Part shown: positions 1 through 64,000 of the stretch, one piece after another
Numbering within the stretch: position 1 is the stretch's first letter
Layout: every line of letters starts with the position of its first letter
From: Caecitellus pseudoparvulus
Lineage: Eukaryota > Protista > Bigyra: Bicosoecida
DNA: 64,000 nt
Assembly (NCBI GenBank): GCA_965644315.1
Contig: CBFFRQ010000084.1
Location: 1 to 64,000 of the forward strand
Reading direction: 5' to 3'
The notes under the pieces: generated by a model
What the model saw: only the letters and a program-made list of their open reading frames with translations
Databases searched by the model: none
Told to the model about the DNA's origin: nothing
Program-made: the position numbers and the translations under genes

Positions 1-78
1 CTAGCCGGCGCGGGGCCGAGCAACCGCGCTGCAAACCAGCCGCCGCAGCGGAGCTGTGAGAGCGCGGCAGGGTGCGCC

Positions 79-3000
79 ATGGCCAAGGCGAGCAAGGGGG
101 ACATAGAAAGCGTCGGCAGGACGACGGAGCACCCTGGGCACGCCATCATTCCTCGAAAACTGCTCCGGTGCGGCGCGTGGCATGCAGCGCTGCTGAGGCG
201 GTGGCCCCATGCACTCCCGCCCCGCCCCACAGCCCTTCCAAGCACCTCCTGTCATGGACCAAGTGCATCGTGGTAAAACAGGGCGCCACCTTCAAGTGCG
301 TGCCGCTGGCGCCGCCATGGGCCGATTCGCTCTCCCGCCCTGAAGGATGGTCGGGGCGAGTGCGGTATTTGACGCACGAAACGCTTCCCCTGTCACAGGC
401 TGTACCGTGAAAGCTCCAAGGCCTTCCTCATGGCTGCCGTGCGCCTGCAGGGCACCTCCATCATGCTGCTCAGCACTGGTCCCTCCTTCCCCGCTAACTG
501 GCGCTGGACGCCCCAGGATGCCGCTGCTCTGCTGGGCGGCGCTGGTGGTCGACATGGCTCTGGGCTGGTGCCGCCCGAGGGGGAGGGGGAGGGGGGTGAG
601 GGGGGGGCCTCCCAACAGGTGCGCGCCATGCGCCACGCAGCGGCGGTGGGCAGTGCCTTGGCCCTGCCCCCCCAGCAGCGGGGTGCGGCGTACTGCGCCG
701 TCCTGCGACCTGCCCTGACCCACCCCCTCCGCCAGGCGGCAGCGGCGACCAGCTCCGCCGCGGCAGGCGCAGGGGGGGAGGCAGACCAGGCGGAACACCA
801 GCACCCGTTCTTAGTGTCTGCATCGGCTGGGCGTGCTCTGGTGGCGCCGCCCCCCGGCTCCAACTCCAACTCCTGGTTCGCCCTGGAGCTCGTGTCCCAC
901 TGCGAGAACTGCGACGACCGACTCGGAAAAGGCGTGTGTTCCGGCTCCGCGGCTGCCGCAGAAGAGGCCCCGGCGCCCGCCCCTGCTCCGGCCCCGGCCC
1001 CATCCCCGGCTCCCGCCCCCAGCCCGCCCAAGAGCAGTGGAGTCTTCGCTGGCGCGCTGTCGACCCTGTCACGGACATTCGGCGGGTCAGGGCGCAGTGG
1101 GAAGATCACGCCACTGGCCACAGCCCCCCAGGAAGACCCCAAACCCACCCCCCTCGGCGCCACAGGCGGCACAGCCATGGTGCGGTCGGGGGGGCAGCTG
1201 CCCCCTGCGCGACCATCGCCGGCGCGGCGCTCCAGGTCGCAGCGACCTCCTCGCGTCCGGCAGTGCCTGGCGTTGATCGGGCAGTACGTGCGGTTTTTGC
1301 CCGAACCAGATGTGGACGTGCGGTGTCTAGCCGCCCACATCCCCCGAGTGTGGGCAAACGGCACTCGTGCTGTGTGGTGTCCCCGAAACCCCCGTGTGCT
1401 GTGGACGGGGTTTGTGCCGCGTCTGCTGGGGACCAATGTGCTGGCCCGGGGGGGCAGCGGCAGCCGCGCGCCCCACGCAGACATGGCCCCTGCACTGCTG
1501 GCGGCCAATGGCATGCGCCCACTGACTGTGCAGACGGCGGCGGCAGCGGCGCCGGCGTCCAGTGGACTGGGGCGGGGGGGGTCCGACTGGCAGCGCCCCT
1601 GCCACCTCCTATCCTCCGGGGAGTGGAACCCGCCCGGCAAGTCCTCTGCTGCGTTCGGACACAAGAACACCTACCCTTGGCGTGAGTCAGCTGTTCTGGA
1701 TTGGGAGGCGGAACAAGCCAAGGCCATGTCGGAGTCCCTGCAGACACCCGTTGCTCGCAGGCGCAAGGGTGACGCAGGGCGTTGGCCCACCCCCGCAGGT
1801 GACTCACAGGCACTAGCCACAGTGCCAGGGCACGCCCTGCGCCCTGTCCCCGGTTGGGTGGACGGGTCAGGGTCAGCGGAAGGCTCCAGTGCGCCGTCTA
1901 GCACAATGCGTTTCGCGTCGTCGGCCGTGAACGGCAGCAGCAGCGCCAGTCGTTCCGAGGCGGGTGGCGGCCCACCCCAGTCCTCACACCACACACCCAG
2001 CAAGCCATCAGGCATTGTGACAGCGACGGAGATGGCTGCCGTGCGCCAACGCCGCGCAGAGGCCGCTGCGGCAGCTGCTGCCTTCGACCAACACGTCGCA
2101 GGTGCCGAGCAAGGTGCAGTGCACGTGGGCCCACCCACGGCGGAGATGGTGCATTCCGGTCCCCCCAGTGGAGACATGATGCCGCCAGGGCGCGTGTACA
2201 GCTCCCGAACGCCGTCCTGGGTCTCTGACGGCTCCGACACGGCGTCGGTGCGGTCGAGCCACGCTGGCAGCATCGGGGGTGGAGCTGGCGGCGGCGGCGG
2301 CAGCCGCGTCCTGCCCAACTCCCGCCTGAACGCAGCACAGCGAGTGCGGCTGAAACGCCTCATGCTGGGCTTCACCGCGAGCTCCGACGGGCGCAGTCGC
2401 AGTGTCAGCGGCGGGTCGGTGGGGTGGGGCAGCACCATGTCCTCCTTCGACTCCGACGGCGTGTCGCCCGCCGCCCCAGACAGCACCACCGGCCACGCGA
2501 CGTTTTCGTTTGACGGAGGGGGTGACGATGGGGAGCACCACATGGGGCGCTTCGAGCCTATCGTGACGGCGTCGGCCCTGTCAGGTGGCGACGACGCAGA
2601 CGGCGAGGGCGGGCTGGATGCGGAATTTGAGGGGGACGGCGAGGACGGCGATGTCGTGCAGAGTCTGGAGGCGTCACGGGGCCTGGAGGGCGGCATGGGC
2701 GCACGCGGCCTGACCAGCGTCGCCAGTGCCCTCAGCGTCATCGCAGAGGCGGAGGACTCGCGCATGGAAGCGTCGCGGGACTGGGCCGGGCGGCGCACAA
2801 CGAGTGTCGGCGTGGGGCAGACGCGCGGCCTGCGGGCCTCCTCCGACATGGGCAGCAGCAGCGAGCAGCGCGCCGACTCAGACGTGTCTGGCGTGGAGGT
2901 GGTGCGGGACACATCTGGCTCCCTCGCCTCCGCACTGCTGCCCCAGCCCACCGACAAACCCGGCGCAGCACCCACGCCCATCACCGTGCAACCTGCCAAG

Positions 3001-3759
3001 TCCGACGTGCAGCCGCCCATGCAAGTGGTGCAGACAGACATGGTGCCGTTGCACTCGTCCAGTGCTGCGACTGCGACGCAGATGTCTGACGTCGCCACTG
3101 CCGTGCAGTCGTACACGTACGAGCCAGGGTGTGATCCAGTGCCGCTGGACACCACCCTGCTGGTGAACCGCCTGCCAGAGTGGAACCCCGCAGGGAAAAC
3201 GCTCACCATGAAGTTCCTGGGGTCCCGTGTCACGGGGAGCTCCTCGAGAAATTTCTTGATGGAGGTGACACCCAGCGGGGGAGGCGTGCAAGTGGCGGCG
3301 GCAGCGGCGGCAGCCAGTGGGGCGGTGGGGCGAGTGCGCCCCTCAGCCTTGGCCCGCATGCACGACGTAGCAGGGGGGGGCGCGGACGATGGCGATGTGG
3401 GGCAGGATGGGCCCATCCCCCCCCGCGTCGTGCGCCCACCCTCCGTGCCCAGTCTGCAGTTCGGGCGCCTGCAGGGCAACACGTACTCGCTGGATTACCG
3501 GCACCCCCTCTGCACGGCGCAGGCGTTTGCCATTTTCCTGGCCTCCTTCATGTGGAGCGTGAGTCCCTCCAGCAAGACCTCCTCCGGCAAGCGCCGCAGG
3601 GGCGCCACGGGGGGCCCGCCGGGCGACGGCGCAACTTCCGACGCCCAGCACACTCGCGGCGCGTCAGGCGACAGTGCGGCGTCAGATGCCTCGGGGCACC
3701 CTGTGCGGCACACAGATGTGACGGGCGGACACGGTGTGCAGCTGACGGTGAAAGGCTGA
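79..3759 (+). CDS. Tubby-domain protein with very large low-complexity insertions (introns about 168-232, 296-398, probably 619-735)
   Basis: The spliced N-terminus reads ...WTKCIVVKQGATFKLYRESSKAFLMAAVR (tubby beta1-3-like). The C-terminus LVNRLPEWNPAGKTLTMKF..RVTGSSSRNF..LQFGRLQGNTYSLDYRHPLCTAQAFAIFLASF is the tubby C-terminal signature. The GT-AG introns restore the frame. Confidence 0.8.
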
Positions 3760-3791
3760 TAGCGTTTGGTCCAGGCGGGGCGGCTGCGGGG

Positions 3792-5340
3792 TCACTTTGG
3801 CAAGGGCAGTGCCGTTTGCAGCTTGGCCAGCAACGCAGGCAACACCCACAGCGGCACCAGCCCTTCCCTTCGACAAGCGTCGGCCAGCACTGCATCTCCT
3901 TGCGCAAGCTGCAGGGCTTGTATCAAGGGGGCGCCCTCTTGCAGCTGGGCCAGACAGCGCTGCAAGGCTTGCAGCGTGTGCGTTTCACGCCCCGGCGGCG
4001 TTGGCGCAGCCTGCGTTTCCGCGTGCCCTGCCACGGCGCCTTGCAGAAGGGACAGTGCGATGGCGGTGAGCAGCCACGTCCACTGCTGCAGGTGCATGCC
4101 GACGTCTGCGCGCAGCATGCGCTCCACGAGGAACAGCCAGGCTGCGTCACGTGCTTCCTCTGCGACGCCTGCAGTGCGGCAGTCTTGAATGCGCTGCTGC
4201 ACGCGCCGTGACGTGGCCAGGAGGAACGCCGTGATGGCAGGCAGCGCCTCTGTGCCAAACCAGTTGTGATTGATGGACAGGCACATGTCCAGGTTCAGCA
4301 CTTGGTGGAACCACCCGCTCGGGACGAACATCGCGGTGCCAGGCGCCTGCACAGCGGCCCAGCAACGCTGCCACGGCACCGAAACGCTGGGCTGTGTGGC
4401 ACCGCCTTCATGTTCGCTGTGCGCCGCTGCAGCGAGCAGGAGGGCCTCTCGCAAGTGCTCTGGCAGGCCTTGTATGGCTTTTGGGTCCAGGTCTTGTGTG
4501 GCGTCGGCGATGAGCGGAATGCCGTCTCCGTCAGCCAAGTGCTGCGTTGCTGCAGGCTCCCACAGCAACCACAGCTTCCGCCCCGCGATCTGCGCCGACC
4601 ACGAGTGCGAAGCGATGATGTCATGGTGAATGGGTGTGAAGGAGCCCGCCTGGCCCAAGTACAGGAATTTGTAGTCGTCTTGGCCCGCGGGGGTGGCGCC
4701 TGCCATGGCTGGCGTTTCGCGCACAAGGCTGCGCACGACGTCGCCCGGCACGCCCCACGCCGCCGCGGCATCACCCTCACATGCTGCAGCCAGGAGACTC
4801 CCCACAGCACCCGACCACCACCAATTCAAATAGTCTTCCTGGAAAGCGACTGGCGTCGAGTAAGCTGCAGCTGCGGCCTCTCTGTGGTGCAGCGCGATGT
4901 GGCAGTCCTTCAAATACCGCGTCGGGACACCCGGCAAGGCAGGTGCACTGAAGAGGCGCAGTGCCTCCTTCACAGTGTACGTGTCCACACCCATCGCGTC
5001 GTACGCGATGGTCCGCCGATCTGCCGCACATTCGTGCAAGGGGCCACACGCTGTGCCGATGTCCTCCTCCACTGGGCCGGCACACACTGCGCCCTGAGCG
5101 TCGGCCCAGCGACCAAGGCAAGGCCATGCTTCTGCGTCCAATTCAAGGAGAAGCTGGGTAGGAAAGGAAAGTGTTAGTGGGGTGAGGCTGGCGCCAGCGC
5201 CGCCGGCAAAATATCGAGCCACGTACTGGCTTAAGCGGAACAACAAGCTCCTTCCATGCCGCCTCTGCATCTTTTCCATCAAGTGTCACGGTCGGAACTT
5301 CTTGAATAAAGCCAGCGCCGGCGTCGCAATCAGCAGCCAT
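3792..5340 (-). CDS. JMJD4: JmjC 2OG-Fe(II) oxygenase, JMJD4 family (intron 5154-5226)
   Basis: Motifs YLKDCH, DYLNWWW, DDYKFLYLG..GSFTPIHHD, SWSAQIAGRKLW and FVPSGWFHQVLNL..CLSINHNW. ATG at 5340 with a GTACGT...CCCAG intron. Confidence 0.9.
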
Positions 5341-5514
5341 CGGCACGAAACGCCAACGAAACGCGAGCGAGGCCGAGGTCTGCCCAGTGCCGCAAAAGAC
5401 TCCGATGGGAAAGAGAACACCAAATATAGACATAAAAGTACCTGTTTGATAAAGTGGAAGCGCCCTTCTGATTGCCTAGCCCCTCCATGCCATAGGCTGG
5501 TTCGGAGTGCAGCG

Positions 5515-5521
5515 AAAAAAA
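5515..5521 (-). terminator. RNA Pol III oligo-dT terminator of tRNA-Lys
   Basis: A run of 7 T on the minus strand, 1 nt after the tRNA 3' end. Confidence 0.8.
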
Positions 5522-5522
5522 G

Positions 5523-5595
5523 CACCTCACACGGGTCTCGATCCCGTGACCGTACGATTAAGAGTCGTACGCTCTACCAACTGAGCTAGCAAGGT
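5523..5595 (-). tRNA. tRNA-Lys (anticodon CTT)
   Basis: ACCTTGCTAGCTCAGTTGGTAGAGCGTACGACTCTTAATCGTACGGTCACGGGATCGAGACCCGTGTGAGGTG folds into a 73-nt cloverleaf. The anticodon loop is CT-CTT-AA and the discriminator is G73. Confidence 0.95.
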
Positions 5596-5643
5596 ATTTC
5601 ATGCTTGGGGAGGGAAAATTTGCGTAATTCATCACCATTTGCT

Positions 5644-8600
5644 TCATTGACTAGCCGCAGCACCTTCGAGTTCGCTCTGCTTCCGCTCAATGGCTTGGGG
5701 GGTGGGCGGCTCAGCACCCACCACTTCGGAAATCAGCTCGTCCAGCGCAAGCTTCTTGAAGCCCACTGCGCTGGTCTGCTTCTTCATGCCCCGCCGCAGC
5801 CACCTCAAGTGCGCCTCTGGCTCCGCTGAGCCAATCACGGACGCCACACGCAACAGCGCCTCCTCTACCGTGCGCATGCACCCTGTGACGTCCTCAGGTC
5901 CGTGTGGGGATGTTGGCTCCACGTCGCCACCGAGCAGGCTGCAGTAGGTGGCCTGTGTCACGGCACACAGCGGCAGGCCCGTGCTGGCTGCACTCTTCAA
6001 TTCGGGCGTTTCTTCGCCGGTCCACGACAGCCGAACACGCGCACTGGACTCCACTTTCTCCTTGAAACTGTACAGAGCGAGAGAAATGCGGTTCAGCAAC
6101 TGCACCGTGCTGGGAGGGCACGCGGAGCTGCCCAGCATGGTCAGCTCGCCCTCGGCAACGCTGACAAGCCAGTCAATCACCCGCCCCTCAAAACGCTCTT
6201 GCTCCGAGGGGCTGCCAGAGGACTTAAACCAGCCAGAACTAGCCTCGCCTGCACCTTCATCCACATCCTGCGCGGCGCCGTGCAGCTCCGCGTCATCGTA
6301 TTTCTCCTTGGCAAAGTCAGCTTGCCCAGCGAACGCAACGCCCCGCACGCCAGCCAGAATCACCTGCGCCAACTGCACAGCGCCCTGCCCCCCCCGCAGC
6401 AACTGCTCTCGCATGTGCCCACGGTCCACACCGGCACTCTTCAGCGCCTCCAGCGCCGCAGCCACGACGATGCACACCAACTGCCGTGCCAGCAATGCCT
6501 GCGCAGGCCCCTGCAATCGCAACGCACACGGCGAAGCCCATACAGCCCCCTGCCCCACCAGCGGCGACTGCAGGGCGTCTCCGTCCTCGCCATCGCTGCC
6601 GCCACCCACATCGCTGCCGTCTTCCGGCGTCTCCTCGCCGTGGTCTGCGCGAGGCTGCCGCACCAGCTCCTTGAACTGTGCGGGGTCCCACACCTTCACA
6701 AGCGCCATGAGCAGGCGACCAGCCGAGCTCGGGACGTGCGTCGTGTCCACAGCATGTGGCGACAGCCCGAGGGCAGTCAGCAGACTGAACGCCCGCAAGT
6801 GCTCGATGCGGCGCAGTGCCTCATAGCTGCCCGAAGCGCCGCCAAACCACCGCATGCCGTCGGGCGGGTCCAGCTCTTCAAGGGACGCCTCTGTCAGTTC
6901 ATCCTGTTCTCGGGCCACGATGGCCGTGGCCAGAACACGCGCGAACAGGGAGCCCGTGGCGTCCCCTGCCAGGCCGAACTGCTCGCCCTCCCCCTCGTCG
7001 CCGCCCCCTGCCAGAGTCACGTGCACCATGGACAGCGGAACACTGCCCTCATCCTCCTGCCCAGAGGCGGCACTGGACACCTGCCCTGACTCCCCGCCTG
7101 CCAAGTCCTCGGGCGACGTGCAGGGGTCTTCCGCCTGTCCGCTGCCATTGCGCAGGAGTGTCGTGACTTGCCCGGTGAGCGCTGCGTAGGGCGGGTGAGG
7201 CGGGTAGAAGGCCCACTTACCGGCGGCCCGTGTAGTGCTCAACCACGCATCCCGCCGCACCTCCCCGACTGCAGTCAGAACAGCGTCCATGGCCAGGGTG
7301 CGCAGGAGCTCCGACACGGCAACGTGTGTTCCGGACTCGCCCCACTTGTTCCAGGAGTCACTGTCGTCCAGCGCATGCAGCGTGTCCCATGTCGCCGGCA
7401 TCAGCCCACGCATGCACCCCCACAGCAAATCCAGGCGGTGCAACTCAGGCACGGCCGGGCAACCCTCCAACCCCGCCGCCTCTCCCCGCACCGCCTCCAC
7501 CTCGCACTGCTCAGAGACGTCGTGCAGGTCGTGGAATGTCACCTGCACGTTCTCCGCCTGCAGGCTGCTGACGCTGTTCGCGGCGGAAGGCGGCAGCGGG
7601 AACTGACTCGCCTTCGCGGAGTCAGCCGAGGCACTCCCACTCGGAACAGGCCGCGGAGGGGCGAGGCCGAACACTGAGCGCCCCCACTGGTTCGCACTTC
7701 GTAGTTCCGCCCTGGACACGTGGCGCTGGGCGCCGTACTCGCGATCTGCGATGAACTCTTGCCGGTGCCGTGCCTCGGTGTCATCGTTCAGGGCGAAATG
7801 ACTCAGGCGCCGAATGAGGTCCTTCCAATCCTGCCGTGGCGCTACCGACGCCCAGTTCTGCATGCACGGTGACGAGGCGTGCAGCAGCACCGCGGCACGC
7901 GCCATGCGTTTCAGGCTCTGTGCCAGCAAGATGCCGCGCTTGAACTGGCTCACGTTGGCAGGCTCAGCGACGTCCCCCAGACTGAGCGCAGGCAACACCA
8001 GGGCCATGTCCAGGTGCCTGCCTGTGCGCACAGCTGACGCCATGGCGATGGAGTTGTCGTACAGAATGCCTCGCAGGAGCTGCTCACGGACCCGGTGTGT
8101 GACGGCGCGGCGGTCCTCGCCGAAACCCTCCCCATTGGCCGCCCACAGCTCATTCACCCACGGGACGACGTGCATGGGGTGCAGGAAGATGGGCCGGCGG
8201 TGGGATCCAGGCGGTACTTCTGGCTCCAGGTCCATCAGGCTCAAGATGGACCGCATGGGGACGATGTCCACCTCGAACCAGTGGTGCACCAGGCGCCAAA
8301 ATGCCGCACACTCCCGCAGCTCAATGCTGACGAGCGGCAGCAACAGCTGCCGCATGGGGCGGTCCATGCCCAGCAACAACATGGCGTGCCTGGCCGCGCT
8401 CAGCATCTGTGACTCCCCGTATAGCCCCAGCAGGCGGTCCCAGCAGCCCACCTTGGCGTCCACGTGGTCGGGGGGCAGCGGCAGCCACGGCTCCTTGCCA
8501 CGTGGCTTCGCCACCAACACGTGCACGGGGCGCAGCAGCATGAAGCCGACGACGGCGTAGGAGACAGCAATGCCCCACAGGACAACGGAGATGACGCCGT

Positions 8601-9888
8601 TGGCCACGTCTTGGGGGTGGATGCAGGTGGCCAGCAGCGTGCAGGTGTGGGCGCCGCTGGGCAGAGTGAAGAGGCAGTCGAAAGACCCGCCCACATTCAC
8701 CAGGGCGAGGTCAGTGCTGCCACTGTCGTCTTCAGACCTGGGGATCGTCCCCGCCGCGCGCCCACACCGCAGCGCCAGGGGAATGTACACACTCAAACAT
8801 GCCAGCACAGTGTAGCTGATGGTGAGCAGGACCAGGAACCCACGAATGCCCAAGTGCCCGCAGCCCCGGCGAGCACCTGACATCCACAGGCAAGCACTGC
8901 CCGGGTACACTCGTTTGGGCTTGCATGCACACAACAGCCTGCGCAGCATGAGGAAGTACTGGCTCGTTGACGTCGCCATGGGCCAGTCCTTGCGCGCAGC
9001 GTACACCGGCGCAAGCAGAGCTGCAATGGCCTTGTGCAGCCGCACAGCCGCCAAGTTCCGCCGCACAAACTCGTCGTACACTTGCCGCCGCACAGGCATG
9101 TAGTTCAGCACGGCCCCCGGCGACGGGAACTTGGGCGGCGTGCGGGTCATGCTCGTGGGCTCGTCGCCCCGCTGGCCGAAACCGGTGAGGAGGGAGTAGT
9201 GCCGCTGCACCAGCAGCCAATTGCTGCCCTCCAGCACGGCAGACTCGCCTGAGGCGAGGTCGGCCAGCTGTTCTTCGATTTCGTGGAAATGTGTGCCCAG
9301 CTGCACTGTAATGGTGCCCAGCAAGCTCACCATGGCGTGTTTGATGAAGAAGTACAGCAGCGCCAGCGACAACTGCAGAAACGTCGCTGCCGCAGTGATG
9401 TCCACCATGGCAGCTTCAATGCAAGGGTATGCGTTCGGAACCAGGTGGGTGTGGGCCAGAGTCAAGTTGGTGCCGCCTGCGCCCGCCTGCGTGGCGTTGA
9501 CACCGCCTGGCAGCCGGGCTCCTGTCTGGGCCCATACCGGAAACGCATCCAAGTCAAAGCCACGGTCACTCCACGCACCCAGCGTCCCACCATCGGAGCA
9601 AGAGGTGGAAGCGGCTGCGGCAAAGAAAGGCCGTGTGCCCAGGGCGGTGCAGTCTTCAAAGGGCGGCAGCGGGTTTGCGCCGTAGCTGCTGTCGTCTGGG
9701 CCAAGCCCTCGCGCAGTGCACGTCGTCGAGTACGATTCGCGAAGGTACAGCACAGTGCCAAAGAGCGTTGCAGAGGAGGTGAGGGCAATGAGGCCAAACC
9801 TCTCACTCCACAGGAAGCGTGCATTGCCCTCCTTGGCGCTGCTGGTGCTGCTCACCAGCGCAGAAAGAGCTGCTCCTGCTGCAGCCAT
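5644..9888 (-). CDS. Large 4-TM membrane protein, putative innexin/pannexin/LRRC8-like channel domain plus a long cytoplasmic C-terminus
   Basis: Intronless ORF, first ATG at 9888. Four hydrophobic segments with Cys-containing loops between TM1-2 and TM3-4. The second loop reads FDCLFTLPSG...TCIHPQDVANGVI. The CDS is confident; the family call is tentative. Confidence 0.6.
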   Translation of the reverse strand: MAAAGAALSALVSSTSSAKEGNARFLWSERFGLIALTSSATLFGTVLYLRESYSTTCTARGLGPDDSSYGANPLPPFEDCTALGTRPFFAAAASTSCSDGGTLGAWSDRGFDLDAFPVWAQTGARLPGGVNATQAGAGGTNLTLAHTHLVPNAYPCIEAAMVDITAAATFLQLSLALLYFFIKHAMVSLLGTITVQLGTHFHEIEEQLADLASGESAVLEGSNWLLVQRHYSLLTGFGQRGDEPTSMTRTPPKFPSPGAVLNYMPVRRQVYDEFVRRNLAAVRLHKAIAALLAPVYAARKDWPMATSTSQYFLMLRRLLCACKPKRVYPGSACLWMSGARRGCGHLGIRGFLVLLTISYTVLACLSVYIPLALRCGRAAGTIPRSEDDSGSTDLALVNVGGSFDCLFTLPSGAHTCTLLATCIHPQDVANGVISVVLWGIAVSYAVVGFMLLRPVHVLVAKPRGKEPWLPLPPDHVDAKVGCWDRLLGLYGESQMLSAARHAMLLLGMDRPMRQLLLPLVSIELRECAAFWRLVHHWFEVDIVPMRSILSLMDLEPEVPPGSHRRPIFLHPMHVVPWVNELWAANGEGFGEDRRAVTHRVREQLLRGILYDNSIAMASAVRTGRHLDMALVLPALSLGDVAEPANVSQFKRGILLAQSLKRMARAAVLLHASSPCMQNWASVAPRQDWKDLIRRLSHFALNDDTEARHRQEFIADREYGAQRHVSRAELRSANQWGRSVFGLAPPRPVPSGSASADSAKASQFPLPPSAANSVSSLQAENVQVTFHDLHDVSEQCEVEAVRGEAAGLEGCPAVPELHRLDLLWGCMRGLMPATWDTLHALDDSDSWNKWGESGTHVAVSELLRTLAMDAVLTAVGEVRRDAWLSTTRAAGKWAFYPPHPPYAALTGQVTTLLRNGSGQAEDPCTSPEDLAGGESGQVSSAASGQEDEGSVPLSMVHVTLAGGGDEGEGEQFGLAGDATGSLFARVLATAIVAREQDELTEASLEELDPPDGMRWFGGASGSYEALRRIEHLRAFSLLTALGLSPHAVDTTHVPSSAGRLLMALVKVWDPAQFKELVRQPRADHGEETPEDGSDVGGGSDGEDGDALQSPLVGQGAVWASPCALRLQGPAQALLARQLVCIVVAAALEALKSAGVDRGHMREQLLRGGQGAVQLAQVILAGVRGVAFAGQADFAKEKYDDAELHGAAQDVDEGAGEASSGWFKSSGSPSEQERFEGRVIDWLVSVAEGELTMLGSSACPPSTVQLLNRISLALYSFKEKVESSARVRLSWTGEETPELKSAASTGLPLCAVTQATYCSLLGGDVEPTSPHGPEDVTGCMRTVEEALLRVASVIGSAEPEAHLRWLRRGMKKQTSAVGFKKLALDELISEVVGAEPPTPQAIERKQSELEGAAASQ

Positions 9889-10152
9889 GGGTGTGCGGAA
9901 TCTGCTCCAAGCTCCCACACGAGGCCAAGCTGCTCACAGCCGCACCCTGCTCCTAAACAGCAGGTGTAGCATGAAAATGGTATCAACAAGTTGTGCGTTT
10001 CATTTCGAACACAGAGGGGGGTGCAGGAATGTGCGCAAGTCGCGCAACTGCGGCTGCAGGCTGGAGCACTTGCAGCCAGGCAGACGGCTCCCAACCGCAG
10101 AGTGCCCACGTCTCACCAACCCACGGTGCCTTCCTTGCCCAGCCCACGGCGC

Positions 10153-11172
10153 TCACTGCAGCTCCTTCTCTTCAAACGTCGCCCACGCCTTGTTCAGGGC
10201 CTGGAACACCTCGCTCGCAATGTACTCCTGGTCAGGGTTGGTGTCCCGGTTCTTGTCCGGGTGCACGATGCGGCAGGCCTTGAAGTAGGGGATGCGCACC
10301 TTCTTGGCGTCCACCAGCGCGCTCATGCTGACGCCCTTCCACTGCGGCTTGGCTTCTTCCCACAGGATCTTGCCCAGGTTGCTCAACAGGGCGCGAATGT
10401 TCCGCACCTCACCCGCAGCGTCATACCCCCATGCCTTCACCTCTGCCTCCAGCTTCTGCCGGGACGCGTCAAGCTCCTGCAGATGTGCTGCGGCAGCCGC
10501 CTGTGCCGCGCCCACGGCGCCCACTGCGGCAGCTGCCGAGGCAGCCTCAGCGCGCAGGCGCTTCACGATGGCGATTTGCACGGAGCGCGGCTTGCCCTTG
10601 TGCTCAGCTGGCACCTCTGCCGCGTACAGCTCGTAGTCCTCTTCGGGCACAGCTGGGGCAGGGGCTTGGGTCGCTGGAGGGGGCGTGCCTGCCGCACGCG
10701 GGGTGCCGGGGCGGGGACTGGCTTGGGGAGGGGGCGAGGCGGCTGCGCTGGGCCCAGAAGTCGCAGTCATGGCGCCACCTGACCGCAGCGTGAGTCCAGA
10801 TCCCTTGGGCAGGACACACTTGGCCTTGTCTGCGGTGGGCGTGGGAAAGAGGGGGGTGCAGGGGGGCGGGTGTGCCAGCCAGCGTCACCAGCACTCACCT
10901 AGCCGCAGCACCTTGGCATGCACGTTACCGCCCAGGGTGGGCACCTCTTGATCAGGCTCCAGGACATCCAGGTACGCATGGCTATCTCCCACAGGCACCC
11001 GGAAACGGAAGTGAAATGTGCCCAGCCCGTGCAGCGGGAAGCTCTCGTGCACGTCTTGCAGCGTCGGGGCTTTCCCCGGTGCGATGGGCAGGCGGTACGC
11101 ATTTGGACGCCCCGCCGTCTCGCCCTCCTCGTTCTGCAGGTGGTAGAAGCACAGACTCGCTTTGCCCGGCAT
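10153..11172 (-). CDS. DIX-like domain plus auxilin-type J-domain protein (intron 10830-10898)
   Basis: N-terminus CFYHL..PNAY..TLQDVHESFP..FHFRFR..YLDV..VPTLGGNVHAKVLRL is DIX/ubiquitin-like. C-terminus RNIRALLSNL..LW..WKGVSMSALVD..KVRIPYFKACRIVHPDK is an auxilin/Swa2 J domain. Confidence 0.85.
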
Positions 11173-11511
11173 GGTGCTAGGGTGTGCTGGAGGTTCAACG
11201 CAGGTGCGCAGGCACTGGCAGGCTGGGAGGTTGGTGTGGATTGCGCGAAACGCAGGTAAAACTCTGCAGATCAGGCAGCCAGCGATAAAGCACTGGAGCG
11301 GCAAGTAGGCGGGGCGAGGCATGTAGAGGGGGTGAATAAAATAATCTCAAATTCCAGTTGCCCGCGAGCCACCCCCTGTGCACAGGCCCCTCCACACACC
11401 CGGCTCTCGACAGCACGGCCGCACCAGCAGCGGCTTGGCGTGTTTGCTGCTTGTGTCCTTGCAAGCACGGTTCAGGCGCCGCAGGCCCCCCCAACCACAC
11501 TCCCGTCCGCC

Positions 11512-12352
11512 ATGGCTGGAGGCATCATGGAGTACAATGGCGGTGCCATCGTCGCCATGACCGGAAAGGACTGCGTCGGCATTGCCACGTGCGTTGGCGT
11601 TGCGAGGGTGCTGACATGGTGAAACGCCACCTTCCGCACACCGCGTCCCATGCGCACCACCTGCAGAGACACGAGGCTAGGCGTGCAGCTGCAGACGGTG
11701 GCGACAGACTTCAACAAGATCTTCTCCATGCACGACAAGCTCATGGTGGGCCTCACCGGCCTGGGCTCCGACGTCCAGACAATGTGCGTGGTGCTGGCGG
11801 CGTGTGTGTCCTGGCCCCCCCTCGCACCGCGCTTCTGCCCTCGCCGCAGGGCTGAGAACTTGCGCTTCCGCACCAACATGTACAAGTTCAAGGAGGAGCG
11901 GGACATCTCCCCCAAGACCTTCATGAACATGGTCTGCAGCATGCAGTACGCCAAAAGGTGAGCCGCCGCAGTGGCGTCGCCTGCCAGTGTGTCCAGCGCC
12001 CCTGCACACACCCCCACTTCTCCACGATGGCAGGTTCGGCCCTCTGTTCGCGAACCCTGTCGTGGCGGGGCTGGACGCGGAGGACAAGCCTTTCATCTCA
12101 GCTTCGGACGTTGTGGGTGCGCCTGTGTTCACGGACGACTTCGTCGTGTCAGGAACGTGCACAGAGAACCTGTACGGCACCTGCGAGAGCCTGTACGAGA
12201 AGGACATGGAGCCAGACCAGTTGTTCGAGACTCTGGCGCAGTGCCTATTGGCTGCTGTGGACCGTGATGCGTTGTCCGGGTGGGGCGGCGTCGTGCACAT
12301 CATCACTCCCACTGGGGTCTCCAGCAAGACCTTGAAGGCTCGCCAGGACTGA
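11512..12352 (+). CDS. PSMB3: 20S proteasome subunit beta-3 (introns 11589-11666, 11784-11849, 11958-12033)
   Basis: Motifs IMEYNGGAIVAMTGKDCVGIA, GLTGLGSDVQT, RFGP, DFVVSGTC, AVDRDALSGWG and the C-terminal LKARQD. Confidence 0.97.
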
Positions 12353-12364
12353 GTCGTGTTGCAG

Positions 12365-12374
12365 CAATGCATTG
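12365..12374. promoter_or_regulatory. Palindromic CAATGCATTG, candidate bidirectional 3'-end/poly(A) signal
   Basis: Lies in the 29-nt gap between two convergent stop codons. The same AATGCA hexamer recurs after many stops. Confidence 0.45.
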
Positions 12375-12381
12375 TCTCCCT

Positions 12382-15143
12382 CTACTCCGTCACCGTCGGC
12401 AGCACGCGCATGGAGCCACGCGCGGTGGAAGCTTGCCGCGTCAGCCGTGGCACGCCGCTTGGCACCGAAGGGGAAGCTGACTCTTCGTCCGTGCTCAGAC
12501 CCCCTGCTGAGAGGACGGAGGAGGTGCTGCTCTGCCGACGCAACATGCGCCGCGCGCCTGTATCCGGTGTGTGTGGGCGCAGGCGGGGCGGCATGGATGG
12601 CCCACCCTCGGCCTTTTCTGCGGGGGCGGACAAGTCGAACTCGCCGTGCGGGTCGTCTTCGCTCGCCCGCGAACCAGACGAAAACAGGCCAAGCAAGCCG
12701 CTGCGCTTGACACGCCGCTTTGGGGGTGCAGTTCCGATGGCACTGTATGCCTCTGCCAGGGCGATGGACCCAGCAGACTCAGGTCGAGGCGTTTCCCCCG
12801 TGGGAATGCCTCGGGAAGTAAGTGCCGCTGCAGACTCAGCGCCCTGCAACCTCTCCAGGACACTGGATGCTGCGGCGATGCTGTCCAGAGTCTCGCGGTG
12901 CTGCACCACGGCTTCCGGGGGTGCCACAGCAGCGGGGTCACGAACTCGTCCCCTGCTGCCGCCGCCGCCGTCGTCCTCGGCACCACCTTGCAGCAGGGTT
13001 CCAACGCCCAGTGCTGCAGACTGCGCCCCTGCCCTGGGCAACCGAGCAGCCAGGTCAGAGTAGCTGTCCACGTCCAACGCGAGGTTCTTGAACTTGGGCG
13101 ACAGCGCCTTGACGTTCACTTCCACTTGGCTCTTGTGCTCAGACTCCACGCTGTCGCCCGGCTCGTGAGGAGTGTACGACGGCCCTTGCCCAGCCTTCGA
13201 CTTCTCCAAGGCGTCGTCCACAGATGGCGTGACTTTAGCGCCCCCCACGTTGCGCTTTTCGGGGACAGGGACGCGGCACCACATGCGCAGGTGGCAGCAG
13301 CGCAGCATCGCAAACAGCGCAGCAGCCATGACGCAGCCGACGAGGAAAATGACCAGCACCGGGTGCAGTACTTCAGGTGGGGGGATGATGACCACCTCCT
13401 GTGGCCTGTCCACGAGCAGCAAGGGCTGGGAAGCGAGCCAAGGCACTTCGGATGCGTACTGATTGTTCTCCAGCACAAAGTACACGCTTGAAGTGTTCAC
13501 GGGAGCAGTGACGTAGATGCGGGCAAAGGTAGAGATGCCTCCACTGTACATGGCGGTGACTGGACCGGCCACACGCACGTCATTCAGCGCCACCACTTCC
13601 CCAGACTCGCGGTCGCGTTTCGGAGGGAACTCCGCGGGGTCCATGCGGGCTGTGATTTGGGTATCAGTTGTCACGTCGGTGATATGCCGGCCATGCCGGT
13701 CGCGGATGATGACGGCCGGGGGCTGTGGAAACCACTCCCCAGTGTACCAGAACTCCCCCCCCGCCACGTCGGATGTGTTGGCGTAGGACAGCTCAGTGGC
13801 AAAGTCCAGGCGGTGGGGACGGTAGAACGCCGATGGGCTGGCATCCAGCTCGCCGAGTGTGGGCGGTGAACTGCTGAGCAGTGAAACCGATGTCGGCGTG
13901 GGCCCCAGCTGTGCAAGCAGCCCGATCAGGTTAGTGCCGGGCAGGTTGGAGTCTACACTGCTATCCAAGTGCTGCCGAGGGGTGCGTTGGGAGAGAGGCA
14001 TGGGGCATGTCTCTGTCCCGTGACGCAGCGTAGCATTGCCAGCGTAGCAGGGTGAGCCGCCTCGCGTCATGTTCACGCGCATGTCCAGAAGGTGCGTCAG
14101 TCGCTCCTGCAGCATGAGCACCTCCCACTGCTCGGAAAACACCGTGAACGTGGCATTCATGCCTGTGACGTACATGTTCGTCGTGTCCTCGCCCCTGCTC
14201 ACCCGTGTTCCGGCAGTGTATGGGTCTCCGGGGTAGGGCAAGTTGATGTCGTCAAGGGTGATGATGCGCACGGCAGGCACTGGGACGTTCAGCAAGGTGG
14301 CGAGCCCTGACCGCAGTGCAAGGGGGACGAAGTTCCACTTGCCTATCCCTGCAAGTACCACGCCAGCACTAACACTGGAGCGGTACGCTGGGAACGGGTA
14401 CCGCAAGGAAGTGATGCGGTTGCAGTACCTGCCCTCCACCGCTCCGTAGTACTGTACACAGGACATCTGCGCCCCGCAGTCCTCAGAGGATGAGCACTTG
14501 TACCCTTGTTCACACTGCTTGCGGACACGGGCCCCACAGTCCACGTCCGACTGTGTGGAGGGAGCGATGGGGGTGCCACACTGCAGCGCTGAGGAACTTC
14601 TGTGCCATGCTCTCACCTCTCCTCCATTCGTGAGCCGGTCCGAATCCGAGAAGCCAGCACACTTGCGCCCCATGCCGACGCCAACACATTTCTTGGACAG
14701 GCAATCAGTGCCAGTGAAGCAGAACTTCTCCCCTGAGCACCCCGCGCAGTTTGGCCCTCCACAATCTGAAGACCAGCGCGCCAGCACAAGCCGTCCAAAC
14801 GGAGGAAGCGTATCGCGTGGGAGGTAAGCCACGCACCGATATATGATTCGCCGTTGTTCTCAATGTTGTCTGAACAGGTTGCGGGCTCGCAGAAACCAAA
14901 GAGGCAGTTCTTGGATTCACAGTCTGCCCCGCTGAGGCAAGCAGCACCTGCGCTGCCTGCAGCTCCTGCGCACTCCGATGGGCACACGAGTGCACAGCGC
15001 TGGGCAAGGCGCGAAGCAGAAATTCCCGACTCACGAACTTGCTGCCAAAGGCAGGCAGTTTCTGAAAGCAGGAGCAGTCCAATGAGGCAAGCGCGGGTGG
15101 AGCGCCAAGGAGTAGGCGTGCGTTTCCATGGGAAACGCCACAT
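12382..15143 (-). CDS. Type I membrane/surface protein with Cys-rich C-D-x-x-x-N-x-G-E-S-x-x-D-C-G repeats and a SEA-like segment (several introns in the 5' part)
   Basis: Hydrophobic N-terminal segment. Repeats ATCSDNIENNGESYI|DCGGPNC and SDRLTNGGE|SDVDCGA. Single TM PVLVIFLVGCVMAAALFAML followed by a Ser-rich tail. Confidence 0.7.
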
Positions 15144-15670
15144 GCTGCGCAGCCCCCCAGCTTGACACAGAAGCCTGCGACTCGGCCGAGGAAACTACCT
15201 GACCGATACCCTTTGAGACTTGCAGCTTCCACGCACACACGCGCCTCTTCGCACTCAGCGGCGCGTGAGTAGCTTCACGTTCAGCTGCTGCGGCGCTCCC
15301 AACGTTGACTTGGCACTCGCAGCATGCATTGGGAAGGCCCATCAGCCTGCGCTACAGACACCAGACTTCAATTCAAGGCATTCTCCATTCTTGAATTTGG
15401 CACGGTCGCGCCCACAGCAGCGGGTTGTCTGGTGGAGCCCCCAGACTGTCACGCCAGCAGCACGACCTCAGCAGTGCACACGCGCTCCGCCGGCAAAACG
15501 CACACTCTCGAACCTCCCCGCGCACAAAGTGGAAACACACACTCGTCCATCGTTGAAGACTGCCACTTGCCTGGCGTGGCGTGCGAAACCAGCCCAGCTC
15601 GCGGCGCGCTGAATCGTCGCGCGGGCCGTTTCTACACCTGCTCAGAGTCAACGCCGGCAAGCCCGCCGCA

Positions 15671-16621
15671 ATGACGTCACCCGAGGCGAGCGCACAGCGT
15701 CTCATGCACGCAGAGACTCGGTTCATGCATGCCAAAGCGCGCCTGCTCGCTTTGCTGCGCCCTGAGGAAGGGCAAGGCGGAGGTGCCGAAGCTGGTTGCG
15801 AGAGAGCCACACAGCAACTTCCGCAGCTTCCAACACGCCCACGTGTCACTGAACGAGAGCAGCTTGGATCCACCGGCCTGACTGCAGTCCACCCCTACCA
15901 TGCTTCGGTGGTGAGCAGTGGGAGTCCGCCTAGAGGCATGCAGTCTCCGCAACACGCTTCCAATGCTCATCGCCACTTGAGCAGCTTGCACGCTGCCCCG
16001 ACACCAAAGGCGCCGGAAAGGGTCTTGCGCAGCTCTGACGTGCCGGCCTCCCCACACACCTACTCAGTGGATACGTTGGACTCTGCTTCATTGCTCTTTT
16101 CGTCCCTGTCCAGAAGTGCAGCGCCTGCACACGGCGCGCCAGGGCATTCCTCTGAGCAGCTCGAAGAACATGGTAGCCGCGCAGAGCAGCCGCGCGGCGG
16201 CCGCGAACGCCATGGGCGGGCACGAAGAGGCACTGAGCTCGCTGAACCACACGCTGCCTTGGGTCACCAGGCCAGCCGCACCGTGCAGCGGGGGGGCAAA
16301 GCAAGTCGCCAGCCGCCCAAGAAGCGCACGAGCGCGCCGCCACCAAAGAAGCGAGGCTTTGACCTGTCGCTGGGCCCAGCCCATGACACGCACAACCGCA
16401 AGCTCAGACAGGAAGCCCTGGCCCTGACAGACGAGCGCATTCTGCAGCAGCGACGGGAGCGCGCCCGGCTGCTGCGGGCGAGCAAACGCCGAGGTGCTGT
16501 GGGGAGCGCGGCGCCTCTGCGCCCCTCGTACACCAGCACTGCCGGGCGCATGGTGCTCAGCGCACAGCCTGCAGGGGGGCGAACAAAGGGGGCCAGGGAG
16601 ACGGCTGTGAAAACTCGCTGA
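15671..16621 (+). CDS. Hypothetical low-complexity basic protein
   Basis: 316-codon ORF from ATG 15671, ending 17 nt from the convergent membralin stop. No recognisable domain. Confidence 0.55.
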   Translation: MTSPEASAQRLMHAETRFMHAKARLLALLRPEEGQGGGAEAGCERATQQLPQLPTRPRVTEREQLGSTGLTAVHPYHASVVSSGSPPRGMQSPQHASNAHRHLSSLHAAPTPKAPERVLRSSDVPASPHTYSVDTLDSASLLFSSLSRSAAPAHGAPGHSSEQLEEHGSRAEQPRGGRERHGRARRGTELAEPHAALGHQASRTVQRGGKASRQPPKKRTSAPPPKKRGFDLSLGPAHDTHNRKLRQEALALTDERILQQRRERARLLRASKRRGAVGSAAPLRPSYTSTAGRMVLSAQPAGGRTKGARETAVKTR

Positions 16622-16638
16622 TGCCCGCGGTCTGCATG

Positions 16639-18747
16639 CTATTCAACAGAACTGGGGCCAGCGGGCGAGGCTTGTGGGGGGCGGTGCCGCACGCGGGTTG
16701 GAGGTGCGAAGTACTGGTCAATGAGCTGTGGAGTGACGCCAGTCCCGCCAGCCATGGCCGCTGGCATGGTGGACCTGCTGGGCTGCTGTGCTGCAGCTGG
16801 GGCGGGTGGTGGGCCAGTCTGAGTCTGCGCGCGCGTGATGGCGCTGGTGACATCCTGTACGACGCCGGACGTGGCGAGGGGGTCACGGGGCTCCCCGCCA
16901 GACCCAGACGCCCACGCCAACTCCGAGTCATCATCGTAGCGGAACCTGGTTTGCGCAAGGGTCGTGGGCGCCGGGGCGGGGTCCGCGGCTGGCTGTGCCG
17001 TCGTCTCCGCATACCGCACTCGGCGTGCAGGCGGCTCGGGCACGTGCTGGGGGGCGGGAGCCGCGTCCCGCTCCGGTGCCACGAAGGGCACGCCGTTCCC
17101 CATCATGACTTGCGTCACTGCCGAGTTCACAGCGCCATCTCTGGGGTTGGCCTGCGTCAGGCGGCCAGAGAGCAGGGCAGGCAGCTCATGCCGAGCCCAC
17201 AAGTGCCACACGGCGCAGAACAGCCCCGCCACGACTGTGTGCAGGCAAATGTAGTGGAAGCCAAAGGGGAAGGACAGGTAGTACACGTGGAACCACAGCA
17301 TGAGCAGGAAGACGACGCGGGGGAACACCTCCAGGCTGCCCGTCGTGCGCACAGACACGACCCCATACACCTCTGCAAACCACGTCACGAGCAGGACGAG
17401 GAAGGCCAGCAGCTGGTCCCCAAAGAATTCAAACAGGAAAAACAGCACCCCAAGCATGATGGGCACGAAGACAAGGGAGGAGGCAGAGTGCGCCACAATG
17501 AGCGGCAGTAGAGGCCGCCGCGAACGCACGTTGCGCTGCAGGGCCAGGGTGAAACGCATCATGCGCGCCTGCGTCTCGCTGAGGATGTAGCTGACCAACA
17601 CGCTGGTCGCAGCTTGAATGAAGACGGCGCTGATGAGCGACCCCAGTTTGAACAGGGCCACTCTGTCCCACGAGGTAGTGAAGGCGCGCACTTCCGACCC
17701 ATGGCTCAGGTGGTGCGTGCGTAGGCTGCCGTGGGACTGCAACAACCCCACCTGCTGCCCACGTGTGAAGGAACCCTCGCTGTCGGGGAGGGTGAGTGCT
17801 GCTGTGATGGCGTTCAAAGGCACGGGGTCGTGGGCTCCCAGCATCCCGAGCAGGGTCACCCCAAGCGGCGTGCCCATTGTGCACTGTGCGCGAACCGGCT
17901 TGCAGGCGGGAGCTGGTGCGAAGGAGGTGTGCCAGTGCCGCCCAGCTTGTGCAGAGCTGGTGTTGTCGGGGAACAGTCGGACGGGGGCTGCCCATGGCCC
18001 TGGCTGCACCAGCGCCGCCGGCGGCTGGCAGGGTAGGGTGATGGACAAGGTGCCAGGTCGAAGGGAGAACCCAGACACCAAGCTCTTGAACCACGCGAGA
18101 GACGCTCCTCCCAGGCCGCCCAGGCCGCCTGAGGGGTCCCCACTCCCTGCAGGCAGCATGGGCACGCGCAAGTACGCCTCTCGAAGGCTCAAGCGCCCGG
18201 CGCGGCGTTCAGACAGGTCCAGAATGCCAGCGTCTGGGGAGAAGGTGAACTGGAAGCCCGCCCCCTGCCCTGGCAGCTGATCAGGTCCAGGTGTGGGTGA
18301 GAGGAGGGACGGCTCGGCATCCCCCCACTCTGTGTGTTCCAGACTGATGTGCATGCGGTCTAGTCCGCCAAGGCCCCCGGCAGCCTGCACTGCGCTGGCA
18401 GTTTGCAGCGCCAGGCACGATGGCTGGTTGGCTGGGAAGACATACCAGTAATGCAGGTACGCCAGGGCTGCTAGGAGCGTGAAGACGTAGGCAATGCAGC
18501 CCATTTCAACCAGCTTGCGGGCCTGGGGCACAGCAGGCTTTGTGGCGTAAATGAACCGTGGGCAGGGTGACTGCGGAAGTTGGATGCGGCACTTACCGCA
18601 GGGGAAAATAGGCGAGCCACCAGCAGCGACACACGGAGGTGAATGCGGAAGATGATCTGCGCATGCGTAAACCATGCATTTCACCTGCATATTTCGGAGG
18701 ACGGGCTGCTCGTCACATGCACGCACGTGTTGCAGGTCCATGGCCAT
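16639..18747 (-). CDS. TMEM259: Membralin (TMEM259) (introns 18657-18726, 18523-18596)
   Basis: Spliced start MAMDLQHIIFRIHLRVSLLVARLFSPAARKLVE. Core LSETQARMMRFT..SLVFVPIMLGVLFFLFEFFGDQLLAFLVL..RT..S..FPR..HVYYLSFPFGF. Confidence 0.92.
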   Translation of the reverse strand: MAMDLQHVRACDEQPVLRNMQVKCMVYACADHLPHSPPCVAAGGSPIFPCGKCRIQLPQSPCPRFIYATKPAVPQARKLVEMGCIAYVFTLLAALAYLHYWYVFPANQPSCLALQTASAVQAAGGLGGLDRMHISLEHTEWGDAEPSLLSPTPGPDQLPGQGAGFQFTFSPDAGILDLSERRAGRLSLREAYLRVPMLPAGSGDPSGGLGGLGGASLAWFKSLVSGFSLRPGTLSITLPCQPPAALVQPGPWAAPVRLFPDNTSSAQAGRHWHTSFAPAPACKPVRAQCTMGTPLGVTLLGMLGAHDPVPLNAITAALTLPDSEGSFTRGQQVGLLQSHGSLRTHHLSHGSEVRAFTTSWDRVALFKLGSLISAVFIQAATSVLVSYILSETQARMMRFTLALQRNVRSRRPLLPLIVAHSASSLVFVPIMLGVLFFLFEFFGDQLLAFLVLLVTWFAEVYGVVSVRTTGSLEVFPRVVFLLMLWFHVYYLSFPFGFHYICLHTVVAGLFCAVWHLWARHELPALLSGRLTQANPRDGAVNSAVTQVMMGNGVPFVAPERDAAPAPQHVPEPPARRVRYAETTAQPAADPAPAPTTLAQTRFRYDDDSELAWASGSGGEPRDPLATSGVVQDVTSAITRAQTQTGPPPAPAAAQQPSRSTMPAAMAGGTGVTPQLIDQYFAPPTRVRHRPPQASPAGPSSVE

Positions 18748-19049
18748 GGCGGTGGGTGGCGAAGAGCACCACGCCGCTTGAAGCGGTGGCCCGCAACGCG
18801 GAAGGGTCTCCCCGCCTCTCTGGCGCCGAGCTCAAAGGGGGCAGCCGGACACACCACAAGGCTCGCGCACATTTCAAGACCCAGGTCGGGAGGGTTGACT
18901 GCGCGTACTGGCGGCAGCACCGCCAGAAGCCGCAGTGACGTGATTTTGGAGAGCGAAGTGCATTGGCCAGCGGCGCAGTTTGGCGAAGCATCGGCGATGC
19001 CGCCACGCCGCAGGCGCACGCAGGGCAGAACAAACGCAACACAACACAA

Positions 19050-21734
19050 TCACTGCATGGGCTGGGCCCCTGTGCCTGGGAAGGCGTCGGGCGTGGGGGT
19101 GTCTGTCAGCCACAGCTCCAGCAGCCCTCCACCGCTGATCTGCGCATGCTGCAGAAACGGCTGCGTCAGAACCTCGCCGTTCCACGCTGCACGCGCAATG
19201 TACACATTCCCCGTCACAGGCGGTACGGTGCGCAGCAGATCTGTCGTTTGCGTCGACCAGCGGCCAGGAGTCGTTCGGTGAGAACGGGCCGCTGCGCGCG
19301 CCTGCGCTGCGAGTGGTGCCAAGTGCTCTGCAACGCAGGAAGCGGCAGCTTGACTTGGCTGGCGGGCCTCGCCGGCAGCTTCCATGCAGCGCAACAGCTG
19401 GGCAGTGGGGGGAGGGGGCCTTGGATGGGACACACTGGACTGCGGGAAGGACACCTCCGTCCAGTTGTGTGCCAGGATGGCCAGTGTGCCGCCAGAGGGC
19501 AGGGTGAAGTTCAAAGCCGGCAGCGCAGGCGTGCTGAGTGTGAACGTGGAAGTGCCAGTCAAAGGGTACAGCCCTGCGATGCCCCACACGGCCCATGCAG
19601 ACATAGTGCCATAGTCATCGTTGCCTGGGATGCCGCCAGGCCCAGCGTTGTACACCTGCCCGGAGGAGAGAATCCACCGAGTCCAGAACTGCGTGAGGGG
19701 CGCGAATTCCGCAGCCTTCCCCGGCGCAGACATCCAGTTGAACAGCCACGGCTCCAGCAAGTCCGGCTCGTTCCCACCCCAATAGTACGGGTTGGGCAGC
19801 GTCGTGCCCCCCACCCAGTTTGGCGTCGAGGCGAAGACGGCCGCCAACGCAGCAGCTGCACCAGCGTGCCCCGGTGTGGCCGAGTCTGCGAACAGCTGCA
19901 CCAGGCCAGGAATGTCCCCTGGCACAAAGTACGTCCACTGCAGGGCATCCCCTTCCGTGTACCCTGTCGGGATGGGGTATGGCAGGGCGGGGTCCACTGG
20001 GCAGGCCCAGGAGCCGTTGGCGTGGCGCGGGCACATGAGCTGGTGTGAGGGGGACCAGACGTTGGCGTAGTCCTGGGCCAACTTGCGCAGCACACCCAAC
20101 TCGCCACTGGGAACACCTGCAGCTTCACCCAGCACCAGCGTGGCTGCGGCGTCGAAAGCCAGCGCCAGCGTGCGGCTCGCACCGATGTGGTCCGACGCAG
20201 GCACGAAACCCCGCTGCAACATGCCATGTTGCTGCGCTTTGCCCACGACTGAGGCATTTGCGGCAGCGAAAATGTCACCGCAGGACACACCAGTGCCACC
20301 CCAAGCGTCACAGCCAAGTTTCAACACGGCGTCGGCCATGAGGGGCACGCCGTGGGAGCCAATCATGCAGCCAGTGTACACGTTCGCGAGCGGCCAGACA
20401 GGGAGACTGCCGCCCATGCGAGCCGCAGTGACGAGGCTCCACACGGCATCCCGGGCCACAGTGGGGTGGAACAGGCTCATGAGGGGGGCGTGGGTGCGGT
20501 GTGTGTCCCACAGGGACATGTCTGACAGGGCACGCACGCCGCTGGGCGCAGTGCCCACACCACCTCCGAACGCCGGGAACTGCCCCCCACCCTCAGTGTA
20601 CGTGGACGGTGCCTGCACAGTGCGGTACCAGGCTGCTGCAAGGATGGCCAATGTGGCCTGGGAGGGCGCCCCAGCGCCCTGCTGCAGCGTGGGGGGCGCC
20701 GCAGGCGAAACAGTCGCAAAGTGGCCCGCCCACTGCTTCTGCGCACCAGCCACGGCCGCTGGGAAGGGCATGCATGCTTGGTTGGGAGGGCACTGGTCAG
20801 ACGCCAGGGTTTCCACTGCATGTTGTGCTGAGAGGAAGCTCAGGGCGCTGCGGAAGGTCCACGTGGCGTTGCCGGAATCGGCCAGCAGGGTGGCGCTGGC
20901 GCCAAGAGATCCGGAAGTCGTGTTCACTCCCCACTGGGAAGCCAGGGCCACGCCCGGCACGGATGCGCCGTCTTTCCACCCTGATAGTGCAAACGGGGCG
21001 CCCTGGGCGTCCAGCCGAGCGTGCAGCCACATGGGCAGAAAGCCGGAAGTCGCCCTGCCTGACAGTGACCCGTGGAAGTGCACGCTGGCGCTGAGGCGGG
21101 CCAGGGAGCACTGGGAGGCCGTGCCGTTCGCACACAGCACTTGCACGGAAGCAAAGCGGCAGGCAGCCGCCTGGCCCGTCACAGAGTGGCAGACATCCAG
21201 GAGCAGTGCCCGAGCAGGTCGCGCTGTTTGCCTCACGTGCAGCATGCCGCTGTGCGTGCCGGTGGCGGTGGCAGACACGACAGCACCGACATCAGGGAGC
21301 GCCACGGAGTACAAGCCCGGCACTGCCACCTCCTGTGTATGGGTGAAGCGCGTGGCGTAGCAGGAGCGCGAGAAGCAGCTGGAGGCGTTGGCGGTGACCA
21401 TGACGCCAAAGTTGCCCAAGTCGCCCACGCCAGCGCCCACGGTGTGCGTGTGCGAGAAGGCAGCGATGTGGCTATCGTCGTAAGCATACCCCCCGTAGTG
21501 CTGGAAGGGCAGGTCCAGGAAGGAGGTCGTGTCAGGCCCCAGGCGCAGGACGCCAAAAGGCACCTGCACACCAGGCAGCTGAGCGCCAGCGCCGAAGCCG
21601 AACCCGCCTGTGCCCCACGTGAGATCGGCAAGACCCATGAGATCCACGTGGCTGGGTGTAGGTGGGGACGCCGCAACAAGACACCCCATCACGAGTGCTG
21701 CCGCAGCCAAGCCCGCCAGCGACGTGTGCGACAT
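19050..21734 (-). CDS. Secreted glycoside hydrolase family 92 (alpha-1,2-mannosidase)
   Basis: Signal peptide, then PFGVLRLGPDT, GYAYDD..FSHTH..GAG..DLGNF, SLWDTHRT, CMIGSH, YTEGDALQWTYFVP, GNEPD and GIPGNDDYGTMSAW. Confidence 0.93.
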   Translation of the reverse strand: MSHTSLAGLAAAALVMGCLVAASPPTPSHVDLMGLADLTWGTGGFGFGAGAQLPGVQVPFGVLRLGPDTTSFLDLPFQHYGGYAYDDSHIAAFSHTHTVGAGVGDLGNFGVMVTANASSCFSRSCYATRFTHTQEVAVPGLYSVALPDVGAVVSATATGTHSGMLHVRQTARPARALLLDVCHSVTGQAAACRFASVQVLCANGTASQCSLARLSASVHFHGSLSGRATSGFLPMWLHARLDAQGAPFALSGWKDGASVPGVALASQWGVNTTSGSLGASATLLADSGNATWTFRSALSFLSAQHAVETLASDQCPPNQACMPFPAAVAGAQKQWAGHFATVSPAAPPTLQQGAGAPSQATLAILAAAWYRTVQAPSTYTEGGGQFPAFGGGVGTAPSGVRALSDMSLWDTHRTHAPLMSLFHPTVARDAVWSLVTAARMGGSLPVWPLANVYTGCMIGSHGVPLMADAVLKLGCDAWGGTGVSCGDIFAAANASVVGKAQQHGMLQRGFVPASDHIGASRTLALAFDAAATLVLGEAAGVPSGELGVLRKLAQDYANVWSPSHQLMCPRHANGSWACPVDPALPYPIPTGYTEGDALQWTYFVPGDIPGLVQLFADSATPGHAGAAAALAAVFASTPNWVGGTTLPNPYYWGGNEPDLLEPWLFNWMSAPGKAAEFAPLTQFWTRWILSSGQVYNAGPGGIPGNDDYGTMSAWAVWGIAGLYPLTGTSTFTLSTPALPALNFTLPSGGTLAILAHNWTEVSFPQSSVSHPRPPPPTAQLLRCMEAAGEARQPSQAAASCVAEHLAPLAAQARAAARSHRTTPGRWSTQTTDLLRTVPPVTGNVYIARAAWNGEVLTQPFLQHAQISGGGLLELWLTDTPTPDAFPGTGAQPMQ

Positions 21735-22361
21735 GTCCCCTGAGCAGCAACAATTTCCGCGACAGCCACGCCCTGGCACCCCCTGACAGAGTCGCTTTCT
21801 GTCCCGCGGAAGGGTCGACACCACAGAGACGCAGGACTGTCACTTCATAAATTCACTGGATCTTCGCGAGTCCATGGCTTCGAGCAGGAGGGTGTTGTGG
21901 CGCTGGTTCAACTGCTTCAGCGCAACCTGGGCACGAAAGACGCCAATGTGCATCATTCGCGCAACGCATTATCTGCCGCACAGGAGGTGCAGTCGGCACC
22001 CCGCACTTTCCAGCATCTCCCAGCCAACCGTACACACACATGCACTGAGTTGTGGTCATACCTGGTAAGTTTTTTTATTCATTCGTGTGCATGGCGTGGG
22101 AATGGACTGCACGCAACGCTGGGTGTGGAACGGGGCGTGGGCTGGCAGCAGGGAGCTGCGAGTGCCAGGCAGGGCCACAGGCGCTGGCTGGGGCTGTGCA
22201 GTGCAGTGTGTTCGGACCGTTGCCCCGTCCGCACTCCCGGCGCGTGCACGGCCGTGTGTAGGCAAGGGCGGAGCGTGCTTCCTGGCGTGGTGCGGAATTT
22301 GCATGTCAATTCCTGCCGCCTGAGGAATGGGGCTCGAGGCCCTCCCAGCCGCGCCAGCTGA

Positions 22362-23030
<669 letters not shown>

Positions 23031-23284
23031 GCGTCGTCTCTGTTGACTCGGTTTGTTGAAGGAGGGAGTGGGCGTGGACATGCCGTGGTGTAGCTGGACT
23101 GCTGTCGGTGGTCAATGCATTCGGGATGTGCCGGGCACAATCCACAGCCTCCGACTGGGAGCAGGTAGCGCTGGACAACACACACCAATTTTGTAGTGGC
23201 ATGCATCCTTCCTCTTGTGCCCGGGCAGAGCTTTGTGTCCTGTAACGAGCGTATTGTGCGGGGAAACGTGGACGAAACGCCGCC

Positions 23285-23829
23285 ATGCGTCTTTCGGCCC
23301 TGTTCACGGGCAACCCCCACTTTGTGAACTTGTTTGTCCTGACAACTGTGGGCGTGGGCATTCCCATGGCGTACATGGCGGCATATGGCCCTTCTGAAGA
23401 CGAGAAGGAGCGCCGGTCGGTGAGTTCCAGAAGACACACGCATGTGCCTGGCGTGCACAGGCGGCAGCGGCGCACCGCCTGCTCGGGGCCCTGCACCCCC
23501 CCACCTACCCCCTGCAGATCGAGCACATCCCAGATCACAAGGCAGCCGCCCAGCGCACGGCTGAGTTCGGGCGTTTCCTCACCGTCTCCGACTCCAAGGA
23601 GATGGATGACGTGTACATGGACCTCCTGCGGTCAGGGGCTTCCTCCCCCGCCAAGCGACGCCAGGCCGTGTACGGCAAGCTGGGCGAGGCGGAGAAGCAG
23701 CAGAGGGACGCCGCCCTGGCCAAGCGGTACGGCTTGGAGGCGTTGCCAGCTCACGCAGGAGCTGGTGCGAGCAAGGCTGACGGCGAGAACGCGCCAGTGA
23801 CGCCCACCACCCCCGTGCCGACAGTGTGA
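23285..23829 (+). CDS. Small single-TM hypothetical protein (intron 23420-23517)
   Basis: A GTGAGT...CTGCAG intron joins an N-terminal hydrophobic segment in frame with ORF 23602-23829. Confidence 0.7.
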
Positions 23830-24082
23830 GGGCGCTGCGTGGCTTTCCATGCCGACCACATGCTCCCAAGCCAGAAATGCGCTCTCTCTTTTGACCTGCG
23901 CTGTGGCGAGCCAGGTTGACTTGACTTGAGAAAGACTGCCCCCCCCACACGCACCCCTCACGGAGAGTGCCCGACGTGACACATGCTCGCACTTCGGCAC
24001 TTTCAAACACTCCCAACACACTGCACCGTGACAATGCACTGCGTGTGCTCCTGTCGTGTCTCGCGCCCTGCCAGCTGCCACC

Positions 24083-25687
24083 ATGTCTGCTCTGGTAAGT
24101 TCCGCAGGCAGTCACGCCGGCAGCATCTTTCTCGCCAGCCTGCCGTGCTGGGCGCTGGAGCGGTGGGCAGCCTGCCCTTCCTGTGTTATGTGTTGTGCAC
24201 ACGCCCTCCCCTCGCCCCGCAGACTCTGTACTCCTTCCCCGGGGACTTCCGTGCCCTGAAGGCGCTGATTGCCGCTCAGGTGAACGGCGTGGCTGTTGAG
24301 ACCCCCGAGTTCGACCTGGCCACCGACGGCAAGAGCGAGGCATTCCTGGCCAAGAGCCCTCTGGGCAAGGTGCCCCTGCTGGAGACCGCCAAGGGTGCGT
24401 GCCGCGCGCAGCGCTGGCTGCTGACTGGTCAAACCCCGCACTGTCTCGGGCCTGTTCCTGCACAGGCTGCATCCACGAGAGCAACGCCATCGCGCGCTAC
24501 ATCGCCCGCATCCGTGGTGACACCCAGCTCATGGGCCACTCTTTCTTCGAGCAGGTGAGTGCCGTGTGCGTGGCGGGCGCGCGTACCTGGCGCTGGCGCA
24601 CGTTTTCCCGCCGCGCGGCCTGTGATGGTGTGCGCAGGGCAAGGTTGACGCGTGGCTGGACTTCGTCTCCCACGAGCTGGAGGTGCCCGCCACCCTGTGG
24701 GTGTACCCCGTCCTGGGCTACATCGCCTTCGACAAGAAGGTGCACGGCAAGGCCGTCGCCGACGTGCACAAGGCTCTGGGCGTGCTGAACAAGCACCTCA
24801 CCGCCGCCACCTACCTTGTGGGGCACCACGTCACCCTGGCCGACATCGTCGCCGTCGCAGCCCTGCTGTACCCCTTCAAGCTGGTGCTGTCCCCCGAGCA
24901 CCTGGCTGCGTACCCCGCCGTGCAGCGCTGGTTCCTCACCTGCGTCAACACGCCTGCCTTCAAGGCTGTACTGGGTGATGTGATCCTGGCCCAGACTGAG
25001 CAGCTGGCCAAGGCCAACAAGACCCCCACTGCCGTCCCCGGCAAGGGCAAGGGCAAGGGCAAGGGTGGCGCTGCTGCCGGTGGTAAGAAGGGCGGTAAGA
25101 AGGGTGGCAAGAAGGGTGGCGACAAGAAGGCCGCTGCCCCCGCCCCCGCCGCTGCAGCCGCCGCCGCGGAGGCCCCCAAGCCCAAGCCCCCCAAGCCTTT
25201 CGAGGGCCTGCCCAAGGGCAACATGGACATGGACGCCTTCAAGCGCCACTACTCCAACGCGCCTTACGACGCCAACCGCGAGCGTGACTACTACGCCACC
25301 ATCCCCCCCTTCTTCAAGGACATCTACGACCCCGAGGCGTACTCCATCTGGACTTGCGACTACAACTTCAACGAGGAGAACACCATGGACTTCACCACCT
25401 CCAACCTGGTGTCCGGCTTCATCCAGCGCTCCGACGCCATCCGCAAGGGCGCCTTCGGCACCATGCTGATCCTGGGCGACAAGGCCCCCTTCAAGATCAC
25501 CGGCTGCTGGATGTTCCACGGCCAGACCAACAAGGAGATCCTGGAGCACAACCCCGACGCGGAGTACTACACCTGGACCAAGCTGGACACCTCCGACCCT
25601 GCCGTGCAGGAGCGCGTGGCGCACTACTGGTGCACCGTGGACAAGTTCGAGGGTGAGACTGTGTACGACAGCAAGCTGTTCAAGTGA
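24083..25687 (+). CDS. EEF1G: Translation elongation factor 1B-gamma (introns 24095-24222, 24395-24465, 24555-24637)
   Basis: GST-like N-domain (PLGKVPLLE, ESNAIARY, YLVGHHVTLADI), a Lys/Ala linker, and the EF1G domain (MDAFKRHYSN, YSIW..DY, NLVSGFIQR, YTWTKLD). Confidence 0.97.
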
Positions 25688-25977
25688 GCACCCCCCCTCA
25701 CGGCGCACACCCTCATGGGTGTCACATGCAATGCACGAGTGCAATGCAGGGTGTGCAGACGAGGCATATCGCAAAAAATACTCGCGTACCACGCACAGAG
25801 GCGCGCCTGTCTCACACTTACGCTTGAGTTTGCAAGGTCGCCTCGACCCCTCACTTCACACGGGCGCGCAGGCCGCCGACTGCTGCCGAGCGCGCGCTCC
25901 CGGCGCACGCTGAGTCAGACCCCCCACCGTCTGTAGTGTGCTGCCTGCATTTGCCCTGAGCAGTGCCTGCCGCCAGC

Positions 25978-28900
25978 ATGGCTACGCCGCCCAGCGCGAG
26001 CTCCATTGCAGCGGCTGCTGCGGGGAATGTGCCAGGGCCACCGTCACCCAGCACACGCCCACGCAGCCCAAAGGGGGGCGCAAGAGGCGCTGTTTCCTTC
26101 TTCGATGAGGACGATGAGCAGCTGCCCGAGCCAGCACCCTCGGCCAAGGCCGGGCCTGCGCCGCGTGGCGGACTTGCTGCGGGCTCACGGCACGGTGCAG
26201 GCATGCAGAAGCAGCCCACCGCAACGCTGGCTGCGGTGGACGAGGGGAGCGGGGACGGGGCAGGGGGCAGACGGGCTCCCTCCCTCGCCAATGTGTGCGT
26301 GCTTGCAGCTCAGCGTGGCGCCGCTGTGCGCGTTGGTGTCTGCGCGTGAAACGCCGGGCTCGTCGCTGTCCCGGCAACGCCAGGCGCCACCCCGCCGACG
26401 CATTGCCGCCGCCCCAGCACGCCACACCGCCGTTGCATTCACAGGGGACGGCGCAGTTCCATGCGCAGGCGGCGGGAGTCCTTTGCCTCGCAGTTCAAGG
26501 CGGCAACCGGCGCAACAGAGGCGTCTGCGGCCACCTCCAGCACCACCATGCTGATGCAGTCCCAGAGCAGCACCGCACGGCAGCAAAACGTGCACAAGGC
26601 CAAGCACCAGTACATTGTGGGGAAGCTGCTGTCAGACCGCGTGGGCAAGGCGCGCCAGCCGCGCTCAGCCAGCCGCTTCACTGTCATGCACAACCGCAAC
26701 ACGGGAGAGATGCTGGGCCTGCCAGTGCGAGAAGGGCTGCAGTCCCTGTACAAGATCGCCCGCGACAAGTCCATTGCGGAGTGCCTGCTGTTTGTGCTGC
26801 TGCTGGCCTGCTTCATCATCTCCTGCACGCTGTTGTTCCCCGTGCACAAGATGTACGGCTCTGCCGCCGCCATCTCTGACCTCATCCTGGACGAGGAGTT
26901 CCCTGGCGCCCAGTACAAGAAGAACTTCTATGAGATCATGACGTACGACGAGTGGTGGACGTGGGCTCGAGGGCCGCTGCTGAACGGCCTGTATCCCACT
27001 GAGTTCTACAACGGCGAGCCCATCCCGCCCCTACAGCGCCCCTACGTTCTGGGGCTCTTTCGGGTGGTTGGCGGCGTTTCTTTCCGCCAGCTGCGCGTCA
27101 GCAATGACTCCTGCTCCGTGCGGCGCTTTGTGGAGAACTGCGTCGAGCGGTGCAAGCCTGCACAGCACCTGTGCAATGGTGATCAGAGCAAGTGGAGGCC
27201 CAACGTCACCCAGTGCGAGGCTGACTTGGGGCCGGGTGCTGGGCTGTGCTGTGAGGGGCGTTTTGACACCATTGGTGGCGTGTGCTACTCCGAGTTCACC
27301 AAGACGCGGCAGGACACTGAGCCCATGGTGCGGCCATCACGCACGTACTACTGGAGTGGCGACAACTCCAATGTGGAGGGTTTGTTCGGGTACGGCCCGG
27401 AGTACGGCACTGGCGGGTACGTCACCATTTTGGACCCCCTGAACCGCACCGCAGCAGAAGCCACCCTGACAGACATGTTCCACGACCGGTGGATCGACCC
27501 CGCGACACGCGCAGTGGTGGTGACGTTCTCCCTGTACAACACCCAGTCCCGCATCCTCAGCGTGTTCCGTGTTCTGACTGAGTTCTACCCCGACGGCAAC
27601 CTGGTGTCGTCTGTGAAAACGTACGGCGCGCCGCTGGTGGTGTACCAGGGCTTCATAGACAACCTGCGGCGCGTGGTGGAGATTTTCTTCGTACTCTGCT
27701 GGCTGTTCTACCTGCAAAAGGAGGCGAAGCGGCTGTACCACACGACACCCGGGCGGTCGCCGTGGATCAAGTTCAAGAGCTGGGCCTTCAAAGCCCGCAC
27801 GCTGTACGAACTGTCCTGGACGACGGTGGCGGCTGTGCTCATGGCGTACTACATCCAGTTCGTCCTGGCACCCGTGCGCACGAATTTCGACGTGAACTCG
27901 CCCGTGTTCGTGGACTACTTCCCGCTGGCAGAGGCGTTCATCATCACCGGCACCATCGCCGGTGGGCTGGGCCTCATGTTCGCACTGCAGCTGTTCCAGT
28001 ACCTCGGCATCTCCCGCCGCTTCATCATCGTGTGGCTGACGCTGTACCACGCCGCCAAGGACCTGGCCGCCTTTCTCGTCTCCTTCCTCGTCCTCGTATC
28101 CGGCTTCTCCTTCATGGGGGAGATGTTCTTCGGGCCCTGGATCGAAGGCTTCAGGGACTTCTGGTTCGCCGCATCCACGCTGCTGCGGTACCCCCTGGGT
28201 GACTTCCAGTACCTCACCCTGACGTCAGCGCGCCCCGGTGTCGCGTGGCTGTTCTTCACTCTGTACGTCGCCATGGTGTTCCTGGTGTGCATGAACCTCA
28301 TCATTGGCATCATCACCAAGTACTTCCAGGAAGTGCACGACGACCTCAAAACCAGCGACAAGTGGAAACAGAGCACCGTGTCCCTGGAAGCGGAAAAACT
28401 GGCCGCCTGTGCGCGGTGGTGGCGCCTGCGCCGGCGCATGGCACGGGACTACTGCGCAGTCACCTGCCAGACCGCCTTCCCTTCCTGCTGCCCCCTCATT
28501 TGCTGCAACGCACGTGTCAAGTGCTGTGTGGCGTCCTACGTTGACAGCACGGGGGATGACGGGGAGCACGTCGAGTTCAAAGGCACCAGTCTGCCGCGCG
28601 CACTGGGCGGCTCCGGCTCCAAGCGTTTCAGACGCGGCACCCTGACGCCCGGAGCCGCTGACATCCTGAACGAACCCACGAAGGAGGAACAAGAAAAGGA
28701 GAGCTCCAAGGCACACCGGTTCCTGCAGCGGCAGGACAGCCGGCGCCTGCCCACGCTGCGCCGGCGCGCCACGACGAACCGCAATTTGGACGTTTTCGAG
28801 CAGCAACGCATGGCCCACGCAGACCAGCTGGAGAAGGACAACGAGGGCATGGCCAACGAGGCTGAGTTCTTTGCCTTGCTACGGCGCTGCGCCCGCGCCG

Positions 28901-29757
28901 CAAAGCGGCTGCACGACATCAACTTGCTGCGCTACTTCGAACGCGTGTATGCGGAAAATGCGACGGACTTCTTGTACATCGGGCTCATGGAGCTGTGTGC
29001 CCTGACGCAGCCGGCGCGAGGTGGCGTGCACATGAACCCCGATGCCCTGGCTGTGCGCCTGCTGACTGCGTACACAAAGTGGAAGCGTGTCATCATCGCC
29101 GGGCCAGCTCGCATGCACATGCGGTATGCGGAGGAAGTCACCTCCTTCAAGGACGAAGTGCCCAAGTTCGAAGTGAAGAAAATCAGTCGCAAGAAGCTGG
29201 GCATGCGGCAGTCACGCATGCTGTACGTGGACGAGGGGCGTGGCTTGCTGTACGTCTTCGACAAGCTCATGCGCCTGCGCCGGCGCCTGCCCCTGACCCA
29301 GCTCATTCAAATCCGCCGAGACTTGCGCAACGCCTGCCGCGTGGCGTTGGTGTTCACGTCCCAGGGCGTGCCTCTGGACGACGAAGAGCTGTTTGGGGGA
29401 CTGGAGACTGTCCTGCGTGTGGAGTTCGGGCGCGGCGACCGTGTGGAGAAATTCGTCCGCGTTGTGCGCCGCGTGCGCATTGAACTGGCTGCTGAGTACG
29501 CACGTCTGCAAGCCCAGCTGGGAGCAGGCGCCTTGGAAGGCATGAACCAGCGCATGAAGGACATGGGGCGCAATGGCGACGCGCGCGGCCAGAGCAAGCG
29601 CTCGGGCCGGCGCAAGGCAAAACGGCGTGGTGCGGGCGGCAAAAACCGCTCCAAGGGCGGTGGCGCAGCACGCAAGGGTGGCTCCACCACAGAGGGCCTG
29701 TGGGACACTTTTGCCGAGGAGGAGGCGAAACAAGCCCTGATGCGTGGTGCGATGTAG
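25978..29757 (+). CDS. PKD2: Polycystin-2 (TRPP/PKD2)-like cation channel (probable intron 26295-26444)
   Basis: Motifs WWTWARGPLLNGLY, FRQLRVSNDSC, YGTGGY, WIDPATRAVVVTFSLYN, six TM segments, pore TLLRYPLGDFQY, and MNLIIGII. Confidence 0.9.
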
Positions 29758-29786
29758 GCGCACGTGCCGCTGGCCTGCAATCATGT

Positions 29787-29794
29787 AATGCATT
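29787..29794. promoter_or_regulatory. Palindromic AATGCATT, candidate bidirectional 3'-end/poly(A) signal
   Basis: Lies between the convergent PKD2-like and SLC25 stop codons. Confidence 0.45.
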
Positions 29795-29842
29795 CTCTCT
29801 CGCTTGCGTGCGGGTCACTGTGCCGGCAACGCAGGCGGCGCG

Positions 29843-31015
29843 TCACTGCTGCTCCGCCTGCATCCAGTCGCCCTGCACGTCATCATTTACGGCTTCAGCG
29901 AAGAACAGTTTGCCCAGTTCGTAGGAGGAAATCATGATGGCGCAGGCGGGGGCCACTTTCGCCACCCGCGGCATGAGGCCGACAAACCACCCCCCCAGCC
30001 CCTCCCGAGCCAGAATGTTCCGCAGAATGGCCCATGTGTTCGTGGTGGCCGGCCCTGCCGCATGCGGCGCAGCCGACAACCCGTACAGTGCCGCCTGGCG
30101 CTGTGTCTTGACGACGTCAAACGGCGTGGTGGCGAACGCGGCGAGGCTGCCGGAGATGCTGCCGCAAGCAAATGCCAGGCAAAAGTGCGAGAGGGCCGAC
30201 GGCGCCGCCTCCTCCGGAGACAGGAACACGGGCGCCAGGGCCCGCTTGCTGGCCTCGTAGCCGCCCCAGTACATGGCGCTGAACGGCACGTCTCGCAGGA
30301 GTGTTGGTCCCAGCCCCCGCCACAGCCCCCCCACACCCCCGTGCTGTCGCACATCGGCACGAATGCTGGCCCAAATGCCCAGCGTGGAGGCGCGAGACTG
30401 CATCTTGGTGCGGATGAGCTCCAGCGGCGAGATGACGGTGGCTGCCGCCGTGCGAGCCAGTGCCCCTGCTGTCAGCGCAGCAACAGGGAGACCGCCCGTG
30501 GCGCCCTGATCACCCCACCGCCCCTCCAGTCGCAACTTCAACTCGTCATAGGCTGTGAAGTACAGCGCCGTGCTGGGCACAGCCATGACCAGGGCGGGGG
30601 ACAGCCCCGACCACAGGCTGCGCACGCCCTCAGATCGCGCGATGTGGACCATGGTGCCCAGCGTGCTGCCTTGCAGGCGCTGGCGTGCCAGCACCACGCG
30701 GCAGGCCGCTCGCTGGCAGTCCTCCACACACGCCACGGCGCAAGAGGCTGGCGTGCGACACACGGAAGCCTTCCGAGCACACGCCGCGGGCGTGGCCGGC
30801 GCAGGCTTGGCCTTGCAGCAGACAGGCAGGGAAGGCAGGGAGGGGGGTGGTTCGGCTGGAACGCCAGTCTGCATGCGGGTCTTCACCACATCCAGCGGCG
30901 TCGCGAACAGGTTGGTCAGCACGGCGCCGAAGATGGCAGACACTGCTTTCTGTCCTGTCGTGACGCACTCGGACGTCTCGGCGGCCTGCTGTGCCGGCGT
31001 GCGTGTGGAGGCCAT
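29843..31015 (-). CDS. Mitochondrial carrier SLC25A39/40 (Mtm1) family
   Basis: Three PxD/ExxK/R motifs (TPLDVVKTRMQ, SPLELIRTKMQ, TPFDVVKTQRQ), plus LWSGLSPALVMAVPSTALYF, LLRDVPFSAMYW and KVAPACAIMISSYE. Confidence 0.92.
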   Translation of the reverse strand: MASTRTPAQQAAETSECVTTGQKAVSAIFGAVLTNLFATPLDVVKTRMQTGVPAEPPPSLPSLPVCCKAKPAPATPAACARKASVCRTPASCAVACVEDCQRAACRVVLARQRLQGSTLGTMVHIARSEGVRSLWSGLSPALVMAVPSTALYFTAYDELKLRLEGRWGDQGATGGLPVAALTAGALARTAAATVISPLELIRTKMQSRASTLGIWASIRADVRQHGGVGGLWRGLGPTLLRDVPFSAMYWGGYEASKRALAPVFLSPEEAAPSALSHFCLAFACGSISGSLAAFATTPFDVVKTQRQAALYGLSAAPHAAGPATTNTWAILRNILAREGLGGWFVGLMPRVAKVAPACAIMISSYELGKLFFAEAVNDDVQGDWMQAEQQ

Positions 31016-31202
31016 GACGTGATACCCCCTGCGGAAATTGAGCCACGCACGCGGACGCCCGCCGACGCACAGTGCCCGCGCGGCGTGAAGTGGCGCACAA
31101 ACGTGACCAGCCACTGCAAATCTGAACGATTCTCAGTGCCTAGGGGGGTGTTGCATGCAATGACATTGTGACGGAAGCGTGTCGCTGCCGGCAGGCGCCT
31201 GA

Positions 31203-33243
31203 TCAAGTGATCACGCTGGGCTCGGTTCGGCCAGTCAGCTCCGGGATGCCGCTCAGCTGCAGCGCCACTGCAACGAGGGAGCCCACGACGTCCTTCGTGG
31301 CGGCGCCCAGGGCCTCTGCACCAGCCTCTGGCGCAACGTACCGCTCCACGTACACGCGGATGGTGGCTCCCACAGAGCCAGTGCCCGACAGCCGAAACAC
31401 GACTCGGGAGCCGTCAGAGAAATGGAACTGCAGGCCTTGGTTTGCTGCCACACTGCCGTCCACGGGGTCTGCGTACGTGAACTCGTCAGCGCCCGTCAAC
31501 GTCCAGTCCTCACTGAGGCTCTGGGCAGCGGCGGCTTCCGGCTCCATTTCCGCAACCTTCGCACGCAGACGCTCAAAGACAGCAGCGGCTGACTCGGACG
31601 TCACGCCCTCGTAGTCATAGCGCGTGTAGAAGTTGCGCCCGTACTGCTGCCAGAAGGCCTCCACCACCTCTTGAATGCCTTTCAGCTTGCCGTCGCCCTT
31701 CGCCAGCTCTCCTGCGTTTTCGCCCGCTAGCACTGACAGCCAAGCCAAGATGGCCCACAGGCCGTCCTTCTCGCGAATGTGGCTGCTGCCCAGTCCAAAG
31801 GACTCCTCTCCGCACAGCAGCGGCGTGTAGTCTGCACATACGGCGGGGGTGTGGCAGTGCGGAAACGCAGGAAACGCGCGCGCACGAGCGGCACGCACCC
31901 TTCCCGCCAAACACAGCAGCGCTGTCCATGAGGTTGCCGAAGTACTTCCAGCCTGTGGGTGTCACGAACGCCTGTGCCTCCCCAGCACCGGCCACACGGT
32001 CGGCTGCTGCCGACGTGGGCATGCTGCGGGCCACTGCCACCAGGCCGCGTTCGCCTGAGAGGTAGGGGATGTGCTGCGCGTGGTGCGCGATGATGGCCAG
32101 GGAGTCACTGGGGGACACGAAGAAACGCCTGCCCAGCACCATGTTGCGGTCCCCGTCGCCGTCACAGGCCGCGCCGACCAGGGGCGGGTCCACTGCACCC
32201 TCCACGTGGGGCAAGGGCTGACCATCTGTTCCGAGACCCATGGCCGCCACCAAGTCTGCCGCGTACACCAGGTTGGGGTCTGGGTGCAGCCCCCCGAAGT
32301 CCTCCAGAGCGTTGCACCGCGAGAGAGTCACTGACGCATGCGCCGCACCGAGCCAGTCGCCAAACACCGCCTCAGCGTGGGCACCCGCCGCACCGTGCAT
32401 GCCATCCAGCACCATGGAAAAGGCAGGGTGCTGGAGCAGCGCCTGCAGCTGCGCTGTGTCGAAGCACCGCCGCAGCACCGCGACGTAGTCCTCGGACTGC
32501 GGAATTACCTCCACCACGAACTCACGCCCCCCTGCCAGGAGGAAGGTGTGGCTGCCCAGCGTGTCCAGATCCACCTCTGGCAGGTCAGGCACGGTGTTGT
32601 AGCTGTCAATGGCGGCGGTCGCCTCGTGGATGCTGTCTGTGACGGAGCCAGGGGCTGGGCCTCCGTTGGACATGTTGTACTTGACGCCGAAATCGGCGTC
32701 CGGGCCGCCCGGGTTGTGAGACGCCGTGAGGATGAAGCCGCCTGCTGCGACGCCGTCCTCCCGCTCCCGGATGACGGCGGACACGGCTGGCGTCGCCATG
32801 ATGCCTGCGCGGAGCGAATCGGCGTGGTGTGCTCGCGGCAACCAAAGACCACCTGCGCTGCTGTCGCAACGCACCATGCTGAGGGACCCACACACGCGAA
32901 ACGCCGTTGGCTGCCGCCATCTTCACAATGGTTTGCAGGGCTGGGCGGGAGAAGAACCTGCGTGGGCATGCCGGGGCAGAGGGCGGGGCGATGCAAGCGC
33001 CTGCGGAAATGGAACTCGCAGCACATCGGCAGGGTATCACCTTCCGTCCCCTGCAGCCACCAGCGTCGCGCCGACGACACTGTCGCCCAGCGCTGTGAAA
33101 GTGCTCTGGATGAAGTTCTCCAAGTAATGCTCCTGCTGGAACACCGTCGTCTTCTTGCGCAGGCCGCTCGTGCCAGGTTTCTGCCCGTCGAAGGGCTTGG
33201 TTGGCACAGCCACCACGGCGTGACCTTCTGTGCTGGCGGCCAT
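31203..33243 (-). CDS. PGM: Phosphoglucomutase (3 introns)
   Basis: Motifs DGQKPGTSGLRKK, GDGR, TASHNPGG (catalytic Ser), DGDGDRNM, TPTGWKYFGNL, CGEESFG, REKDGLWA, FRLSGTGS and the C-terminal PSVIT. Confidence 0.97.
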
Positions 33244-33425
33244 GGTGGTGGGGGGCGACGAGAGCGAGCTTGCAAATCCGAACACGCGACAAAAACAGCA
33301 CAGTGACCACAGACTGTGCTCAGCACTCGTCAGCTCGATCACAATCCAAGTGTGGGTGTGGTTGAAAGTGCCACAGCACGTGGAACTGCCTGCCTCGCCA
33401 CCACGCCTGGCCTCTCCGGGACGCC

Positions 33426-34231
33426 ATGCCTGGCCGCAGGTCTTCCCGCAATGTGCGGCGAGAGTTCACGTTCCCCTGGCGCCGCTTTGTCTGTGCCCTG
33501 GTGCTGTTCATCGTGGGGCTGGTGAGCACAGCATGCGTGACGCAGGGCGGGCACTGCTCCGCTCCCTGAGCCAGGCACCTCCACGAGTCAACCCTCCCGC
33601 GGCACCTGCGCAGATCTTCTGCATCATTGGACTGGTCAAGGTTGAACTTGCATTCGGCATCGTCGGCATCATCGCTGTGCTGCCAGGTACGCCAGGGGCG
33701 GAGTGAGCTGGCTGCCACGTTGCGCAAACGCAAGCGAAACGCCACACTCCCGCAGGAAGCTACCAGCTCTTCATCATCCTGCAGACGGCCCGAGGCATCC
33801 GGGGCTACCGAGTGGAGGAAGTGTACGAACAAGTCGTCACAGAGGAGCGAGTGCCAGGTGGGGAGGACGTCGTGTACCACGACAAGCGCCCGAGCTTCAT
33901 GGAGGATGACTTGGAGGCTGCCAGGTCAACGTCGGGCGGCGGCGGCGCTGGCCAGGCCGCCGCCGCCGCCGCCCAGCGGCAGGGCGTGGCAGGGTGGGGC
34001 ACGGCCCTGCCTGCTGGCTCCCGTGTCACCCGAGACACGACCCCAGGTCGCACAGAAGCCGCCCTCGCTGCCGCTGACGCCCAGGGCATCGACCTGCAGC
34101 TGCAGGACTTCGGCGGCAGCACAGGCCAGCGCACCCCCCCTCGTGTGAGCTCGAGGGGGGCCCTCGCGACCCTCCCCCCCGACGACGCAGACGACTTGGC
34201 CCTCGTCGACGACGACGCTTCCGTCGTCTGA
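33426..34231 (+). CDS. TMEM230/TMEM134 (DUF872)-like 2-TM protein (introns 33522-33613, 33687-33755)
   Basis: Spliced product FPWRRFVCALVLFIVGL-IFCIIG..GIIAVLPGSYQLFIILQTARGIRGY matches the PW..LF..G / LPG.Y..RG..GY pattern. Confidence 0.75.
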
Positions 34232-34289
34232 GCGGCGCACGGCACCTCGCACACTCTGCTGAGAAATCGCTACGGCCACGTGTAGTGCC

Positions 34290-37064
34290 TCAGGCATCGC
34301 CACGCCACACACGCAGCAGGTGCTGGCGCCGGGCCTGCTCCTGTGCGCCCAGCACCTGCTGCAACTGCTCCTCCAGCGTCCCACGAGCCACCAACAGCTC
34401 CTCCAAATGCAGCCGCACGTGCTCGTGGTGTCTGCGCGCCTTGGTGGCAGCCGCTGTCGCCACTTTTGCAGCGGCGGCGGCACCAGCCACAGCGGCGCTC
34501 ATGTTCGCGACAGCGCGCTTGCCAGCCGCCACGTCCACGGCCCCGCCCTCTGAACCCTGCATCGTGCGCGCCTGCAGCTCTCGCACGAGGCTGTCACGCT
34601 TCACGACGGCGGCGGCAGCGGCGGCGTCGGCTGTGCTGCGGTCGGTAAGTGCGACCTCCTCTCGCCGCCGCGCCAGTTGCAGCTCGTGCTTCAGGGACTC
34701 GAGTTTTGTCATGATGGCATGTGCGTCGTCCATGCCTTCCTGCACCTGTGCTGCCAGCCACTGGGCCACGCTCTCCAGCTGCTCCTGGCTCAAGCACGGC
34801 TGCTCCAGTGACGCTGCAGAGACGGGTGCACTCTGCCGGGGGGCGGCCACGCACCAGCCACCAGGCGTGTCAGAGGTCGTCCTCAGCACACCATGCCCCC
34901 ATTGAGCTACGGCGTGCAGAGGGGCCATGCCTGCTCCCACTTGGAGGGGTGGAAAGGGGGGCACTAGCGGATGCATGCTCGCCGCGAATTCCGCATCCAT
35001 CACCACCTGTCGCGGCAACGGCGCAGTGATCACGGAGGGGCCCCCACCTGGTACCAGTGCAGAAAACCCAGCTGGGTGTGCCTGTTCCTGGGGCTGCCTG
35101 GGCTGTGGGGGGGTTTCCGCGGCCCACAGCTGGCTGCCCCACCCCGGCACCCACCCCTGCGCTGCTGACGCGGCAGCAGTCAGCGTTGACCCCACGACAG
35201 CCAACGAGTCACCCACGTAGGGCACATCCCACAAGTAACCCCCGATGGACTGAGCCAGGTTCGTCGCCGGGAGCAGGACAGCGGACGTGTCCACGCCAAG
35301 GGGCGTGTCCAGCAAACTCCACGAGCTGGCGGGCCGACTCATGCGGCGCGGAGTGACTCCGCCACTTGTGGGCGTTGCTGCGGAAACTGGCGTGTCAATT
35401 TGTGCTGGCTGGTCTCTGCCTTGGCCTGCAGCCTGCAGCACCGTGTCCGGCAGCTCCCCTGGCGCTCGGGACAGACGTGGCACTTGGAACAGCACTGACG
35501 CGCGTCTGGCCGGGGTGGCGGGCCCAGAACCGCCGCTGGGCGAGTCATCCGACACGCCAGGTGGCCCAACTGGCTCAAGGGCTTCACCCTGTGGCACTTG
35601 CTGTAGGACCAGGTGTGTCTGCAGCGCCAGCAGCGCGCACTCCTCCTCCCACCCCTGCAGGTCGGCCTGCGACACGAGCTGGTCGCGCAGGGTCGCTGCG
35701 AAGCCCTGCGCGTCAAACAGCGGCGCAAAGGCGACCAAATCCTCCTCCCCCGACAATTCTTGCGCAGCTGCGAGGGTGGGGTACCCCACCACCGCCCGCC
35801 ACCGCCGCATCCACGTGGACACGATCATCCCCGCCTCCCAGCCTGTGGGTGAATCGCCACCCCCCTCTTCGCCCTCGCTGGAGGCCCCAGGAGCTGGTCG
35901 CGACGGCTCCCAAGGGCACGTGCTGGACACGCTGAGTATGCCCGCAGAAAGGAGTCCGCGCCAACCGAGCAGGAACACCGCGTCCAGTGTTCGCAGCAGA
36001 CTGGGCAGCGGCAGGGACGACGCCAGACAGGGAATGAGCGTGCCTGCAGCCAGCACCTCTGGGCGCATGGCGGTGGCATCAGGGTCGAACAGCCAGGCGT
36101 GGGCCTCCGGGGCGCGCGCTTGCAGCGCCAACGCGAACACTTGGCCCAGCTCCAGAACACGTGACATGTGCCCGCTCCACACCTGCGCAAAGCCCAAGTT
36201 AGCTGCCAGGTGGGCCAGCAGCTGAACAGCCGTGTAGACATGCTCAGCGCTGCACCACACCCGTGCAGGCGTGTGTCCCTGTCCAGTGGACAGCACGGTG
36301 TCCGGTGTGGGGTACCCTGCCGCCGCTGCCAGCAACGCAGCAGCGATGAAGTTCATGCCCTGGCAATACTGCACGCTGGCCTCTGCCACGTGGCGTGCAA
36401 AGGCATACAGAGTGAGGTACAGGCCCTCCACGCCAGTCAGACGCCCCTCCTGGTATGGTGCTGCCAGCCCCTCCTCTGAGCTGTCCGTGCCATCTTCCGC
36501 AGCGCCGCTGCCGTCCTCACGGAATACTGCTGCGATGGCAAACAAATCTGCCTGCGGCATGGTGCGACGCACATCCCGGTAGATGTGCCCCTCCAGCTCT
36601 GGAGAGTGGCTCAGACGCGACGAATACAGCGGTGGAAACTTGGAAGTGCGCCCTTTTGGACTCGCCTCCCCCCCTGCAGCAGACTCTGCGCCAGGGCTGC
36701 AGACATGTCCACGAAACGCCGCTGAAACGTCGCCTGCCTCCCGTGCCGCAAAGTACCCCTCGACGCAGCTCTTAGCCGCTGCAAGTCGGTCCTCGTGGCA
36801 TGAAAGCGCGCCTGCACACATGTTCAGCCACCAGGTAGCTCGTTTGCGCGGACTGGGACCCACTAGCAGTGCACTCTCCACCAACGCAGATCGACGGCTG
36901 GCTGCCGGCGCACTCTGCACTTGCACAGGCGGACAGGCCAGCGCTGCGGCTGAGAAGTCCTCTGCGGGCAGCCACGGCACAAGGAGTGGCAGACAAGCTT
37001 CCAAGCCGTGCGTGCTGGGCGGGGGCAGGGGCGGCTCCCCCGCACTGCCTGCAGCGCTAGCCAT
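34290..37064 (-). CDS. TBC (Rab-GAP) domain protein with a C-terminal coiled coil
   Basis: IYRDVRRT (Arg finger) and YCQGMNFIAAALL (Gln finger). Confidence 0.88.
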   Translation of the reverse strand: MASAAGSAGEPPLPPPSTHGLEACLPLLVPWLPAEDFSAAALACPPVQVQSAPAASRRSALVESALLVGPSPRKRATWWLNMCAGALSCHEDRLAAAKSCVEGYFAAREAGDVSAAFRGHVCSPGAESAAGGEASPKGRTSKFPPLYSSRLSHSPELEGHIYRDVRRTMPQADLFAIAAVFREDGSGAAEDGTDSSEEGLAAPYQEGRLTGVEGLYLTLYAFARHVAEASVQYCQGMNFIAAALLAAAAGYPTPDTVLSTGQGHTPARVWCSAEHVYTAVQLLAHLAANLGFAQVWSGHMSRVLELGQVFALALQARAPEAHAWLFDPDATAMRPEVLAAGTLIPCLASSLPLPSLLRTLDAVFLLGWRGLLSAGILSVSSTCPWEPSRPAPGASSEGEEGGGDSPTGWEAGMIVSTWMRRWRAVVGYPTLAAAQELSGEEDLVAFAPLFDAQGFAATLRDQLVSQADLQGWEEECALLALQTHLVLQQVPQGEALEPVGPPGVSDDSPSGGSGPATPARRASVLFQVPRLSRAPGELPDTVLQAAGQGRDQPAQIDTPVSAATPTSGGVTPRRMSRPASSWSLLDTPLGVDTSAVLLPATNLAQSIGGYLWDVPYVGDSLAVVGSTLTAAASAAQGWVPGWGSQLWAAETPPQPRQPQEQAHPAGFSALVPGGGPSVITAPLPRQVVMDAEFAASMHPLVPPFPPLQVGAGMAPLHAVAQWGHGVLRTTSDTPGGWCVAAPRQSAPVSAASLEQPCLSQEQLESVAQWLAAQVQEGMDDAHAIMTKLESLKHELQLARRREEVALTDRSTADAAAAAAVVKRDSLVRELQARTMQGSEGGAVDVAAGKRAVANMSAAVAGAAAAAKVATAAATKARRHHEHVRLHLEELLVARGTLEEQLQQVLGAQEQARRQHLLRVWRGDA

Positions 37065-37505
37065 GGCGTGTCGCCAGCCCGCTTGGTTGACTCGCGCAAT
37101 ACCGTGAGGTCTGGGGCCGAGTCACTGAGCAGCAATGCTAGCAAGCACGTGCTTGGTTTCTTGGCATTCTGCTGTGCTGCCTTTCTGCCGGTGAAGTGCA
37201 GACGTAGTGAAATCTGAGCTAGATCCCAGAGCAACAAAAGCTGTAGTTCTGTAGAAACGTTCTACCAGCGGAGACGACATTGTGGCAGATAACTCGGCCA
37301 TTCAGCACCACGCACATTTTACACCCCACGTCGGACCCCCTCGCCAGCCCCTGCTCCCCCACCAGTCCCTACCACCGCAGACATCCGCCTTCGTAGTTCA
37401 GGGCGAGTCTCCACCTGAAGCTGACGTAGCCCCCTGTGCTGCACCAGCTGGGTTCCGGACCAGGCGTCGGAAGCACAAGGGGTCCAGGTGGCAGAGACGA
37501 CAGCC

Positions 37506-38178
37506 ATGATTTTCTCGACCATTGCCGATGCTGTGCTGTTCGCACTGGCCATCTTCTGCTTCGTCATGTGCTTCTTCTCCCGAGTGTATTTGGTGCGGCC
37601 AGGCCGCCACACACCAGCTGCCTCCTGCGCTCCATGGCGATGCCCTCTCCCCCACAGTACACTCAATTTGAGGACTGTCTGAAGGACTATGTCAATGAAG
37701 GGTCTTTCCTCAGGGAGGTCAAGTTCATCATCTGTAAGGAGCTTGTACAGCTTGCAACGTTTCGGCCGCGTTTCGGTCCTCCACTCCGGCAAACCCTCGC
37801 CCCCCCATCACAGTGTTCGAGCATGGGTGCGCTCTGGTTGGAACAGCACTGTGCCTGCTCTGTGGGCACTACCTGTCGGGTCTGTTTGGCGTCATCCTGT
37901 GCCTGGTACACCTGGATGAGTGGCGTCGCGGGAGGGCCACACTGGGCGTCATGACGCTGCGCAGCAAGAACCTGGCGAAAGAGACGCGCCTGTACATCTA
38001 CGTCAAGATCGCTGCTTACTGTGTCCTCATGCTGTGGTTGTGTCTGTCTCTGTACTCCAGCCTGTGGCAGTTCCTGGACGAGAATCCTTCCCACGTGCTG
38101 AACCTGTTTCGGTACTGGGTGCCGTTTGCACACCACGTGGAGATCATTAAAAACATCGCCGGGTACCGGCACCCATGA
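37506..38178 (+). CDS. Cornichon-family ER cargo receptor (introns 37593-37657, 37734-37813)
   Basis: Three TM segments, with the DCLKDYVN, FEH..LCLLCGHY and KIAAYCVLM pattern. Confidence 0.65.
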
Positions 38179-38334
38179 GGGTGCAGCAGGTGGGAACTGG
38201 CGCACTGCGCCCCTCTTTGCGTGGCTCATGTTGGGCATGTGCAGTGGCCCGCCGTGGTCACTTCCCAACATCCGCACTCTGCGCCACGCCAACGCACCGT
38301 CCGGTACTGCACGGTATGCACGACGGCATGCACC

Positions 38335-40539
38335 ATGTCGGGCTTGGCCCCCAATGCATCTGTCTTGCTGGAGCTGTCAGAGAGCTCCGGCAGCCTCAGC
38401 GACGGCACACCCCACGCCAGTCCTGAGGCGGTGGATGCGCTGCTGGGAGCCAGCCACGGCACATGGGCCAGCGCCGGCTACGTTTCGGAAGCGCCGAGTG
38501 TTTCGGCGCTAGAACTGCTCCAGAGCGGGACATCTGAGGGCGAATTTGTGCCTGGCCTGCAAACAGGTGTGGACCTGTCCGACAGTGTCGCGCAGCACTT
38601 GAGTTTCGGCGGTGTCAGCGATGGCTCCGGCACTGCACGCCGTAGCTTGGGCGGCCGTCGAGTGGCCGAGGATGAGGCGCATGACAGCGCCGGAAGCTCC
38701 AGGTCAGAGGAGGAAGAGGAGATACACGTTCCAGATTTGCGCACGACAGCACTGCTGGTGCCGTCCACGTCGCGCTCTGCCTCTGCACGCCGACCTGCGT
38801 CAACGGCAGTGCACAACGGCAGCCAGCCTCCCGCACGACAGCCGCTGCCGGCTTCCCTCGACGACTCCATCACCCAAGCCGCCCATGCCGCTGTCTCTGC
38901 GCTGGATGAGAGCTTGGATGGCATTGACCTTCCCATGCTGCGCACTGTGGCACTGTCCGTGCCGGGCCAAGTGTCCAGTGCAGTGCAGAAGCCTGCCGCT
39001 GCCAACGCTGCTGCCGCACAGAGCAGGTCAAGTCAAGGCATGCCAGAGCCTGCCCAGCAGCATGCACCAGCGGCGCTTGCAGCGCTGCACAGCCCCATTC
39101 AGGCAGCAGGTGATACGTCTGCGTTGAGCTCTGCCGACGTTTCAGCGGCGTGGGTGCAGCAGCCGGCACACGACCACCTCCTGCGGCCTCGCGTGCCAGC
39201 GCACACGCCCCTCACAAACCAGGCAGTGCAGGCATTCGCTAGCCCCTGGCAGGCGCCCTCTGCCGCCTCCGCTCCGGCGCAGCGGCAGGCTTCCCCTGCG
39301 CGTGGGGCTCGGCGTGTGAAACGCGCCAGCGGCAAGGCTGCCCCCCTGCCTCACCGCCGTCGAGTGCGTGGAGGCGCCCCACACCCGGGCGAAAGGCCTG
39401 CTGAGGGGAAGAAGTCTAAAGCAAGAGCCTTCCGTCGGAAAAAGACGAAACGCACCAGGAGGCCTGTCAGCCGCGCAGCTCCGGCGGAAGACGTGGGGCA
39501 AGTGAGTGACTCCGGCAGCAGGGGCACGGCACCCCTGCGTCACGCTGGTGCGTTTGCGGAGAAGGTGCTGCAGACCGCTGCAGCTGGCACGCCCTCCCGT
39601 GCATCTGTGCAAAGCCACTCGTCACGCGCCACAAGCCAGCGTCGCAGGCGGGTGGCAGGGGGCCAGAAACCGCACACGAAACGCCGACGGCGCAAAAAGC
39701 AACACCGCCGGCCCAGCACAGGAGCACCACCGCACGACAACGCACAGCCACCGTTCATGCAGTCTGGTCGGCCGCCCATCCCCGCTGTTGCCACTTTCCC
39801 CGCCCACCTGCCCCCCCCTGTGCCGCAGTACGACAGTGACGCGTCAGGGGGCGGGCCGTCGGGTGCGGCATTTGACGCGACGCTGGAGAGCATGGATGCC
39901 TGGCTGGCGGCAGCCACAGGGGACGCCTCGTTCATGACGGCATCTTCAGTGCGCCAGGGCACCCCACACAGCCTGTATGCACCCGGTATCTTCCCATCCG
40001 CCGCGCCGCCCATCCCCGTCGCATATGCGAGCCCCACGCGAGCCCTGGACGAGTCAGCACACTTCCAGCCATCAGACGCCGCCTCGCCACTGCCCAGATC
40101 ACGCCAAGCAGCCCAGAACACATCATCCATCCTGCAAACCTCTCAACATGCCGCTCCATCGGCATACCCACCAGTGGCAGTGCCTGCAACAGCTCCGCTG
40201 GCTGGCGTTCCGCCACCCCCCCCGCAGCCCACACGCCGGCGCGTCAGTGCAGCTGAAGGCAGGCGCCGTGCTGCAGAGCGAGTGCGCGCATCTCGCAAGA
40301 GTCAGCCCCGTCGCAGCGACCCCGTCGCGCGCCACCGGCAACTGCAAGCGCAGTGGGCGAGTCAGACCTTCGGCAGTGACGCCAACCGCCGCCGTGCTGC
40401 GCTGCAGGCGAAACGCACAGTGCAGGCGAAAGGCCGCCCGACACACAGCAGGCGGGTGGATCAGGATGCCACAGCACACCTGCACCCCAGCGGCGACGTG
40501 CCCCAGGGTGGTCGAGGCCTCATGGCGCCATGGGTGTAG
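38335..40539 (+). CDS. Low-complexity protein with a C-terminal HYLS1-like box
   Basis: RRSDPVARHRQLQAQW resembles the HYLS1 K/R-x-DPV-x-R-Y/H...W motif. The rest looks disordered. Confidence 0.55.
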   Translation: MSGLAPNASVLLELSESSGSLSDGTPHASPEAVDALLGASHGTWASAGYVSEAPSVSALELLQSGTSEGEFVPGLQTGVDLSDSVAQHLSFGGVSDGSGTARRSLGGRRVAEDEAHDSAGSSRSEEEEEIHVPDLRTTALLVPSTSRSASARRPASTAVHNGSQPPARQPLPASLDDSITQAAHAAVSALDESLDGIDLPMLRTVALSVPGQVSSAVQKPAAANAAAAQSRSSQGMPEPAQQHAPAALAALHSPIQAAGDTSALSSADVSAAWVQQPAHDHLLRPRVPAHTPLTNQAVQAFASPWQAPSAASAPAQRQASPARGARRVKRASGKAAPLPHRRRVRGGAPHPGERPAEGKKSKARAFRRKKTKRTRRPVSRAAPAEDVGQVSDSGSRGTAPLRHAGAFAEKVLQTAAAGTPSRASVQSHSSRATSQRRRRVAGGQKPHTKRRRRKKQHRRPSTGAPPHDNAQPPFMQSGRPPIPAVATFPAHLPPPVPQYDSDASGGGPSGAAFDATLESMDAWLAAATGDASFMTASSVRQGTPHSLYAPGIFPSAAPPIPVAYASPTRALDESAHFQPSDAASPLPRSRQAAQNTSSILQTSQHAAPSAYPPVAVPATAPLAGVPPPPPQPTRRRVSAAEGRRRAAERVRASRKSQPRRSDPVARHRQLQAQWASQTFGSDANRRRAALQAKRTVQAKGRPTHSRRVDQDATAHLHPSGDVPQGGRGLMAPWV

Positions 40540-40589
40540 GCGTTTCTTTGGGAGCAGCTTGCTGCGGTGTGGTGTGCGCAGGGCGTGCA

Positions 40590-43414
40590 TTAGTCTGACA
40601 ATTCAATGGCGCTCCCTGCGTCCTGCATCATGGGGTCACCCCACGCGTCGCTGTCCTCGCCGCTCGAACCGCTGCCGTCGTCACTGGCACTCCGCGCTGC
40701 CTGGGCTTCCAGCAGGCGCTGCACTGCACCACCCACCGGCCCAGCCTTGGGACGCGGCAGGGTCTCCACCAAGTACTCCTCCCACCCTTGCCGCGTCCCG
40801 TCGCGCTCAGTACCTTGTGCGAAGAAGGCCAGGGCCATGCGCAGGCGCAGGTACGTGATGTGTTCTTGGGAGAACTGCCGCGGCAGAAACGCCTCCTCGC
40901 CCTGTGCCAGCGAGGCTGCGATGAGCGTTGCAAACACACCACAGTCATACCCGTTCTCTTGCTGGGGCACAGCACTGATGGGCGCCGCAGTGACGGTCCA
41001 TGTGCTGGTGTCCACTGCACCTGTGTCGCCCAGTTGCCGAGCCGTTTCATCCGCCACCCATCGCTGCAACGCGCGCATTTCGCCGACATGAGCCCCCCGC
41101 AGCCCGCCACTGGACATGCTGTCAAAATGCAAGACACAGGCAGCGTCCAGGTCCACCAGGGCTGCGGTCCAGTGCATGTTGGCAGTGTTGATGGGCACGA
41201 CTATTCGCCGCACATCGTGCATGCTCACACTGCCCTTGCGGGGCTTCCCTGACCCCGGCCGGGTCTTGTACATCCACTTGGCCACACGGGAATGGTCGTA
41301 CACGCCGTTTTCCCACAGCATGGACAGGAAATTCATGTTGGGCACCCATGTGCCGGGGGCGGCCGCCTGCCCCGCCTCCTTGAAATGCGCCAGACGACTG
41401 TTCACAAGTTCATCGTTCAGCCACTGCCCCGGACGCAGCCGGGCCAGGTCAGCCACAGTCACAGGCAAGTTACCGCACCGCGACAGGCCTGCAGTGGGGG
41501 GGAGGGCGGGGTGCCACATGCCGGCCAGCACGGCGGCATCCCGCCAAGCCAGCGGAAACGCCTCCAAACCACTGGGTCCACTGGGATCCCCGCCCAGCAC
41601 GGGCGGGGGCACCAGCTCCTCGTCTGCGTTCCGGAACAGGCGAAGCAGCCACCCCCATGCTGCGTTGCGCTGTGACTGGGAGGGCGGCGTGGAGTCACCC
41701 CAGGTTGCACAGTGACTGTGCAGTGGGGGCGGCGTCGAAACGCACGACACCGCTTCTGCCCACACACCCAGAGGCACTGCACCCGGAACACACAGAACAC
41801 CCCCTTCACCATCTTCGTACCGTCCTGGGCCCACGCTGCTGCCCACAGCCCCCACAGCCTCCAGCACAGCGGTGCTGCGGTGTGACCCCCCCTGCACACC
41901 CTTTGCGAGGGCCCCTAGGACTCTGTCCAGGGGGGGTAGTCGCGGCAGCTGTGGCTGTGTCAAGAGCTCCAGGAACTCCACACACGCGGTCGCAGGCTGG
42001 GAGCTGCGACATGCCGCTGCAGCGTGGGCGGCGAGCGGCCACAGGCGGCCCACCCAGCACCCGGGCTTGTCAGGCGCCGAGGCGTCTGGTGCGTTCATGA
42101 GACGGGGAATGTCCTGAACGTGTACGCCCAGCAGCACAGCCCACGCCGCTTGGGGTGTGAGGGGGGGGCTCGCAGGCGACACACGCACACCCACACTGTC
42201 AACGTACGCCGCAGCCTCGCTAGAGAGGGAGAGGGGGGTGGCACCCCCCCCCGCACCTGCCAACGCAGGGGGGGGTGCGAGGGGTGTCGAGGGGGGGTTC
42301 GAAACCTCGGCACTGTGGAGGGAGGCGGAGGGGGGGCTCTGGCTGCGCAGGCCCCCCCCCCCTCCTCCTCCTCATCCGGCACAGTCACCACGCTGCCGGC
42401 ACCCCCTCCTGTGCCCGCGGCGCCAGCTGACGCCAGCGCCGTATTACGCAGCACCTCCCCCTCCCACACCTCCCGCTTCTGCTGCTGGATGTGGTGGTGT
42501 AGTGCGCCCCGCTCTGCCGCCCCCCTCCCCCCCCCCACGAGAGACGCACTCAACAGCTCACGCACATACCTGGACAGGTTGGCGTGACTGCCATCCCACC
42601 TGACACCCGTACCCCCCCCTGTCCCCCCCTGGGCCCCTGCTGAGTGCGGTACGGATACCGGCACCGCATGTGGCGCTGCTTGAGGCGCAGGCCCCCCAGC
42701 AGAGAGAAGGGGGGCGCCTGCACCCCCTGGAACCACCTGAGACACAGTCTGTGGTGTAGGTGCGGCCTTGGCGGCCTCCCGTTTGCGGCGCTGGGCGGCC
42801 TTGCGGGCCATGGCTACCAACATGCCTGGACTGCCAACAGGTCGCTTCGCGCCGCTTTGGCGATTGAGCATGCCACGCCCACGGCGCAGCCTGACCTGTG
42901 GAAACGGCTGCCGAATACGAGGCGGACCTCTCGAGTGCGTTACCGGCAGGGGAAGATCGTGGGCGACCTGCTGGGCTGGGAAAGCGGGCTGAGGCGCCGG
43001 CGGGTGGACTTCAATTTCCGCACCAAACCCCGCGCCCGCAACACTATCTTCCCCCGCCCCACGATCGAACCTGCCCGTGCCACGCAAAGATCCAGCCCTC
43101 CAGGACTGCGCAACAATGCTGGCGCCTGTCGTCGCCAAGCTGGGCTTGCTCTGCAGATGGATCGGGTGGCCAAGCGTTTGAGGCGTCAAGCCGTGTAGCG
43201 TGGCTTTTGTAGCGCCGCTCACGGGGTGCAAGCCAGCCTGCCCAGCCACGTCCGCGTCGCCCCCTGCCCCCCCCTGCATGATTCTGGGCCGCTTCACCAC
43301 CCCGCTCGGCGCCACTGCCGTGTCGGCCGTCTGTTGGGCACCTTGCCTGGCTCGCTTGCGGTGGCCAGGCGAGCAGCCCAACGCAGCCAGCCAGCTGGAC
43401 AGCTGCAGAGCCAT
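40590..43414 (-). CDS. Ulp1/SENP peptidase (C48); frame break near 42270-42365
   Basis: Motifs LRPGQWLNDELVN, PINTANMHW, FDS and PQQENGYDCGVF (His-Asp-Cys triad). The N-terminal ORF from ATG 43414 is in a different frame, across G homopolymers. Confidence 0.85.
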
Positions 43415-43554
43415 GTCAGGCGGGAGCTTGCAAAGCCCTCCGGTATGCAGTGCCAAGCAGCAGGGGCGCACTGGCCAGCACCGCCCAGTTGTGTGCGTGG
43501 TGCATTGTGGCGCGGTGCGGAAACTGCGTGGCTCCCTGCGTTGGGTGAGCGCCC

Positions 43555-45336
43555 TCAGTCCTCGTCTTCGTCAATGGCAAAGTGCGCCAAGACGTCAAAA
43601 CGAATGCCAGGGGCCTTGTGGTTGACGTACTTGACGAAGGAGTACAAACCTGGTGGCTTGGCCACCACTGACAGCGTGTTCGGCTTCACCGGCACAGTCA
43701 GCACCTCCTCATCTGACGTGAGGTAGCTGACGAAACCGCCAGCTTCCAAGGGCCACTCACCCTCACCATCTGGTGCGCACTTGCCTGCACCAGGCGTGCC
43801 AAGCACCATGGGCAAGCACAGCGTGACTTCCAACGTCACCGACGGCGTGTACGGCGCCGCCCCTGCTTCTGCACTGTGCTGCGTTTCTGCAGCTCCCGAC
43901 GCCTTCAAGGCTGCACCAGAGCGCTCCGCCACCGTGCTGCGTTTCGCCGCACGCCGACTGGCCTGGTACTCTGCATCGCAAATCATGGTGTAGTCCCTGT
44001 GACCGAAGGCGCGGCATTCCAGGGTCACCCCCACGAGCTGCTGCCCGGTGGCTGCTGAGAGAAACTCCACAAACGCTGCCGACTGCATGAACAGCTCCAG
44101 GGAATGCGCAGCAGAGAACAGCGTGCTCTGTAGCGTCTCTCGCGCACACGCTCCGTGCGCTTGGGCTGTTGTGCTGGTGGCGCTGCGGCGGAAATGCTGC
44201 AGGTTGGCAGGCGCCACGTGGCGCCACTCGTGCGTGGGCAGGGCAGCCATGACAGCCTCCAGCGCGTGGGGAGCGAGGAAATTCTCCAGTTGCAGGACGC
44301 CTGATGCGTTGAACGCAGCAGACATCTGCGGCAACACCTTCGCCGCCTTGGCCACGTACATGGGGTTGACCCACGCTGACCACACGTCAGCCGGCGAGCG
44401 GTACATGCCCAGCTGGGTGTACGCCGAGCCCTGACAAGGTCCCAGCGCGAGCTTGGCCAGGTTGGAAACGCGCCCTGCCGATGGTGGGCCCACGCTGGAG
44501 GTGTCTGAGTCAGTGCAGCCTCCGTCACCTGCTGCCGCTGCGAGGACGAGGGGGACGGCAGGGGGGGTTGAGGGGGAGTCATCCAGGGTCCATGGCGCGT
44601 AATACGTGGGGGGAGGCGGCAGCGCAGGAGCTGGCCGTGTCAGCGGGGGCCCGTGAAACCACCCTGAAATGGACATGCGGCCACCCTTAGCGCCCGACAG
44701 CACCTCCGCCACCTGGTGGAACGACAGGTGGGACACCTCGAAGAACGCCAGCGTGTTGAAACGCGGCACGATGGACTTGACGATGACGTCTGGCGCCCCT
44801 GCCGCGTCCGATGAGTACAGGTCCAGCGTGCCGCCGTCGCTGGCTGACCAGGTGGGCGGCACCAGGTACAGGATGTACGCGATGCGGCGCTCAGAGAGGT
44901 CGTCGTCGTGGCACAAGAGGTACGACGTGTCGTCGTACACTGCTGACGACATGTCGATGGTGCCGTCCAACTCAATGCCGCTGACAGTGCTCATCCACGC
45001 CACGAAATCCGGCGAGTACAGCGTTTCGCGCAGCTGGCGCAGCGCTCCGCTATCGGCCACAGTCAGGGAGTCACTCTGCTTGAACTGGTACAAGTCGTTG
45101 TTTTTCTCGTTGAAGGACGCCTCTGCCAGCTGCTTCTTGCAGGCCGTCAGGAATGATGGCGTGAAGATGTCGTGCAGCACCCAGTGCCTGAACGGCTGCT
45201 CTTCCACTGCCTTGGCGATGCTGTCGCCGACACTCAGGATACCTGGCACAAGGGGAGAGTCCCAATCAGTTACACGCGCATGTCCATCTTCTGTGCGCCG
45301 CTTCTTTGACGCTGAAACTGCCGCTGCGTCGCTCAT
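43555..45336 (-). CDS. OGFOD1: uS12 prolyl 3-hydroxylase OGFOD1/Tpa1
   Basis: Motifs PFRH, KNNDLYQFKQS, YLLCHDD, RRIAYILYLV, GGTLDLY, SFHQVAEV, RMSISGWFH, and a second domain with GGFVSY. Confidence 0.93.
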   Translation of the reverse strand: MSDAAAVSASKKRRTEDGHARVTDWDSPLVPGILSVGDSIAKAVEEQPFRHWVLHDIFTPSFLTACKKQLAEASFNEKNNDLYQFKQSDSLTVADSGALRQLRETLYSPDFVAWMSTVSGIELDGTIDMSSAVYDDTSYLLCHDDDLSERRIAYILYLVPPTWSASDGGTLDLYSSDAAGAPDVIVKSIVPRFNTLAFFEVSHLSFHQVAEVLSGAKGGRMSISGWFHGPPLTRPAPALPPPPTYYAPWTLDDSPSTPPAVPLVLAAAAGDGGCTDSDTSSVGPPSAGRVSNLAKLALGPCQGSAYTQLGMYRSPADVWSAWVNPMYVAKAAKVLPQMSAAFNASGVLQLENFLAPHALEAVMAALPTHEWRHVAPANLQHFRRSATSTTAQAHGACARETLQSTLFSAAHSLELFMQSAAFVEFLSAATGQQLVGVTLECRAFGHRDYTMICDAEYQASRRAAKRSTVAERSGAALKASGAAETQHSAEAGAAPYTPSVTLEVTLCLPMVLGTPGAGKCAPDGEGEWPLEAGGFVSYLTSDEEVLTVPVKPNTLSVVAKPPGLYSFVKYVNHKAPGIRFDVLAHFAIDEDED

Positions 45337-45669
45337 GGTGAACCGCTGCTGCTGAACCAATTTCCGCAACACGCCAGGCACTCTTGCTCAGCACAAGACT
45401 CTTGCAAGCGACGGTAAAGTGCACCGGAGGGGGTGCAATACATACGCATAAGTGGCAGGGTTTTGATCCCTGCTCGTGCATTGCAAGGTGTGACTGCGCC
45501 TCTGAGACAGGCGTGTTCGACAAACAGAGCAAACTGTGCGGCAGCTTGCAGCGCCAAGCACTGCCGCCCAGCAGCAGCACGCACAGCGAAGCTGAGTGTC
45601 TTGCCCTCTATACAGGCATCCTTTCGAAGGCATTTGGCGAGTGGACTCGGGGTTGTCGCCCCGCCGCCC

Positions 45670-46385
45670 TCACTTGCCTTTCGCGTAGGGAGACACGAAC
45701 TCCACAGTGCCGCGTTCCGTCATGCGGGTGCGTTTCACGGCACGCAGCTGCTTCTTGTTCATGCGCTTGATCTTCTCAGGGTCCTTGAGCTGTGCAGGGT
45801 GGCAGGGATGGCGGGTGGGGCACGGCGGCGCGCTTGCTCTTCAGCGTCCGGCCGAAACGCACCACCTGGTACGACGCGTTCTTGTACTCATTCTCCTCAC
45901 GACGGCGCTTGCGTTCTTCGCGACGGGCTCGAGCAGCCTGTGCGGAGCAGGTGGACACTCGTGGTGCGGCACTGCTCGCGCTGGCTCTGCCACATGCGAG
46001 TGGGCTTACATCTCGCTCCTCCTGGATTCGCGCCTTCTCGGCCTCGGCATACTCCTTCGCGGCTTGCATGCTGCGTTTCAAGGCTGCGCGCACGTGAAAA
46101 GCGCTCCTCTGCCGCTTGGAGGCAGCAGTTGCGGTTCCTCGAGACGCCAGTGACGACTTCCTGCACAGGCACGTGTGCGGTAATTGCATCGCGAAACGCC
46201 GAGGAACAGCTCTCGAGGGTCTCCCACATCTTCTGGGTGTGCTTCCAGCCACGCGCACTTTTGGGAGCCCCTTGAACCTTGACCAGCTTTCGCTCCGTCA
46301 CTTGCTTCTTGGGGGCCTTCTCTCCCTCGCCGGCCTCCCCCACGGCGCCGCCTCCTGCGGCAGCTGCCGCGGCTGGCGCAGACAT
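45670..46385 (-). CDS. CCDC86: CCDC86/Cgr1 ribosome biogenesis protein (3 introns)
   Basis: Motifs GAPKSARGWK, RREERKRRREENEYK..YQV and DPEKIKRMNKKQLR. Confidence 0.85.
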
Positions 46386-46777
46386 GTCTGGTCCGCTGCG
46401 TGGTTTTGCAACGCGGGGTGCCAAGGCCCTGATCAGCAATCTGCGTGAAGGTATTGGCGGTTTTTTTAAAAGTATCCTGGTGGAAAGTCTGCACTTCCCC
46501 ATGCTCGCACACTTTGCGGGGCGCCTGCACCCGCCACTGTTCGCACCTTCCACCTGTGCATACTCCTCACACTCTTACCGGTCGTGGTGGCCGACCTTCT
46601 ACTCCCTCAGAGTAACTGGGCATGTGCATTGGTGTGGGCCCGCTTTTTGTCGCGAAGCTGCTCTGTGCCACCCCCCTTGGGTAGGTGTTGCATTCGCTTC
46701 GCATCAGCCACCACCTCGATGGTTGGCCACTGCAGGTCGCACCGATGAAGACAGGGAAGCAGGCAAGCAGGCCCCTT

Positions 46778-49700
46778 TCAAAGGAATATGACTTCTCCAT
46801 CCTTGATTCGCTTGAAGCCTCGTGGCGGCCGCTTGGAGTCGTGCTCTGGGCGCTGCTCAGGATTCAGGCTGTTCATCATGGCAAACCGCCACGGCTCTTC
46901 TGGCCTGCCGAACATGGAATTCCCCTTGTGCCACTGCTTTCTAGACTCTGCAACGAGATCATACTTACTCTGTGTCTGCTTGCGCCTCCATGCGCGCAGC
47001 TGCACAGAGTCTGCGAAGCTTGGCGGCTCGGCGGCTGTGTGCTGCACCGCACGGCGCACTCCGTACTGCGCCGGGCGAGCAGTCCGGGCCACGCCCAGAA
47101 CAGACGAGACACATTCCAGCTCTTGCGTCGGAAGTGTGCTGTCTGTATCCAGCGTGGAGAGGTCCATGAGTGACAGGGACGCGCCGACTTCGATTGCGCC
47201 CTGTTCGTGCAGAGCGCCGTGTGCTGGGGGCTTATCTGATGCGGACACCACCTCTGCTGGGTTTCCATAGTGCAGGATTGCTTCTTCCCCACTGAGCCTT
47301 GACTTGTGCGCCTTCCGCTCTTTCCGCTCGGGTTTGCCCGGTGTGCTACGCTTCTGTGCCTGCCCTGTGCTGGCCTTCGCAACACCGCCCTGGAAAGCGT
47401 TAGACACTGCCTCCGTTCGCTGGCGGGTCTTGTCCATCTGCACTTGTTCTGCGTATGTTCCCCGTTTCGGAAGCAGGCGCTGGTCCGACAGGAACGTTGC
47501 ATGCGGCTGCCGCTTCGTCTCCAACTCCGCCTTTGACGCGGCGGCGGTGAACTGCTGCAAGCTGTCGGCGCCTGCCTGAGTACCCTTGCGCAAGGCCAAG
47601 GCAGCTGCCCCCCCTGCGGCCCGAAAGGGGGACGCCACTGCACCAGCCGATGCTAGCGTCACGCCGTCCATGTCTTCCTCCTGCTCCGCGCTGCGGATTT
47701 TCACAGTTCCAGCCAGCCGCTCAGCGCGGGACAGCGCCCCAGCGATCGGCTCATCACTGCCCACTTTGGCGCGGTTGTCTGCTCGGAATCGACTTGGGCG
47801 GTTTAAGAGACTTTCAGCTGCCGGACGGCGCACGTACACTTCGCCAGTCGGCGCTGTGAACCGGCTGGCACCCACGTCGTATTCGGTCGCGTCTGTCACA
47901 AAAGCAGCTGCTGCGCGGGCCATGCGCGACTTCATCCCCCTTACTGCCACCTGTGCAATGCTCGCCGAATCTTCGTACTTGCCCTCCCCACTCACGGCAC
48001 TCAGCTTTTCTTCCAATGTCTTTGGTTGAGGGCCGCCCATGGCCGCTTCCCGTGCTTTCTCTCTTCGCGCCTTCCGCTCAGCCGCGCTTGCCGCAAGCCT
48101 AGCAGCCTTTGCAGCCTCCACTTCTTGCCCAATTACACGGGTTCGCTCAAGCAGCTGAGCAGTGTCAGGCTGTGCCTTATCCAACCTGGCAAGGCGCTTC
48201 TGTTTGGCAAGTTGCAGCGCCTGCTCGTGCATATCCCGGCGCACCAGAAGGTCTTCATTGGGAGCAGAGAGCTCTTTTCCCTCATGCCACAGTGTTCGTA
48301 GTCGCTTCTTGTGAGCTGCTGCACCTCGAAGGCCTGAAACGGCTGCCATGGTGCGATCGGGGTGCGCTGTGGCCTCATCAGCACCCCCCGAATCCTCCTG
48401 GATGCCGCTGCGCGTGTTTGTGCGCCGGATGTCAAGGTGTTCCCCCCTGTCCTCGACACTGTCGGCATCTTCATCTTCCGTGTCGCTTGCACCCGGGACT
48501 TCCTCGCCGATGCGCTGCTTCCTGCGACCGCCTCTCCCTTTTGCCGTTTCTGCTACAGGCTTGCGAGCGTAGCCTGCAACGGCCCACGCCTCCAGTTGGG
48601 CCTCGCTTGGGAGTGTCTTCAGGGCGGCGTCATACTCCAACACCCTGACTGCTCCTGTGGGATTGGCATCGCGAGTCATGGCATCGATGCGGAAGCGGTG
48701 CAGCATGTCCTGAACGTCTGCTGATTTGCCCCACATGAGCTCACTGCGGTGCAGCGCAGCAGCTTGCAGAGGAGCATCTGAGCCGCCCTTGCTCGTGATG
48801 TCCACTACACCTGCCTCTGGAACGAAGCCTTCACGAGCCTTTTGCTTTGCTTGAGCTGCCATGTCCTTGGAGTAGCGGTTGGCAGCGTCCAGCGTCATGC
48901 GCCAAGCAGCGGAGAACTCACGAGACGCGTGCTCAGACTTCAGGCGCTCCCAATTGTTCAGGACCCCAACGCAGCCGCGACGGTCTACAAGCCCTTTCGC
49001 AACTTGCTCCTGTGCGACATCGATGGGCAGCCGGCCCGCTGTGTCTCTCAGGCTCGGGTCAGCGCCGCGCTTGAGCAGTTCCATGACCAGCCGATCGTGG
49101 CCGAACTGGGCCGCCATGTGGAGTGGTGCAGCACCAGAGTAAGCTTGGATGTTTGGATCGGCTTTGTACTTGAGCAGCTCAAGCACCAAGTCCTCTGCGA
49201 CTCGAAACTGGAACTTCTTCCGAGGGAGGTTTGGATTGACTGCCAACCACGAGTCCCAGGCCACGTGCAGCGCAACCATTCCACTAGCCGTTTTCAGGTT
49301 GGGATTCGCTCCGTACTTGAGATACATCTGTGTCGGCGCAGTGGACGCATGCCCAGTGAGGTGGCTGGGGTGCGATGCGCGCGGCTCTCGAGCCTCACCT
49401 TGGCAATTGTGAGCAAGCCCTTGCCGCAAGCCAGGATCAATCCCGTGTAGTACAGGGTCGGCTCCACCATGTTCACATTGATTTCACCCTGTAGGAACAT
49501 CTCTTCCAGCTCCAGCACTTTTCGGGCTCGGATGAGCCCAAACACCTTCTTCACCTCGTCAGGCGCGCCCTCCATGACCACAAGAGTGTCTGCTGCATCC
49601 TGCTTGTGGGCATCGTGCTCAATGATGGCCTCGTCCACTTGCATCACAAGGCGCTCAATGCGAGTGGGCAGAGCTATCCGCGACTTTTTCTCATGCACCC

Positions 49701-49992
49701 TCGTTGCCATGTCAACGTGGCGGGCGCGCTGCTCAGCCTTCTCACGGATGGTCTTTGCGGCCGACGCGTTTTGCTCAACGAGGGCTCGCCTGTAGAAGTC
49801 GTCCGCCACGGCACCTCCAGGGATGGGGAACTTGTTCTTGATGCGGAATGCATGGTACTTTCCTGACAAGGTATGCTCGTTGAACGCCCGCATGTCCACA
49901 GTGAAGTTCTGCTCCTTGCCTCCCTCCTGCTTTCCCGACAGCAAGCCCATTGCATCCAGGTACTGCCGCTCAGAACCAGGCAGGGCAGTCAT
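46778..49992 (-). CDS. Ankyrin-repeat and coiled-coil protein (intron 49328-49398)
   Basis: Ankyrin repeats TGLILAC..G, LKYGANPN, LLKYKADPN, GAAPLHMAAQFGH..LLKRGADPS.RD..GRLPID. Confidence 0.85.
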
Positions 49993-50592
49993 GCGGAGCG
50001 TGGAGCCTAGGGCCTCCCGCTTCGCCTCTGTGTGCACCCAGCTGAGGTTTCGAGGAAGCGGGGGGCGGAAATTGCTCTGAGCAGCGCCACCTCCAACCTG
50101 CCCAAGACGCACCCGTTTGCCATGGCTACACAGCGCAAGGTCAGGAATACGAAGCTGCCAATGAAGCTGTTGGCTCGTGCCTTGACTTGCACCCTTCTGT
50201 GCACACGTCTCCCTTGCCTAATCAGGCGGAGTCACACGAAGCGGGCGTGTTGGGAAGCAACGCAAGGAGGCGCCACGCAGCACAACGTTGCCACTGCACG
50301 CAGAGGGCTTAAACTTAGAGAAGCTCACGAGGTTTCATTGTTCTGGCTTCTTTTCACAACTGTGGGGGAGGACTGTCGTGGGCCTTCCGCGGCACGAGGA
50401 TTCGTTGGCATTGCACAAAGCACCGCTGTACACAATCCTTTCCGAGCACATACCACACCCTGGTCAGCCCGCAGTAACTATAACCCACAAGTAACCAGGA
50501 TTCGGCACCCAGCTTGCTGTGGTGGTCGTGGTCAGGGTGCCCGCGATTTCTCTGCGCGTTGACTCGAGACCATTCACACGTCGCCGACTGGC

Positions 50593-53292
50593 ATGGCTGC
50601 TGCAGCGCCGACAGCTCCATCAGGGGCCATGATTCGAGAAGGATGGGTTCTTAAGAAGGCTGTCCGAACACTCTCCAAGAACAGGCACGTCTGCTTCGCG
50701 TGCGGGGTCGCGTCTGAGTGAGGGTGATGTGCTGCACTGCACTTTCTGTGCCCCAGGTGGAAGCGGCGCTGGCTTCAGCTCAGAGAGGAGACTCTCAGCT
50801 ACCACTCAAGCCCAACAAGTGGACCGATTCTCGTGCTGACCCGGGACAAAGCTGCAGGGGCTGAGCAGGTGCAAGAGTTCACGTCCCCCTCCCGAGAACT
50901 GGTCCTCAAGCTGCACACACGGGAGTACCCAGTGTTCATTGCTCCCAAGAGCAAAGCCGACCTAGAAGCGTGGAGCAATGCGTACTGTGGTGTGCTAGCC
51001 TGCAGCGGGGATGGTAGTGCTGTCGCTGATCGCAAGTCAATGCCTAAGCGCCCTTCGGGCTCTGTGCTAGGTGACCTGCCCAGCATCAACATTTCAGACG
51101 TTGTGATGATGGCAAAGCTGAGACTGGCAAGTGTGCACGGCTTCGGGAGGGGCGACTCGGGGCAGCTTGGAGTGGGTACCAAGGTGCTTTCAGGTGCGCC
51201 GAAACCTGCCAAGTGTTCCTCGTTGAAAGGCAAGCTGGCTGTGCAGCACATTTCAGTGGGACTGCAGCACTCTGCTGGGGTGACTATAGGAGGGCAGCTG
51301 CTCACGTGGGGGGCCAACGACTTCTTCCAGCTTGGAGAACCAAGCATTCCCAACACACTTCGGCCACAGCTTGTGTCGAGCCTGCGAAGGGTACAGGTGC
51401 GGTCAGTTGCTTGCGGTGCCCACCACACGCTGCTCTGCACGACTGAAGGACGAGTGTACGCGTGGGGGGAGAACACCTTCATGCAGTGCTCCGCCCTGGA
51501 GGGTACGGAGAATCGGGATGGGTCGGCCATCATTACGGTAGTGAAGAGCCCCACCGCCTTGAGCGCATTTGGACCCAGCAGCCCAGCTCTGGCATCCTGC
51601 GTCTTTGCTGGGCCTGCTGCCTCAGCTGTCGTGGACTCCCACGGAAGGGCATGGGTTTGGGGTTTGAATGAGTCGGGGCAACTTGGCCTGGGGTACCAGG
51701 GTGACGGCAGCGCGAGCGTCCAGCAAGCACTGCAAGATACTGACATGAAACTCGACTTTCGTGACCCTTTATTGCATCTACCGGCCTGTTTCCTCGTGCA
51801 GCAACCGACTGTGGTCAATGCGCCGTCAGTTGCAGGTCGTGCTATAACAAAGGTTGCGCTTGCGTTCAACTTCACTCTGTGGCAAGTCGTGAGTCAAGCA
51901 GAGTACATTCACATGCGCTGGCAAGCGTTTGCGGCGCCCTGGGCTGACAATGTCGGCGCTCCAGTGACTGACCTGACGCCTGAGATCGCCACAGCTCCGC
52001 CCTCCAAAGACCCAGCTGAAGTCGACCAGAGCGCCAGAGATCGCGAGACGCTATCTCCACCCGCCCCTTCATTCGGCTTGGACCCGTTCCGGGGCGCCCG
52101 CAGTGAGACGCAGCTGATGGTGTCTGGTCGGCCTGGCAGGTCGTACTACGTATGGGATGCCTGGCGACAGGTGACGAAGTTCGACACAACCGTACCATAC
52201 CTTGATCCACTCTTCGGCAAGGGGGCCGTGTGTTCAGATATTGCCACGGGCATCTGCCACGGTGCCATTGCCTCCCGAGGACGCATCTTCACCATCGGAC
52301 ATGGGTACCTCGGGCTCATGACTGGCTCTGCCTTGACCGAGCCGCTGCCCAATGCGCCATCTCACTTCGTGAACAGTGCTGAAGAGACGGGGCTGCTTGA
52401 TACAGACCGGGCTCAGGCCGTGGCAGAGTCCTGGTTCGCTGAGGAACCGGAGGAGGACAAGCTGAGGGAGGAAGTGGAGATGGGTGGCTGGCCAGCCGTG
52501 CTGCCGTACAGTGCGGAGCCGGGCTCATCCCAGGCTGCCTTCCACCCCTTGCTCTGCACAACGATGCAACTGGAAGGGGTGGTGCAAGTGGCCTGCGGCG
52601 AGCGGCACACAGTGGGACGCACCCGCGATGGGCGCATGTTCAGCTTTGGCTCGAACAGCGCTGGCCAGTTGGGCCTCGGAACATTCGTGACAGGGCTCTG
52701 CCCGGCAGTCTCGGCTAGTGTGCTCCGAGTGCCAGACATGGTGTACAGCAGCGTTGCAGCGGGAGGCCAGACGACCCTCAGCATAGTCGTCCGTGGCCAC
52801 AGTGTGGTGGAGTCTGCTGACCGGCGCCGCGCAAAGCAAGCCGCTCTCAAGTGGTGGGAGCGCACGCAGCGGCGCCTCAAGGGCTCCAGAGGCCAGCAGC
52901 GGCGCCTGTCCATGTTCGTCTACAGCGAACTGCAGGGCCTGTCCCTGGACGACTTTGCCGGGGGGGGAGCTGCAGCCTCCGAAACAAAGCCAGCCGCATC
53001 TCGCTCAGAGAAATCCCAGGCAAGGAGCCACCTTGCCTTTGGTGGCATCTCGGCTGACCCTGCTGGCACTGACACCGCAACGGAGTCCCTGGACGCGCTG
53101 GTGGGCTCCATGCTGGACAACGCAGGGCTGTTCGTCGCAGAAGAGTCAGAGGCACAGGCGCAAGAGCGGGAGCGCGCGGCAAACCCGAACTATCCATGGG
53201 AATGCCACCACGATGAAGACGGCAACCCATACTTCTACAACGTCGAAACGGAGGAGGCTCAGTGGGAGCCCCCCGCCTCTTGGAACCCTTGA
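50593..53292 (+). CDS. PH domain, RCC1 repeats and C-terminal WW domain protein (intron ending 50756)
   Basis: PH: REGWVLKK..WKRRW..LSYY..EAWSNA. RCC1 repeats: GFGRGDSGQLG, TWGANDFFQLG, VACGAHHT, WGLNESGQLG, FGSNSAGQLG. WW: WECHHDEDGNPYFYNVETEEAQWEPP. Confidence 0.9.
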
Positions 53293-54952
53293 GAACCCAA
53301 GCAGCCCCTCCCCATCGCCGACAGCGCCTCATCGTCCACTTGCTTGGGCGGCAAGGGGGGTCGATCAGCGACGCCCTTGGCTGTCATGGCAGCCGACACA
53401 GGCAAGTGCGAGCGCAAAGGTGGCGGGGGCCAAAAGTATTCCGCATCTGCGCTGTGCCCCTCTTTAACTGAATGCAAGTCTTTTCCAACTCCTTCAGGGA
53501 CCAGCCCTGCAGTGATCATGGCAGCCAGCCCCCTTGCCACGGCAGTTTTGGACTGGCACACCTGGCTTCGCTGTCCAAGAGCAGTCTGCAGCAGTTGCTG
53601 GAAATGCAGCATGGGCGTGTCTTCCCACACGACCACAACATTGGCCAGCATGCCTTCATGGTCTGTCGCACTGGCACTCGCCACGGCGTCAAGGATCGCC
53701 GGCACCAAGGGCGCCTCGGCCCAGCGTTGCCACGCGTCGCCGTCCGCCTCCACAGAACACTCGCCGTGCAGCATGGCTTGCTGAATGGCAGGGACAATGA
53801 ACCCCGGCACCTTCATCTGCTCAGGCTTCAAACTCGGCGAGGCTTCCATCCACTTGCTATGGCCCACGTTCCCACTGGCCAGTCGAGGGTCCAAAGTGAT
53901 GCACCCTTGTGCGTCGCGCCAGATGCAGACGTCCGTGTCACCCTCGACTGCCCCCTGGCCACTCCCAGGCAGAAGGTGAAGGACCCGCCGAGAGAACAGC
54001 TGATGGCTGACGAAAGCCGCAGTCAGGCGCCCTGCATCGCACTCCTCTGCAGGCAGACACAGTGCCAGCTGCATCTCCGCGGTAGTGTGGACTGGCATGC
54101 CTTGGGAGACTTCCTGAGGAGACAGCAGCCCAGGGGGGAGCACAGAGCCGGCCAGAACGCCGTCACGCATGAAGTGGACCACAGCGCTGGGTTTATCCTG
54201 CGCCACATTCAGCCCACCGGCTTGTGCGCCGGAGTGACGCTCGGGCTTGTGTTGCAGAACACCGGAGCACGTGTGGGACGCGGCTGCTTCGGCAGGGTCC
54301 TCCGGGAACAGGCAAGCATGCACAGCGGCCTCGGCGTGCAAACTCCCCCAGGGCAAGGTACGCTCGCCCTGCGTCACGTGGAATCCATGTGCGACAGGGG
54401 AAACGGACGTGCGCCGACAGCCAATGCGCACAAGCACGCCACTGGTGGCGCCCCGGCTCAGCACGCCGGGCAGGGCGGGCGACACAAAAGTGCAGAGCCG
54501 GACCTGTAGAGTCCCGCACGCCGCTGCATGCAGCGCAGCTAGCAGTGCTGTGGGCCGCCACGAGTCCGTGGCTATCACGAGGCCATGAGTGGCAGGCTGC
54601 ACGAGCGCCACTCTGCGCAGGGCCGAGAACGCCGCCATGGAACGCGAGCTTGCAAGAACTTCGATGCGCTTGACACTCACTGTGTGTACAACTCCTGCAG
54701 CCATGTGCTGAAGGACTGCTCGTAGGTCTCTCGGCTCTGGAGGCCGACCACTGCCGTGTCCATAACCCACTGTGAGACCAGCAGCGGGGGCAGATTTCGA
54801 ACGGAGACAACGCTTCCAACGTTCAGGGTGGGGCTTACTGGCGACCTGATGTGTTCAAGGAAGACTGGATCGTCGCTTTTGGTGACAATGCTGCCTACAT
54901 CTGACAAGTGCAGGACGATGGCTTTCTTCAACGGCTTTGGTCCGGCTGCCAT
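53259..54952 (-). CDS. Hypothetical protein (2 introns near the 5' end)
   Basis: From ATG 54952, GTAAGC...CACAG and GTGAGT...CGCAG introns join three frames into one continuous reading. No confident family. Confidence 0.6.
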
Positions 54953-55639
54953 TGCGCAACGCGGGCGAAACGCCAGGCAATGGAAGCGGCACAAGCACGT
55001 TCCAGCACCGAATGAAGGCGTCGAAACCCAGGTGAAGCGATTCAAGACTATAAATTGATGCGCTGGATGCTGGGGATTTTGAAGATCTTCCCTCACGTGC
55101 TGTGGGTTCTGAGTCGGCAGTCGTGGCTGGCTCGGCAACTGCACGCAGAGCAGTCGGCTTCCTTTTCCAGCCACTCTAAAGGTGTCTGAAAACGTCACGG
55201 AGCCGATAGAACAGGAAAGGAGTTGGGATAGCTGTCTGGCACCCAGGGTGTCAGGTTTACGCCCTTTGGTTCCAGGTTTGCGCGAGGGCGCTGCCGTCCA
55301 GGCCAGCCAGCACGCGCTTTGTGAAGCTCCCTGAGGCCAGGCCAAAGAGACGCGTTGAATACCTCACAGACTGCACCAGGAACTAGTCTCTCACAGCTAG
55401 CGAGCAGCATGCCTGGCTGTTTATGCATGCTTCTCACATTGTGCGGGCAACGAGAAACAAGCGCGCGGTCCCGGCAAAACTTGAACGTCAAATATCTGAC
55501 CTCGTTGAGAAAAAGACTTCAGCCTCTAACCACCTGAGATAACCCTGGCACTTTACAGGCCGTGCTCTGCCCCCATCCTTGCCGAGAGCCCCTTCCGCTG
55601 GATTCTTGCGGCGAGTCAATTCTTTCGATTTCCGCAGAT

Positions 55640-56281
55640 ATGTGGGGCGAGCGGTCTCACGTGGCTGCTCAAAAGCACATGTTTGACGTGCCCCACCTGC
55701 CTCACTACCGCAAAGACAGAAGACATACCTGGGCGAGTGTTGCAGAGCAAAGCGGGGCTCCGAAGCCGTTTCGGGGACAGTATCTGCAGTACACGCGGGC
55801 CACCTCCCTGCAGCCCAGCCACCCAATCGACATGTTCGGTGATTTCCAGGCCCGCAGGCACCGCAGGCCTGCGACAGATGCGGCACTCATGCAGACTCTT
55901 ACTGCTGGCTGCAGTGTCGTCGCAGGTGAGGGCTCTAAACAACATGCGCATGGCAGAGGCGTTGCTGCCGAGCACGAAGCGGGACAGGCGGAGTCCCCTC
56001 GATCGGCGAGCGAGCCCACAGCCTTGAAGTCGCCCACGAGAGATCAGCGCCGCCCAAGTGCAGCAGCGTTGGCTGCGATGGCGTATGCGGTGAGGGAATC
56101 GACCAAGCGTGTTGCAGCTGCGCCAAGCGCGTACGGGAGGTTTGGCGCCCCCAAAGTCCCAAAGTCACGCCGCTTGACGCCTGCCTTGCACCACTGCCAA
56201 ACAGTTTACTACGAGAGCACATCCACCATGGGTCTGACATCACCCCAGCGAGTGACGCAGTACACTTTCGGTGCCAAGTGA
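55640..56281 (+). CDS. Hypothetical protein (5' end uncertain; acceptor-like CCGCAG at 55632-55637)
   Basis: Open frame ending 42 nt from the convergent NME7 stop. No motif recognised. Confidence 0.4.
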   Translation: MWGERSHVAAQKHMFDVPHLPHYRKDRRHTWASVAEQSGAPKPFRGQYLQYTRATSLQPSHPIDMFGDFQARRHRRPATDAALMQTLTAGCSVVAGEGSKQHAHGRGVAAEHEAGQAESPRSASEPTALKSPTRDQRRPSAAALAAMAYAVRESTKRVAAAPSAYGRFGAPKVPKSRRLTPALHHCQTVYYESTSTMGLTSPQRVTQYTFGAK

Positions 56282-56323
56282 CAGTTGCAGGGGGTTGTGG
56301 CGCCGGTGGCAACGCAGGACAAT

Positions 56324-57779
56324 TCATTGCTGCTGCAGGACAGAGAAGAAGTACTCGCTTTCACTCGCCCCATCCTCAGGCAAGTCAGTGCAATGCAGTG
56401 CGTTCTTCACCGTGGACACGCCATACTTGGCGCGCAGTGTGTCTGGGCGAATCTGCTTGGCAATGTCAACGTCCCGCGGGCCCACGATGCGCCGCACGCG
56501 CTGCACTGCGTCTCGCCCCCGCACCTCCAGCGCAAGCAGCAGCCCATCGGACAGCTCAGCTGCCATGTCTCCGAATTCAGGCACGACGTGCTTGTACACC
56601 TCCAAAAACTCCTCCGCAGTGACCAGCTCCAGGTCGAACATTTGCAGGGCGGTCAGCGTGAGGGGCCCCGCTGCATCCCCCCCATCGTGCGTCGCAGCCA
56701 AGGCACGGCCCAGGTCCCGCAGCAGAGGCCCTGCCTGCCCCTTGGCCACGGCGTGGGGCAGCACTACCACGCTGGTGACCAGGTCGTCCATGGCCGCCGT
56801 CACCGCCCGGGCACTGGGGGCAGGCAGGGCAGAGGCACCGCCACCGCCACCAGCCGCCGCCGCCGCTGTGGCCTTGAAGCCCGTCACAGTCGTGTCGCCG
56901 AACTTGGGCAGAGCTCCCCCTGCCCGCCCTCTGTACCCGTCTCCGAAGAACGCGTCCAGGCAGCGCTCAGACTCAGCGGCAGAGGCGGCGCCCACGAGCG
57001 CTGCACCGGCATGCGCTGGGAGGGTAGCGGCCACAGTCCCCAGGATGGTGTCCCACTGCTGCACTGCGTCTGGGCCCACCACCTCCAGCGCCACGCTGAG
57101 GCCGTCGCACACGCCGCCAGGCACGACGTCGAACAGTGTTGCGGCGTCTGTGGCGGTCAAGCGAGCGCTGCGGGCGTTGGTGACCTTCAGGCCAGCTTCG
57201 TTGATTGCAGTCCACACGTCTCCCAGGAAGGGCACGGCGCCGGCTGTGAGCAGGGCAAAGGCTCTGCGCAGGGCGAGAGCAGGCCATGTGTGTGGGCAAG
57301 TCGGCGGAGCAGAGCGTGCAGCAACGCACCTCTCGGCGATTTTTCCGAGGGAAGTCCGAGTGAAATCGTTCTCGAAATCCAGCACTGTCATTTGGCGCCC
57401 GAAACTGCACAGCGTTGGCGGGGTGGAGGCACCTTGAGGTGTGCTGTCCGATGCATCATCGCACCATTGCCACGCACATGTTCAGCTTGGCACCGATGAA
57501 GAGGTCGTCCTCCTCAATGGAGGGGTACTTGATGCGCTTCAAGAACGTCTTTCGGTTCTTTGGCTCAAACTGTGCGGGGAAAGGGCCCATGTGGGTGCTG
57601 CTGCGGTGCCTTGGCCCCGGCGCTGGCGCTGAGCTGCGGTAATCGACGCCACTCACCAGCTCGACCTCGCCTTGCCCATCCATGCGCACGAAGTACGTGA
57701 GCTTGAAAAAGCGCTTCACCTCTGAAGCAGGATCCAGCCATTCCACCTTCAACGCGTATGAGTGCTTGATGTTCGCCAT
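56324..57779 (-). CDS. NME7: Nucleoside diphosphate kinase 7 (DM10 plus two NDK domains; 3 introns)
   Basis: DM10: YALKVEWLDP..F.LTYF..VEL/FEPKNRKTFLKR..DLFIG. C-terminal NDK: RRIVGPRD..AKQIRPDTLRAKYG..KNALHCTDLPEDG..E.EYFF. The first NDK domain is degenerate. Confidence 0.92.
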
Positions 57780-58103
57780 GCTCCCTGTGCAGCCAGTGGT
57801 GGTCAGAGTGCTCAACTGCCAACCTGAACCAAACAACAATTCACTCTGAGTTGCTGCTAGGATGGGTGTCGTTGGGAGGGTGTTTTGACTGTGAGCTGGA
57901 GTTGTGCACGTGTAGCACTCTGTTTTGTCCAATTCAAGGGGTGAGCGCCACACAGCAAGGGCCGCGGCGTGACCAGCGCCAAGCCCTGAGCAAGCAACGC
58001 TGTCGTGCTTCACAAAAGCAGCAATTTCACCGCAGACAAACTGCCAAACACAGGCACCGTGTATGGAGCACGTGCATTCCAAGCTGACTCAGCGCCACGT
58101 GCA

Positions 58104-59264
58104 TCACTTGCGCTTGCGCGGCCTACCCCGCCCCCGCTTCACTTGCCGTGTGGTGCCGATCATGCGTGGCTTCTTGGCCTTGTGCCCAGCACCGCCGCCA
58201 TCAGCGTCAGCCACCGCGTCGTGGACGTGGCTGGCCTCGTCCACGTCCGCAAAGGACAGGAGCTGGGCGATGGTACTGCCTTCCCCTTCGCCCCCCTGCA
58301 GCGCTCCGCCCATGGCTCCAATGACGCTTTCCAGGTGCTCCAGCTGCACGAAGTCATTCACGATACTCTCCACCTTGGCTTCTGACTTGCCGATGCCCAC
58401 GACCAGGTGCGTTGCACAGGGGACGATGGTGCCTGCGTAGCGGTGCCCTTGCAAGTCCAGGATCAAGCCGCTCTTGCTGCTGGTCAGCCTGCCCACGGCG
58501 CCAACGTCACCGCTCACGTCAAAAGCATCCCCAGCCCCATCTGCTTGAACCAGCACTGTCGTGCGGCCTGTTCGGCCGCCTCCTCGAGGCATGACCAAAG
58601 GCAGTTCAGAGGCGGGAACCCTGCTGCGTTGAGACGCCACGTTGCCGCTGCTGCCAGCCTTACTTGCTTCCTCACTCGCAGGAGGACCGTCTGAGCTGGA
58701 CGTCTTGTGCGAAGATGACTGTGTGGGGTTGCTATACTGCACAACAGCGGAAGCCGCCAGCTTTGCGGCATGAGAGTCAATCGCTGAAGCCTGAGTGGCA
58801 GAAGAGCTGCCTGACTGGGCAGCAGCCGCTAGCTGAGGTGATGCAGTGTGGCTTGGGAGAGAAGGGGTGTGATTTTCTTGGGGGGAGTCCATCACAGCCT
58901 TCGGGGAGTCCCTCGTTGGGCTCCTGGGACGTTTTCGGCGTGGAGACACTTGTGGCGTTTCGCCAGTCGACGAAACGCCAGGGCTTGCCATCCCTTCTGC
59001 TGTTCCCTCGCCGTCCAACACCTTCATCGCGCGCAAGACGTATTCCTTCACTTCCCCCTTTCGATGTGCAAATGAGCAGCCGTAGTGATCCTCCAGGGCC
59101 TGCGAAACGGAAAGGGAACCGAGTTCAAAACAGCGATGGCGCGGGGCATCGGCTGCGCTCCTGCCACGCACAAGCCTCAGCTGCTTCATACTCATGCTCT
59201 CTAGCTGGCACTTGCGCAGCAGCTTCATCACAGCCCGTTCCACTCGTTTGCCATCGGGCTCCAT
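58104..59264 (-). CDS. DEK-C domain, BIN4/MIDGET-like domain and AT-hook protein (intron 59100-59171)
   Basis: N-terminus LESMSMKQLRL|ALEDHYGCSFAHRKGEVKE (DEK-C). LPLVM..RTTVLVQADG..FDVSGDVGAVGR..LDLQGHRY..TIVP..T.LVV.IGKSEAKVESIVNDFVQL matches the plant BIN4 C-terminal domain. Ends in KRGRGRPRK. Confidence 0.8.
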   Translation of the reverse strand: MEPDGKRVERAVMKLLRKCQLESMSMKQLRLVRGRSAADAPRHRCFELGSLSVSQALEDHYGCSFAHRKGEVKEYVLRAMKVLDGEGTAEGMASPGVSSTGETPQVSPRRKRPRSPTRDSPKAVMDSPQENHTPSLPSHTASPQLAAAAQSGSSSATQASAIDSHAAKLAASAVVQYSNPTQSSSHKTSSSDGPPASEEASKAGSSGNVASQRSRVPASELPLVMPRGGGRTGRTTVLVQADGAGDAFDVSGDVGAVGRLTSSKSGLILDLQGHRYAGTIVPCATHLVVGIGKSEAKVESIVNDFVQLEHLESVIGAMGGALQGGEGEGSTIAQLLSFADVDEASHVHDAVADADGGGAGHKAKKPRMIGTTRQVKRGRGRPRKRK

Positions 59265-59522
59265 GCTGCGCTCCTTTGCCGTGTCCGACTCCTGAAGAGA
59301 ACTGCGGAGTGACAGCTGTGGTGCGCTTCGACGTGCTCCGCTGGCAATCTGATGCAGCGCAAAGAATTGATGTTAAAGCTCATCCTGGCTGGAAGCCTAC
59401 GTGTGCTTTGGGGGTCTTATGGGAATCTGTGTTTGTAGCAGTCTGGGGGGGTGCCTTCTGCAAGGGGCTTGCGGGCTTGGCGTGATGGCCTCAAGCCATC
59501 CTCACTCTTGCACAAGCGCGAC

Positions 59523-59544
59523 CAGGGATCGTCAGGGTGTCCGG
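59523..59544 (+). repeat. Left terminal inverted repeat of the hAT element
   Basis: Exact reverse complement of 63640-63661. Confidence 0.97.
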
Positions 59545-59865
59545 GAAGCTATTTCCGCACCTTTTTTGCTGAGATGCCGGACACCCCAACCTTGGGGGGG
59601 GTGCCCCCCTTGTGGACCCCCCCCCCCTTCGCCGCCCGTGTGCAAGGTGCTGAGAGACGCTCATCCTCCTCCCTCCGCCTGCTTGCCAGCGCTGGTCCCC
59701 GAGCAGGGTCAAGTGCCACTTTGCCATCAATGCACCAAATCATAACACTGTTTTGTATTTGAGGCTTGATATTTACGCCCCTAGGCTCCTGAACACAACC
59801 AGGTTCGTTTGCAACGGAGGTGCTGTCAGCCGGGGTTTCGGTCACGTTTCACTTTACGCCTCATC

Positions 59866-62800
59866 ATGGCAGAGGGCACGGCTGAGTCTGGGGAGGATGT
59901 GACTGTCGCTGAGCTCCCTCGAGCTGTTAGATTGTCAACTGAATTGAAGGTTTTCTTCCGCAACGGCTGCCTCTTGCGAGAGCTTTGCAGCCGGGAGGCA
60001 CTCCGTCACTTCTGCGACACCAAGACCAAGAATCAAGGGAAGGCTGCAGTTGAGAAGTGGAGGGCTGTGTGCCCAGATCTACGCATTGGCAACTTCCCCC
60101 TGCTTGCAATTCTTGGGCTGAAGGGTTGGAAGGCAAAAGGGAACAGTCTCGCGGATTTCCAGCGGTCAGATTCGCGCACTGGAAAACCAATCCTGTGGTC
60201 CGAGACCCTGAAGTGCTTCGTTGAAGCACGAAAGGAAACGCTTCTCAGAAAGCACCTGCCGGCCAAGCATCACATGACCAAGCAAGAAGTTCTTGCACTG
60301 GCCAAAACGTTCAGTGTTGAGAAGCCCATGAAAGCTCAGTCTGACAGTGAGGCATACAGAGCCCTGGGACACGTCACACGGAACCTCGTGCATGAGGCAC
60401 AGGTACTTGTCGAGTCAGTGCCTGTCTCGGGAGAGACGATCGCTCATGATAGCAAGTCTCACTCGCGAATCGCTCAAAAACTTCTGGTGCAGAACTTCGC
60501 TTCCTATGGGCTGTCGCCGCAACAGATTGCGAAGGTGATGTCCCCTGAGAACCACATGCTGATGACCGTATGGGGTTCAGAAGCCTCTTCAAGCACGATG
60601 TACAGGGACATTCGACAAGCAGCCGATGACATAACTGCTGATCTGCGCAAGAAGCTGGCAGAGAAACCAGAAGCCATGGTGTCCCTTCAAGTGGATGACA
60701 CAAGCATCAGCCACACGATGCTGAATTGTACTACAGTCGTGCTGTCATGCCCTTCGCTGCTTCCAGAGCCGATTCCTTGCCGAGTTTTCTTGAAGGTAGA
60801 TCATTCAGATGCCCGTGCAATCACGGAGCAGATCCTTGTGGTCCTGTACGAGCTGGATCTCAACCCAGCCAGACTGGCTGGGATTGTATGTGACAACGCC
60901 ACGGTCAATGTGAGGGCCATCAAAGACTTGCAACGCCTCGGCAGCGCAATCTCTGCGCTGCCTGCTGGTGAAAGCTGCCGTCGTGAAGTGGAATGCGCAC
61001 TTGGGCATCGCCTCGATGGTCTAACCAAGGAAGCTGCTGCTGCGCTCGGCCGCATTCAATGCCAGGAGGAAGTGAGAAGGCGAGATGCAGCAGGCCTGGG
61101 TGACGACTACTTTGACCTAAGTACACCTGTAGCTGCCACTCCTTCTCGGGATCCTGGACCTGAGGTTGAGATTGTTGATCCCGTCACAAATCTGACAAGG
61201 AGGGAGATTGAGGAAGCAGCTTCGACTGATTTCATGCGCGTGCGCGATGATTCTGTTCCACATAAAAAGCTGGACGAGAGCAAGGCTACATTTTGCCGAC
61301 GAGTGCTGTGTGAGTGGCTTGACTCCAGTTCTGTCAGGAAGGGGATGGCGAGCTTGGCACTGCTGCCACGCGTGCCCTGCATGGCACACTCGGCAGCATT
61401 GGCCGTGGGGGAAGTGTTCGACGAATTCGAGTGGGGTGTTGAAGTTTGTCAGCGCGTCAAAGACCTCTTTGCTGGCCAGAACCCTGCTCCCCATCGCGAG
61501 TCTGCCAAGGCGGCATCGGCTTACTCGTCTGACTACCTCTTCGCACCTACACGCTGGGGCAGTGTATGGAAAGCTGCGAAAGCGATCCTAATCAAAAGGA
61601 AGGCCTTGATTGCGTGGCTTTCAGCTCAGTCGCGTTCCGGCTCGGGGTCTAACACAACTGTGTTTGAGAACAAGGCAGAAAGGGCATTGAATAATCTGCG
61701 CAGGTTTGACACAATGCTGCAGCTTGCAGCAATGGTTGAAGTGGCAAGACCACTTGTGAGCATGATTGAAAAGTTGCAAAGTCACATGGGTCATGAGGGT
61801 GGTACAGAAATGTTTGCATTTGTTGAGAACAAGCTGAGAGAAATTAGACAAGGGCAACGTCAACCCACGCTCTCTGCTGAGGTACTCATAGTCGGTGCAG
61901 ACCGGGCAGGAAGAGCAAAGTGTCTAGCTGAGCTTGATGGGAGCTTTATACGTGACTCAGATTCTGCGAGAAGATACCTGCCAGCTCCGCAGCACGCTCG
62001 AGCAACCGCCGCTAAGTTGCGCCTCCAGGCTGCGGATCGGGGATGGAGGAAGCTCAAGGAGTGGGGCGCAGTCATCGCCGCCAGGTGGAAGCTCATGGAC
62101 CTGCTGCGCCCACGGCCAGACGCTGGTCTTCGCTTTGCACACCTCGAAAAGTCAGTCCCCAAGTACTACACGCACGCAGAGCCTGGGAAGCTTCCCCGTT
62201 CTGCTAGGTTCTGTGTTTTGGTCATGAACCTTTGCAGAGGGCAGATAAACCATGGACAAGAGCTGCTACACTTGTTGAACAACAACGTGGGGACTGCTTT
62301 GCAAATTGAGGAAGAGTGGCGTCACTTTGTCGCATACTGTGAGAGTCACCGAGAGCTTGCTTGCCTTGAGATCGGCAGCGATGGCAGAAAGCAAGCCGAG
62401 CCCTGCAAAGATCTGGAGGCATGGTGGAGAGAAAAACGAAGAACTTGGCCTCTCCTCTCCCGTATAGCGCAGGCATTGTACTCAACACCAGTCACAAGTG
62501 CAGGCGCTGAGCGCTTCTTCTCCGTGCTGACCGACTGGTGTGCCAGTGGCAAGAGGACCAGGGCACACACACAATTGCTTGGCAGCCAACTTCTGCTGCT
62601 TTCCAATCAGCAGTTTGTGACTCGGCGCATCAGGGACTGGCTGACCCCACGCTTCAAAGTGTGCAACTCTTCAGTCGACTCTGTTCGCCAGGAGCAGGGC
62701 CAGGCACTCGTCAAGGGCCTGGATGGGCTAGCTGGGCAGCTTGTTTCCTCTCGAGTTGCCCCTGCTGCGCGTGCATGCTCACTTGCCGGGGCTTCAGCTG

Positions 62801-62973
62801 CCCCTTCACGCCGGGCTGTTGGTGGCAAGAAGAGAGTCCGAGCGGGAGGAGCGCCTCCAAGCGGTCCCAAGAAGGCGCCGAGGTCCGGTGGAGGGAAGCA
62901 GGGAACGCTTGATGACGTGTGGAGAAACAGATCAGGTGCTGAAGATAGCATACCAATGCAAAGTTGGCTTTGA
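59866..62973 (+). CDS. hAT transposase
   Basis: Motifs SLQVDDTS (D), IVCDNA (D), CMAH (CxxH), TRWGS, and WWREK..WPLLSRIA..TPVTSAGAERFFS (E; hAT C-terminal domain). Confidence 0.95.
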   Translation: MAEGTAESGEDVTVAELPRAVRLSTELKVFFRNGCLLRELCSREALRHFCDTKTKNQGKAAVEKWRAVCPDLRIGNFPLLAILGLKGWKAKGNSLADFQRSDSRTGKPILWSETLKCFVEARKETLLRKHLPAKHHMTKQEVLALAKTFSVEKPMKAQSDSEAYRALGHVTRNLVHEAQVLVESVPVSGETIAHDSKSHSRIAQKLLVQNFASYGLSPQQIAKVMSPENHMLMTVWGSEASSSTMYRDIRQAADDITADLRKKLAEKPEAMVSLQVDDTSISHTMLNCTTVVLSCPSLLPEPIPCRVFLKVDHSDARAITEQILVVLYELDLNPARLAGIVCDNATVNVRAIKDLQRLGSAISALPAGESCRREVECALGHRLDGLTKEAAAALGRIQCQEEVRRRDAAGLGDDYFDLSTPVAATPSRDPGPEVEIVDPVTNLTRREIEEAASTDFMRVRDDSVPHKKLDESKATFCRRVLCEWLDSSSVRKGMASLALLPRVPCMAHSAALAVGEVFDEFEWGVEVCQRVKDLFAGQNPAPHRESAKAASAYSSDYLFAPTRWGSVWKAAKAILIKRKALIAWLSAQSRSGSGSNTTVFENKAERALNNLRRFDTMLQLAAMVEVARPLVSMIEKLQSHMGHEGGTEMFAFVENKLREIRQGQRQPTLSAEVLIVGADRAGRAKCLAELDGSFIRDSDSARRYLPAPQHARATAAKLRLQAADRGWRKLKEWGAVIAARWKLMDLLRPRPDAGLRFAHLEKSVPKYYTHAEPGKLPRSARFCVLVMNLCRGQINHGQELLHLLNNNVGTALQIEEEWRHFVAYCESHRELACLEIGSDGRKQAEPCKDLEAWWREKRRTWPLLSRIAQALYSTPVTSAGAERFFSVLTDWCASGKRTRAHTQLLGSQLLLLSNQQFVTRRIRDWLTPRFKVCNSSVDSVRQEQGQALVKGLDGLAGQLVSSRVAPAARACSLAGASAAPSRRAVGGKKRVRAGGAPPSGPKKAPRSGGGKQGTLDDVWRNRSGAEDSIPMQSWL

Positions 62974-63549
62974 GGCACTGATCTTGGCGGGCTTTCTTTT
63001 CAGGCCCGAGACACTGCTTGCGGAGACAAGTTTCAAGGATGGTCCAGGCGGGTGGATCCGGGAGCTCAATGGAGGCGCCTCTCCTGCTTGATACTAATTC
63101 CCTTTTGCGCGATTTGGGCAAGGTTTCATCGCAAAGTGTGTCTGCATACTATTTCCACCCCTCATGGCTTTCGCTCCTTGTACAGGAGGGCGTACGCGGA
63201 GCTCTGGGCATCCAGGCAAGCGACACCACACAGACCACAGATCACCACGCCAACCAAAACAGTGCCGTACAAGCAGTATCGCACACATTTTGCAGTATTT
63301 GGGCTTGGTACCGTGTTGAGTAGGACAAGATTGCCTGCCCAGATGCAAAGCTGCAGCAATATCTGTACAAATAATCAAATATGACCATAAAGTTGCTTGC
63401 GTGCTCTGCCAAGGATTGGGTATCTCACTTGAAGCGCATTACGAGGCGCAAAGATTCACAGAGGAGACACAAAAAGACGCATTCTACCCATAAGGCGCTG
63501 CAATGGACCACAGGATATCGTTTATTGAGGTCTTTGAGGGGGGGTTCAA

Positions 63550-63649
63550 GAACTGGCCGAAGGCCAGTTCCCGGACACCCGGGTGTCCAGCTGGAGGGGC
63601 CGAAGGCCCCCTTCAGCCGGACACCCGAAGGGTGCGGAGCCGGACACCC
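63550..63649. repeat. hAT subterminal CCGGACACCC repeats and hairpins
   Basis: CCGGACACCC at 63571, 63617 and 63640 (also at 59577 and inverted at 59535). Palindrome at 63573-63588. Three GAA-loop hairpins. Confidence 0.9.
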
Positions 63650-63661
63650 TGACGATCCCTG
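63640..63661 (-). repeat. Right terminal inverted repeat of the hAT element
   Basis: CCGGACACCCTGACGATCCCTG, followed by the TSD AGCGCGAC. Confidence 0.97.
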
Positions 63662-64000
63662 AGCGCGACAAAATAATCACACCAAACACTTTTCAACCTA
63701 TCTCAGGCGGGGAGCCCGAGCTTCTTCCTTCAAGTCTGACACGCTTTGGGCTCAGAGCGGTCTGCGCCGCGTCGGGATCGCAAGCGGAACTTGGCAGTTA
63801 TTGCCGCTGTTGTTGCATTTAACTCTGGGAAGGCAGCTGAAAGTGAGATAGCTGCAGCAGTCCTGCGTCTTTGCCTGATTCAATACCCCCTTGCACTTGT
63901 TTCTGCTCGCAGTGGCGATAAACTTTCGTAACTTTATGGGCGACTTTCGCCCGATGCCGGGTGGGCGTGGTGGCGGCATCGATGCAGACGTCGCAGCCCC

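Follow-up and report, generated by a model that had tools for sequence, protein, structure and literature searches.

In the analysed window, i.e. the whole stretch of 64,000 nucleotides, we found a long protein-coding gene on the minus strand that opens with an ATG at 9888 and ends with a stop at 5644. A sequence-only reading had placed the gene at 8530–9888. All motifs that it quoted are in-frame, but its interval covers aa 1–453 alone; the frame continues to 5644 and the gene is three times longer. The coding frame and the predicted features of its protein are listed here (TM, transmembrane helix).

5644–9888, minus strand: entire coding frame of 1,414 aa without an evident intron, present once in the genome
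9799–9888, minus strand: short N-terminus, predicted cytosolic, aa 1–30, helix predicted at aa 2–16
9742–9798, minus strand: predicted TM1, aa 31–49, the most polar helix (hydropathy)
9400–9741, minus strand: predicted outer loop 1, aa 50–163, with C57, C80, C97 and C156 and sequons N131 and N141
9310–9399, minus strand: predicted TM2, within aa 164–193 (hydropathy)
8851–9309, minus strand: predicted cytosolic loop, aa 194–346, long helices predicted, basic ahead of TM3
8770–8850, minus strand: predicted TM3, aa 347–373 (hydropathy and model)
8596–8769, minus strand: predicted outer loop 2, aa 374–431, with C375, C405, C416 and C422 and a predicted beta-hairpin at aa 402–422
8524–8595, minus strand: predicted TM4, aa 432–455 (hydropathy and model)
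5647–8523, minus strand: orphan C-terminal region, aa 456–1414 (959 aa), no known domain
6442–6498, minus strand: hydrophobic stretch, aa 1131–1149, hydropathy peak 1.99

Selection on the frame and its C-terminal tail

Near-identical proteins of 1,414 aa were found in ENA/Logan (n=4). In two comparisons, synonymous changes outnumber non-synonymous changes across the whole gene (61:13 and 44:5), and the ratios in the membrane part are 20:2 and 9:1. The synonymous excess is present in each third of the frame, and selection on the tail is the same as on the membrane part. Third positions account for 28 of the 36 listed strain differences (P 6e-8), and no frameshift or joint was found in the frame in four runs. 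We conclude that the gene is real, conserved and selected, with purifying selection acting along the entire frame and strongly in the membrane part. The RNA-labelled runs are contigs that may be DNA, so they provide no clean RNA evidence. Searching the organism's own genome with each half of the protein revealed no paralogue, and the poly(A) signal AATGCA is absent from the interval between the stop of the frame and the tRNA.

The tail contains no Pfam domain, LRR motif, internal repeat or Atlas match. The conserved block that follows TM4 in LRRC8 was not found at the predicted place, and a supposed likeness to the post-TM4 helix of LRRC8 failed on comparison. The hydrophobic stretch at aa 1131–1149, which is absent from the earlier description, may be a helix buried in the protein or may cross the membrane as an additional segment.

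Membrane topology and outer-loop cysteines

The sequence-only reading had described four transmembrane helices with a long cytoplasmic loop, and its channel proposal called for both termini to be cytosolic; hydropathy and charge both agree with this layout. Hydropathy peaks at aa 31–49, 164–182 (with a shoulder to 193), 351–369 and 432–450. Lys and Arg make up 10–13% of the N-terminus, the middle loop and the first 60 tail residues, compared to 3.5% of loop 1 and 5% of loop 2. As Lys and Arg are concentrated in the N-terminus, the middle loop and the early tail, an N-in/C-in topology is supported. From hydropathy and the positive-inside distribution, we thus predict four transmembrane helices with both termini cytosolic. 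The charge distribution and sequons N131 and N141 in loop 1 also argue against a cleaved signal peptide.

TM1 contains seven small or polar residues, and T37, T41 and T45 share one face. No proline occurs between aa 157 and 243, and T169 occupies the column of the proline that is conserved in TM2 of innexins (PMC9949713), where it belongs to YYQWxP, and kept in LRRC8 too. The predicted hairpin of loop 2 terminates in C-x-H-P; in LRRC8A, loop 2 has strands just ahead of TM4 (PMC6086657).

Each outer loop contains four cysteines, as had been noted before, and cysteines are more frequent in the outer loops (4.7%) than in the cytosolic parts (1.6%, P=0.015). To judge their positions, we used distances measured on real innexins and LRRC8 members. 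The centre of TM1 is at 40 (family medians 35–40), C57 lies 17 residues past it (family 10–20) and C156 lies 17 ahead of TM2 (LRRC8 17–24). C405 and C422 are 17 apart (innexin 17, LRRC8 15), C422 is 19 from TM4 (family 16–30), and TM3 and TM4 are 81 apart (innexin 79–94, LRRC8 49–58). By these distances, C57, C405 and C422 fit innexin/pannexin, and the second loop-1 cysteine fits the spacing of LRRC8 and not that of innexins. Random cysteine placements reproduced all three spacing criteria in 4% of cases within the loops and 0.6% anywhere, so that the fit, which was assessed post hoc, has a P of ~0.04 to 0.006; with the T192I allele, the TM2 criterion fails. The motif resemblances to innexins and LRRC8 pointed out earlier are present, yet the register of the loop-2 cysteines is not above the level of shuffled controls, in 20–51% of which the aligner pairs both of them with cysteines. 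After this control, we dropped the cysteine agreement in MAFFT alignments (12/12 and 15/15 runs) as support.

Comparison with known channel families

The profile comparison with Innexin and Pannexin_like that had been suggested gave no match: Pfam searches with the whole protein and nine fragments matched no family, and scores against real innexins and LRRC8 were null. One Pfam candidate, SPG48 (E 0.003–0.09), was below the cut-off and was rejected. Sequence searches of the PDB with the whole protein and its halves returned chance matches alone and no PANX chain, word searches with the TM part and the full length returned matches confined to the same species, and a search of 1.84 billion representatives returned only the protein itself. 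A peptide scan of metagenomes gave no match, and neither innexin nor LRRC8 was found in the organism's own genome.

Our reference profiles comprised 116 innexins and 5 LRRC8 domains. These sequences were retrieved with short degenerate motif baits, and only sequences returned by the searches were compared. One locus (L024) resembled human LRRC8B in its motif context; as possibly human, it was kept out of all alignments, comparisons and further searches. The innexin HMM scored the protist protein at -3.1 bits, which is the level of shuffled sequences, while it detects pannexins at E 1e-7 to 1e-10. With the LRRC8 profile, z was ~0 in both ungapped and gapped form, and innexins as well as some unrelated membrane proteins scored higher than the protist protein. 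Ungapped innexin blocks (TM1, TM3 and last-Cys/TM4) peaked at the predicted places with a chain z of 1.9–3.1; the gapped version dropped to 0.7–1.6, and we did not retain this signal as support. The best BLAST and hhalign piece against innexins was the last cysteine with TM4 (E 0.17 and 0.56, respectively). In a calibration, innexin against LRRC8 gave an hhalign E of 0.08 and a z of only 1–2.3. The null profile tests thus carry little weight, since the same tests barely connect innexin to LRRC8.

In an ESM feature search, the ten best family-labelled matches all belong to the Innexin/Pannexin_like family or clan (0.79–0.81), led by LRRC8/SWELL1 (VRAC; PF12534), and the clan, which the sequence-only reading had named on the basis of motifs, is placed ahead of other four-helix cysteine-loop families. 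We treat this ranking as a lead only, and a third of shuffled proteins reach the same range. An unsupervised alignment placed W24, G43, T44, C113, E115, C295, C310, H312 and P313 of LRRC8A on identical protist residues; T44 is pore-facing in LRRC8A (PMC6086657). In LRRC8, a cysteine precedes the TM2 aromatic by 14 residues and C-x-[HY] precedes TM4; C156 and F170 align with C113 and Y127 of LRRC8A, and C422-I-H-P aligns with C310-A-H-P, which is not significant alone. The position of R103 in LRRC8A is taken by P151, and no basic residue is present there.

A fold comparison of an AlphaFold monomer with Foldseek, also suggested earlier, revealed no fold match. The model built without homologues had a pLDDT of 31, too poor for the absence of matches to have meaning; it shows two strands directly ahead of TM4. 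Supplying innexin and LRRC8 rows, which makes the test circular, raised the pLDDT of the loop-2 hairpin from ~30 to 61–69. This seeded model had a pTM of 0.41 and no Foldseek or Atlas match. Over aa 48–320 of PANX2, 189 residues were aligned with an rmsd of 6.0 and a Z of 4.6, a weak and circular similarity that is tied with connexin-43.

The protein combines features of several families. Like LRRC8, it has a short N-terminus, four helices, a long cytosolic loop and a large C-terminal domain, a long loop 1 finishing in C-x-E ~14 residues ahead of TM2, and a predicted loop-2 hairpin with C-x-H-P ahead of TM4. Unlike LRRC8, it has no profile similarity, no K-[YF]-F-P-Y and no LRR, and its loop 2 is longer and contains four cysteines. 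The TM1 position, the first cysteine, the loop-2 length and the 17-residue cysteine spacing resemble innexins (PF00876); however, YYQW and the TM2 proline are missing, loop 1 is about twice as long (TM1–TM2 133 compared to 69–79) and the 959-aa tail is added. As in pannexins 1–3, an outer loop bears glycosylation sequons, and the two candidate cross-loop disulfides recall C66–C267 and C84–C248 of frog Panx1 (PMC7108861). Trypanosomatid unnexins share the four helices, both ends inside and the unicellular host, and their sequences likewise show no clear homology with those of animal channels (PMC10400985). Unx1 contains YYQWV and no outer cysteines (PMC10400985), whereas the protist protein contains eight outer cysteines and no YYQWV; we see no sign of kinship.

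A candidate large-pore channel and its alternatives

Topology, cysteine layout and ESM ranking fit the large-pore channel proposed by the sequence-only reading, but profile and fold searches gave it no support. The outcomes that it had set against a channel did not arise, as the predicted topology is four-TM N-in/C-in and unrelated families were unmatched. As the best explanation, with a probability of roughly 0.45, we propose a highly divergent subunit with the fold shared by innexins, pannexins and LRRC8, functioning as a non-junctional large-pore channel. Six to eight subunits would assemble as a ring, in which TM1 and the N-terminal helix, by analogy, would line the pore. Disulfides C57–C422 and C156–C405 would join loops 1 and 2, with likely bonds C80–C97 and C375–C416 within the loops. 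The long, probably glycosylated loop 1 would block cell-to-cell docking, and the tail would sit in place of the LRR domain of LRRC8 and gate the pore. Such a channel may release anions, osmolytes or ATP from the cell, e.g. upon swelling. Kinship to innexin, pannexin and LRRC8 is a candidate that no sequence or structure test demonstrates, and the protein is assigned to none of these families.

Somewhat less probably, the protein is a four-helix receptor or scaffold restricted to its lineage and unrelated to large-pore channels, in which the outer loops are glycosylated and bonded by disulfides and a large domain lies in the cytosol; its likeness to channels would then stem from shared topology. 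All statistical sequence tests are null, the TM2 signature of the family is missing, the seeded model adopted the fold poorly, and the tail, two thirds of the protein, has no counterpart in large-pore families. However, these nulls weigh little given the calibration above, the ESM ranking favours the innexin clan, and the landmark spacings and the predicted loop-2 hairpin fit the large-pore plan.

We consider it unlikely that the protein has the fold of the clan but is a non-conducting or organelle-resident derivative in which the tail does the main work. The lost TM2 proline, P151 at the R103 position and the very large tail suggest such a derivative, whereas the polar stripe of TM1 is kept, with T45 aligned to the pore-facing T44, and purifying selection on the membrane part is strong. 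Still more improbable is a distant member of the connexin, claudin/PMP22, CALHM, tetraspanin or unnexin group. Connexin-43 ties with pannexin-2 on the seeded model and the C416–C422 spacing recalls connexin loop 2; however, Pfam matches none of these groups, the CCG of tetraspanins is absent and connexins have three cysteines per loop. Furthermore, the motif and cysteine pattern of unnexins is the reverse of that found here (PMC10400985). Finally, a wrong gene model (no gene, or a four-helix part and tail that are separate or spliced products) would fit RNA-labelled contigs that may be DNA, but is very improbable given the 4.2-kb open frame, the third-position differences, the synonymous excess in each third and the absence of a frameshift or joint.

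Animals use such wide-pore channels for ATP release and cell-volume control. According to a review, innexin/pannexin junctions are absent from unicellular or colonial eukaryotes (PMC9816575). It had been remarked earlier that these channels are characterised mainly in animals, with scattered unicellular reports. Non-animal candidates have a precedent in the trypanosomatid unnexins, the one protist case found, in which the outer cysteines are lacking (PMC10400985). A relevance to the origin of gap junctions, as suggested earlier, is not claimable without homologues and a tree, and pending homologues or a structure, the large-pore channel is a candidate rather than a discovery. Tentatively, it may represent a fourth, non-animal branch of innexin/pannexin/LRRC8 in a probable stramenopile flagellate, which kept the disulfide-tied outer cap and is fused to a new 959-aa gating domain in the position of the LRRs. 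If so, the fold predates the origin of animals or an old transfer occurred, and a large-pore channel would have been combined a second time, independently, with a sizeable cytosolic regulator. The presence of a cysteine-capped member in a marine flagellate that lives freely would inform the origin of ATP-release and volume-regulated channels.

The candidate gene and its surroundings

The candidate gene is one minus-strand frame that runs from the ATG at 9888 to the stop codon at 5644 and encodes 1,414 aa. The span 8530-9888, which the sequence-only reading had assigned to the protein, is real coding sequence but covers merely the first 453 codons of this frame. The features mentioned for the window are:

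5522-5595, minus strand: tRNA-Lys(CTT), 48 bases past the stop codon of the candidate gene
5644-9888, minus strand: candidate gene, 1,414 aa
10153-10770 and 11650-12352: auxilin-like J protein and proteasome beta subunit
10153-11322: DIX-like piece (PF00778, weak) upstream of an auxilin-type J domain, probably one spliced gene
26461-29757: polycystin/PKD-type channel, 1,098 aa
59809-62973: likely DNA transposase, 1,054 aa, containing a hAT dimerisation domain and located in a region of lower GC

The gene is single-copy in a 30.6-Mb, GC-rich and gene-dense genome of a marine eukaryote with a short 18S gene (1,697 nt), features that may point to a bicosoecid. Four full-length, near-identical proteins were found in marine ENA and Logan assemblies, and the proteasome-subunit gene adjoins the candidate gene also in both marine contigs read. 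For two of these proteins, synonymous differences exceed non-synonymous ones (61 vs 13 and 44 vs 5), with the excess present in all three thirds of the frame, and third codon positions hold 28 of the 36 listed strain differences (P 6e-8). Comparing four runs over 5500-10100, we observed no frameshift within the frame and no joint; all four are contigs, which are not proof of transcription. The AATGCA poly(A) signal is absent between the stop codon and the tRNA. Given this coding pattern, a wrong gene model is very improbable.

The J-protein and proteasome genes have near-identical NCBI copies on contigs of 1.7-5.5 kb labelled Symbiodinium sp. KB8, suggesting that DNA from this flagellate, or from one of its close relatives, is present in the KB8 assembly. 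In addition to the main 18S array on C81, the flagellate's genome assembly includes a further gene of 18S type, lower-scoring and present in pieces (G000:C91:18239-19866), and a small-subunit gene scoring 451 bits (G000:C213:27842-29337); a second organism, a divergent copy or an organelle are possible sources of these two.

Membrane anatomy and comparison with known families

Hydropathy places four helices (TM1-TM4) inside aa 31-455. Basic residues make up 10-13% of the N-terminus, the middle loop and the start of the tail, compared to 3.5-5% of loops 1 and 2, and both termini are thus predicted to be inside. The proposed four-helix topology with cytosolic termini holds as a prediction, and the four cysteines in each outer loop were confirmed on the translated frame. 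Two sequons, N131 and N141, are in loop 1; TM1, the most polar of the helices, carries T37, T41 and T45 in a stripe. The 959-aa tail yielded neither a Pfam domain nor an LRR, showed no internal repeat and had no look-alike in the Atlas. A further hydrophobic stretch in the tail (aa 1131-1149, window 6442-6498) equals TM2 in strength; if it spans the membrane, the final 265 aa would be outside.

When compared to innexins and LRRC8 by one method, the TM1 position, first cysteine, loop-2 cysteine pair and TM4 distance are in range, and the C156-to-TM2 spacing fits LRRC8. Random placement satisfies all three cysteine criteria in 4% of cases with per-loop counts fixed and in 0.6% with cysteines anywhere. 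Both figures are post hoc, and taking the helix centre from the T192I allele makes the TM2 criterion fail. One unsupervised alignment pairs W24, G43, T44, C113, E115, C295, C310, H312 and P313 of LRRC8A with identical residues; in LRRC8A, T44 is pore-facing and TM1 is the innermost helix (PMC6086657). The MAFFT register was rejected as support: C405 and C422 always fall on the invariant loop-2 cysteines, but likewise in 20-51% of shuffles.

For direct tests we used 116 animal innexins and five LRRC8 membrane domains from non-mammalian vertebrates. A locus matching LRRC8B (L024, possibly human) was excluded from all comparisons, and the viral innexin of the IMG/VR contig L008 served only as single natural query and positive check, outside every alignment. 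Against PDB, the innexin profile detects INX-6 and pannexins and misses LRRC8, while the LRRC8 profile reaches pannexins at E 0.01-3 only, via the TM2 motif. The anticipated match to innexin or pannexin-like profiles did not appear: the protein has no Pfam match and scores -3.1 bits with the innexin HMM, level with its own shuffles, and hhalign against the family profiles gave E 0.56 and 0.7. In an ordered block test, z was 1.9-3.1 against innexins and about 0 against LRRC8; with gaps permitted, the values were 0.7-1.6 and about 0. Known kin in this test reached z 1-2.3 relative to local shuffles of their own, with raw scores above the candidate's. The LRRC8 post-TM4 block is missing from its predicted place. 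A TM2 proline counts among the conserved residues of innexins (PMC9949713) and does not vary across the five LRRC8 domains; here the position is T169. The protein lacks the TM2 proline and the profile match expected of innexins/pannexins, lacks the profile match and the LRRs expected of LRRC8, and does not fit the unnexins either, and we thus file it in no family.

Outside its own species, no relative was found in Pfam, PDB, two word searches and a metagenome peptide scan, nor by phmmer against 1.84 billion representatives. The sole positive remote signal is an ESM feature search, whose best matches all belong to Pannexin_like or Innexin clusters, with scores of 0.79-0.81; as one third of shuffled proteins attain 0.8, this is a lead. 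It carries weight because the family is the one named earlier from sequence, though both use the same sequence features.

A channel reading and its rivals

The large-pore channel reading is plausible but unproven. A non-junctional large-pore channel is the likeliest single reading, with a probability of roughly 0.45; its elements beyond the predicted topology are inferred. Such a channel would assemble from six to eight subunits in a ring, its pore lined by TM1 and the N-terminal helix. C57-C422 and C156-C405 disulfides would hold the outer cap, analogous to C66-C267 and C84-C248 of frog Panx1 (PMC7108861). Docking may be hindered by glycans on the long loop 1: glycosylation has this effect in pannexins, and innexins include exceptions (PMC8769644). 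The tail may gate the pore like the LRRs in LRRC8.

A close rival, and a serious possibility, is a four-helix receptor or scaffold unrelated to these channels; it shares the predicted topology and sits well with the profile results, and less well with the landmark spacings. The predicted structures bear on this choice. A model made without family sequences has two strands at aa 402-421 right before TM4, at an unreliable pLDDT of 31. The other model was seeded with rows from innexins and LRRC8 and is hence circular; its four helices have pLDDT 69-79, but its pTM is 0.41. The expected structural match to large-pore channels failed to emerge: Foldseek and the Atlas returned nothing for the seeded model, and a wide search placed pannexin-2 (189 aligned, rmsd 6.0) and connexin-43 (171 aligned, rmsd 6.1) at ranks 45-46, both at Z 4.6, with the longest alignments among the matches listed and tied with single-helix noise. 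That even this model does not adopt the fold counts mildly against clan membership, softened because the seeding alignment was shallow and partly misregistered. A clan member that does not conduct is unlikely; membership of another four-helix group is slightly less likely still.

Large-pore channels outside animals

Innexin/pannexin junctions have been called animal-specific in a review (PMC9816575), and in the literature, of which our coverage is incomplete, unnexins were the only protist large-pore channels found. The L008 contig (IMGVR_UViG_3300031563_000001, 181 kb) holds a separate observation:

L008:10646-11821: intact, intronless 391-aa innexin (PF00876, 325 bits)

Its neighbours are RNA polymerase Rpb1, Pox_VLTF3, Pox_A22 and a SNF2-type helicase, and by this gene content the contig is large DNA virus-like. 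The closest relatives of its innexin are annelid innexins (45-48% identity). The familiar viral innexins are those of ichnoviruses, and the L008 innexin thus looks like a separate capture.

If the fold of the Caecitellus protein is confirmed, it would represent a variation on a known type, found in an unusual host and carrying a new tail.
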